A stretch of 40,232 nt of DNA, taken from contig CBDUKN010000022.1 in assembly GCA_965367815.1 (NCBI GenBank), positions 1 through 40,232 of the forward strand. The letters are read 5' to 3'. Numbering within the stretch: position 1 is the first letter of the stretch; each line of letters starts with the position of its first letter. This DNA is from an uncultured Thermoprotei archaeon (GTDB taxonomy: Archaea; Thermoproteota; Thermoprotei; Thermofilales; B15-G2). Made by a program: the position numbers and the translations under genes. Below the pieces are notes generated by a model, which was not told where the DNA came from, did not search any database, and worked only from the letters and a program-made list of their open reading frames with translations. Positions 1-40,232 of the stretch are shown here, one piece after another.

Positions 1-69
1 ATGATACGGCGACCACCGAGATCTACACCGTCTAATTCGTCGGCAGCGTCAGATGTGTATAAGAGACAG
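1..69 (+). other. Illumina Nextera adapter contamination (P5 + i5 index + Read1 primer/Tn5 mosaic end)
   Basis: ATGATACGGCGACCACCGAGATCTACAC (P5, 1-28), CGTCTAAT (8-nt index, 29-36), TCGTCGGCAGCGTC (37-50), AGATGTGTATAAGAGACAG (mosaic end, 51-69). Confidence 0.99.
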
Positions 70-808
70 GGTGATATTGTCCGAGACTGTCCTGTTGGCT
101 TGTTTGCTGCGTGTTTGTTAGCTGTATGTGTGCTTATAGTAGCATGTAGACCAACTACTATTCCCCCCTTTCCCGTCTAAATCATTCTCATGCTGTGTTA
201 AACATGTAGCTAACTAGTAATTAGTATTCAAGCTGACGAACACTCCACCCTAATATACATTAAGCTAAATATAGGTAAACATGTCTAACACTTACTTCTA
301 CACCACAACACAGCTAAACTACAGCCAGCGAGAAGCAGCAAAAGAAAAACAACAGCACCTTCACAAAACTTTAACCAGATAGTCTCGTATTGCCCGTAAG
401 GTTATTTTATGTGTTTTTGGTTATCCTATATTAGTTACTCGGTTCCGGGCTTATTGCTTATGGTTTTGTGGCTGTAGTTTAGTTTATTAAAGCCTATTAG
501 GAGCAGTATACTTGTGTGTTGATGTGTGTTTTAATGTGTGAGCCTTATAGGCGTTTAAAGAAGTAAGCATCAAAATAGTAGGCTCACTAAACTCTAAAAC
601 ATGCACAAGCTAGTTCACAGAGTAATAGCACTTTTGTTTGAGATTGCTAGTGTCTATGTAGTATATAGTTTTATTTAGGGTTTTGGTGTTTTAAGGTTCT
701 TTCATTAAATTAAGTAGTTTTAAAGGATCTTTTCATGTTTAGTTATTGGCTTTAGCTAAGGGATTTTGATAAAGTGTTTAACTAAGGAAGTAATGCTGTG
801 GTATTAAA

Positions 809-1801
809 CTATCTTTCGTAAGATGCTATTGTGTAAAATCCGTGTTTCTGAGCCTGTTTTCGAGCTGATGGGTGAATAAGGTAACCGAATAGTACTCCTA
901 TTAGCTTATCTCTGGGAAGCACTTTCCTTAGTTTAGAGTATTTTCTGTAAAACTGTTCTACGTCGTGCCTGTATATTCTTGACTTGACTTCGCCTACAAC
1001 AAATACTTTTTTCTTGTCTTTTAAGCCTTCGCCGAATAAATCGACTTCTATTTCCTCTCCATTAACCGTGAAGAACTCTCTCCGAAGCTCTTCTACGTAA
1101 ATCCCTGTATGTCTTTGAAGCCAGCCAGGTAAAACTACTCTAGCAATATCCTCTAAACCAAAACCCACAGTCTCACTAAGCCTACCAACCTCTACTTTCA
1201 ACATTTTAACACTATCAGAAAGCTCGCCCACAGCCAAAACCAGAGAACCGACAACCCCAGCCAACTTATCAACACGCTCCTCAGTACGCTTCTGAGCCAC
1301 AGCAAGTTCATTAACTCTTTCCTCAGTACGCTTCTGCGCTTCAGCAAGCTCACTTAATCTCATTTCAGTGCTCTTCTGAGCTTCAGCAAGTGCTTCTAAA
1401 GCCTTCGAAAGCTCATCGACTCTTTCTTCTGTGCGTTTCTGCGCCTCAGCAAGCTCATTAACTCTTTCCTCAGTACGTTTTTGAGCCTCTGCAAGCTCGT
1501 TTAAAGCCTCCGAAAGCCTATTAACACGCTCCTCTGTACGTCTCTGAGCCACAGCAAGCTCATTCAAAGCCTTAATAAGCTCATCAACTCTCACTTCAGT
1601 ACGCTTTTGTGCTTCCGCAAGCTCATTAAGCCTTTCTTCTGTGCGTTTTTGAGCTTCAGTCAACTTACCGATACTTTCGGCTAGCCGCCTCACTTCTCTA
1701 ATCAGCTTATCAAATTCCTCACGAGTCACTTTAATTTCCTTGACTCTCTCGTCTACTACTTTAATTATAAATTCGTATAGCTCAGTGCTAATTGAAGGCA
1801 T
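809..1801 (-). CDS. Coiled-coil repeat protein with C-terminal PD-(D/E)xK-like nuclease domain
   Basis: 330 aa; many [12 protein letters not shown]-type heptad repeats; C-terminal EVD...GEVK motif typical of restriction-endonuclease-like folds. Confidence 0.8.
1262..1668 (-). repeat. Intragenic coding repeats (14-aa / 42-bp units with 7-aa inserts)
   Basis: Recurrent CAGCAAG(C/T)TCATTAACTCTTTCCTCAGTACG-like units encoding [14 protein letters not shown]. Confidence 0.85.
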
Positions 1802-1951
1802 CCAAGTAACTTGTTGTTTAAAATATTTAACTTTATCTCAATGAGCTAAGTGGACTTGACTTCTATTTAGTATTTCAGAGTTGTATTATCAATATTTATA
1901 TGTTTTAGTGATGGTACTGTATTAACGAAGTGCAATACGAGGTATAAACGT

Positions 1952-2179
1952 ATGTCTGTAGTTATAAGTATTAGGGTACCGAAGAAGCTTAAAGAGAAAA
2001 TGAATAAGTTTAAGGACGTTAATTGGAGTGAGGAAATAAGAAAGTTTATTGAGGAAAGGATCTCTCAATACGAGGTTGACATGATTCTTAAGAGGACTGA
2101 GGAGCATTTAAGGGATGTTCCTGAATTGCCTTCTGGAACTGTTTGTAAGTGGTTGAGGGGTGATAGAGGGAGTCATTGA
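1952..2179 (+). CDS. vapB: VapB-type ribbon-helix-helix antitoxin
   Basis: 75 aa; MSVVISIRVPKKLKEKM...VNWSEEIRKFIEE RHH pattern; 3' end overlaps a PIN-domain start. Confidence 0.85.
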   Translation: MSVVISIRVPKKLKEKMNKFKDVNWSEEIRKFIEERISQYEVDMILKRTEEHLRDVPELPSGTVCKWLRGDRGSH

Positions 2180-2222
2180 TTCTTCGATATTGGCGAAGTA
2201 TTTGTTGAAAGAATATGCCTAA
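2160..2222 (+). pseudogene. vapC: Truncated VapC (PIN) toxin remnant
   Basis: GTG-start frame reads (M)IEGVIDSSILAKYLLKEYA*, i.e. PIN first strand/helix, overlapping the antitoxin stop and ending after 20 codons. Confidence 0.7.
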
Positions 2223-2294
2223 CTGTGGATATAGTTGGAGTTAATTTTGGAAGGAAGTAGTTAAGTGTATAAAGTTTTGTAGATAGTATGTTTT

Positions 2295-2753
2295 GTGGGT
2301 TTGTTTGAGATTGCTGTTGAGTGTGTTAAAAGAATGGTTGTGGAGAATAGGTTTGTAGCTGGGGTTATTTTGTTTGGTTCTGTTGCTAGAGGTGAGGAGA
2401 GTGAGAGGAGTGATGTGGATTTGCTTGTTTTGTGGGAGGGGCTTGATGTTGATGAGAAGAAGAGGCATGTATATGTGTATAGAGCGGTGTCTCAGTATTT
2501 TCCTTCTTCTGTGAGGCTTACTGTGCTTGATATGGAGTATTCTAGTTTTTTGAAAGTGAGGAAGCTTACTCCTCTTCTTCTCAATATTATTTATGACGGA
2601 GTCGTCCTTTACGATAAGTATGGGTTATTGGAGAAGTTTCTTTCTAGGGTTCGTGGAGAGCTTGAGGCTAAGGGATTAAAAAGAGTGAAGATAGGGAAGT
2701 ACTACTACTGGAAGTTGCCTAAGCCGGGTGCTAAAGTTGAGTTAGAGGTGTGA
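2295..2753 (+). CDS. Minimal nucleotidyltransferase (MNT) antitoxin
   Basis: VILFGSVARGE...SDVDLLV motif. Confidence 0.9.
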   Translation: MGLFEIAVECVKRMVVENRFVAGVILFGSVARGEESERSDVDLLVLWEGLDVDEKKRHVYVYRAVSQYFPSSVRLTVLDMEYSSFLKVRKLTPLLLNIIYDGVVLYDKYGLLEKFLSRVRGELEAKGLKRVKIGKYYYWKLPKPGAKVELEV

Positions 2754-2755
2754 GC

Positions 2756-2791
2756 ATGGAGGTAGAGTCAGTAAAGAAGAGACTGCGGTAA
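2756..2791 (+). pseudogene. Possible truncated HEPN/DUF86 toxin remnant
   Basis: ATG 2 bp after the MNT stop, preceded by GAGGTG SD-like sequence; MEVESVKKRLR*; this is the position where the HEPN partner normally lies. Confidence 0.4.
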
Positions 2792-3007
2792 GCAGTATTT
2801 TTGGTCTTCTCTTCTTAACGGCTACTGTAGTTGTCTTAGTGCTGGTAATTGTGGCTGCATACTATTTTTGCTAAGCGTGTAAAGAGAAGTCCTGAGCGTA
2901 AATAAGTTAGTCTGTTTTGAAGTATTTTAGTTTGTTTTAGGAGTTGTTTGCGAATTTATTATAATATTTTTCTTAGTGCGTGAATAATGTGTTTTCGCTA
3001 TTTTATT

Positions 3008-3277
3008 TTAATATTCTCTAATAATTACTATTGGTATTTTGGCTTTTTTCACTAGTTCGTAGAATTCTTCAATATTCATTTTAGCTATTTTTTGGGCTAA
3101 TCTTAGGTCTCCTGTTTCTATGTAGTATTTTAGTGCTGCTTTTATTCTAGGGGGCTGTTTTTCTATGAAATTCCAGTCGGCGTACTTACGTCTAATACTA
3201 CGCTCAAACTCGTCTTCGAGTATATGTTTTTCTTTATATCCTGCTTTTTTAGCTAAATCTTTTCTTAGGGAAAACAT
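3008..3277 (-). CDS. UPF0175-like antitoxin, second copy
   Basis: Paralog of 3751-3981; GDLRLAQKIAKMNIEEFYELVKKAKIP HTH-like C-terminus. Confidence 0.75.
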   Translation of the reverse strand: MFSLRKDLAKKAGYKEKHILEDEFERSIRRKYADWNFIEKQPPRIKAALKYYIETGDLRLAQKIAKMNIEEFYELVKKAKIPIVIIREY

Positions 3278-3749
3278 GGCCTGTATCCCTACTGTAATTT
3301 TCTAACTCCTTTTCAAAGTCTTCTATTAAGCCTTTAGAGTACAAGTATTTAAAGAGTTCTAGGCTTCTCCAAACTTTTACTTTCTTGAACTCATTATAGT
3401 ACTCAACAAGCCTCAATACGCCCTTGTTTTCTGTTAAGCATATGCAGTTTTCTTTATATGCTATTGCTAGAGCATATGCTTCAGGAGGATCTAGAGAAGG
3501 TATTCTGGGATCAGAGACGGAGATTTCGAGTGCCTTTCTAACGATTGGTGATAGCTCTGTTTTAAATGGGTAGATTACTAGAAATCCTTTGATCATGAGA
3601 TTTAATACGTATTCGAGGGTATTTTCTGAAGATACTTCATTTAATACTTCTTCTGTAGTAAAAACGTAGTCGAATATTTTTTCTAAAAGATGCCTTTTCC
3701 TGTACTTAGACCAGTCTATGATAAAGCAAGTGTCGATACTCGCGGTCAA
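3249..3749 (-). CDS. PIN-domain toxin (DUF3368/VapC-like)
   Basis: IDTCFII, EEVLNE, LDPPEAYALAIA, LTEN acidic PIN motifs. Confidence 0.85.
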   Translation of the reverse strand: MTASIDTCFIIDWSKYRKRHLLEKIFDYVFTTEEVLNEVSSENTLEYVLNLMIKGFLVIYPFKTELSPIVRKALEISVSDPRIPSLDPPEAYALAIAYKENCICLTENKGVLRLVEYYNEFKKVKVWRSLELFKYLYSKGLIEDFEKELENYSRDTGHVFPKKRFS

Positions 3750-3750
3750 C

Positions 3751-3981
3751 TTAATTCTCCCTTACAATTACTTTTGGTATTTTTGCCTTAATACGTATTT
3801 CTTCGAATTCATCGATAGTTAAACCTGCTAGCTTAGCAGCTTTATAGGAGTCTCCTGTTTCGATGAATAGTTTTAGCGCCATTTTTATTTTAGTTGGCTG
3901 TTTTTCTATGAAATTCCAGTCAGCATACTTACGCCTGATACTACGCTCAAACTCGTCTTCAGGTAAAAATTCTCTTGACAT
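3751..3981 (-). CDS. UPF0175-like antitoxin
   Basis: 76 aa directly upstream of the PIN gene; GDSYKAAKLAGLTIDEFEEIRIKAKIP. Confidence 0.8.
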   Translation of the reverse strand: MSREFLPEDEFERSIRRKYADWNFIEKQPTKIKMALKLFIETGDSYKAAKLAGLTIDEFEEIRIKAKIPKVIVREN

Positions 3982-4153
3982 CTCTACGTCAAATAAGGGA
4001 CCTGTATATTAAATCTTTTCTATGGTATCTTGTTACGTATAGTAGCTTGTAGCTATGTTTTAGGTCTTTCGGCCTATAGATGTTTTGTAGCAGTTTTTGT
4101 GTAGTGGAGAAGGGCTATTATTGTTATTTAGTGTTAAAGTTTAGGTGTTTTAG

Positions 4154-4585
4154 TTGAGTGGTGAGTATGCTTGTCTTCTTAAGAAGAGGGCGTTGAATGC
4201 TTTTAAATGGGCTAAGAGGGCTTTTGAGGAAGGTGACTACGATACTGCTGCTCGTGAAGCTGGGTATGCTGCTCGATTGTATATTGAGTCTTTTATTTAC
4301 CGTGTTCTTGGCGAAGAGAGGAGGGGGCATGATATTAGAGGTCTTTTAGGTATTCTTGCTGCTGCTCTCATAGAGCAGGGTTTGAGTAGGGAAGCTGAAA
4401 GAATTTTTGACTTTATTAGGACTCATAGGAGGGAGTTAGCTGAGCTCGCAGAGGCTCATACTCGGGCGGTTTACGGGTTGTTTGAGTATGGTGAGAGGGA
4501 GGCAGGTTTAATTCTTAGGGTGGCGGAGGAAGTAATAGGGCTCTTGGAGTCGCTTGAGGTGGAGATATTTGGGGAGAAGGCTTGA
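4154..4585 (+). CDS. HEPN-domain protein
   Basis: RALNAFKWAKRAFEEGDYDTAA...RGHDI...RAVY HEPN pattern; adjacent to MNT. Confidence 0.85.
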   Translation: MSGEYACLLKKRALNAFKWAKRAFEEGDYDTAAREAGYAARLYIESFIYRVLGEERRGHDIRGLLGILAAALIEQGLSREAERIFDFIRTHRRELAELAEAHTRAVYGLFEYGEREAGLILRVAEEVIGLLESLEVEIFGEKA

Positions 4586-4901
4586 GAGCAGGCTTCAGAT
4601 GCTTAAGAGGTGGAGGGAGGTTGTTAGAGAAGTAGTTAAAGTAGTTGAGGAGCTTTATCCTGATGCTGAATTATACTTGATTGGCGGTGCTGCTGAGGGT
4701 AGATTGACTGTAAATAGTGATATAGATGTTGTAATAGTGTTTAGGGAACTGGAGGATAGCAGGGGCGAGGTGTTAGCTAAGATTTGGGAGGCTTTAGAGG
4801 GGAAAATTCCGGTTTATTATCCTCTTGAGATACATGTACTTTGTTCCAGTGAATTGAGTAAAATAAGAGGGAAGAAGATAAAGTTGAGTGGAGAGCTTTA
4901 A
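4554..4901 (+). CDS. Minimal nucleotidyltransferase (MNT) antitoxin (true start probably TTG at 4582)
   Basis: LYLIGGAAEGRLTVNSDIDVVIV; coupled to the HEPN gene. Confidence 0.85.
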   Translation: MRWRYLGRRLESRLQMLKRWREVVREVVKVVEELYPDAELYLIGGAAEGRLTVNSDIDVVIVFRELEDSRGEVLAKIWEALEGKIPVYYPLEIHVLCSSELSKIRGKKIKLSGEL

Positions 4902-5102
4902 TTTTAATGTGAATTTACTATATGTGTGATTTATGAAGGTTTTAGTAAAATTGATTTAGGATCTGGTTTAACTGGTGAAGAGAGACGGCTTCTTGGTAGG
5001 GAACATAATTTACTGTTTATTTGTGTTTAAGATCGTGTAGCAGGAGATGTTGTGTTGGGTTTTCTGATGTGCTTGTTTTACTTGGTACTGTACTGTATAG
5101 TG

Positions 5103-5126
5103 GTACAATTTTTATAAAAATTGTAC
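5103..5126. promoter_or_regulatory. Perfect 24-bp palindrome centred on a TATA-like box
   Basis: GTACAATTTTTATAAAAATTGTAC is its own reverse complement; GTACTG repeats nearby at 5085, 5090, 5123 and 5140. Confidence 0.6.
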
Positions 5127-5317
5127 TGTATGGGTGCCGGTACTGTTCAAATAGTTTGGTTCTGTTTTTGTCTACTGGGATATGATGTTATTGGTGGTAT
5201 TTGAGGAGCTGAAAGTAGTTGATGAAAATATTGTTGATGCATTTATTTTATTTGCTAGGATTGTGCGAATAGGAGTTGTGTTGAACGCTATTTTGCTGTG
5301 TGGTTATGGATGGTGGC

Positions 5318-5481
5318 CTATTTTGTGTACTGTTGTTCCCTGTTTTTGCTATTTGTGTGGTGTATGTTATGCCTCCTGCTTTTTGGTATTGCTTTGGCTA
5401 TTTTTGAATGTTTTCTGGCGGGCATAGTGCGATCATACATTCTCCTCCGCCTGATCCGCTTAGTTTTGCTCCTAGTGCTTC
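5318..5481 (-). pseudogene. GHMP-kinase C-terminal fragment (frameshifted)
   Basis: EALGAKLSGSGGGECMIALCPPENIQK, then IAKAI and KAGGITYTTQIAKTG in shifted frames; no N-terminal domain. Confidence 0.75.
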
Positions 5482-5801
5482 TGTGCCTATTGTTGCGGGT
5501 ATTGCTGCTCTCCGACACCAGTCCATGGTTCTTCGAATAAACAGATTCTGCCGGGCGCGGTGACTAATAGCGTTGCATCTGAAATAAATATGCGGAAAAT
5601 TAAAGTGTTTATAGCAGGATCTTATGTTCGTGTGGCTTCTGAAGAATATCTGTCTGATATTTCTCAATGATTTGAAGTGTTTGAAGAAAGATGGAAATAC
5701 ATGGGTGTTTATTTTAGGTTTTGTTTCGATAATGAATATGATTATTGCTTGCTATTTGATTCAGCTTCGTAGTTTCGTGAAGCTAGAGTGATTTAAGGTA
5801 T

Positions 5802-6206
5802 TTAGCGAGTGTTTACTATGTTGTTTAGGCTTATTGTTTTGATTATTTTGTTTGCTTTTTCTTTTAATTTTTTGTCTTCGGTTACTAGTATGAGGTTATG
5901 TTTTTCTGCTAGTGCTACGTAGGATGCGTCATATGCTGTTAAGTGTAGTTTTTTCGCGTATTCGAGTATTTTGTGTTCGAGATTACGTGGACTTAATATC
6001 TTCATGAAGTCTATGGTTTCTGTAAATATGTTTACCAGTTTGTTTGCTTCGTTTATAGTAATGCTTTTGACTAAGTAGGCTTCTTTCCATATGGCGTTGA
6101 GAGCTTCATATATTGTTAGCCACTGAAGGTAGTTGCCGTAGAGTAGTTCGATTTTACTGAGTTTTATTGCATATATTAGTGAAGAAGCGTCAAAAAGCAG
6201 CCGCAT
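5802..6206 (-). CDS. vapC: VapC PIN-domain toxin
   Basis: LFDASSLI, YEALNAIWK, TAYDASYVALA, LVTEDKKL. Confidence 0.93.
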   Translation of the reverse strand: MRLLFDASSLIYAIKLSKIELLYGNYLQWLTIYEALNAIWKEAYLVKSITINEANKLVNIFTETIDFMKILSPRNLEHKILEYAKKLHLTAYDASYVALAEKHNLILVTEDKKLKEKANKIIKTISLNNIVNTR

Positions 6207-6208
6207 AG

Positions 6209-6439
6209 TTATCTGCCTTCCCTAGTCTCTCTAATGTGTTTTACTATGCGGTCTATATCTATTTTTTCGAGAATATAGTTGATTTCATTTATTTTCTTTT
6301 TTAGTTCTTCTAGTTTTCGTCTTTTTACTTCTTCTTCGAGAGCTTTTCTGAGAACTTCGGAGATATTTATGCCGAGTTTTTCGGCTTCTTCTTTAAGTTC
6401 CCTACGGACTTTTGTGGAGACTGTAATATACCTACTCAT
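6209..6439 (-). CDS. vapB: VapB RHH antitoxin
   Basis: ITVSTKVRRELKEEAEKLGINISEVLRKALEEE; directly upstream of vapC. Confidence 0.9.
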   Translation of the reverse strand: MSRYITVSTKVRRELKEEAEKLGINISEVLRKALEEEVKRRKLEELKKKINEINYILEKIDIDRIVKHIRETREGR

Positions 6440-6445
6440 AGAGAT

Positions 6446-6458
6446 TACCCTGAGGGTA
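6446..6458. promoter_or_regulatory. Putative VapBC autorepression operator
   Basis: TACCC-TGA-GGGTA inverted repeat 6 bp upstream of the vapB start. Confidence 0.5.
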
Positions 6459-6527
6459 GTAACAGGCAGTAGTAAATAAGTTTTTGTTATTTATGTCCTG
6501 ATTTTCTGAGTGTAGTTTTTAAAATAT

Positions 6528-7643
6528 TTAATGGGAGGTTATGTGTTTGAGTGCGTATTGGAGGACTGGGTCTGTTATTTTGTATTTGTTGTTTTCTTTT
6601 GTGATGAAGTTTGCTTCTAGGAGTTTTCTTAAGAGCTGGTTGAATGTTGGTTTAGGGATTTTTCCTATTTCGGCTTGCGTGAGTTTGTAGAGTTTGCTCC
6701 AAGAGGCTTTTTCTAGGAGTGCTATTTCCTTGAGTAGTGTGATGTATCTTTTTCTTGCTAGTGGTCTTAGTGCTAGGAATCTTTCTAGTTCTGCTAATGC
6801 TATTTTACTGGCTTCTTGTAGCACTTCTTCTATAATTTTTTGACTGAATTTTCTTTGCCGTGATGCGTAGTAGCCTAGATATGATAGCCATCCTATTACG
6901 CCGTCTAGTTTTTCTACGGCTGCTTCAATGAACCAGTCGGGAGGATCTAGGTCTTTCTGCTTAAATCCCTTAATTAAGAAGTCTTTTGACTGTTCCTTGG
7001 TTAAGGGTTTTAGTATTATTTCGTGGTATGCTCTACCGTAGAGTGGTGCTTCTGGGTCTCCTTTACGTATAAGTTTGTAGAGTAAACCTATTTCTGATCC
7101 TGTTAATACTACTGTTATATTAGATAGATGATCGTAAATATATGCTAATAGCGAGTCAAAACGGTATCGAGCTAGTCTTCTTAATTCTTGAGCTTCGTCG
7201 ATTACTACTACTATGTGTTCATCCAGCTCGTTGATACTTTCGATTATTTCTACTACGGTTTGATATCCTGCTTTTGATGCTTTGACGCGAATTTCAAAGC
7301 CGGCTACAGAGATTTCTTCGATTTTTTCTAGTAGTTCTTTAATTCTCTTGAAATATTTTTCTCTTCTTTTTAGAAATTTATTAAAGCTTTCAGCTAATAG
7401 TAAAGCAAGGTCTTTAGGACTTATAGGGCCTAGTGATGGCAAAAGTCTGCAGTTCAGATATACATACGGTATTTTATACTCTTCTAAGCAAGTTAAAACT
7501 AGTGAAGTTTTGCCGTAGCGTCTTAGTCCGAGAACTAATATTAACGGATCTTTTTCCTCGATACCTCTTCTTAATTCCTTTAATTCTTCTTCTCTATCAT
7601 AGAAGTCTTTTAGTCTTGTTTTAGGCCTTAAATCGAAATACAT
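6528..7643 (-). CDS. Archaeal AAA+ ATPase (ATPase_2/COG1672-like) with C-terminal wHTH
   Basis: FYDREEEL, Walker A GLRRYGKTS, Walker B VVIDEAQ, LTGS, C-terminal YKITDPV. Confidence 0.92.
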   Translation of the reverse strand: MYFDLRPKTRLKDFYDREEELKELRRGIEEKDPLILVLGLRRYGKTSLVLTCLEEYKIPYVYLNCRLLPSLGPISPKDLALLLAESFNKFLKRREKYFKRIKELLEKIEEISVAGFEIRVKASKAGYQTVVEIIESINELDEHIVVVIDEAQELRRLARYRFDSLLAYIYDHLSNITVVLTGSEIGLLYKLIRKGDPEAPLYGRAYHEIILKPLTKEQSKDFLIKGFKQKDLDPPDWFIEAAVEKLDGVIGWLSYLGYYASRQRKFSQKIIEEVLQEASKIALAELERFLALRPLARKRYITLLKEIALLEKASWSKLYKLTQAEIGKIPKPTFNQLLRKLLEANFITKENNKYKITDPVLQYALKHITSH

Positions 7644-7645
7644 AG

Positions 7646-7679
7646 TGGATACCCTCCTAACCTGGATACCCCCCTATCC
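7646..7679. repeat. Tandem 17-bp direct repeat immediately upstream of the ATPase start
   Basis: TGGATACCCTCCTAACC / TGGATACCCCCCTATCC (15/17 identical). Confidence 0.75.
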
Positions 7680-8027
7680 TATTTATTTTTTCTAGTAGAT
7701 TCTTGTTAAAGGAGGCTAGGGAGTTTATGAAGCTGATGTTGTTTATGTTATTTAATTTATGTAAGGGAATAGAATTTAAGTATGGATTGTGTTTATTTAA
7801 TGGGAGTTGAGGGGAGACTTTTTTATTTTATATGCTGATTGTGAAATTTTCAGTGATTTGCTTTAATGGAGTTTAGTTGTAGTTATGAGAATATTTTGAT
7901 GTATTATTTTATGTTGTTTTTCTATTGTGTTTGTATATGTATGTATCTGTTTATATGTGTCTGTTTGTAGGAGAGGTATATTGTGTATTGTTGAGAGGAG
8001 GGGACATGGGCTTGGAGAATGTTTAGT

Positions 8028-9140
8028 TTATGATAGTGAGTGGAGTTCGTAGAGTATTTCTTTTTCCTTGATTATTTTGCTTGCTGGTATTTTAACGGCT
8101 ATTGTGGCGTCGTATGCTTTTTCTCCACTGGTTGTTTCTGTTTTTACTATGATTTTAAGTACTTGGTCCTTTATGTTTTCTATAGATATTTTGAGAGTCC
8201 ATTCGCTCCATAGGTCGCTCCATGTTTTCTTCATTTTGATCCATTCGCTGTCGTTTATTTTTAATAGTACTTCTTTTATTGACGAGTTTTCTGAGTATGC
8301 TTTAGCTGCTACTTCTACTGTATTCGATACTTCTATTACTTTGACTTGGGGTCTTGGCCCTAATGTGTGTTTTCTGTTGATGTGGGTGATGTATACTTGT
8401 GTTGTGCAGTATAGGTCTCGCCAGAAGCTTTTGATTGTTCGGTTTTCTAGTTTTATTATCCGGTAGCCTGGTCTTACTGGGTATCCATGGAAGGGCGGGA
8501 TTCCTGTCCACTGCCATCCGCAGAGAGGACCTGTGTTTACTACTTTTACTCCCTGTGTTGTCCACTCGCCGTTTCTGTGCCAGTGTCCTGTGATTAATGC
8601 TATTACGTTGTGTTTTCTCAGTATTGAGAGGAATTTATGTGGGTTTGTGTCTCGCCACTGGTCTAAGAAGACTCCATTTACTTCCTTTGGAGGCGGGTGT
8701 ACTGCTACTAGAGTCTTCTCAGATCCCTCTAGTTCTTTTACTAGCCATTTTTCTGTTTCAGGAGATAGCTCGGCTACCCATCTTCCTTCGCTAGTCTTTT
8801 TATTAACATCTAGGCATACTATTTTGTAGCCTTTTGTTTCGAAGGCAAAGTTTCTTTCTCCGAGTAGCTTCTCCCAGGGCTCGGGACCATTCCATACGTC
8901 GTGTGAGCCTGGGAGAGTGTATACTGGTACAGGGAATTTTTCTGCTAGCTCTAAGTACTTCTTGAGTTCTTTTTCAGTGCCTTGTAGTGCTACGTCTCCT
9001 GTACACAGTACAAAATCTACTGGCAGGTTTTCTATGTCTTGGGCGCACGCGAGGACATTTTGCTCGATGTCTTCTGGGAAAACGCGCGCTATGTTAGATA
9101 GTACGTGGATGTCTGTAATTTGGGCGAAATAGAGTGCCAC
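8028..9140 (-). CDS. Calcineurin-like metallophosphoesterase with C-terminal Ig-like beta domain
   Basis: TDIH, TGD, PGSHD, GHWH motifs. Confidence 0.85.
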   Translation of the reverse strand: MALYFAQITDIHVLSNIARVFPEDIEQNVLACAQDIENLPVDFVLCTGDVALQGTEKELKKYLELAEKFPVPVYTLPGSHDVWNGPEPWEKLLGERNFAFETKGYKIVCLDVNKKTSEGRWVAELSPETEKWLVKELEGSEKTLVAVHPPPKEVNGVFLDQWRDTNPHKFLSILRKHNVIALITGHWHRNGEWTTQGVKVVNTGPLCGWQWTGIPPFHGYPVRPGYRIIKLENRTIKSFWRDLYCTTQVYITHINRKHTLGPRPQVKVIEVSNTVEVAAKAYSENSSIKEVLLKINDSEWIKMKKTWSDLWSEWTLKISIENIKDQVLKIIVKTETTSGEKAYDATIAVKIPASKIIKEKEILYELHSLS

Positions 9141-9203
9141 AAATATTTTATTTTGGAGAAATACTAGATATTAAACCTCTGATTCGATTAAGACTGAGGT
9201 CTT

Positions 9204-9225
9204 TGTCACTGATATGTCAGTGATA
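9204..9225. promoter_or_regulatory. 22-bp palindromic operator, site 1
   Basis: TGTCACTGATATGTCAGTGATA, 20/22 match to perfect palindrome TATCACTGATATATCAGTGATA; TTATATA box at 9245-9251. Confidence 0.75.
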
Positions 9226-9272
9226 TTTGATTTATTAGTAACCGTTATATACTGGATGTATTTTTACTGATT

Positions 9273-9866
9273 GTGCACTGGAAGTATGCTCTCTACTGTG
9301 GTCGCTTTCAGCCACCTCATCAAGGACACTTGAATAGCGTTAAATACGGACTGAAGCTCGCTGAGAAAGTATTAATTGGTATTAGGGACACGCCTATTAC
9401 GCTGAAAAATCCTCTGACTGTTGATGAGAGAATTGAGGCTTGGAGAAGACTTCTCGTATCAGAAGGCTTGTGGGACAGAGTTGTTGTTAAGAAAATTCCC
9501 GATTTCGGCAAAGAAACTCCGCTACCTAAGGAGGATAAAGTTGTTTTAAAGGGTCATCCTCTGCTAGACTGGGCTCGCGAAGTCGAGTGTATTTTCGGCA
9601 TATCGCCCGAAGAAGCTGTCTTTATAGGGAATAAGCCTTCTATGGTTCTTGCATTTAATCTTTTAGGCTATATTGTAGTACCTGGGCATAGGAATGTTCA
9701 TCGTTTAATAGAGGTTTCTGCTTCAGAACTTAGGAAAATGATTTTGAGTAAGAATGAGAAATGGGCTAGTTTGCTACCTAAGCCTGTAGCAGACTACTTG
9801 AAGGAAATAGACATTTATAGTAGGCTGAAGTCGCTAGAAGGTACTGACGAGATTTCTACGGGCTAG
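9273..9866 (+). CDS. HIGH-family nucleotidyltransferase (NMN adenylyltransferase-like/cytidylyltransferase-like)
   Basis: GRFQPPHQGH, NPLTVDER, SASELR...W..LLPKPVADYL. Confidence 0.85.
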   Translation: MHWKYALYCGRFQPPHQGHLNSVKYGLKLAEKVLIGIRDTPITLKNPLTVDERIEAWRRLLVSEGLWDRVVVKKIPDFGKETPLPKEDKVVLKGHPLLDWAREVECIFGISPEEAVFIGNKPSMVLAFNLLGYIVVPGHRNVHRLIEVSASELRKMILSKNEKWASLLPKPVADYLKEIDIYSRLKSLEGTDEISTG

Positions 9867-9899
9867 CCTTCAGATTTTTATTTTCTGTGAGTGTATTAA

Positions 9900-10118
9900 G
9901 TGATAGATATGTGTGCTAAGTCGTCGCGTAAAAGGAAAGTAGAGTATGTGAATATTCCTATTCCTAGGCCTCTTTACGAGAGGCTTGCGAAGGCTTTAGA
10001 GGGCTCTGGGTACAGGAGTCCCACAGAGTACATTATTTTCCTTATAAGGAAGAATTTGCCCGACCTGGAGTCAGAGGATGTTAAGAGGAGGCTTAGGGCG
10101 CTAGGTTATATTCCATGA
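9900..10118 (+). CDS. CopG/RHH protein with C-terminal RLRALGY motif
   Basis: VNIPIPRPLYERL...GYRSPTEYIIFLIR; ends VKRRLRALGYIP. Confidence 0.85.
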   Translation: MIDMCAKSSRKRKVEYVNIPIPRPLYERLAKALEGSGYRSPTEYIIFLIRKNLPDLESEDVKRRLRALGYIP

Positions 10119-10120
10119 AA

Positions 10121-10142
10121 TATCACTGATATATACGTGATA
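10121..10142. promoter_or_regulatory. 22-bp palindromic operator, site 2
   Basis: TATCACTGATATATACGTGATA, 20/22 match to the same consensus; BRE-TATA GAAAGCTTATATA at 10161-10173. Confidence 0.75.
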
Positions 10143-10195
10143 ATTAACTGTGTTCTCTAGGAAAGCTTATATAGTTAAGATTCTTAGGGAAATCA

Positions 10196-10411
10196 ATGTC
10201 TGAGGAGAAAGTAGCTATCTATATTCCTAAGAGCCTCTACGAGAAAGTTAAGAAGCAAGTAGAGGAGTCTGGGGGAGAGTTCAAGAGTGTTGAAGAGTAC
10301 ATAGTATTTGTTCTAGAGGAGCTAGTGAAGGAGGAAGAGGAGGAAGCAGTCTATTCTCCTGAGGAAGAAGAGGAAATTAAGAAGAGGCTCAGGGCTCTCG
10401 GCTACCTTTAG
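10196..10411 (+). CDS. CopG/RHH protein with acidic linker and C-terminal RLRALGYL motif
   Basis: VAIYIPKSLYEKV...FKSVEEYIVFVLEE; ends YSPEEEEEIKKRLRALGYL. Confidence 0.9.
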   Translation: MSEEKVAIYIPKSLYEKVKKQVEESGGEFKSVEEYIVFVLEELVKEEEEEAVYSPEEEEEIKKRLRALGYL

Positions 10412-10420
10412 GTGTCTTAA

Positions 10421-11782
10421 ATGAAGGTTTTTGTTTTAGGTATAGATAGCGCTGAACCTGAGCTAGTTTTCGGCAAGTGGTTTAACGAGCTTCCTACTAT
10501 CAAGCAGCTAGCTGAAGATGGTGCATGGGGTAAAATAGCTAGCACAGTGCCTCCGATAACTTGTCCGGCATGGGTTTCAGGTTTATCAGGCTTTAATCCC
10601 GGCTATTTTGGTCTCTACGATTTGAGATACAGGAAGAAAGGTAGCTATACTGACTTCGGTATAGTGAATTCGCGCATGGTTACTAAGCCTAGAGTATGGG
10701 ATATTTTAAGTGAGCGCAGAAAGAAGTGCGGCGTAGTATTTGTTCCTGTAACTTATCCGCCTAGCAAAGTTAACGGCTTTATGGTCTCAAGCTTTCTTAC
10801 TCCTACAACTAAAAGCCCTTTTACTTACCCTAAGAGCCTTAAGGAAGAGATCTTTAAGGTTATTGGAGGCGAAGACAAGTACATTATAGATGTGTACGAC
10901 TATAGAAGAAAAGACCCAAAGCAGCTTCTAGAAGAGCTTAAAGCTAAAACAGAGCACGACTTCAAGATAATAAGGTATCTGCTGAAGAAGCCGTGGGACT
11001 TCTTTATGGCTGTAATAATGTCTATTGACAGAGCTCAGCATACTCTATGGAAGTTCTTTGACGAAGAACATCCGCGGTTTATTGAAGACCTTGAGCTCAA
11101 AGACGGTCTCCTCGAGCTACATAAGCAAATAGACGAGGAGTTAGCTAAGACGCTTGAACTTCTACCTAAAGACACAGCTATAGTAATTGTATCTGACCAC
11201 GGCGCTAAGAGAATGTATTACAGAATAAATGTTAACGAAGTCTTAGTCAATGAAGGTTTCCTCAAGCTTAAAGAAAGGCCGAAGAAAGTAATTAGTTTGA
11301 GAGAAGCCGATGAAAAGGGGCTTATTGACTGGGAGAAAACACAGGCTTTTGCTCTAGGAGCCTATATTGCACAAGTCTTCATTAATGTTGAGGGAAGAGA
11401 GCCTAAAGGTGTAGTTAAGCCTGGAGAAGAATACGAGAGAGTGCGAGAAGAAGTAGCCGATGTACTGAAGAAAGTTAAGGGGCCTAATGGACAGCCGCTA
11501 AACAATATCGTGTACATGAAGGAAGATGTCTATGAGGGAGATAAACTTGATGTAATGCCTGATATCACTGTTTACTTTGATAACCTGCACTATGGCGCTA
11601 ATGAAGCTCTAGGACACGGCTCAATTTATAGCCTCGAGACAGCCAAAGGGCCCGACGATAGTAATCACGGAGAATACGGAATGCTTGTAGTGTGTGATCC
11701 TGAGGGAAGATATAGAGGTAGACTAGAAGGTCTAAAAATGGAGGATCTTGCAGGCATAATACTGAAGCTTGCCAGTAGCTAG
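10421..11782 (+). CDS. AlkP-superfamily phosphodiesterase/nucleotide pyrophosphatase-like enzyme (COG3379-like)
   Basis: VLGIDSA, PPITCPAW (Thr nucleophile), DRAQH, SDHG, NH metal ligands. Confidence 0.9.
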   Translation: MKVFVLGIDSAEPELVFGKWFNELPTIKQLAEDGAWGKIASTVPPITCPAWVSGLSGFNPGYFGLYDLRYRKKGSYTDFGIVNSRMVTKPRVWDILSERRKKCGVVFVPVTYPPSKVNGFMVSSFLTPTTKSPFTYPKSLKEEIFKVIGGEDKYIIDVYDYRRKDPKQLLEELKAKTEHDFKIIRYLLKKPWDFFMAVIMSIDRAQHTLWKFFDEEHPRFIEDLELKDGLLELHKQIDEELAKTLELLPKDTAIVIVSDHGAKRMYYRINVNEVLVNEGFLKLKERPKKVISLREADEKGLIDWEKTQAFALGAYIAQVFINVEGREPKGVVKPGEEYERVREEVADVLKKVKGPNGQPLNNIVYMKEDVYEGDKLDVMPDITVYFDNLHYGANEALGHGSIYSLETAKGPDDSNHGEYGMLVVCDPEGRYRGRLEGLKMEDLAGIILKLASS

Positions 11783-11868
11783 CTTCTTACTTTTTCTCTA
11801 ATCCGCTTTTACTGTACGTTTAGTACATATTTTTAAATAGCGAATACGTGTTTAAGTAAAGGGTCTAC

Positions 11869-14800
11869 ATGAGTGCTTCAGTGCTTGCAGCGCTGTCAGG
11901 TCTAACAGCAGTTACTGTAGTACTTCCCCGTAGAGCAAGATCTATTAAAATCGTTTTGAGCAAAAGAGGAGTACTTTCTCTAGGGCTTTCTTGTCTGGGA
12001 GTATTTTTTATTGCGGCGCTATTTGCTGAATACCTTAAGCTAATGTACTTAGTTTTCGCAGTAGGTTTTTCAGTAGTCCTCCTTATGGGAGTATGTAGAA
12101 GTAGTGTATCAGGTAGTATTGCCTTGAGTTTTAGTATAGGCTACTTGCTTTGCTGTATTTTCTACTTGGTGTTTATTCATACTGGTTTTTCTTTGAGATT
12201 ATCTACATTAACGTTAAGTATGGTCTTTGCTATTGTAGTAGTTTTATTTATTGTCAGAATATTTAGTAGGAAAGAGTTCGCTACAAAAATTAATGTCGAG
12301 GATTTTCTCCTAGTAGCTTTTTTAGCCATAGCAGTATATATTATCTTTACGCTGTATCCTCGTGTAGTTTTAGTAAAGTATTTTCCCGCACGCAAGTACT
12401 GGGGTCTTACGGCAAGCTTTATTCGCTCTGGCTCAGTGCCTCTCGGCTTCACTTTATACTACTTATTTAGAGAGCTTGCGTTTTTCTCTTCTAGTGACTT
12501 ATTGACTATGGAGACTAGTTTAGTTATTATTTCTTTGTCAAGTATATTTGCTATATACTTTTTGTCGAAGAAGATTATGGGCAGCAAGGCGGCTTTTTCC
12601 GTTTTTCTTTTTGCTTTATCGTCTGGGCTAGGCTGGATTTATGTTTTGAAGGAGTATGGTTTATCTGAGCTAACTAAAGGAACTATTTTGTCTTCATTTG
12701 AAGTAACTTTAATGGATATTGGTCAGGGAGTAAGTACTTTTACTTGGATTTGCTTTACTCCTATTTCAGTTGGATTACTTTTAGCTTGTTGTGCACTAGC
12801 ATTGATTATTTTTAGTGAAAATACTAAGGAAAATGTTGTTGGCGCGCTGTGTTATTTAGGTCTGTTTTTCACGTGTATTGATGTAGCCTTAGCTCTTTCG
12901 CTTTTCTTTGGGCTATTTGCTTTAACAGGTTTTTATCGCAGAAAAGCTATGCTAAGTACTGTCATCGTTGAGCTTCTTGTTTTAACTACTTTTATTTTAT
13001 ACGAGGTATCTGCGGCAGTAGTAGTAGGTATTATTGTAGCTAGTTTGCTGCTTAAAAGTCTACGGCTTGTAGTTCGAGATAGTAAAGGGAGACGTGTAGA
13101 GTGCTTTTTCTCACTTTTTCTTGCAGCTACTCTTTGCGCTTCTTTAGTGAGTTTTTATGAGTGGATTTATAGAGGAGGAACATGGCCTACTGAAAGCTAT
13201 TTAGCGGGAGAAGTAGTGCCTGTAAGCTACTACTTAGTTGTAATGGGGATTCTGTTTTTCTTAGGTGTTTTAACATTTTCTTTAAAGGAGTTTGGTTTTA
13301 TTCAGTTAGAGGATTCTGTTTACTCTGTTTTAGTCTGCTTAGCCTTCTCATCTATCGTTGTAGGTAAAGTTTTTGCTGGAGTAAATTCTTTCATGGACTG
13401 TACTTTTCTTTCAGAGAGAAGAGTCTTGGAGCTAGCTTTTCTCGCTTTTGCCCTGTCTTCTACTTATCTACTGTATAGTGCTAAGAGGACTCTTAGAGTG
13501 CTATTTAGGAGAAAAGGAGAAGTGGCTGCGGCTATACTAGTTTTCTCTATTACTATGGCTAGTCTTTATTCTACAGTTTTTACTGTAAGGTTCTGGAGAA
13601 CATTAAGTAAGCTAGACGACTGTGTTCTGAAAGTAGAGGATATCGGCGGGCTACATAACTTGACAGCTCTACTGGACGACTTGAAGACAAGTAGAGTACT
13701 AGTCTTTTCTCAGAATAGCTGCTATCTAGTAGAGTCTATTGCAGAGCCCTACGACTATACTTTAGTTCCTTGGAGCTTTGCGCGCTGCGTGTATTTTCCT
13801 GAGTTCAGCTATACTATGTCTTGCTGGAAAGGAAAATACTTAGTCCTGAGTAAAAGCGACTACAATTTTATTTGCAGAAAATACAAGTGGAGCTATCTTT
13901 ACCAGTGTGTTTCTAGTGAAGATAATCTTGTTTTTGAAGATTCGGCTTGGAGAGTATACTTGCTTAAAGCGTACACTTTGCCTTCGCTTTCTTCGAGAAC
14001 AGCTGTAGTTTTTTGGCCTTCAGTAGGTCTCCGGAGAGTATCTTTTGTACTGGAAGTTTTTTCTAAAGAGGAAATCAACTATACGCTAGTACTGCCAGAT
14101 GATTTCCTTACAATCGATAGCGCTGACACTGTTATTTTACTAAATGATCCCGCTGACCTATCTTTTTCAATAAGTGGTAAGAGCTTAGTAATTGTAATTA
14201 ATTTAAAGGGATATGGTTTCTTCGCCAATAACTACGGTTGTCTTTTAGCTGAGAAAAACAGAGTCTACTCGATATACTTTACTAAAGGCCTAGAAATACC
14301 TGTTAACAAGAGTGTTTATGTCAAGAGACTTTATTTCTTCAATTCAACTCCAATAGCATACTACATTCGTAAAGAAGAGAGCATAGCCGGAATTTTTGCA
14401 TGCATGTTTCAGCTCAATGGAACACGTGTACTGTATATTAATGCCTATCCTCTTATTAGAGCAGGAGCATACGATGAGCTGAAATACTGTTTGACAGAAA
14501 TACTCGACAGTATAGTTAAGTTAAACAGAGTTAAGAGAGATTATTGTTTGAAGAGAGTATTTCTTTCGAGCGAAATTTTGCTAAAAGGCGATGTCTGTAT
14601 TAAATGTAAGTCTGTTATTTTCAAGAATGTTCCTTTGACTGTATATTATGCTGATGAAGTTAAAATCGTTTCTGAGCAAGCTTATGTAAAAGGAGAACTG
14701 TGGATGTATACTCGGATTGTGGCTAAAGCTCCGGTTATCATTATTAAAAATGGTGTTTTCGAATACTCTGACAGAATATGGTGCGAAAAGAGCGCGGCTA

Positions 14801-15168
14801 TAGTTTTAAACCAGTCAGTAGTCTTCTATGCTAGAAGACCTATTATTGAGTGTAAAGGGTACTGTATGCTACGTGACTACATGTACTTTGGGCCAGAGAG
14901 CCTTGAATACGGTTTACCCTATAGACACAGTGGAGTAGCCAGTGTAAACGGGTATGTGAGAATGAGAGTTTTGTTGTCTACTTGGTCTCTGCAGATAATT
15001 GATGTTTTCGAGTATTCTGGAGTTTTAATGCTCGATAGTAGAGCTAGAGTTCTTTTCGGCGACTGGAATAGCTTTATTAATGTCTTTATTTTTCTACTGC
15101 TTTTAGTAGTTATTTATTTATCAATGAATGTTATTAAAGAAAGATATTCTGTTAAAAAGGGTGAGTAA
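11869..15168 (+). CDS. Large polytopic membrane protein with extracytoplasmic C-terminal domain (GT-C-like glycosyltransferase candidate)
   Basis: 1099 aa; numerous hydrophobic segments in the N-terminal ~570 aa, soluble domain, C-terminal TM. Confidence 0.65.
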   Translation: MSASVLAALSGLTAVTVVLPRRARSIKIVLSKRGVLSLGLSCLGVFFIAALFAEYLKLMYLVFAVGFSVVLLMGVCRSSVSGSIALSFSIGYLLCCIFYLVFIHTGFSLRLSTLTLSMVFAIVVVLFIVRIFSRKEFATKINVEDFLLVAFLAIAVYIIFTLYPRVVLVKYFPARKYWGLTASFIRSGSVPLGFTLYYLFRELAFFSSSDLLTMETSLVIISLSSIFAIYFLSKKIMGSKAAFSVFLFALSSGLGWIYVLKEYGLSELTKGTILSSFEVTLMDIGQGVSTFTWICFTPISVGLLLACCALALIIFSENTKENVVGALCYLGLFFTCIDVALALSLFFGLFALTGFYRRKAMLSTVIVELLVLTTFILYEVSAAVVVGIIVASLLLKSLRLVVRDSKGRRVECFFSLFLAATLCASLVSFYEWIYRGGTWPTESYLAGEVVPVSYYLVVMGILFFLGVLTFSLKEFGFIQLEDSVYSVLVCLAFSSIVVGKVFAGVNSFMDCTFLSERRVLELAFLAFALSSTYLLYSAKRTLRVLFRRKGEVAAAILVFSITMASLYSTVFTVRFWRTLSKLDDCVLKVEDIGGLHNLTALLDDLKTSRVLVFSQNSCYLVESIAEPYDYTLVPWSFARCVYFPEFSYTMSCWKGKYLVLSKSDYNFICRKYKWSYLYQCVSSEDNLVFEDSAWRVYLLKAYTLPSLSSRTAVVFWPSVGLRRVSFVLEVFSKEEINYTLVLPDDFLTIDSADTVILLNDPADLSFSISGKSLVIVINLKGYGFFANNYGCLLAEKNRVYSIYFTKGLEIPVNKSVYVKRLYFFNSTPIAYYIRKEESIAGIFACMFQLNGTRVLYINAYPLIRAGAYDELKYCLTEILDSIVKLNRVKRDYCLKRVFLSSEILLKGDVCIKCKSVIFKNVPLTVYYADEVKIVSEQAYVKGELWMYTRIVAKAPVIIIKNGVFEYSDRIWCEKSAAIVLNQSVVFYARRPIIECKGYCMLRDYMYFGPESLEYGLPYRHSGVASVNGYVRMRVLLSTWSLQIIDVFEYSGVLMLDSRARVLFGDWNSFINVFIFLLLLVVIYLSMNVIKERYSVKKGE

Positions 15169-15169
15169 T

Positions 15170-17962
15170 ATGGGTGAGCGCTATGTTTTTAAAGAAAAGT
15201 CCTCCACTATTTTTGTGAAAAAAGTACTAGTGCCAGTATTTCTACTGGCAGTGAGCATAGCTGCAGTTTTCTTAGCTCCTGTTTCAGAGAAACTCGCCCT
15301 ATCTATTCTCTACATAGAGGATCCCCGTAAAGTGCTCACTTTGCAAAAATATTCTTGGAATCCTCTTGTTTCAGAAAGCTTTTCGAAAGTAGGAGTGAAT
15401 GTATATTTATCTGATTTGATTCTGTATGCTATTGAAGCTGTAGTCAGCGGAGTTAATGTCTACTACCTTACTTTAATTATTTTATCTTATTTGGTTTCTT
15501 TAGGTGCATATTTTGCTGTAAGCAAGTACTCTAAAGATGTAGTTTACGGTTTTATTGCTGGATGTCTTGCTGTAGCCTGGCTGCTGTATGCGGTAAGGCT
15601 TTTCTATAATATTCATGTGCTTATTCATTTGTCTTTATTTCTATTTACTGTAGGTTTTGCGTTAATTATATCTGGAAAAAAGAAGGTTTTTCTCTATTCT
15701 TTAATGGGATGTATTGTAGGCTTTGCTTTCGTATATGACAAGTGTACTGGTCTGCTTTACTTAGTGGCTTCTTCGTTGTCTTTGAGGAATATTAGAGAAT
15801 TGAAGTACTATCTATTTGTTATAGTACCTGTTGTTTTCGCGTTAATTTATAGAGAAAACTACTTGTTTGATCAAAGAACTTTATGTTATATGAGCCCAGG
15901 TTTTTCTTCTTTCCCTTACTTCAATTTACTTGTAGTTATTTTCGGCTTATTGATTATATATAAGAAGGCTTCACTAAGGGCTCCCGGATTGGTAGTTGTT
16001 GGAGGCTTTTCTCTTCTTTTGTATCTATTATACTTTAAGGAAATTTACTTATGGTATTTCTTCTGTATTTTAATCATAGTCTTTTCTACGTATTTAAGTA
16101 TTAGTGATGAAAATATATTTTCTAGATTTAAGCTACTGGTTATTATAGGTAAAAGAGTTTCTTCAATTAAATCATTTATATACATTAGGAGAAGTAAAGT
16201 TAGTTTTGTTAAAGTAATTGTAGCGTTTTTAGTAGTAATTATTTTCTTTGAGGTCTTTTCAGCTACCGGGAGTTTCCCCGGGAAATCTTTAGCTGCAATT
16301 AAAGGTAGGGGTCTTGAAGAAGTGTGTATATGGATTCCGCGAAGCGTATATAGTAGCTACTACTTAAATGCCGCTATTTTGCCTTATGCTCCTGCGCTAT
16401 CGCCGTCGCTTAGTGTTAATTCTATACGGTACAGTTACTTAGAAGGAGTTGTTTGGGAGAAAAGGTCTAGAAATCTCCCCTACTTGCTTTATGTGAGTGG
16501 AATTAAGTGGCTTACTACTGTTGGAGCGGAGTCAGCTTACTTTTCACAGTATTTAGCTGAAACAGGTTTACGTGAAGTAGCGTCTACTAAGAATATTAGT
16601 GTATATGAAAATATGCTAAATGTTTCTCGCGTAAGAGTTTCTCCTGAAGCTATTCTTGTCTTCGGAGATGTTAATTTCCTTGAGACTCTGAGCAATATTA
16701 TTAAGGAAAACAATATTACAGTTAAAAGCGCGCCTCCAGTGATTTTTGTTAAGTCTATTGAGGAGTACAAGATGTTTAATCATTCTCCTATAATATTTTA
16801 TAATCGTGACTATAGGTCGATGGCTCTGGAACTTTATTTAGAGAAATATAACTTAGTTAAAGAGTATAATGGTGTAGTTGCGGACAGAAAAGTACTTGTT
16901 TTGAGGAAGGGTGAGAAAAGAGATTTTCCATGCAATATACGTAAAGGAATTATTTACACTGTGTGGGTTAAAGCATTGTTTAATGCTAGTGGAGGAGCTC
17001 TAGTTGTCAAGATAGGCGATAAGACTTTAAGTCTTATTACAGAAAAAGAGCTCTTTAATCCAGTTTTCTTGTGGATTGAGCTAGGTAAAGTAGTGTCTGG
17101 CGAAGAAGCCAGTAGTGTAGAAATTGAGTGTACGGTAGGCACATGTGTTTTAGAGAAACTTATTGTAGTTCAGCTCGACACCTTTGATAGAGTATTAGAG
17201 CTTGTTAGACAAGATCTTAGTGGGAGAAACTTTGTTTACTTATATGACTTAGAGTTCTTTTTCACAAGTCTAGGGTTTAGGTCAGGTGTCGACGAGGAGT
17301 TCTACTGTAGAGCAGCGGTATGCTATCCGTTCAAAAGCTGTAGAGGAGAACTTTACTTCGACTTACCTGAAGAAGGAGTCTATACTCTTACAATAAGGGT
17401 GTCGCGAGTAGCAAGAGAAATATTCATTTCTTACGGTGTTTTCGACTCAACATATCTTGCATTCAATATACCTATTGGCTACGGCTACTCTAACTTAACT
17501 TATACTATTAAAGCGAAGACTGGGTCGCATATGCTCTTAGTGTATATTTCTAATATTCGTCCTCAGTGCATTTACTTCGACTACCTGTTAGTAGAGCCTC
17601 AAGGCTTTTCGTTCATAAAATTCCTCAAATCTATTTTCTCTAAGACTGCTGACTATAAGCTGGTGTCAAGTTCTCCTACGGAAATAGTTTTGAATCTGAA
17701 TAGAAGCGCCTACATTGTCTTGCATGAAGATTACTCGGAGAAATGGAAGCTAATACTACCTAATGGAACTTCTATTTCGCCAGTACTATGTGACACTGGA
17801 GTATGCTGCTTTAAGGCTTCAGCAGGAGACGTTAGAATAGTGTATGCAGAGGGTATGAGAGAGACTAAAGTGTATTTGAGGAATATCTTCTTCGCCGTTT
17901 TTCTTTTACTTTCTTTAGTAGTTGATGCGGTGGTAAGTTATGTCGGAAGAAAAAGAAGATAG
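15170..17962 (+). CDS. Large membrane protein, YfhO/GT-C-like
   Basis: Multi-TM N-terminus; C-terminal YIVLHEDYSEKWKL resembles the YfhO-type end domain; ATG at 15170 follows the upstream stop (track start 15128). Confidence 0.65.
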   Translation: MGERYVFKEKSSTIFVKKVLVPVFLLAVSIAAVFLAPVSEKLALSILYIEDPRKVLTLQKYSWNPLVSESFSKVGVNVYLSDLILYAIEAVVSGVNVYYLTLIILSYLVSLGAYFAVSKYSKDVVYGFIAGCLAVAWLLYAVRLFYNIHVLIHLSLFLFTVGFALIISGKKKVFLYSLMGCIVGFAFVYDKCTGLLYLVASSLSLRNIRELKYYLFVIVPVVFALIYRENYLFDQRTLCYMSPGFSSFPYFNLLVVIFGLLIIYKKASLRAPGLVVVGGFSLLLYLLYFKEIYLWYFFCILIIVFSTYLSISDENIFSRFKLLVIIGKRVSSIKSFIYIRRSKVSFVKVIVAFLVVIIFFEVFSATGSFPGKSLAAIKGRGLEEVCIWIPRSVYSSYYLNAAILPYAPALSPSLSVNSIRYSYLEGVVWEKRSRNLPYLLYVSGIKWLTTVGAESAYFSQYLAETGLREVASTKNISVYENMLNVSRVRVSPEAILVFGDVNFLETLSNIIKENNITVKSAPPVIFVKSIEEYKMFNHSPIIFYNRDYRSMALELYLEKYNLVKEYNGVVADRKVLVLRKGEKRDFPCNIRKGIIYTVWVKALFNASGGALVVKIGDKTLSLITEKELFNPVFLWIELGKVVSGEEASSVEIECTVGTCVLEKLIVVQLDTFDRVLELVRQDLSGRNFVYLYDLEFFFTSLGFRSGVDEEFYCRAAVCYPFKSCRGELYFDLPEEGVYTLTIRVSRVAREIFISYGVFDSTYLAFNIPIGYGYSNLTYTIKAKTGSHMLLVYISNIRPQCIYFDYLLVEPQGFSFIKFLKSIFSKTADYKLVSSSPTEIVLNLNRSAYIVLHEDYSEKWKLILPNGTSISPVLCDTGVCCFKASAGDVRIVYAEGMRETKVYLRNIFFAVFLLLSLVVDAVVSYVGRKRR

Positions 17963-18605
17963 AGTAAAAGAGCTTTTAATTAAGTCTGCTGATGAACTAA
18001 AAGCTGCTAAAATTCTCTCAGCAGTAGGGCTAGAAAAGTATTCTCTCATACACATTAAAAGATCGCTGAATTTTCTATTACAGTGTATAGCCGAACTATA
18101 CGGAGTACCTCCTTCAATAGACCTTTTAGAGAATTTAAATAGACTCAAAGAAATTATTGTTAGTAAATATTGCGAAGAATGGGTTAATGAGCTTTATTCA
18201 GAGCTTGATAAAGAAAGCATCGATGTGAATTTCTGGAATAAAAAACTACTGGATTTAATTAGTTTAATCGAGGAGAAAAAAGATGCTGCAGGAGTAGAAG
18301 AAGGCTTGACTTATCTGTGGAATGAGGGAATTGACCTCAAAGCAGTTTCAGCGCTTACTTTAATTCGAGAATCTGTAGTAGGATTACTTAGTGCGCTGAG
18401 AAAAGATCCTGTGAAAATACTTATTCTAGGAGCAGTTGTGACCTGTATAGCTGCTATTGTCAACGACTATGTTCTACATAGTCCTAGTGCACAGAAACTC
18501 TACAGCTATACACTATACTTAATTGCACTAGCTGTTTTAGGTAGAATAGCGCAGGCAGCTTTTGCTAAATTTAAAGAGAAGAAAGGTGCGCCGGCCGGGA
18601 TTTGA
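17940..18605 (+). CDS. Degenerate HEPN-like domain fused to two C-terminal TM helices
   Basis: ADELKAAKILSAVGLEKYSLIHI...GVPPSIDL resembles the HEPN N-terminal helices; hydrophobic C-terminus; stop lies inside the antisense of tRNA-Gly. Confidence 0.6.
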   Translation: MSEEKEDRVKELLIKSADELKAAKILSAVGLEKYSLIHIKRSLNFLLQCIAELYGVPPSIDLLENLNRLKEIIVSKYCEEWVNELYSELDKESIDVNFWNKKLLDLISLIEEKKDAAGVEEGLTYLWNEGIDLKAVSALTLIRESVVGLLSALRKDPVKILILGAVVTCIAAIVNDYVLHSPSAQKLYSYTLYLIALAVLGRIAQAAFAKFKEKKGAPAGI

Positions 18606-18680
18606 ACCCGGGTCACCGGCGTTCTTCGCGCCGAGAGGCACATGGAAGGCCGACGTCCTACCAGGCTAGACTACCGGCGC
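18587..18680 (-). tRNA. tRNA-Gly(TCC) with 21-nt intron at 37/38 (intron 18622-18642)
   Basis: Acceptor GCGCCGG/CCGGCGC-A, T-loop TTCAAAT, anticodon loop CT-TCC-A; strict BHB (CTTC:GAAG helix, bulges CAT and AAC). Confidence 0.95.
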
Positions 18681-18706
18681 AGTCTATCTAACGCGCGACC
18701 CATTAA

Positions 18707-19789
18707 TTAACTTTCCGTCTTTAATTCTAGTTGCCCTGAAAGAGGATTGTAGCGGATTTTAAGTATACTTAACGCCGTCTTACCTATAATGGCTTCATCT
18801 ACTTCGGAGGAAATTACTGCAGGAACTGTTCTCTCTAGCGAAAAGAGCTTTACTTTAACTTCAGTTTCGCCTAAAGCATCTAGCTTAATTTGTTTTGCTA
18901 GAATATATGGTAGAATTAAGAAGTCTTCGGATAAATCTACTCTGCACTTGACTTCAATTTTTGCTGAAGGGTCTTGGGGATTCGCTATTTCTAGTTCAAT
19001 GTACTTTGCTTCTGTGTCTTCTCTAGCGACTTCTATTTCTACTTCTAAGTCTTTTCTGCCGAAAATGATACAGGAGGCAGCTTTAAGGCAGAGTGACATT
19101 AAGGCAGCGATTAAGCCTAAACCGATATTCTCTACCCCGTAGGTCAGTATGTTTTGAGTTATTCCTACTCCAAGTAGTATTGCCGATATAGCTGCTGAAA
19201 CAAGTGAGCCAGCAACTATACTGTAGGCTGAAAGAAGACCTGCAATAAGCGGTGCTAGAGATGCTGATAGCAGGGGTATTTTTTCTCGAAGTAACAGTAT
19301 GTATGCGCCTAAGTACTCTACGTTAATGGTTGAGGAGAAAGTCCAGGGGAATACTAGGGCGAGAGCGTCTAAGACTATTGAGAGAAGAAGTAGGACAGAA
19401 TATAGTGGAATTTTGTATACTGCTATTGTTTTTTCTAAAGGAGTCTTGAATTCAACGGTAGAGAATGGAATTAGCTTCACTATTTTGCTGTATATTTTAA
19501 TTATTTTCTTTACTTCGCCTATATATGTTTTAAGGAAATCTTTATCTAATGTAGATACTCTAGACAATTCGAGCAGTTTTTTGAATTCTTTGCTGTATGG
19601 ATACTTGCTTTCAGATAGTTTTTTAAGTATTTCAGAGAGTGGTAAGTTCTTTAATCCTTCTTTTTCAGCTATGGCTGTCACAGAGTCTATTAACGCTGAA
19701 TTTATGTGCAGTACTGCTTGTTCACATAGCCCGGCGTTAACTAAGAGTTCGGCTGCTTTGAGTCTATCTTTGATATTTTCTCTAGGCAT
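18707..19789 (-). CDS. HEPN-like + multi-TM + retropepsin-like (degenerate aspartic protease) fusion protein
   Basis: N-term DRLKAAELLVNAGL..AVLHI; ~4 hydrophobic segments; C-term IEVKCRVDLSEDFLILP...AIIGKTALSILKIRYNP resembles clan AA proteases, with DTG replaced by DLS. Confidence 0.6.
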   Translation of the reverse strand: MPRENIKDRLKAAELLVNAGLCEQAVLHINSALIDSVTAIAEKEGLKNLPLSEILKKLSESKYPYSKEFKKLLELSRVSTLDKDFLKTYIGEVKKIIKIYSKIVKLIPFSTVEFKTPLEKTIAVYKIPLYSVLLLLSIVLDALALVFPWTFSSTINVEYLGAYILLLREKIPLLSASLAPLIAGLLSAYSIVAGSLVSAAISAILLGVGITQNILTYGVENIGLGLIAALMSLCLKAASCIIFGRKDLEVEIEVAREDTEAKYIELEIANPQDPSAKIEVKCRVDLSEDFLILPYILAKQIKLDALGETEVKVKLFSLERTVPAVISSEVDEAIIGKTALSILKIRYNPLSGQLELKTES

Positions 19790-19874
19790 TACTCTTCAAT
19801 TTACGTTTAAAACAATTTATTCTTTATGTCTCTTAAAGATGTTTAGATTATTGAAGTAAAATAAAGGCTATTTA

Positions 19875-20966
19875 CTACGGGTAAGGAGGGACTCTTATTT
19901 TCTCTGAATCTCTTTTAACTACTATTCCGCAGTCAATGTGTCTTAGCAGTATGGTGTTTTCAGGGAAAATATCTGGTCCCAGTTCGACTTCAGAGGGGTC
20001 GACGAGACCTAGTCCTAGCGCCGTATAGACATACGATAAGTTGTAGCGCCAGTCTAGCTTCAAGGCTTTTATAGCGATGTAGCTCCAAAGAGCTAGTGTA
20101 GTATGTGCCTTAATGTTTACTTCAGTTACTTTTATTTCTCCATCGGCGTTTTCCTTTAAGTCTATACAAAAGAATCCTGTAGCATTAGGGTCTATTGTTT
20201 TAACTGCTTCAATACAGACTTTGTTTACTTTTTCGTCTACAATTATTTTCGCTACAGTAGGTGTTCCAGTGATTCTTGATGGAGATAAGTGAGGGAAAAT
20301 ATAGCGTAGTCTTTCTCTAGTGAAAGAGGCTACGAGTTTTCCTTTGTACCATAAGCTGTCCCAAGCAATATCTCTTCCAGGCAAGTACTCCTGTACTATA
20401 AAGAAGTCTTCTTTTATTCCTTGCCTTAATTTCCATAAGTTGACCCATGTTTCAAGTTCCTTGAGAGAGGATACGGGCAGACTTAATTTTCCTCCTGCTC
20501 CTTTCCGTGCTCTTACCCAGAGTTTACCGTATTTTTTGAGCATTTCTTCTAACTCGCTTCTATTTGTCTCAGAAAGCAGTTTTGTGTCGGGAACAAGGTT
20601 CTTTTCTCTTAAAGTTAGGTATGTGAAATACTTGTCTCGGCCAATGCGGAAAGTTTCTTTAGGAGGTAGGAGAGTTTTACAGGGGATTTTCTCAATATTG
20701 TTGGCTATAGTTTCGGCGTCGACTTCAGGCTGTGGGTGGAGGAAATCTATTTTATGTTTCTTTATGACATCAAGTATGAATGGAATGTATTCTGGGCTAT
20801 CGTGTCTGGGCTGCCTGTAGACTACGTCGCAGAAGGGGAAGTCCAGGTAGTATTGTACGTAGTCTGAGCCTACTATGAAGAACTCTATTGGAGCTACTCG
20901 AAGAGCTCTAGTGAAGTTTACTCCACCTACACCGCCGGCTCCAGTAACAAAGATTCGGGGCCTCAT
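19875..20966 (-). CDS. ATP-grasp enzyme (carbamoyl-phosphate synthase-like ligase)
   Basis: VTGAGGVGG, RDKY, GAGG, QEYLPG, IDLK...TEVN. Confidence 0.85.
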   Translation of the reverse strand: MRPRIFVTGAGGVGGVNFTRALRVAPIEFFIVGSDYVQYYLDFPFCDVVYRQPRHDSPEYIPFILDVIKKHKIDFLHPQPEVDAETIANNIEKIPCKTLLPPKETFRIGRDKYFTYLTLREKNLVPDTKLLSETNRSELEEMLKKYGKLWVRARKGAGGKLSLPVSSLKELETWVNLWKLRQGIKEDFFIVQEYLPGRDIAWDSLWYKGKLVASFTRERLRYIFPHLSPSRITGTPTVAKIIVDEKVNKVCIEAVKTIDPNATGFFCIDLKENADGEIKVTEVNIKAHTTLALWSYIAIKALKLDWRYNLSYVYTALGLGLVDPSEVELGPDIFPENTILLRHIDCGIVVKRDSEKIRVPPYP

Positions 20967-21724
20967 TTTCTAGCCTCTTCTGCAACCTCAATACACTTTT
21001 TAACACTATATTCTTTTTCGTGTAGATACTCTAGGAGCTTAAAGTATAGTCTTCCTCCGCGCATGCGGAGAGCTTCTTGGTGGAAGAGCAATGTAAAGTA
21101 TTTTGCGTTGTCTTTCTCGGCCTGTGATAGCTTCCATAAGATGTACTTGAAGGCTTTTTCTTCGTTCTGTATCATGAGTCTGCCGAAAACGTCTGCGTCC
21201 ATTAATGCTACAGGGATTTCAACTATGTCTTTTAGCTTAACTGTATTGTATGTACCTAGTTCTTCTGCTCTCATGCTTGAGTCGTATATTAAGCCTAGTT
21301 TCGAGTAGTATTCGAGAAGCTTCTGGCTTGTAATCAAGTAGTGTGCCCTTACTCCCTTAATGTGTAAGCCTAGATAATTTAGGTACTCGAGGCCCATTTT
21401 AAGTAAACTAAATGTTTGGTTACTTGAGATCACTGGGTGGTAGCCTATTTCCCAGCCGTCTTTCTGTAGTGTCTTGAGCAAGTCGACAATATCGTCTAGG
21501 CTAAATAGCCCTACTGGAATAAAGATTGTGCTCCTATACCCTAGCTTTTCTTCAGCTTCAGCCATTAAAGTGAAGTTGTTGTAGAGATTTGTTACGCCAA
21601 TAGCATGTTTAACTATGTCTACTAGTCTGAACCGCTTTTTTCTAGCTAGTACATGTGATAGAGGTTTGTGTATGCTGTCTGAGTCATGTGTTAAGACTAT
21701 GGTAGGCTTCATAGCTGTGGGCAA
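20963..21724 (-). CDS. Polysaccharide deacetylase-like (CE4/NodB) protein
   Basis: LTHDSD, EIGYH, GVRAHYL, YDSS, LLFH. Confidence 0.85.
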   Translation of the reverse strand: MPTAMKPTIVLTHDSDSIHKPLSHVLARKKRFRLVDIVKHAIGVTNLYNNFTLMAEAEEKLGYRSTIFIPVGLFSLDDIVDLLKTLQKDGWEIGYHPVISSNQTFSLLKMGLEYLNYLGLHIKGVRAHYLITSQKLLEYYSKLGLIYDSSMRAEELGTYNTVKLKDIVEIPVALMDADVFGRLMIQNEEKAFKYILWKLSQAEKDNAKYFTLLFHQEALRMRGGRLYFKLLEYLHEKEYSVKKCIEVAEEARK

Positions 21725-21796
21725 TAGGGTTCAAGCGAATATAATGTTTTGTACAGAAGACTTTAATTCTCGTATTCTCTATGTACCTTGAGCTCT

Positions 21797-22795
21797 ATGA
21801 AAGCCATGGTTTTGGAGAAACAGGAGCCTATTGAAAATAAGCCTCTCAAGCTAAAGGATGTCCCTATACCGAGTATTGATGAAGGAAAAGTGCTGGTTAA
21901 AATAAAGGCTTGTGGCATATGTAGGACAGATCTACATATAGTTGAAGGAGATCTGCCTCCCGTAAAGCTCCCCTTGATTCCCGGACATCAGGCAGTAGGC
22001 GTAGTAGAAGAAGTAGGTGAGAAGGTATCTAGCTTGAAGAAAGGCGATAGAGTCGGTGTTGCTTGGCTCTACTGGACTTGCGGTGAATGTAAGTACTGCA
22101 AGAGAGGTCTCGAAAACTTATGTGAAAGAGCTCTGTTCACGGGATATAGTGTTGACGGAGGATACGCCGAATATATTGCTGTGCCTGAAAAATACGCGTT
22201 TAAGCTTCCTGGAGAATACTCTGATGTAGAGGTAGCTCCTCTTCTCTGCGGCGGAGTAATAGGCTATAGAGCACTCAAGTTAGCTGAAGTTCCTCCAGGC
22301 GGAAAACTCGGGCTTTTCGGCTTCGGGTCTTCAGCACACATAGTGCTTCAAATAGCCAAGTACTTGGGCTATGAAGTATATGTTTTCACGAGAAATCCTG
22401 CTAGACAGGAGCTAGCCTGGAAGCTTGGAGCAGTATGGGCTGGGCATCCCAAAGAAAGACCGCCTGTTAAACTTGATTCAGCAATAGTTTTTGCTCCAGC
22501 AGGATGGGTTGCTGTAGAAGCGCTGAAGACTTTAGATAAAGGAGGGAGACTTATTTTAGCTGAAATATACATGACTCCTATTGGGAAACTCGACTACAAT
22601 CTACTTTACTACGAGCGCACAGTAAGAAGTGTAGCGAACTTTACGCGAAAAGATGCTGAAGAGCTATTGGCTATAGCTCCTAAAGCTGAAGTGAAAACAT
22701 CAGTAGAAGTCTTTGACTTAGAGGAAGCTAATGAGGCTTTACTTAAGCTCAAAACTAAGGGTCTAAAAGCCTCCGGTGTTCTCAAAATACAGTAG
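21797..22795 (+). CDS. adh: Zinc-dependent alcohol dehydrogenase (MDR family)
   Basis: ACGICRTDLH, PGHQ, CGECKYCKRGLENLC, GLFGFGSS; ATG 21797 preferred to TTG 21788. Confidence 0.93.
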   Translation: MKAMVLEKQEPIENKPLKLKDVPIPSIDEGKVLVKIKACGICRTDLHIVEGDLPPVKLPLIPGHQAVGVVEEVGEKVSSLKKGDRVGVAWLYWTCGECKYCKRGLENLCERALFTGYSVDGGYAEYIAVPEKYAFKLPGEYSDVEVAPLLCGGVIGYRALKLAEVPPGGKLGLFGFGSSAHIVLQIAKYLGYEVYVFTRNPARQELAWKLGAVWAGHPKERPPVKLDSAIVFAPAGWVAVEALKTLDKGGRLILAEIYMTPIGKLDYNLLYYERTVRSVANFTRKDAEELLAIAPKAEVKTSVEVFDLEEANEALLKLKTKGLKASGVLKIQ

Positions 22796-22802
22796 CGAAC
22801 AG

Positions 22803-23606
22803 TTAGTCTTGCCGGGAATTTATGGAAGATTCAAGTGAAGCAACTACTTTTGAAGCTTTTTCGAGGTCTTTTATCGTGTTTACTGGAATCCAAACATCTT
22901 TGGGAATTATTAAAGCATAAAGCTGTTTCTTTTTAGCTAGAATAGGAAGTATAAGATTTTCTAAGTCTACTGCTTTTTCTGCATTCATGTCTACTGTCTC
23001 TACGACTAAGTCAAAGACTTCTGGTTCTATTGCATAGAGACCTGTTGACGTTAAGATCTTTATTACAGGCTTTTCTTTAAACGACAGTACTATATTGTTT
23101 TCGTCTACTTCGCCTACACCGTAGGGGTAATCTATTGCTGAAGCAAATACCGCTGTCGCCTTTATTCTACGCAACTTTACTCCTTCAAGGTGATGTAAAA
23201 GAAGTTTTAGCGGAAGCATTGGATCTAGGAAGATATCGTCCGGATAGGTGACTACCGCTCTCTGTTTTCTATCAACTATGCCTGTTTCGACAGCGTGTTT
23301 AAGGGCTTTTCCTCTCCCGACTTTAGGTAAAGGAGGATCTACTGAATACTTTACTTTAATTCCATATTTGCTTCCGTCTCCTACATATTCTTCTATTAGC
23401 TCGTGCTTATATCCCACAAGCAAAATAAAGTTCTTAAAGCCGCAGCTCTTAAAGTAGTTTAAACATATATCTATTAGAGGTTTTCCGTTTACTTCAAGAA
23501 GAGGTTTCGGTTTATTTATAAGTCCCATTCTCTTGCCGAGGCCTCCCGCAAAAACAAGTACTTGTGTTTCCTCTACTTCCCTGCGCAGCTCATCGAGTCT
23601 GTTCAC
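22803..23606 (-). CDS. NDP-sugar pyrophosphorylase-family nucleotidyltransferase
   Basis: FAGGLGKRMG..KPKPLLEVNGKP, FKEKP. Confidence 0.9.
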   Translation of the reverse strand: MNRLDELRREVEETQVLVFAGGLGKRMGLINKPKPLLEVNGKPLIDICLNYFKSCGFKNFILLVGYKHELIEEYVGDGSKYGIKVKYSVDPPLPKVGRGKALKHAVETGIVDRKQRAVVTYPDDIFLDPMLPLKLLLHHLEGVKLRRIKATAVFASAIDYPYGVGEVDENNIVLSFKEKPVIKILTSTGLYAIEPEVFDLVVETVDMNAEKAVDLENLILPILAKKKQLYALIIPKDVWIPVNTIKDLEKASKVVASLESSINSRQD

Positions 23607-23645
23607 AGGTAAATAGACCTATTTGTATTATTTAATTTTTGTTTA

Positions 23646-23762
23646 TTAACTAGGGATGACGGCTTTTGTTTTCTGAGTTTTTCTAACTACGAGCCACACT
23701 ACTAGAGTTTCAAAGGCTGCTACAAGAGTATATATCGCCATTAAGGCATACATTAGCTCCAT
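23646..23762 (-). CDS. Small single-TM protein (38 aa), below ORF-track cutoff
   Basis: MELMYALMAIYTLVAAFETLVVWLVVRKTQKTKAVIPS*; TTTAAATA box ~26 bp upstream. Confidence 0.5.
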   Translation of the reverse strand: MELMYALMAIYTLVAAFETLVVWLVVRKTQKTKAVIPS

Positions 23763-23898
23763 TCTACATTTAATAGAAAAGGCTCTGTATTTAAAAATTA
23801 CTTTTAACTCTCTGAGTGAAAACACTTGGAAAGCATGTTGCTATACATGTCGAAAAAATTAGCTTAAGCTTAATATAAATTGAGGAAATCTACATTAC

Positions 23899-24519
23899 GT
23901 GCAACTTAGGGGAGTCTTTATTGCATTTGAAGGAATAGATGGAGCGGGGCTTACAACGCAGGCTCTTCTACTAGAGAAGTATTTGCGTGAAAAAGGCTAC
24001 AGAGTAGTGTTGACTAAAGAGCCTACTGACGGACTTTTAGGCGGTATTATTAAGGCGGCTCTTAGAGGTGAGTGGAAAACAGATCCTGCTACACTCCAAC
24101 TTCTTTTTGCTGCAGATAGATCTCACCATGTTAGGCACTGTATTTTACCAGCGTTGAGTGAAGGAAAAATTGTTGTCTGTGACCGGTATGTGCTGTCTAG
24201 TCTCGCTTACGGGTCGGTAGACTTAGACTATGAATGGCTTTTAGAAATAAATAAGGTTTTTCCAGTGCCTGACATTACTTTTATACTGGACTTAGAGCCT
24301 AAAATTGCTTTAGAGAGAATAAGAGTGTCTCGTTTTAGCTACGAGTTGTTTGAAAACTCATTTAAGCTCAATGCTGTGCGAGAAAATTATTTGCGTTTAG
24401 CGAACAAATATGATAATTCAGTAATAATCGATGCCAGTAAGTCGATTGAAGAAGTACATAGTACTGTGTGTAGGTATGTTAAGAAAATACTTGCAGAGAA
24501 GAAATTGATTCAGAGCTAG
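23899..24519 (+). CDS. tmk: Thymidylate (dTMP) kinase
   Basis: FEGIDGAG.TTQ, TKEPT, LLFAADR, CDRY, PDITFILD. Confidence 0.93.
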   Translation: MQLRGVFIAFEGIDGAGLTTQALLLEKYLREKGYRVVLTKEPTDGLLGGIIKAALRGEWKTDPATLQLLFAADRSHHVRHCILPALSEGKIVVCDRYVLSSLAYGSVDLDYEWLLEINKVFPVPDITFILDLEPKIALERIRVSRFSYELFENSFKLNAVRENYLRLANKYDNSVIIDASKSIEEVHSTVCRYVKKILAEKKLIQS

Positions 24520-25406
24520 AGATTGTAGCTTATTTGTAGTGCTTTCCAGTAGTTCTGCGGAGTTCCTATATCGAGCCATATTTGGTTTTTAGGAGGCTTT
24601 ATTGCGTAAACTTTGAATTTCCACTCAATTATTTTCTGAATAGCGTCTGTTAGCTCTATTTCTCCTCGCTTACCTGGCTCCGTTTTTTCTAGAGCTTTGA
24701 GAATGACAGGGTCAAATGCGTATATTGGGATTACAGCTAAATTCGATGGAGGCGTCTCTGGCTTTTCTACTATTCTTTTCACTTCGACTATGTCTCCTTC
24801 TTCTTCACCTGGCTCTATTACTCCATATATTCTCGGGTTTTCTACTTCCTTGAGCAAGAATACTGCCTCAGCTTTCTTTTTCTGGAAAACTTCCATTACT
24901 TTCTTTATATGCTGATTATTTTCTGAGAAGATTACTGCATCTCCTGCGTGAACTATGAAGGGCTCGTTTCCTACAAAGGCTTTTGCTTTTAGTACTGCGT
25001 CGCCGAAGCCTCTAGGCTGCGGCTGGTTAACGAAAACTATGACAGAGTTCTCTATACGTTCATAGAATTCTTTAAGATCCTTCGCTACGACCTCTTTGCC
25101 TTTTTCCCTTAAGTACTCTAGGAAATTGTAGTCTGGAGTGAAGTGGTCTTCTATGGCTCTTTTACCTCTTCCTACAATGAAGCAGAATTCTCTAATACCT
25201 GAGTCGTATAGTTCTTCAAAAATTATCTGCAGTGTAGGCTTGAGTATTATTTCGTCGTCTCTCTTAAAGAAGATCGGCATCATTTCTTTAGGTAACTCTT
25301 TTGTAGTCGGGAGAAGTCGCGTACCCAGTCCAGCTGCTGGGATAACAGCTTTAGTGATCACATTTGTAACACTTTCGCTGAAGTTATATTTCTTCTGTCT
25401 TAGCAC
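24516..25406 (-). CDS. galU: UTP-glucose-1-phosphate uridylyltransferase-like (alternative start GTG 25361)
   Basis: KAVIPAAGLGTRLLPTTKELPKEM, AIEDHF, GFGDAV, VEKP, GEIELTDAI. Confidence 0.88.
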   Translation of the reverse strand: MLRQKKYNFSESVTNVITKAVIPAAGLGTRLLPTTKELPKEMMPIFFKRDDEIILKPTLQIIFEELYDSGIREFCFIVGRGKRAIEDHFTPDYNFLEYLREKGKEVVAKDLKEFYERIENSVIVFVNQPQPRGFGDAVLKAKAFVGNEPFIVHAGDAVIFSENNQHIKKVMEVFQKKKAEAVFLLKEVENPRIYGVIEPGEEEGDIVEVKRIVEKPETPPSNLAVIPIYAFDPVILKALEKTEPGKRGEIELTDAIQKIIEWKFKVYAIKPPKNQIWLDIGTPQNYWKALQISYNL

Positions 25407-26418
25407 CTTCTTTTGAAAGCTTAAAGAAGTAGACTTTGCTGGATGCTAAGCCAAGTGACTTCATGTAGTTTTCTAGTTTTTCTGCAAGAACTTTTTCTTT
25501 GTCTGGCTCAGTTAAAATTATCACGCTTCCACCGCCTCCCGCGCCGCTAAGCTTTGCTCCTAGTGCTCCGTTTCTGAGAGCGTAGTTTATTACAGAGTTA
25601 TTGTAGTACCCTGCTCCGTGCTCAAAGCCGGCAAGCTTCATGGCTATGTTGACCCACTTGTGGTTAATGTTCATGAGTCTGCCGAACTCTTCCCAGTTTT
25701 CTTCAAGTAAAGCGTACTTGCCTTTCACTGCGGTTAAGCCGACTATCCTCATTGCCCTAAGTATTTTCGCTTTCTTCGGGTCAAGCTTGCCTTCTTTCAC
25801 GAGCTTTAGCTCAGCCATGTACGCTGACCTAAATTTTTTGTGAACACTGCCTGAATCTCTTCTTACACCTAGATACGCTATTATTAGTGGAATGTAATCA
25901 ACGTATTGGTCAAGTCTCTCGTATGTAGCTAAAGGTTCTTTGCGGAGCGGTTTATGGTATAGTTTTCCGCGAAAATCCATGTACGCTAAGCCGCCCATAG
26001 TGCATACATAGCGGTCTGCGTAGCCGCAAGTTATGCCAGCTGCTTCTTCTGCTCTCTGGACTAGCTCTGCTAATATATAGTCGTTTAATTTCTTTTTACT
26101 TAAATTGAAGTATTCTCTAATTCCATGCATGAAAGCTACCATTAGTGCTGTTGAGCTAGCTAAACCTGCTTCTCGAGGAATCTCTGTCCAGTATTCAGTT
26201 TCAAGAGAGTCTTCTTTAACGTGAGAATATTCTTCAGGGAAATATGTTTTAAGCACTTGGAGGCAGCTTTCAAAAAGAGGTAGCAGGTTTTTCTTTCCTT
26301 CTTTTACTTTAACATAAGCTCTTAGCGAGATTGCTGCTGATATTACAGCGTACGCTCCTTCCAGAGCGTCAGTTGGGTTTCCTAGAATATTTACTCTGCC
26401 GGGAGCAGAAACAATCAC
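25384..26418 (-). CDS. GHMP sugar kinase (glucuronokinase/galactokinase-like)
   Basis: SAPGRVNILGNPTD, IPREAGLASS, GAKLSGAGGGG; GTG at 26418 chosen because the track start (26604) overlaps the divergent gene. Confidence 0.88.
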   Translation of the reverse strand: MIVSAPGRVNILGNPTDALEGAYAVISAAISLRAYVKVKEGKKNLLPLFESCLQVLKTYFPEEYSHVKEDSLETEYWTEIPREAGLASSTALMVAFMHGIREYFNLSKKKLNDYILAELVQRAEEAAGITCGYADRYVCTMGGLAYMDFRGKLYHKPLRKEPLATYERLDQYVDYIPLIIAYLGVRRDSGSVHKKFRSAYMAELKLVKEGKLDPKKAKILRAMRIVGLTAVKGKYALLEENWEEFGRLMNINHKWVNIAMKLAGFEHGAGYYNNSVINYALRNGALGAKLSGAGGGGSVIILTEPDKEKVLAEKLENYMKSLGLASSKVYFFKLSKEGAKTEEI

Positions 26419-26437
26419 ATAAGTTACATGCAGGGAA

Positions 26438-27622
26438 ATGTTAAATAGTTTAATGGGTAATGGTACTGTGTCCTGGAGGCTTAAGTACATAGGTAAAGCA
26501 GTTAAAGCTGGTATTGGAGAGAAATTTAAAGCAAGTTTCGTAATTGAGTCAGAGGAAGAAACTTCTGTTGAAGTCAGGCTTGTAGAGAAGAATGCTTTAT
26601 TCAAAGTAGATGTGCCTTCTAGGCTAGACTTAAAGAAGGGACTAAACGAGCTGTACGTGAATGTAGAGATTCCCGAAAAAACTGTGTTTAAGCCGCTGTG
26701 GATCGCAGTAATTAGTGTTCAGGATAGTGAGAAGTCAGAGAATGCGTACTTGGGAATTCTTCCAGTGTCAGAGAAGTCTTCTAGAAAAGTGATTAAAGAG
26801 GCTGTTGAAGACGATAAAAGCTATTCTGTCGGCGCACTTGGTTTTACTAGAAAAGATTTCTTTTACTTGTCGTATAGGTGGCGCAACGGAAACAAAGCGA
26901 GAGGAGAGAAGCTAGAGATAGCTAAAAGCTCTGATGGCTTAAACTACGAGACGGTTAAAACATTCAATAAAAATGACTACGGTTACTTGAGCTTTGAGCA
27001 GTCTGACTTAACTACTACGCCTGAAGGAAGCTTTGTTTTCCTATACAGTGCTGATGTAGAGAGACTATGGAAAATATTCAAAGTTGAGGCCAATGAAGTA
27101 TCTGATATAGAGTTGCCAGGAGAACCTCTCGTAGATAAAGCGAAAGATCCATCTATACTATATGATGCAGCTTCTGAGAGGTACATTATAGTGTACAGTG
27201 ATTGCAGTAAGCCTGGACATGATTTAGCGGTAGTTTCAACTAAAGACTTTAAACAGCTTGAAGTACTGGCAGAATCTATTGCGTACACTCAGTTTACGAA
27301 ACAGGGAAATGAGTGGTCTCGCACACATATTCATGCAGGAAGTCTGCTTTTTGACGGAAAATACTATGTACTTTTCTACGACGCTTTACCAAAACAGCCG
27401 TCTTGCTTCGGTAGTGGATGGTTAGGAGTAGCTATTTCAAAAGACTTGAAGAAATGGATAGACTTAACGCCAGATAAGCCTCTGTGGAAAGGAAATGGTG
27501 TAGACTATACTTTCAGGTATGTAGCAGTATATTGTGATGAAAAACAGTACCTCCTCTATGCTGAAGAAGAGACAAGTCCAAGAGGGAAAAAGGATACTGT
27601 AGTCTACTATAGTAAGACTTAA
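26438..27622 (+). CDS. Beta-propeller glycoside hydrolase-like protein (GH32/43/130-type) with N-terminal beta domain
   Basis: KDPSILYD, SSDGLNY, STKDFKQ, YYVLFYD, AISKDLKKW blade motifs. Confidence 0.65.
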   Translation: MLNSLMGNGTVSWRLKYIGKAVKAGIGEKFKASFVIESEEETSVEVRLVEKNALFKVDVPSRLDLKKGLNELYVNVEIPEKTVFKPLWIAVISVQDSEKSENAYLGILPVSEKSSRKVIKEAVEDDKSYSVGALGFTRKDFFYLSYRWRNGNKARGEKLEIAKSSDGLNYETVKTFNKNDYGYLSFEQSDLTTTPEGSFVFLYSADVERLWKIFKVEANEVSDIELPGEPLVDKAKDPSILYDAASERYIIVYSDCSKPGHDLAVVSTKDFKQLEVLAESIAYTQFTKQGNEWSRTHIHAGSLLFDGKYYVLFYDALPKQPSCFGSGWLGVAISKDLKKWIDLTPDKPLWKGNGVDYTFRYVAVYCDEKQYLLYAEEETSPRGKKDTVVYYSKT

Positions 27623-27856
27623 GGTAGTCTTGTGTTCAGCTATTTTCATAGACATATTATATCACCAGATATTAAACACTTTCCTATGCTTATACTTTAA
27701 TGTAGTGGATAAATATTGAAAGAGATTATTTTATTAGCTATGAAAAGAAATAATAAAAATAGATAAACAATTTATTTTAGTTTTCTCGAGTACTTGAGGA
27801 ATCACTTTGTATTTTAATGAAAAATACTAAACATAAGATCAGTGTATGGAAGTAGT

Positions 27857-29221
27857 TTAGAAGGGAAGCTCTGATAGCTCATATTTTTCTTGAAGCATTC
27901 TTTGTATCTCTATGGATCTACGGCTCGCGTAAAGGTAGCAGTATCTGGAGAGATAAGAAGCCATTTTCTTAGCTACATCAGGGCACTCGTCTATTAGGTT
28001 TTTAGTTTCTCCGGGGTCATTCTCTAAGTCGTAAAGCTCGTCTTTGGCATCTGGTCTAAATATGAAGCTCCATTTTTCTGTCCTAACGCAGCGGTGAGCT
28101 GACTCGTGATATCCTGTGACAATGAAGTCTCTCAATTTCTCTACTTTCTCTTCAAGTAGTGGAAGTAGACTCCTGCCATGCATGTATCTGTTCTCTCTGC
28201 TTAGGCCTATTATGTCGAGAATTGTAGCTGGTACGTCTATATTTTCGACGAGCTGTTTGACTCTTTTGCCAGCGTACTGGTTTTCAGGGAACTTGATTAT
28301 TAGAGTCATTCTGACTAGCTCGCTCCACAGTGTATGTGGGTGCTTTAGTATCCATCCGTGTTCACCTAGAGGGACACTATGGTCTGATAGGAGTACTATG
28401 AGTGCGTCGTCGTAGTAATTTAGTTCTTTTAGTTTTTCGAGAAGTACACCGACCCACTTGTCGACAAAGGTTACTTCTCCCGCGTAGAGGCCTCTTATGT
28501 ACTTTAGTTCTTCTTCGGTGAGCCAGTCGATTTTACCGTACTTGGGGTGAATTATCTTTTTGCCTCTATACTTGGGGTCAGTGTATATTTTCTCGTATTT
28601 GGGTGGAGGATCCCATGGTTCGTGGGGATCAAAGCAGTCTACCCAAAGGAAGAATGGTTCCCGTGCTTCTCTTTCAAGCCAGTCTACAGCTTCTCTAATT
28701 ACCTTTGCTACGAAGTAGTCTTCTTCAGTTTCTCTGTCTATAATGTTTCTTAAGTACTGTATTAAGAGTTTTTCGACATTTGTTCCCTTCATTTCTGGCT
28801 TCATGAATTCTTCTGGAATATATTTGGGTGGGCCTGAACGATAGGTGTCTCCTTCTTGTCCTCTAATCCACCTCCAGACGTGGAATCCTCTATGGAAGTT
28901 CATTCCTGGCTTGAATAAGTGGTAAGTGTCTGTAATGAGGGCGTTTGTATAGCCGTAGGCTCCAAGTATTTCGGCGATAGTTATGTCTTCTGAAGTTAGA
29001 GGCTGCCATGGTCTGAAAGGCAGAGTATATTGTCCTGTAAAGAGTGCTGTTCGAGCAGGAATAGTTGGAAGGCCTTCTGGATACGCGTTCTCAAATATAA
29101 CTCCGTCTTTAGCTAAACTATCAATATTAGGAGTCTTAATTTTCTCGTTTCCATAGCAGTGTACATGGTCTGGTCTTAGGCTGTCAAGCATTATGACAAT
29201 AATGTTTGTTTCGGGTTTCAC
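27857..29221 (-). CDS. Sulfatase-like AlkP-superfamily hydrolase (Thr at nucleophile position)
   Basis: IMLDSLRPDH, TPNID, PTIPARTALFTG, DPHEPW, SDH, ELYDLENDPGE. Confidence 0.9.
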   Translation of the reverse strand: MKPETNIIVIMLDSLRPDHVHCYGNEKIKTPNIDSLAKDGVIFENAYPEGLPTIPARTALFTGQYTLPFRPWQPLTSEDITIAEILGAYGYTNALITDTYHLFKPGMNFHRGFHVWRWIRGQEGDTYRSGPPKYIPEEFMKPEMKGTNVEKLLIQYLRNIIDRETEEDYFVAKVIREAVDWLEREAREPFFLWVDCFDPHEPWDPPPKYEKIYTDPKYRGKKIIHPKYGKIDWLTEEELKYIRGLYAGEVTFVDKWVGVLLEKLKELNYYDDALIVLLSDHSVPLGEHGWILKHPHTLWSELVRMTLIIKFPENQYAGKRVKQLVENIDVPATILDIIGLSRENRYMHGRSLLPLLEEKVEKLRDFIVTGYHESAHRCVRTEKWSFIFRPDAKDELYDLENDPGETKNLIDECPDVAKKMASYLSRYCYLYASRRSIEIQRMLQEKYELSELPF

Positions 29222-29331
29222 GTAGCTTAGAATTCTTTATTTAAATAAATAACTTTTTTAAAGAGTTTTCTTTAGATGGAGTCGAGTAAACCGAGTTAAG
29301 AGTTTTATATTTTGCTACGTTATCTCGTTAC

Positions 29332-30570
29332 GTGAGCTTAGCTGTAATTCCCTTAGCTAGCAGAATTCACGGAGTCGAGTACTGCGAAAACTTAGTTGAG
29401 AAGTTTAAGAAAGTAATTAAGGGGGTCGAGTTTACTAACATTGTTTTCTCGGAAGGAGATATTGATACTAGCAAGTTTAAGGAGAGTAAAGCAATAATTT
29501 TGCTTTTCTTGACGGGGGGTACTTCTAAATTGGGGTATAAGATTGCTTCAGAGATCTTTGTTCCAACTTTTCTAGTATCTCATGGATATCATAATAGCTT
29601 AGGTTCTGCTCTCTCGTGTAGGGCTAGGCTCAAGAAGCGGGGGCTTTTGCCTTGGCTTGTGCACGTAGATCAGCCTGAAGGAGCTGACTTAAACTACATT
29701 GCTAAAGCTGTCGAAGCCTGTGCTAGTTTAACTAAGGCGAAGTTTGGAGTAGTTACTCCTGAAGGAGAGCTGACGCCTAAGGCCATAGATTTTTCATCAA
29801 AATCAGGTATTAAAGTAGTCGGAATAGACTTAAATGAAGTTTTAGCGGAGGCCGATGCTGTTTCAGAAGAAGAAGCAACTAAAATAGCTGAAGAAGAGCT
29901 CGGAGTAGAGTACCCTGACTCGGACTTAATTAAGTGCATTAACCTATTTATTGCGTTGAAGAAAATTGTTGAAAAGAGGAAAATAGATGCTATTACTATG
30001 GAGTGCTTTGAGTTTATACTAGAGCACGGATACACTCCGTGTATAGCTGTAGCTCTTATGAATAAATATAGAATTCCTTTTGCCTGTGAAGAAGACTACT
30101 ACAGCTTAGCATTAATGTATCTATCGAAGCAACTTATCTGCTACCCCGGCTGGATAGCTAATCCGAGCGGAATCGAAGGAAATAGGCTTGTTTTAGCACA
30201 CTGCACTGTAGACCTTTCTCTAGTAGATAGATTTGAGCTAGTAAACCACTTTGAATCAGGAAAACCTTATGCAGTAAAGGGAGAGCTTCTTCAAATAGAG
30301 TACACTATGGCTAGAATGAGTGAAAAAGGTATCGAGAGATACTCAGTTAAAGTATATCCGGTTAAAAAATGGAGTAATGAGAGATGTAGAACACAGTGTT
30401 CAGTTGAACTAGAGGGTATGACGGCTCTAGAGTTTTTAGAAAATGCTTCAGGTAATCATCACGTACTTATCCCAGGTAAAGTAGAAAAACACCTTAGGGT
30501 TATTGACTGGATGATGTATGGTAGATGGAAGGTGAGCGGAAATGAAGGTCGCGGAGAGACTCTTCAATAA
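29332..30570 (+). CDS. L-fucose/L-arabinose isomerase-like protein
   Basis: LTGGT, HNSL, MECF, TPC, ACEED, LAHCT, HFESG, CRTQ, GNHH. Confidence 0.85.
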   Translation: MSLAVIPLASRIHGVEYCENLVEKFKKVIKGVEFTNIVFSEGDIDTSKFKESKAIILLFLTGGTSKLGYKIASEIFVPTFLVSHGYHNSLGSALSCRARLKKRGLLPWLVHVDQPEGADLNYIAKAVEACASLTKAKFGVVTPEGELTPKAIDFSSKSGIKVVGIDLNEVLAEADAVSEEEATKIAEEELGVEYPDSDLIKCINLFIALKKIVEKRKIDAITMECFEFILEHGYTPCIAVALMNKYRIPFACEEDYYSLALMYLSKQLICYPGWIANPSGIEGNRLVLAHCTVDLSLVDRFELVNHFESGKPYAVKGELLQIEYTMARMSEKGIERYSVKVYPVKKWSNERCRTQCSVELEGMTALEFLENASGNHHVLIPGKVEKHLRVIDWMMYGRWKVSGNEGRGETLQ

Positions 30571-31792
30571 AATAGATTCTCTAAGAGAGTATGCGGTAAA
30601 CTGCTTGTGTAGAATAATAGGGCTTAATGCAGTAAACCCAGCTTACGGCGGGCCCGGAGAATTGAGGAGAGCAGAATACATTGAAAAGCAGTTAGAGGAA
30701 ATAGGTGTAAGTGAAATCAAGCGCTATGATTTTCCCGACGAGAGAGCAGAAGGAGGTATTAGACCCAATATTGTGGCGAAAATTCCGGGGAAGAGTAAGA
30801 AGATTCTCTGGATTATATCACATATGGACACCGTTCCTCCAGGAGATTTATCGAAGTGGCAGAGTGACCCGTTTAAGCCTCTAGTGGCTGGAGACAAGAT
30901 ATATGGGCGAGGAGCAGAAGACAACGGCCAGGCTATCGTGTCTTCTCTGTTGGCGGCTAAGGCTATTTTAGAAGAAAACTTAGAGCCTGAGATTACACTA
31001 GGGCTTGTTTTTGCTGCAGACGAAGAAGCGGGAAGCCGCTATGGTGTAGTAGAGCTCTTAAAGAAGGGTATTTTCTCTAGGGAAGATTTAATACTAGTAC
31101 CCGACGCAGGTTCTCCTAAAGGAGACTTTATCGAAATAGCTGAAAAAAGCATTCTATGGCTGAAAATAACTACGAGAGGTGTTCAGTCTCATTCAAGTAT
31201 GCCTCATAGAGGACTTAACGCACACCGTATTGGAATGAAATACGCGTTAATGCTAGATGAAATTCTGCACCAAAAGTATTCGGATAGAGACGAGTTCTTC
31301 GATCCACCTTACTCAACTTTTGAGCCTACACGTAAAGAAGAAAATCAGCAGAATGTAAACACAGTGCCGGGTAGAGACGTGATATATTTTGACTGCAGAG
31401 TACTTCCGAAATACAGTTTAGACGACATAATTAACGATGCTCTTAAGCTTAAAGAGCTTTTTGAAAACACTTACTATGCTGTATTAGACGATAAGAAAAT
31501 TAATGTTAAAATAGATGTAGAAGTTGTCGCTAGATCTGATGCTCCTCCTCCAACTAGCCCTGATAGCGAGATAATTGTTAAGCTAAAAAGGGCGATAAAA
31601 ATAGCTAGAGGCATTGACGCTAAAGTAGGTGGAATAGGTGGAGGAACTTATGCGGCTATTTTCCGGAGAAAAGGTATTCCAGCAGCAGTCTGGGCTACAG
31701 TAGACGAGACTGCACATAATCCCAACGAATACGCTAGAGTAAGCAATATTGTCGAAGACGCCAAAGTATTTGCCCTATTAGCGTTCTTATGA
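30542..31792 (+). CDS. M20-family metallohydrolase (DapE/ArgE-like)
   Basis: SHMDTVP, YGRGAEDNG, ADEEAGS, GGGT, AHNPNE. Confidence 0.93.
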   Translation: MKVAERLFNKIDSLREYAVNCLCRIIGLNAVNPAYGGPGELRRAEYIEKQLEEIGVSEIKRYDFPDERAEGGIRPNIVAKIPGKSKKILWIISHMDTVPPGDLSKWQSDPFKPLVAGDKIYGRGAEDNGQAIVSSLLAAKAILEENLEPEITLGLVFAADEEAGSRYGVVELLKKGIFSREDLILVPDAGSPKGDFIEIAEKSILWLKITTRGVQSHSSMPHRGLNAHRIGMKYALMLDEILHQKYSDRDEFFDPPYSTFEPTRKEENQQNVNTVPGRDVIYFDCRVLPKYSLDDIINDALKLKELFENTYYAVLDDKKINVKIDVEVVARSDAPPPTSPDSEIIVKLKRAIKIARGIDAKVGGIGGGTYAAIFRRKGIPAAVWATVDETAHNPNEYARVSNIVEDAKVFALLAFL

Positions 31793-32067
31793 GAAAGAAA
31801 AGAAATATTTATGATATTTGTGCAGATGTACTTAAAGTTATTAAAGCTCTTGGCAGTGCTTCAATAACTAAAATATCTTATGGAGCAGAGCTCCCTGTCG
31901 ATAGGGCTAAAAAGATAATTAATATTTTAGTTAAAGCAGGATTAGTAGAAAAAATAGTTAAAAACAATAGGGTTTTTTATATAGTTACAGAGAGAGGTAT
32001 AGGATACTTAGAGACCTACTTTAGGCTTAGACAGTTTTTGTCTGAAGAAATGCTTGGTGAGTACTAA
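31789..32067 (+). CDS. Winged-helix DNA-binding protein
   Basis: KRNIYDICADVL...ITKISYGAEL...YIVTERG. Confidence 0.85.
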   Translation: MRKKRNIYDICADVLKVIKALGSASITKISYGAELPVDRAKKIINILVKAGLVEKIVKNNRVFYIVTERGIGYLETYFRLRQFLSEEMLGEY

Positions 32068-32071
32068 AAGT

Positions 32072-32088
32072 AGTCACATACTGTGACT
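32072..32088. promoter_or_regulatory. Inverted repeat just upstream of the TATA box of the beta-solenoid gene
   Basis: AGTCACA-TAC-TGTGACT; TTTAAAAT at 32093-32100; ATG at 32122. Confidence 0.5.
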
Positions 32089-32121
32089 TATCTTTAAAAT
32101 GGCTGACAGTGTAATACTTTC

Positions 32122-33336
32122 ATGAGCGTGAATGTAGTTGTAGGTGAAGGTGAAGTAAGAGAACTCTCGGAAGTAAAGGGTTCGCTAGAACTAAGAGATG
32201 GAGCTGAAGTAAAGTCTCCTACAGGTGTACTTGTTGTCGAGAGAGACGTCGTTTGTGAAGGGGATGTCGTAATTAAAGCTAGTCTGAAGACACGGAGACT
32301 GAGAGCTGAGGACGGAGAAGTAGTTATTGAAGGGGATCTTGAGGTCAGTAGGTATATTCGAGTAAAAGATGGTAGTTTGAGAGTAGAAGGGGCTCTCAAG
32401 GCGCCTGAAGTTGACGTAGATAAGAGACTAGAAGTGGGAAAAGACTGCATAGTAGACGATCTGTCTGTTGGAGGAACTGTAAGAATATATGGAAACTACA
32501 AAGGAAAGGAAGTAAATGTCGGGGGAAGATTCTATGTTAAGGGAACTGCTGAAATAGAGGCTCTAAGTGTAGGTGGAGTTGCTGAGCTAGGAGACTTTGC
32601 TCGAGTAGATAGAGTAAGTGTAGGTGGAACTTTTAAGGCTACTAAAGGAGAATTCGGAGACGTAAGTGTTGGAGGGAGCCTTTACGCATACGATTTTGTG
32701 GCATTTACTTCAATTGAAGTAGGAGGAGTAGCTACCTTCTACGGCGGCTGTAAGGGTGAGAGTGCCAGTATTGGAGGGAGCCTTAGATCAGATAAAAGTG
32801 TCGAAATAGGTGATATTGATGTAGGAGGAACTATTGATGTAAAGGAGAACTTAAAGTGCAAGAATCTAGACGTAGGTGGAACAGTAATTGTTGGCGGGAA
32901 CTTAGAGGCAGAGATAATTGAGGTTGGAGGAACTATTAGAGTATCGGAGACTATTAAAGCCCGGTCTATTGACATCGGAGGAACTATTGAAGCACGTAGA
33001 ATTGAGTGCGAAGAAATTGAGGTAGGAGGCTTACTTGACGTAGAGAAGCTTAAGGCAGAGAAAGTAGTCTTAGGAAAAGAAAGCGAGGCTAGAGGAGAAA
33101 TAGTGGCAGAGGAAGTAGAAGTAGGAGAGAAGGCCAAAGCCGATATAATTTACGCCGACTACGTTATTGTTTGTGAAAAAGCTAGAGTCAAGAAAATTAT
33201 TGCAAGAGAAGTAGTCGTTGAGAGAAAGGCTCGAGTAGGTCTAGTGAAATACGTGTCTCGTCTCGAAGTAGAAGAGGGAGCAATCATTAGAGAACAGGAA
33301 CAGATCAGCGAACTAGAAAAACCAGGTAGCGATTAA
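32122..33336 (+). CDS. Bactofilin-like beta-solenoid (polymer-forming cytoskeletal) protein
   Basis: About 12 tandem 16-17-aa repeats with (V/I)GG cores; Val/Gly/Glu-rich. Confidence 0.7.
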   Translation: MSVNVVVGEGEVRELSEVKGSLELRDGAEVKSPTGVLVVERDVVCEGDVVIKASLKTRRLRAEDGEVVIEGDLEVSRYIRVKDGSLRVEGALKAPEVDVDKRLEVGKDCIVDDLSVGGTVRIYGNYKGKEVNVGGRFYVKGTAEIEALSVGGVAELGDFARVDRVSVGGTFKATKGEFGDVSVGGSLYAYDFVAFTSIEVGGVATFYGGCKGESASIGGSLRSDKSVEIGDIDVGGTIDVKENLKCKNLDVGGTVIVGGNLEAEIIEVGGTIRVSETIKARSIDIGGTIEARRIECEEIEVGGLLDVEKLKAEKVVLGKESEARGEIVAEEVEVGEKAKADIIYADYVIVCEKARVKKIIAREVVVERKARVGLVKYVSRLEVEEGAIIREQEQISELEKPGSD

Positions 33337-33371
33337 GGCAAGCTTATATAAGGCGAACACAGAATCTTTAT

Positions 33372-33447
33372 GGGGCCGTAGTCTAGCTTGGACTAGGATG
33401 CCAGGCTCGGGCCCTGGTGAACCCGGGTTCAAATCCCGGCGGCCCCA
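33372..33447 (+). tRNA. tRNA-Pro(CGG), intronless
   Basis: GGGGCCG/CGGCCCC-A acceptor, CCAGG-CTCGGGC-CCTGG anticodon arm, TTCAAAT T-loop; upstream TTATATAA. Confidence 0.96.
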
Positions 33448-33573
33448 TTTCAAACCACATAAAACCTTTCTCTTGGTTTTCGAATACTCTAAAGATAGGA
33501 TTCTTGCTGTGGACTGAGGGTCTGTTTTCCATGAGGGCAAAGCTTAAATAGAGTTAAAGAGTAGTCTATAACG

Positions 33574-33708
33574 CCCCCGGTAGCTCAGCCTGGAAGAGCG
33601 TCCGGCTGTAGCCCCGTGCGTGGGGCACACCCCCAACAGCCTGTTAAGTAGGATGAGGGGGTGGCAGCAGAAACCGGATGGTCGCCGGTTCAAATCCGGC
33701 CCGGGGGA
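33574..33708 (+). tRNA. tRNA-Tyr(GTA) with 61-nt intron at 37/38 (intron 33612-33672)
   Basis: CCCCCGG/CCGGGGG-A acceptor (C1-G72), TCCGG-CT-GTA-G...A-CCGGA, CTGT:GCAG central helix with AAA bulge. Confidence 0.93.
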
Positions 33709-33761
33709 CTTGCCTCTATTTTTCATAAATTCAAAATAATTTTATTTTTTAACAGAATAAT

Positions 33762-34112
33762 TTAGCTTCTATTTACGTAGCACTCTGTACTAGTAATCCA
33801 GACTTCTACTCTCATTAGTGTGTTGTTTCCTAGTATGCGGTAAGTGTATGCTTTTCCGAGAACTACTTGTGGTTTAACGCCTATAGTGTAATGGCGTGAT
33901 ATAGTGCCGTTAGGTAGAATCAATGTAACTATGATGTACGCGTTAGTGTCTATATTTCTGTTTCCTTTAAGCAAGTTAGCCGCTTTCTCTGCCAGCATCC
34001 ATGCAAAGTTATCGTAATTTACTATCCAGTGCTGGGCTTCAGTATATGAGTATAGTATTAGGAGTGAAACTAGTGTAAAGGAGAGTATTGAGACCATTAA
34101 GTCTATTCTCAT
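33762..34112 (-). CDS. Small N-terminally anchored membrane protein (possible minor pilin/accessory)
   Basis: Hydrophobic N-terminus; last gene of the pilus-like operon. Confidence 0.6.
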   Translation of the reverse strand: MRIDLMVSILSFTLVSLLILYSYTEAQHWIVNYDNFAWMLAEKAANLLKGNRNIDTNAYIIVTLILPNGTISRHYTIGVKPQVVLGKAYTYRILGNNTLMRVEVWITSTECYVNRS

Positions 34113-34116
34113 TATA

Positions 34117-35337
34117 TCACCTTATTAGAGATGGTAAAAGATATGTTAGTGTAATATATTTGCAAATTAAAGCTATTATTAGGAGTAATGGGAAGTAAAG
34201 GGCAAAATACAGCGGATTTCCTTCTCTAAGCATTGCACACATTAGGCTGAATGCGAGGACATTTACTGTGATTGCGAAGTCTAAAGTTACTTTAATTTCG
34301 TTCAGTTGAGTCGGTGTAGGGAGTCGAATGAAAGAGTATCCTATCACTAATGTTCCTCTAGGTATTCTCTGCGAGAATTCTCCTATTGAGAATACTGTCA
34401 AGTATAGTGTTGAAACCGATATAGCTATCATTATGGCTGAATATAATAATATAGCATTAAACTTACTTCTTATTCTCTTAACAGTTGTTACGTAAATTCT
34501 AGTATATTCTGTTAGTTTATCATATGCTTCAGTACAGGGCGCATACGCTGAAATTAAGTAAAGCGTAGCTACAACAGCTTTCATTACTCCGTAATCAAAT
34601 TTCTCGAAAAGTTTCTGCGGAGTCTCTTTTATTACTTTAAACACATTTTTTGAAGATACTTGGGAAGCAGTTTTGACTATATTAAGTAGTTGAGCCCTCA
34701 ATTTAGTTTCTTTTAAGACATTTATTCCCGAAAAAATTGATGCTGGAACTGATGCTACAATCAAAGAAATTACGATGTCCTTGAGTACTAGATACAGAGG
34801 AATGGCTGCTAAAAGCGATAAAAGTACTTCAGGCTTTCTGAACTTGTAGGAGTATATTGATATTACTACAGGTAAGTTTAGTGCAAGTATAACTAGAAGT
34901 GAAACTATTGATAAGAGAATTAGAATTAAAGGAGCTATTTCGGGTGAAGTGACAAGCATTAGAGTTGTAAGAAGGGTAGGCACTACTATTGCTAAAGAGT
35001 TCATGAGCGACGCGTTTGACAGAGTTTTCATTTCGGCTATTTCAGCTGAAGTCTTAAATTCTGCCAGTTTTTCTTCGATAAAACTTTTAAGTCCTCTTCT
35101 AGAGCCTGTGGTCTGAGATCTCAGTGCTTCTTCGTAGAGCTCGATGAAGTCTTTTGAAAATCCTTTTTTCTTAAGTTCTTTGCTACTACTGGGGCGTATA
35201 GGCAAGTAGCTGTAGAAGCCTAGTTTCTTTAAGTGAAAAAATGTTGAAAGTGGAGGGAGAGGCGATACTGAAAGAATTATACTGAGAGGTAGTGTATCAC
35301 GTTTGCTTTTAAAATGTAAAGAAATATTATTAAACAT
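34117..35337 (-). CDS. TadC/ArlJ-like membrane platform protein
   Basis: Multi-TM with two cytoplasmic stretches; operonic with secretion ATPase and pilin. Confidence 0.65.
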   Translation of the reverse strand: MFNNISLHFKSKRDTLPLSIILSVSPLPPLSTFFHLKKLGFYSYLPIRPSSSKELKKKGFSKDFIELYEEALRSQTTGSRRGLKSFIEEKLAEFKTSAEIAEMKTLSNASLMNSLAIVVPTLLTTLMLVTSPEIAPLILILLSIVSLLVILALNLPVVISIYSYKFRKPEVLLSLLAAIPLYLVLKDIVISLIVASVPASIFSGINVLKETKLRAQLLNIVKTASQVSSKNVFKVIKETPQKLFEKFDYGVMKAVVATLYLISAYAPCTEAYDKLTEYTRIYVTTVKRIRSKFNAILLYSAIMIAISVSTLYLTVFSIGEFSQRIPRGTLVIGYSFIRLPTPTQLNEIKVTLDFAITVNVLAFSLMCAMLREGNPLYFALYFPLLLIIALICKYITLTYLLPSLIR

Positions 35338-35358
35338 ATTTAATTCCCTAGTAGACTG

Positions 35359-35802
35359 TTATCCTCTTGTAACTGTTGCAGTAAACTCTAGAGTTCCTCC
35401 GCTATACTCTATGACTATTTTTACTGAGCCTACGTTAGAGGGTATAGTGACTGTCGTTAAATCTAGCTCGAATTTAGTTGTCTGTCCAGCTGGGATATTT
35501 AGGTTAGTTTCTATGGGCCCCTGTGTAGTCGACTCGACAATTATCCATATTTTAACGTTTTCATCGAGATCAGCTCTTCCAATATTTTCGAGTACTGCTA
35601 CTAGCTTAGGTGGAGTAGAGGAAGCTAAGATAACAGGAACTGGTCTTACATTCAGAATGGGCCTTGATGTCGCTGAAGTTACTAGAGAGATGAGCCACCA
35701 TGCTATAAGCATTCCTACAATTAGTGCGGCTACTATTATGAATAAGTAAGATATTGTTACGTCTCCCTTTTTATTTAATATTTTCCTTATTCTTGTCTTC
35801 AC
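35359..35802 (-). CDS. Archaeal type IV pilin
   Basis: Class III signal peptide MKTRIRKILNKKG|DVTISYLFIIVAALIVG followed by beta-rich domain (ENIG). Confidence 0.8.
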   Translation of the reverse strand: MKTRIRKILNKKGDVTISYLFIIVAALIVGMLIAWWLISLVTSATSRPILNVRPVPVILASSTPPKLVAVLENIGRADLDENVKIWIIVESTTQGPIETNLNIPAGQTTKFELDLTTVTIPSNVGSVKIVIEYSGGTLEFTATVTRG

Positions 35803-35856
35803 GAGAGTTTTGAAGAAGGTAGGGGTATATAAATTATTCTACTCTGTTGCAAAAGA

Positions 35857-37134
35857 CTATATATTTTTCAATATATATGAGTAAACTTCTTCCGCATCTC
35901 CATCTACTATTATTGAGTCTATAAACTTGAGGAATTTTTTATCTAGTATGTTTGGAGGATAAATTTTATTGAATTTATTGCCATCGCTTATATAAATTTC
36001 CGATACTGTGTAGTTGAATCCTTTAGGGGATACTTTTCGTTCAGTTTTTATGAATACATCAAATAGTCTAGGTATTTCGCTGGGCTCTATTTTCTCGATA
36101 CTGCTTCTAATGAGTATTGCTAGAGACTCTACAGCTTTCTTAACTGAAGGGCTGTGATATGTTGTTATTGACGGAATTCCGGCCCTGCATACTTCAATCC
36201 AGCTTAAGATTTCTTCTCCTCGAAGCTCGCCTAGAACTAGAATATCGGGTCGCATCAGATAGAAGGCATCTCTTATCAACTGAGTTAAGTTTTCTCCTCT
36301 GCTTCTAGATATTAGAGGACTTGAAGGCAGCTGTAGCTCGGCTCTTGCTTCTACGATGCATATTCGTAGATAGGGAAAGAGTCTGTGCAGAGTAAAGAGC
36401 ATGCTATTAAGTAAAGTTGTTTTTCCTGAACCTGATGGACCTGTTATAGTTATTCCTGTCTTGCTTAACATTAGTAGAATTAATCTCGCTGCTAGTTCTC
36501 TATCAACTATTTCTGTGAGTTGAGGAATTCTCTGTAGCCTTACTGCTACCAATTCAGGTTCAATGGAGACTTCAGGTAGCGATAGAAGTATTCTCCAGCC
36601 GTCGTAGTCAGCTTCAGCATGGGGCTTTGATATACTTAATTGGGCGCCACTGTATATTGCTAGAGACATTATTATTTTTTCGGGTATTAAGTTGTTCTCG
36701 GGGAATATTACTTTGAATCTACCTTCAGGCGTTGTTATTCCGATATTCTTTCCTCTAATGAATACTTCTTTTACTTTTGGATGTCTTACAAGAGGATATA
36801 TTTGTAACCATGGTTCGGTCATAACTTTTGGCCACACATATACTTCTCTAAGATTATATTTCCAGCCGAAAGTACCTTCTTTTAGTTTTTCTACTAAGTC
36901 AAAGTTGTCGTAGCGGAGGTCTGGATGTTCTTTAGCTTTATTTTCTTTAAGCTTAGCTATGTATTCGCTTAGATTACTAATGCCTAAGCTAGGTTTTATG
37001 GGCTTTTTGGGAAGCGATATTCTAGGAGCTTTTAGCTTTATTTTCGGACCTGCTGTCTTCTGCTTTTTCTTGACCTGTTTTTTACTATTTACTTTACTTA
37101 TTTTCTTTTGGAGAATTTTTACTGCCTCCGACAT
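35857..37134 (-). CDS. Type II/IV secretion (TadA/CpaF/VirB11-like) ATPase
   Basis: Walker A GPSGSGKTT, VEARAEL Asp box, RPDILVLGELRGEE, TTYH. Confidence 0.92.
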   Translation of the reverse strand: MSEAVKILQKKISKVNSKKQVKKKQKTAGPKIKLKAPRISLPKKPIKPSLGISNLSEYIAKLKENKAKEHPDLRYDNFDLVEKLKEGTFGWKYNLREVYVWPKVMTEPWLQIYPLVRHPKVKEVFIRGKNIGITTPEGRFKVIFPENNLIPEKIIMSLAIYSGAQLSISKPHAEADYDGWRILLSLPEVSIEPELVAVRLQRIPQLTEIVDRELAARLILLMLSKTGITITGPSGSGKTTLLNSMLFTLHRLFPYLRICIVEARAELQLPSSPLISRSRGENLTQLIRDAFYLMRPDILVLGELRGEEILSWIEVCRAGIPSITTYHSPSVKKAVESLAILIRSSIEKIEPSEIPRLFDVFIKTERKVSPKGFNYTVSEIYISDGNKFNKIYPPNILDKKFLKFIDSIIVDGDAEEVYSYILKNI

Positions 37135-37139
37135 ATTTT

Positions 37140-37460
37140 CTACTCAAATAAAGATATAAATAAACTATATTTTTCCTTCTTTGATTTTAGTTCACTTATT
37201 TTTTCTTCGTATTTTGATATTTCTTGTTCTATTTCACTAATTCTTTCTTTTACAACAGATATAATATTATTATCTATATTGAATCCTAGGTCCTTTAAGA
37301 CTTCGAGAACTACTTCGCCCTTTGGCTGTAAATCAACTTGAAAGCTTTCACTTGGCGTTTTCTGATCTAAAGACTCTAAAATTAGGCTTTCTTCAAAATC
37401 CTCTTTTTCAACTACTTCTTCTTCCTCTTTCTTTTTAAGGAAGCTCATATAGGCATTCAT
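37140..37460 (-). CDS. Acidic coiled-coil hypothetical protein leading the pilus operon
   Basis: 106 aa; ends 5 bp before the ATPase start. Confidence 0.65.
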   Translation of the reverse strand: MNAYMSFLKKKEEEEVVEKEDFEESLILESLDQKTPSESFQVDLQPKGEVVLEVLKDLGFNIDNNIISVVKERISEIEQEISKYEEKISELKSKKEKYSLFISLFE

Positions 37461-37581
37461 TGATTGAGTATTTTTATTTTTTTCTGTTTAGTTGCCAAAT
37501 AATATAAAAATTTCCATATACTGCTAGGTATTTTTGTTCCAATAAATCTTATATTAAAATTACCTATGGAACAAGATATTG

Positions 37582-40232
37582 ATGAAAAGGAGGGCTCTAA
37601 TAGTTATATTGTGTACTGTAGTAACTGGGCTCAGCTTAATTAAAGCCCCGCCGGATAAATCTCTTGCAAAAATTGAGAGTCCTTGGGCTATACGCGAGCT
37701 ATACTACATAAATGGTAGCCTCTGGTGGAGACATTTACTGAAAAAGTGTTTGATTATGCACGGCACATTAGAACTATGGTACCCAGTATACGTTAACGTA
37801 AGTGATACGATAACTGTGTACATTACTTACAATTGTAATGAGTATAGCAGAAATGTAGTGTGGATAGGGTACATTGGTCATACTTACAAGAATAGAATCT
37901 TAGACTTAGGAGTACTGAGGTTCGGTGCTATTGTTATTCCAAGTACTCCTGGAGTGCGCAAGACTACCTTTAAAGTAAAAGCAAATGAGACAGGCATATT
38001 TGTGCTCAATGTAATGGTGGGAAGCACTTTAACATCAAGTTTTCACATATTTTCAACAATTATAGGAGAATCTCCTGATCTAGGTTTTAGTTATAGAAAT
38101 TACGCCAATGTTATTTCAGAATTTAAAAAGATTGAAAAACTTTTAAATGATAAAAAAGAACTTTCAATAAAGTTATATGAACTTAATGCTTCTAAAGAAA
38201 TTCTCCTAAGGGAAATAGCTGAACTTGAAAAGAAAATTTGTGCACTTAACTCAACTCTAATTGAACTTAAAGCTAACTTGAGTAAATTAAAGCAAATCTA
38301 TTTAAACAAAAGTAGTGAAATTAATAGATTAGAAACTAAGGTTAATGACATTGCCAAAGAAAATAAAGCTCTACTAAGTGAGATTGCAGAAAGCAGAAAC
38401 TCCGCATTCATTCTCTTTGCATTTACAGCAGTACTAGCAGCAAGCACAGTAGTCTATAGAAAAAGAAAGCTAGGCTATATTCTATCAATAATGCTTTTGC
38501 TAATACCGATGATATATTCTCAGCCTTCAGCACAGACAGTAACTGACGTTATCTACAGTAAAGGACTGAAAATAGAAGTAATTTACCCAGCAGAGCCGGA
38601 ATTTCCGCTTAAAATAATAGTAAAGTATCCTTATCCACTAGATACACTGCTAAAAGGAGCAGTATTTATGTACAGAGTTGATAAAACAGGCTTATATCTC
38701 GTCGGTAAAAGAAGCTGCCTCGAATTTGAGTCTGTTGATAGTAACTTCTTATCTAAAACTGATACTGTATACACAATCTTTGATAAATCCACTATTTTTG
38801 ATTATAAAATACCAGAAAAATATGACTGCTCGTACTTTGTAGATATTTTTCATAACAAAGGAAATCAAGTAATGTATCGGCGTACAGAACGCAAAGTATT
38901 TTACGGCATTTATGCTATAAGTTACTTACTCTATAGCTTAGAAGGAGACTTTTTCCATCGCTTTAAATCAATATTTTCTAGAAGTCTTGTAAATGTTAAG
39001 GAATACGAAAACGAAGTCACTATACTAAGAAATCTAACAATTTCTCTTAATGCTAGTATTCAGGAGCTACTAAATTATAAACTACAGCTTAGCAATTTGG
39101 CTAAAACCCTAGAAGAAGAAATTATTAACACTAAGAGTGAAATAAGCGAATATAAAACATTAATCTGTGAACTTAATGTACGTGAAAACAAGCTTAGTGA
39201 GCAGTTTAATAGTTTAATTGAAGAAAACCTTAGACTTAAAAGCGAGAAAGAGTTCTGGATCACTGTTTATCAAGTATCAATAATTGTATTAGTTTTTTCA
39301 ATAATAGTTTCAGTACTAATAGTTTGTAAAACAAAATACATGGCAGCGTTTCTAGTATTTCTGATAATTTCTTCAGCGTTATTTGCGGCAGTGAATGTAC
39401 GTGCAAAAGAAGCAATTATAGCTGAAGACAGAGATCCTCCATGGCCTTCAAAGTATAAAACATATTCAAAAGCAGTGTCAATAAATGCTGGAGTAAATAC
39501 TAGTATCACTGTAACTATTCGTGTTAGCGTTTCAGCATATGCTTGTTTTCCAGGAAACTATACTAATGTGCCTGAAGGTACTTTAGTTAAGGGATTTGCT
39601 TGGGTTTATTTAAAGAGCTATTTAATTGATTATCGAGGAACACGCACTATTGTTGCACATGGAGTAGAAAATGGCGGCGCGTTTAGCGACAGTAATGAAG
39701 ATAGACCTTTCATTTTAGCTGGCCTTATGTTGTCTTCTAATAGTCGTTCAGGATACTATGAAGGAGTAAAAGTGTACAGAGATCCTGCAGACAATAAGGT
39801 TTATGAAGTTAGGTTTAGGACTTACTGGCCTGAAGGCAAGTACGTTGTTTTAAGCAAAAAGCAAGTAAACTTAATTACAACTAATAAGGAATTTACATTA
39901 GACTACTATGTTTATAGAGAATATAGAGCAAATAATGGTGAAGTATACTATTGCGGAGACGCTAAAATTACGAGAAGTATTCACATAAACGTACCGATAT
40001 TCATTACAATTAAAAGCGACTCTTATTATGAGGGAGAATTTAGAGTAGATGTTTTTGCTTGGCTTAAAGTGTGGTACGAGATTAGTAATTCTATGGAAAA
40101 GCTTCGTTTTTATGCGATATTGGCTAATACTGGTGCGGGTCTTTCTATTCCTGTAGTTTATCGTTGGCTTACTGTTCCTGAGTGGTTTAGTGGTGTAACG
40201 CCTTTCACTACTGTAAAAGAAGCTGGCTATGT
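37582..40232 (+). CDS. Large secreted/membrane-anchored modular protein, 3'-truncated by the window end (at least 883 aa); absent from ORF track
   Basis: Frame 1 is open from ATG 37582 to the end (manual translation); N-terminal signal MKRRALIVILCTVVTGLSLIKA; two repeats of beta domain-coiled coil-TM-basic-hydrophobic segment; at least 11 N-x-S/T sequons. Confidence 0.88.
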   Translation, partial: MKRRALIVILCTVVTGLSLIKAPPDKSLAKIESPWAIRELYYINGSLWWRHLLKKCLIMHGTLELWYPVYVNVSDTITVYITYNCNEYSRNVVWIGYIGHTYKNRILDLGVLRFGAIVIPSTPGVRKTTFKVKANETGIFVLNVMVGSTLTSSFHIFSTIIGESPDLGFSYRNYANVISEFKKIEKLLNDKKELSIKLYELNASKEILLREIAELEKKICALNSTLIELKANLSKLKQIYLNKSSEINRLETKVNDIAKENKALLSEIAESRNSAFILFAFTAVLAASTVVYRKRKLGYILSIMLLLIPMIYSQPSAQTVTDVIYSKGLKIEVIYPAEPEFPLKIIVKYPYPLDTLLKGAVFMYRVDKTGLYLVGKRSCLEFESVDSNFLSKTDTVYTIFDKSTIFDYKIPEKYDCSYFVDIFHNKGNQVMYRRTERKVFYGIYAISYLLYSLEGDFFHRFKSIFSRSLVNVKEYENEVTILRNLTISLNASIQELLNYKLQLSNLAKTLEEEIINTKSEISEYKTLICELNVRENKLSEQFNSLIEENLRLKSEKEFWITVYQVSIIVLVFSIIVSVLIVCKTKYMAAFLVFLIISSALFAAVNVRAKEAIIAEDRDPPWPSKYKTYSKAVSINAGVNTSITVTIRVSVSAYACFPGNYTNVPEGTLVKGFAWVYLKSYLIDYRGTRTIVAHGVENGGAFSDSNEDRPFILAGLMLSSNSRSGYYEGVKVYRDPADNKVYEVRFRTYWPEGKYVVLSKKQVNLITTNKEFTLDYYVYREYRANNGEVYYCGDAKITRSIHINVPIFITIKSDSYYEGEFRVDVFAWLKVWYEISNSMEKLRFYAILANTGAGLSIPVVYRWLTVPEWFSGVTPFTTVKEAGY

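Follow-up and report, generated by a model that had tools for sequence, protein, structure and literature searches.

A pair of putative ribbon-helix-helix regulators with a C-terminal LGY tail and its possible docking in trans to a neighbouring AlkP-superfamily enzyme in a Thermoprotei archaeon

Genes, promoters and paired operators of the locus

The window, i.e. the whole stretch of DNA that was analysed (40,232 nucleotides), comes from an uncultured Thermoprotei archaeon and contains a conserved quartet of genes on the forward strand. The first gene (9273..9866) codes for an NMNAT-like nucleotidyltransferase of 197 aa, which has a GTG start at 9273 and an HxGH motif. It is followed by RHH1 (9900..10118, 72 aa) and RHH2 (10196..10411, 71 aa), and 9 nt past the stop codon of RHH2 starts the gene of a tail-less, NPP-like enzyme of the AlkP superfamily (10421..11782, 453 aa). 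RHH1 probably starts at ATG 9909 and not at GTG 9900, because its orthologue in L003 begins there and a TATA-like box (9875-9884) lies about 25 bp upstream. The NMNAT-like protein matches PF01467 in Pfam (E 2.2e-7) and scores 78 bits against the NCBIfam NMNAT family, which is under the cut-off of 127. It is a locus-specific paralogue that occupies the position of ATP sulfurylase (Sat) in other operons, and its orthologues are found at the locus in L003, L004, L012 and L087 and also in all five Sat-less genomes. Neither PF01747 (Sat) nor PF01583 (CysC) had a match across this genome, which is 99.4% complete; HMMs derived from the loci likewise gave none, and no sulfotransferase was found in it. 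Here the operon has shrunk to the four genes named above. The genes of two membrane proteins downstream of the AlkP gene possess a TATA-like box of their own and lack a paired operator.

Two similar sequence elements accompany these genes. Operator A (9203..9231) contains two CASTGATAT half-sites, at 9207-9215 and 9218-9226 with 11 bp spacing, and is followed after 17 bp by the TATA box of the NMNAT-like gene. This box (TTATATA, 9245..9251, forward strand) is located about 25 bp before GTG 9273, a position that suggests a leaderless promoter. Operator B (10115..10143) overlaps the RHH1 stop codon and contains overlapping inverted half-sites, 10120-10128 on the reverse and 10124-10132 on the forward strand, plus ACGTGATAA. 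It lies 24 bp upstream of the TTATATA box of RHH2 (10167..10173, forward strand; about 26 bp before ATG 10196) and is mostly kept in L003. The twin operators of the first-pass annotation are thus real as sequence, with a mutual match of 83% over 29 nt. The window has five CASTGATAT half-sites against 0.72 expected, and none of 100 shuffles gave five; half-site pairs at most 30 bp apart occur twice in the whole genome, both at this locus. RHH1 and RHH2 may well bind the paired CASTGATAT operators, each of which closely precedes one of the TTATATA promoters, and would in this way autoregulate the locus. The repressors Arc, CopG, MetJ and omega are small RHH proteins that recognise short half-sites recurring at about one helical turn near promoters, as RHH1 and RHH2 would; they differ in that they give no significant sequence match and are not known to have an enzyme-docking tail, and MetJ senses a small molecule.

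The open reading frames bear out that two paralogous RHH proteins (40% identity, E 7e-13) carry the RLRALGY tail, which is missing from the AlkP enzyme. Within the LGY-tail RHH regulator family RHH2 is typical (102.4 bits against a family HMM built from the loci) and RHH1 is a divergent paralogue (66.7 bits), with orthologues of 72-90% identity in L003, L087, L089, L004 and L012. Known profiles recognise the pair poorly. Pfam gave no family for RHH1 and weak matches only for RHH2 (E of at least 0.032), the NCBIfam CdrS match was weak (E 0.037 and 14 bits, where the cut-off is 100), and the best match of the RHH profile in the PDB, NikR, was not significant (E 0.74). The AF2 model of RHH2 (pLDDT 80.9) has an extended N-terminus and helices at 12-24 and 32-48, so that the strand and two helices, about 45 residues, expected of the ribbon-helix-helix superfamily are present. 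It was observed with VIA-align that the top rows are nearly all RHH proteins, among them NikR (Z 5.8, rmsd 1.1 over 46 residues) and the RHH domain of PutA (Z 5.2, rmsd 1.1 over 44 residues), where a Z below 8 is weak by itself. All Foldseek rows are RHH proteins too, yet with E of at least 0.7, and none reached E<=0.001. RHH1 and RHH2 may well be a pair of ribbon-helix-helix transcription regulators, a reading that we hold with moderate confidence.

The LGY tail and the family that carries it

The tail module at the extreme C-terminus consists of an acidic linker and, after it, the helix E..K.RL..LGY. RHH1 ends in ...ESEDVKRRLRALGYIP (RRLRALGYIP), its tail having a short linker and being encoded at 10068..10115 on the forward strand. 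RHH2, in which the acidic linker follows the RHH core, ends in ...YSPEEEEEIKKRLRALGYL (KKRLRALGYL), and its residues 52-71 (VYSPEEEEEIKKRLRALGYL, 10349..10408, forward strand) are those in contact with the enzyme in the complex model described below. The heptapeptide RLRALGY is the same in both proteins, and when all six frames of the 2.45 Mb genome were scanned, RHH1 and RHH2 were the only ORFs found to end in it. The family alignment (29 rows) has seven invariant columns and all of them are in the tail: E59, K62, R64, L65, L68, G69 and Y70 in RHH2. Known motifs were also considered for the tail. Its residue pattern seems to match neither the HbYX proteasome-docking motif nor the PIP box for PCNA, and for a membrane-targeting amphipathic helix the operon context points elsewhere.

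The family is large. A phmmer search with RHH2 gave 91 relatives with E down to 1.9e-31, all 91 of which have LxxLGY followed by 0-2 residues as their C-terminus. A profile search gave 2232 representatives (50% identity level, E<=1e-3) from many archaeal and several bacterial phyla, and 145 of the best 150 end in the tail. Longer or fused relatives of RHH2 were absent from a length-filtered search at E<=10; the representatives of the profile search include fused forms (P0336, P0212 and P0221) and double-tail and tandem forms (P0220 and P0212).

The usual setting of these genes is at the head of sulfate uptake and activation operons, with Sat or CysDN, CysC, a DHH pApase and either AlkP or a sulfotransferase; genes for a Na/sulfate symporter and a sulfate ABC transporter lie alongside. 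We collected 80 RHH-centred loci by the tail peptide pattern, a selection by which the conservation of the tail cannot be measured from them. Among the 42 that have at least 4 kb on both sides, Sat or CysD was found in 35, an AlkP orthologue in 21, a small AlkP in 5 and a sulfotransferase in 11. An AlkP orthologue and a sulfotransferase never occurred together (0 of 80), and a second RHH gene was present within 4 kb in 23 of the 80. The present locus departs from the family norm, since the link to Sat/CysDN or APS kinase is missing here and the link to AlkP is present. The suggestion of the first pass that a surface-glycan modification pathway is controlled finds no support in this: the genes conserved around family members serve to take up and activate sulfate and are not glycan genes as such.

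A search of the literature on the tail, or on an RHH regulator of ATP sulfurylase, gave one relevant paper (PMC8268124; Jin et al. 2021), besides an unrelated one on spectrin. In it a putative copG gene, PYCH_17520, is named in the sulfate-assimilation cluster of Pyrococcus yayanosii and proposed to regulate the sulfate pathway. That paper also states that no sulfotransferase is known in organisms like P. yayanosii. Like many related loci, the PYCH_17520 cluster contains, in this order, copG and genes for ATP sulfurylase, a DHH pApase, a type I phosphodiesterase/nucleotide pyrophosphatase and APS kinase. Its likeness to the loci of this family is one of cluster architecture. Unlike that cluster as the paper gives it, our locus has no Sat, DHH or CysC and instead has the NMNAT-like gene and two RHH paralogues. 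The copG gene of a sulfate cluster was already in print; where it names that gene, the paper mentions no tail, no operator and no contact with an enzyme. In the literature that was found the family has only a passing mention as 'putative copG', and it is unnamed.

The AlkP-superfamily enzyme and the modelled contact

The enzyme belongs to PF01663, the NPP type (132.4 bits against a cut-off of 23, E 3.7e-38). Sixty sequences show no variation at D9, D203, H207, D259, H260 and H416 and hardly any at T47; we take the former six to be metal ligands and T47 to be the nucleophile, from what is known of NPP enzymes. The fold was tested on the orthologue L102, whose model (pLDDT 91.1) matched Xac NPP and ENPP1 in Foldseek with E about 1e-15 and probability 1.00. 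A sequence search of the PDB with the enzyme itself gave no significant match. Our best guess for its substrate is an activated sulfate nucleotide.

A small RHH protein encoded just before its partner brings to mind a toxin-antitoxin-like pair, in which the C-terminal helix of RHH2 as antitoxin would neutralise a harmful enzyme. The gene order and the 9-nt spacing are compatible with this, and over its full length RHH2 is matched best in structure by RHH antitoxins whose C-terminal helices bind a partner (5ceg, 5zgn, 7ak7 and 6xrw; Z 5.1-5.9 over 63-67 residues). Type II antitoxins such as ParD, TacA and KacA are built as RHH2 is predicted to be: an N-terminal RHH core for DNA binding is joined by a flexible linker to a C-terminal helix, and this helix holds the product of the downstream gene. 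They bind toxins, whereas the partner here is a housekeeping-type, NPP-fold metabolic enzyme of pathway operons that are conserved across phyla, and the tail, unlike theirs, is common to CysC, CysD and AlkP enzymes. Moreover, there is no mobile-element context and Pfam gives PF01663 and no toxin family, so that a toxin-antitoxin pair is very improbable.

Another way of seeing the pair is as a split enzyme, where the RHH protein supplies a structural or catalytic lid that relatives have in cis, and DNA binding is secondary. The C-terminus of the enzyme (...MEDLAGIILKLASS) and of its closest clade is about 13 residues shorter than in most orthologues, and an acidic linker with the tail is fused to the AlkP orthologues L102 and L111, as it is to the AlkP paralogue L158 and the sulfatase L136. 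In the model of L102 the fused tail forms a helix at 502-514 with pLDDT 76-85. It had been supposed in the first pass that the enzyme lacks a tail usual in its relatives. This did not hold, as none of its 120 nearest homologues has the tail and a cis tail was found on orthologues at only 2 of the 80 AlkP-centred loci. The catalytic residues are complete without the tail, the complete genome G049 has AlkP and no RHH, and 37 of the 80 AlkP-centred loci, many with short flanks, show no tail-bearing neighbour. A split enzyme is hardly probable on these grounds. The sulfatase-like ORF at 27857-29221 on the reverse strand (PF00884, E 4.1e-42) ends in ...QEKYELSELPF and is tail-less, in agreement with the first pass.

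The reading that we prefer is that the RHH tail enters, in trans, the substrate cleft of the neighbouring AlkP enzyme and docks there. In a complex model, the RHH2 tail and the enzyme reached an ipSAE of 0.73 (0.73, 0.76 and 0.65 in three runs), which is the model's own confidence, against 0.01 for the best control. This mark was attained in 116 of 157 solved complexes and in 2 of 215 mismatched pairs. At least 84% of the contacts agreed between runs and the partner pLDDT was at least 64. Recall of a solved complex is unlikely, since the PDB search found no solved relative of the enzyme. The modelled contacts on the enzyme are 67-69, 79-81, 83, 85, 112-113, 125-126, 128-129, 132, 157, 159-160, 204, 207, 314, 409 and 412; these include P113, F125, P128, D157, R204 and H207, which are invariant in the alignment. 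Tail residues 67-71 adjoin R204, H207 and D412 at the catalytic centre in the model. It should be noted here that the interface residues are invariant also in AlkP clades without a visible tail partner, so that substrate binding by itself could account for their conservation.

With the tail end placed beside R204, H207 and D412, the tail might be not just a docking peptide but also a substrate, the modifiable carrier of the first pass: the tyrosine would be sulfated or otherwise modified by the AlkP-fold enzyme, or by the sulfotransferase where this takes the place of AlkP, and the regulator would report the level of activated sulfate covalently. Y70 is invariant, and the mutual exclusion of AlkP orthologue and sulfotransferase is what one expects of alternative enzymes for one job. 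Against modification, the T47 nucleophile is not among the confident modelled contacts, the genome lacks both Sat and CysC, with which the known route leads to APS and PAPS, and the tyrosine is absent from some cis tails (L082-L084). We consider a substrate role improbable. A wider form of the idea, which we find similarly improbable, is that the tail is a pseudo-substrate tag of the pathway, carried by RHH, CysC and CysD. The NPP-fold enzyme would then be an undescribed, sulfuryl-transferring stand-in for the sulfotransferase, fed by the NMNAT-like protein as a sulfate adenylyltransferase instead of Sat plus CysC, and it would bind, perhaps sulfate, the tyrosine of the tag. If this were true, both transcription and enzyme assembly would gauge activated sulfate through one peptide.

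Co-occurrence, carriers of the tail and coupling to DNA binding

The phylogenetic profile was made with 61 genomes of the class. All 18 RHH-positive genomes have the AlkP orthologue and 11 of them have Sat, as against 3 and 16, respectively, of the 43 RHH-negative genomes; in 14 of the 18, RHH lies within 3 kb of AlkP. AlkP without RHH was seen in 3 of 21 AlkP-positive genomes, one of which is the complete genome G049 mentioned above. Of the checks that the first pass had proposed, complex modelling, made with the RHH2 tail and the enzyme, and phylogenetic profiling both came out on the side of a link. Co-occurrence of this kind is what would be expected of any two genes of the same operon.

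The tail is not confined to regulators, as it is also C-terminal on CysC, and on CysD in CysDN-type operons. Among the 80 AlkP-centred loci a tail-bearing protein was present in 43: CysC alone in 22, RHH alone in 13, AlkP itself in 2, CysC together with RHH in 1, AlkP together with CysC in 1, and other proteins in 4. An extended CysC tail was found at 21 of 34 loci without RHH and at 1 of 9 with RHH (Fisher p 0.009, from related genomes that are not independent).

Such a distribution raises the question whether the tail is specific for AlkP at all. It could be a helix for self-association or cooperativity that links RHH dimers on tandem half-sites, or tail-bearing proteins of the pathway with one another; or it could bind a partner or effector common to these operons, for example sulfate, APS, PAPS or pAp. 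The docking model would then be a false positive. The tail is equally invariant on the RHH proteins of the 11 sulfotransferase-type operons, and no AlkP orthologue was found in 5 of 5 genomes with such operons (best score 258 bits against at least 337 for the orthologues counted); the AlkP paralogues of those five are of 541-560 aa, and their own tails are degenerate. The carriers CysD, CysC and sulfatases are unrelated folds, the tail helix has a pLDDT of about 87 already in the RHH2 monomer model, and the frequent pairs of tail-bearing RHH genes and the double-tail and tandem forms would suit self-association. On the other hand no enzyme or partner is common to all loci; this genome keeps the tail without Sat, CysC or a sulfotransferase. 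The complex model passed with clean controls, the class profile binds RHH far closer to AlkP than to Sat, and fusions of AlkP and tail are known. A tail of such general purpose is possible but on the unlikely side. The first-pass proposal of a tail supplied in trans is therefore supported in part: it is backed as to contact, by the complex model, the co-occurrence and the fusions, and weakened as to specificity, by the tails of CysC, CysD and the sulfotransferase-type operons.

Our preferred reading, to which we give a probability of about 0.5, is that the RHH pair autoregulates the locus and that its tail, going by the modelled complex, docks in trans in the AlkP cleft, so coupling enzyme occupancy to DNA binding. 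The E..K.RL..LGY module would be a portable docking peptide, and substrate in the cleft would compete with it. Because the tail is modelled in the cleft and the family belongs to sulfate-activation operons, the switch may sense its own pathway through contact with an enzyme. Coupling of this sort would be analogous to that in CysE-CysK, in CymR-CysK and in the RHH antitoxins. CysE-CysK and the CymR-CysK pair of Bacillus subtilis belong to sulfur metabolism too, and there a C-terminal tail sits in the active site of the enzyme with the substrate competing; in CymR-CysK the enzyme is the partner of a transcription regulator. The folds are unrelated to those considered here (a PLP enzyme against an NPP fold, Rrf2 against RHH), the tail of CysE-CysK ends in Ile and not in an LGY helix, and the contact here is a modelled one.

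If docking is true, it would be a link, widespread in archaea, that runs straight from a metabolic enzyme to the promoter of its gene. It would resemble the cysteine synthase complex, with the difference that the peptide is a portable one, shifted in evolution among the regulator, the kinase, the adenylyltransferase and the enzyme. Docking would moreover hint at what the uncharacterised phosphodiesterase gene does in the sulfate-activation clusters of archaea, where it alternates with a sulfotransferase. The closest solved folds of the orthologue L102 are the Xanthomonas NPP (2gsn and 7mw8) and ENPP1 (4gtw), at an identity of only 12-16%; in comparison with these solved NPPs, the present enzyme is cytoplasmic, is found in sulfate-activation operons and alternates with a sulfotransferase.

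The RHH pair, its tail and its operators

The window encodes two small ribbon-helix-helix (RHH) proteins, RHH1 (9900–10118, 72 aa) and RHH2 (10196–10411, 71 aa), which are paralogues (40% identity, E 7e-13) ending in RRLRALGYIP and YSPEEEEEIKKRLRALGYL, as the first-pass annotation had described. RHH1 probably starts at the ATG at 9909. A six-frame scan of the 2.45 Mb genome found RLRALGY at the C-terminus of these two proteins only. The NPP-like AlkP-superfamily enzyme (10421–11782, 453 aa), which starts 9 nt past RHH2, ends in MEDLAGIILKLASS and has no such tail, nor has the sulfatase-like ORF at 27857–29221 (PF00884); both had been read correctly.

Neither RHH protein was named by sequence libraries. 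The AF2 model of RHH2 (pLDDT 80.9) found structural matches that are nearly all RHH proteins, with the weak scores usual for so small a domain: NikR (VIA-align Z 5.8, rmsd 1.1 over 46 residues), the RHH domain of PutA (Z 5.2) and RHH antitoxins (matches spanning 63–67 residues), every Foldseek row having E≥0.7. By computation, RHH1 and RHH2 are two paralogues of RHH fold in a conserved regulator family. All 91 relatives of RHH2 found by phmmer end in LxxLGY plus 0–2 residues, and searching 1.84 billion representatives with a profile yielded 2232 matches with E≤1e-3, 765 of them with E≤1e-10; 145 of the 150 best have the tail at the protein end. Seven columns are invariant in a 29-row alignment (E59, K62, R64, L65, L68, G69 and Y70); all of them belong to the tail and none to the DNA-binding core. 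RHH regulators with partner-binding tails are a known kind, to which this pair can be likened. The family also includes fusions: an APS kinase (CysC), RHH and tail in a single chain, an RHH protein with two tails, and tandem RHH-tail units (protein representatives P0336, P0220 and P0212; locus L122), P0336 being the CysC-RHH-tail fusion. A 253-aa ORF near 26328 on G000 C15 has the exact end ...EYLRQLGY but probably no kinship with the tail family.

The twin operators that had been proposed do exist, at 9203–9231 and 10115–10143, with an 83% match over 29 nt. The window has five copies of the half-site CASTGATAT where 0.72 would be expected, four of them inside the two operators. No other half-sites in the genome are paired at ≤30 bp. 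The two paired putative operators are unique in the genome and stand at two promoters; a TTATATA box lies 17–24 bp downstream of each, 25–26 bp ahead of the start codons at 9273 and 10196. The fifth half-site, CAGTGATAT, is single (11562–11570, minus strand) and falls inside the AlkP gene, in its 3' part.

Sulfate activation and the reduced quartet

RHH loci were collected by scanning one genome per species; at least 436 were found and 80 were kept, and as the scan pattern was the tail peptide itself, these loci are unfit to measure tail conservation. Neighbouring genes were clustered and then annotated with Pfam. ATP sulfurylase (Sat) was a neighbour in 46 of the 80 loci, APS kinase in 36, an orthologue of the window's AlkP enzyme in 33, a DHH phosphoesterase in 19, a small sulfotransferase in 16, CysD in 13 and CysN in 7, along with Na/sulfate symporters, parts of sulfate ABC transporters, TauE and sugar-nucleotide genes. 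Where at least 4 kb of flank was present on both sides, Sat or CysD was found in 35/42 loci. The usual gene order is RHH, Sat, DHH, AlkP, CysC. The genomic context of the RHH family is sulfate activation. A cluster of the same kind has been published for Pyrococcus yayanosii; there the first gene is named as a putative copG factor, one that 'potentially regulates the pathway', and type I phosphodiesterase is the annotation given to the AlkP gene (PMC8268124). The gene cluster is already known at the level of annotation; a literature search on the tail or the RHH regulator family found nothing beyond PMC8268124.

The window's genome (99.4% complete) contains no ATP sulfurylase, APS kinase or operon-type sulfotransferase, and its locus is a reduced variant of the sulfate-activation operon. 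What is kept is a quartet of an NMNAT-like nucleotidyltransferase (9273–9866, below the NCBIfam NMNAT cut-off), RHH1, RHH2 and AlkP, which also occurs in loci L003, L004, L012, L087 and L089 (AlkP identity 55–85%). In all five other class-sample genomes that have RHH and AlkP and are without Sat, an NMNAT-like orthologue (63–77% identity) shares a contig with them, at ≤3 kb in four genomes and about 8 kb in the fifth (G039); each of the five has a more distant NMNAT-like paralogue elsewhere. The NMNAT-like gene occupies the position held by ATP sulfurylase in related operons and the two were never found in one locus (4 loci with the former, 46 with the latter). Both proteins are nucleotidyltransferases of the HxGH class, which makes it plausible that the NMNAT-like gene stands in for Sat as a non-orthologous substitute.

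The AlkP enzyme matches PF01663 (E 3.7e-38) and conserves the metal-ligand and Thr positions. A model of its orthologue in locus L102 has the fold of nucleotide pyrophosphatases/phosphodiesterases by structure match (Xanthomonas NPP and ENPP1, E ~1e-15, identity 12–16%). None of the 80 RHH loci holds an AlkP orthologue together with a small sulfotransferase, the remaining operon being alike. This alternation suggests that an activated sulfate nucleotide is what the AlkP enzyme acts on or works with, and the NPP-fold enzyme may be a functional alternative to the sulfotransferase. The window's enzyme and its clade (P0093, P0130, P0133–P0144) end about 13 residues before most orthologues and are without the final ...P..LDGKSLL.

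The tail and the AlkP enzyme

The first-pass annotation had proposed that the RHH tail is supplied in trans to an enzyme lacking it. What had been observed is confirmed; the interpretation is partly supported. The RHH pair is tightly linked to the NPP-like enzyme, and a confident model places the tail in the AlkP cleft. The complex of the AlkP enzyme (60-row alignment) with RHH2 residues 36–71 scored 0.73 (runs 0.73, 0.76 and 0.65) against 0.01 for the best control. Solved complexes reached this level in 116 of 157 cases and mismatched pairs in 2 of 215; the runs shared ≥84% of contacts, and partner pLDDT was ≥64. In the model, tail residues 52–65 run along AlkP residues 79–85 and 125–132, R64 contacts F125 and D157, and residues 67–71 come close to R204, H207 and D412. 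No relative of the AlkP enzyme with a solved structure was found by sequence, which makes it unlikely that the model reproduces a known complex; it is possible that the model learned from cis-tail relatives. Several of the modelled contact residues on AlkP are invariant, but as they are so also in AlkP clades without a visible tail partner, this conservation may reflect substrate binding alone.

Phylogenetic profiling went the same way. Among 61 class genomes, cross-tabulated by hand from tables and with kindred genomes that are not independent, those with RHH had the AlkP orthologue in 18/18 and Sat in 11/18, and those without RHH in 3/43 and 16/43; RHH and AlkP lay ≤3 kb apart in 14 of the 18. 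Against an AlkP-specific role, one complete genome in the sample has AlkP without any RHH. Among 80 metagenome loci centred on AlkP, the enzyme itself carries an acidic linker and the tail in two orthologues (L102, L111) and one paralogue (L158), which end ...RRLEDLGYL or ...QRLRGLGYLE, and a sulfatase in L136 ends ...RERLRALGYVN. The L102 model shows a tail helix (pLDDT 76–85) preceded by a weaker linker. A tail-bearing protein was present in 43 of these 80 loci, the tail being most often on APS kinase with an added linker (22 alone and 2 shared) or on RHH (13 alone and 1 shared). The extended CysC tail occurred in 21/34 loci without RHH vs 1/9 with RHH (p 0.009). In bacterial APS kinases (L101, L103, L108 and others) the native last helix, ...KLEELGYL, resembles the tail, and after it come an acidic linker and another copy, ...ERLAALGYL; from these sequences, the tail may descend from a duplicated C-terminal helix of CysC.

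The complex model, the class profile and the fusions partly support a tail given in trans, but the tail is not restricted to AlkP. That the enzyme lacks a tail its relatives carry was overstated, as none of the 120 nearest homologues has one and tail-less is the norm in the subfamily. The target may instead be whichever enzyme the operon holds, AlkP or sulfotransferase, or the tail may serve self-association or bind an effector. Operons with a sulfotransferase in place of the AlkP orthologue keep the RHH tail unaltered; in five sulfotransferase-type genomes the orthologue is absent and there are only paralogues (541–560 aa, ≤258 bits), whose own tails are degenerate, or none at all. CysD of CysDN-type operons ends ...MQKLRALGYM, and the flanks of 37 of the 80 AlkP loci, many of them short contigs, hold no tail carrier. 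The target may therefore reach beyond AlkP. Docking into AlkP is what the complex model favours in the window. In the most likely mechanism, RHH1 and RHH2 would bind both operators and autoregulate the four quartet genes, the tail would dock into the enzyme, substrate would compete with it, and the state of the enzyme could thereby feed back on transcription. Such coupling through a tail in a cleft is a known kind in sulfur metabolism, to which RHH-AlkP can be likened.

A sulfatase-like paralogue at G000 C12:72790–74226 (L166 191–1627; 478 aa from the first start codon) has ...SEDNIRKLEKLGYI 18 residues ahead of its end, an internal, degenerate version of the tail motif.

Genes flanking the quartet

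Upstream are a nucleotidyltransferase/HEPN pair (2295–2753 and 4154–4585) and a PIN-domain ORF (5802–6206), which are likely genes of toxin-antitoxin type with no relation to the RHH finding. A metallophosphoesterase (PF00149, CpdA-like; 8028–9140, minus strand) is divergent from the operator at 9203–9231; it was found beside the quartet only in the near-identical locus L086, so it may be no part of it. Downstream are two large membrane proteins (11869–15168 and 15128–17962) with no Pfam match. Their genes (11869–17962) have no paired operator and have their own TATA-like box at ~11834–11844, and AlkP is followed by homologues of them only in L003 (30–39% identity) and L086. By language-model (Atlas) features alone, the protein at 11869–15168 resembles PF10131 (PTPS_related; 0.93).
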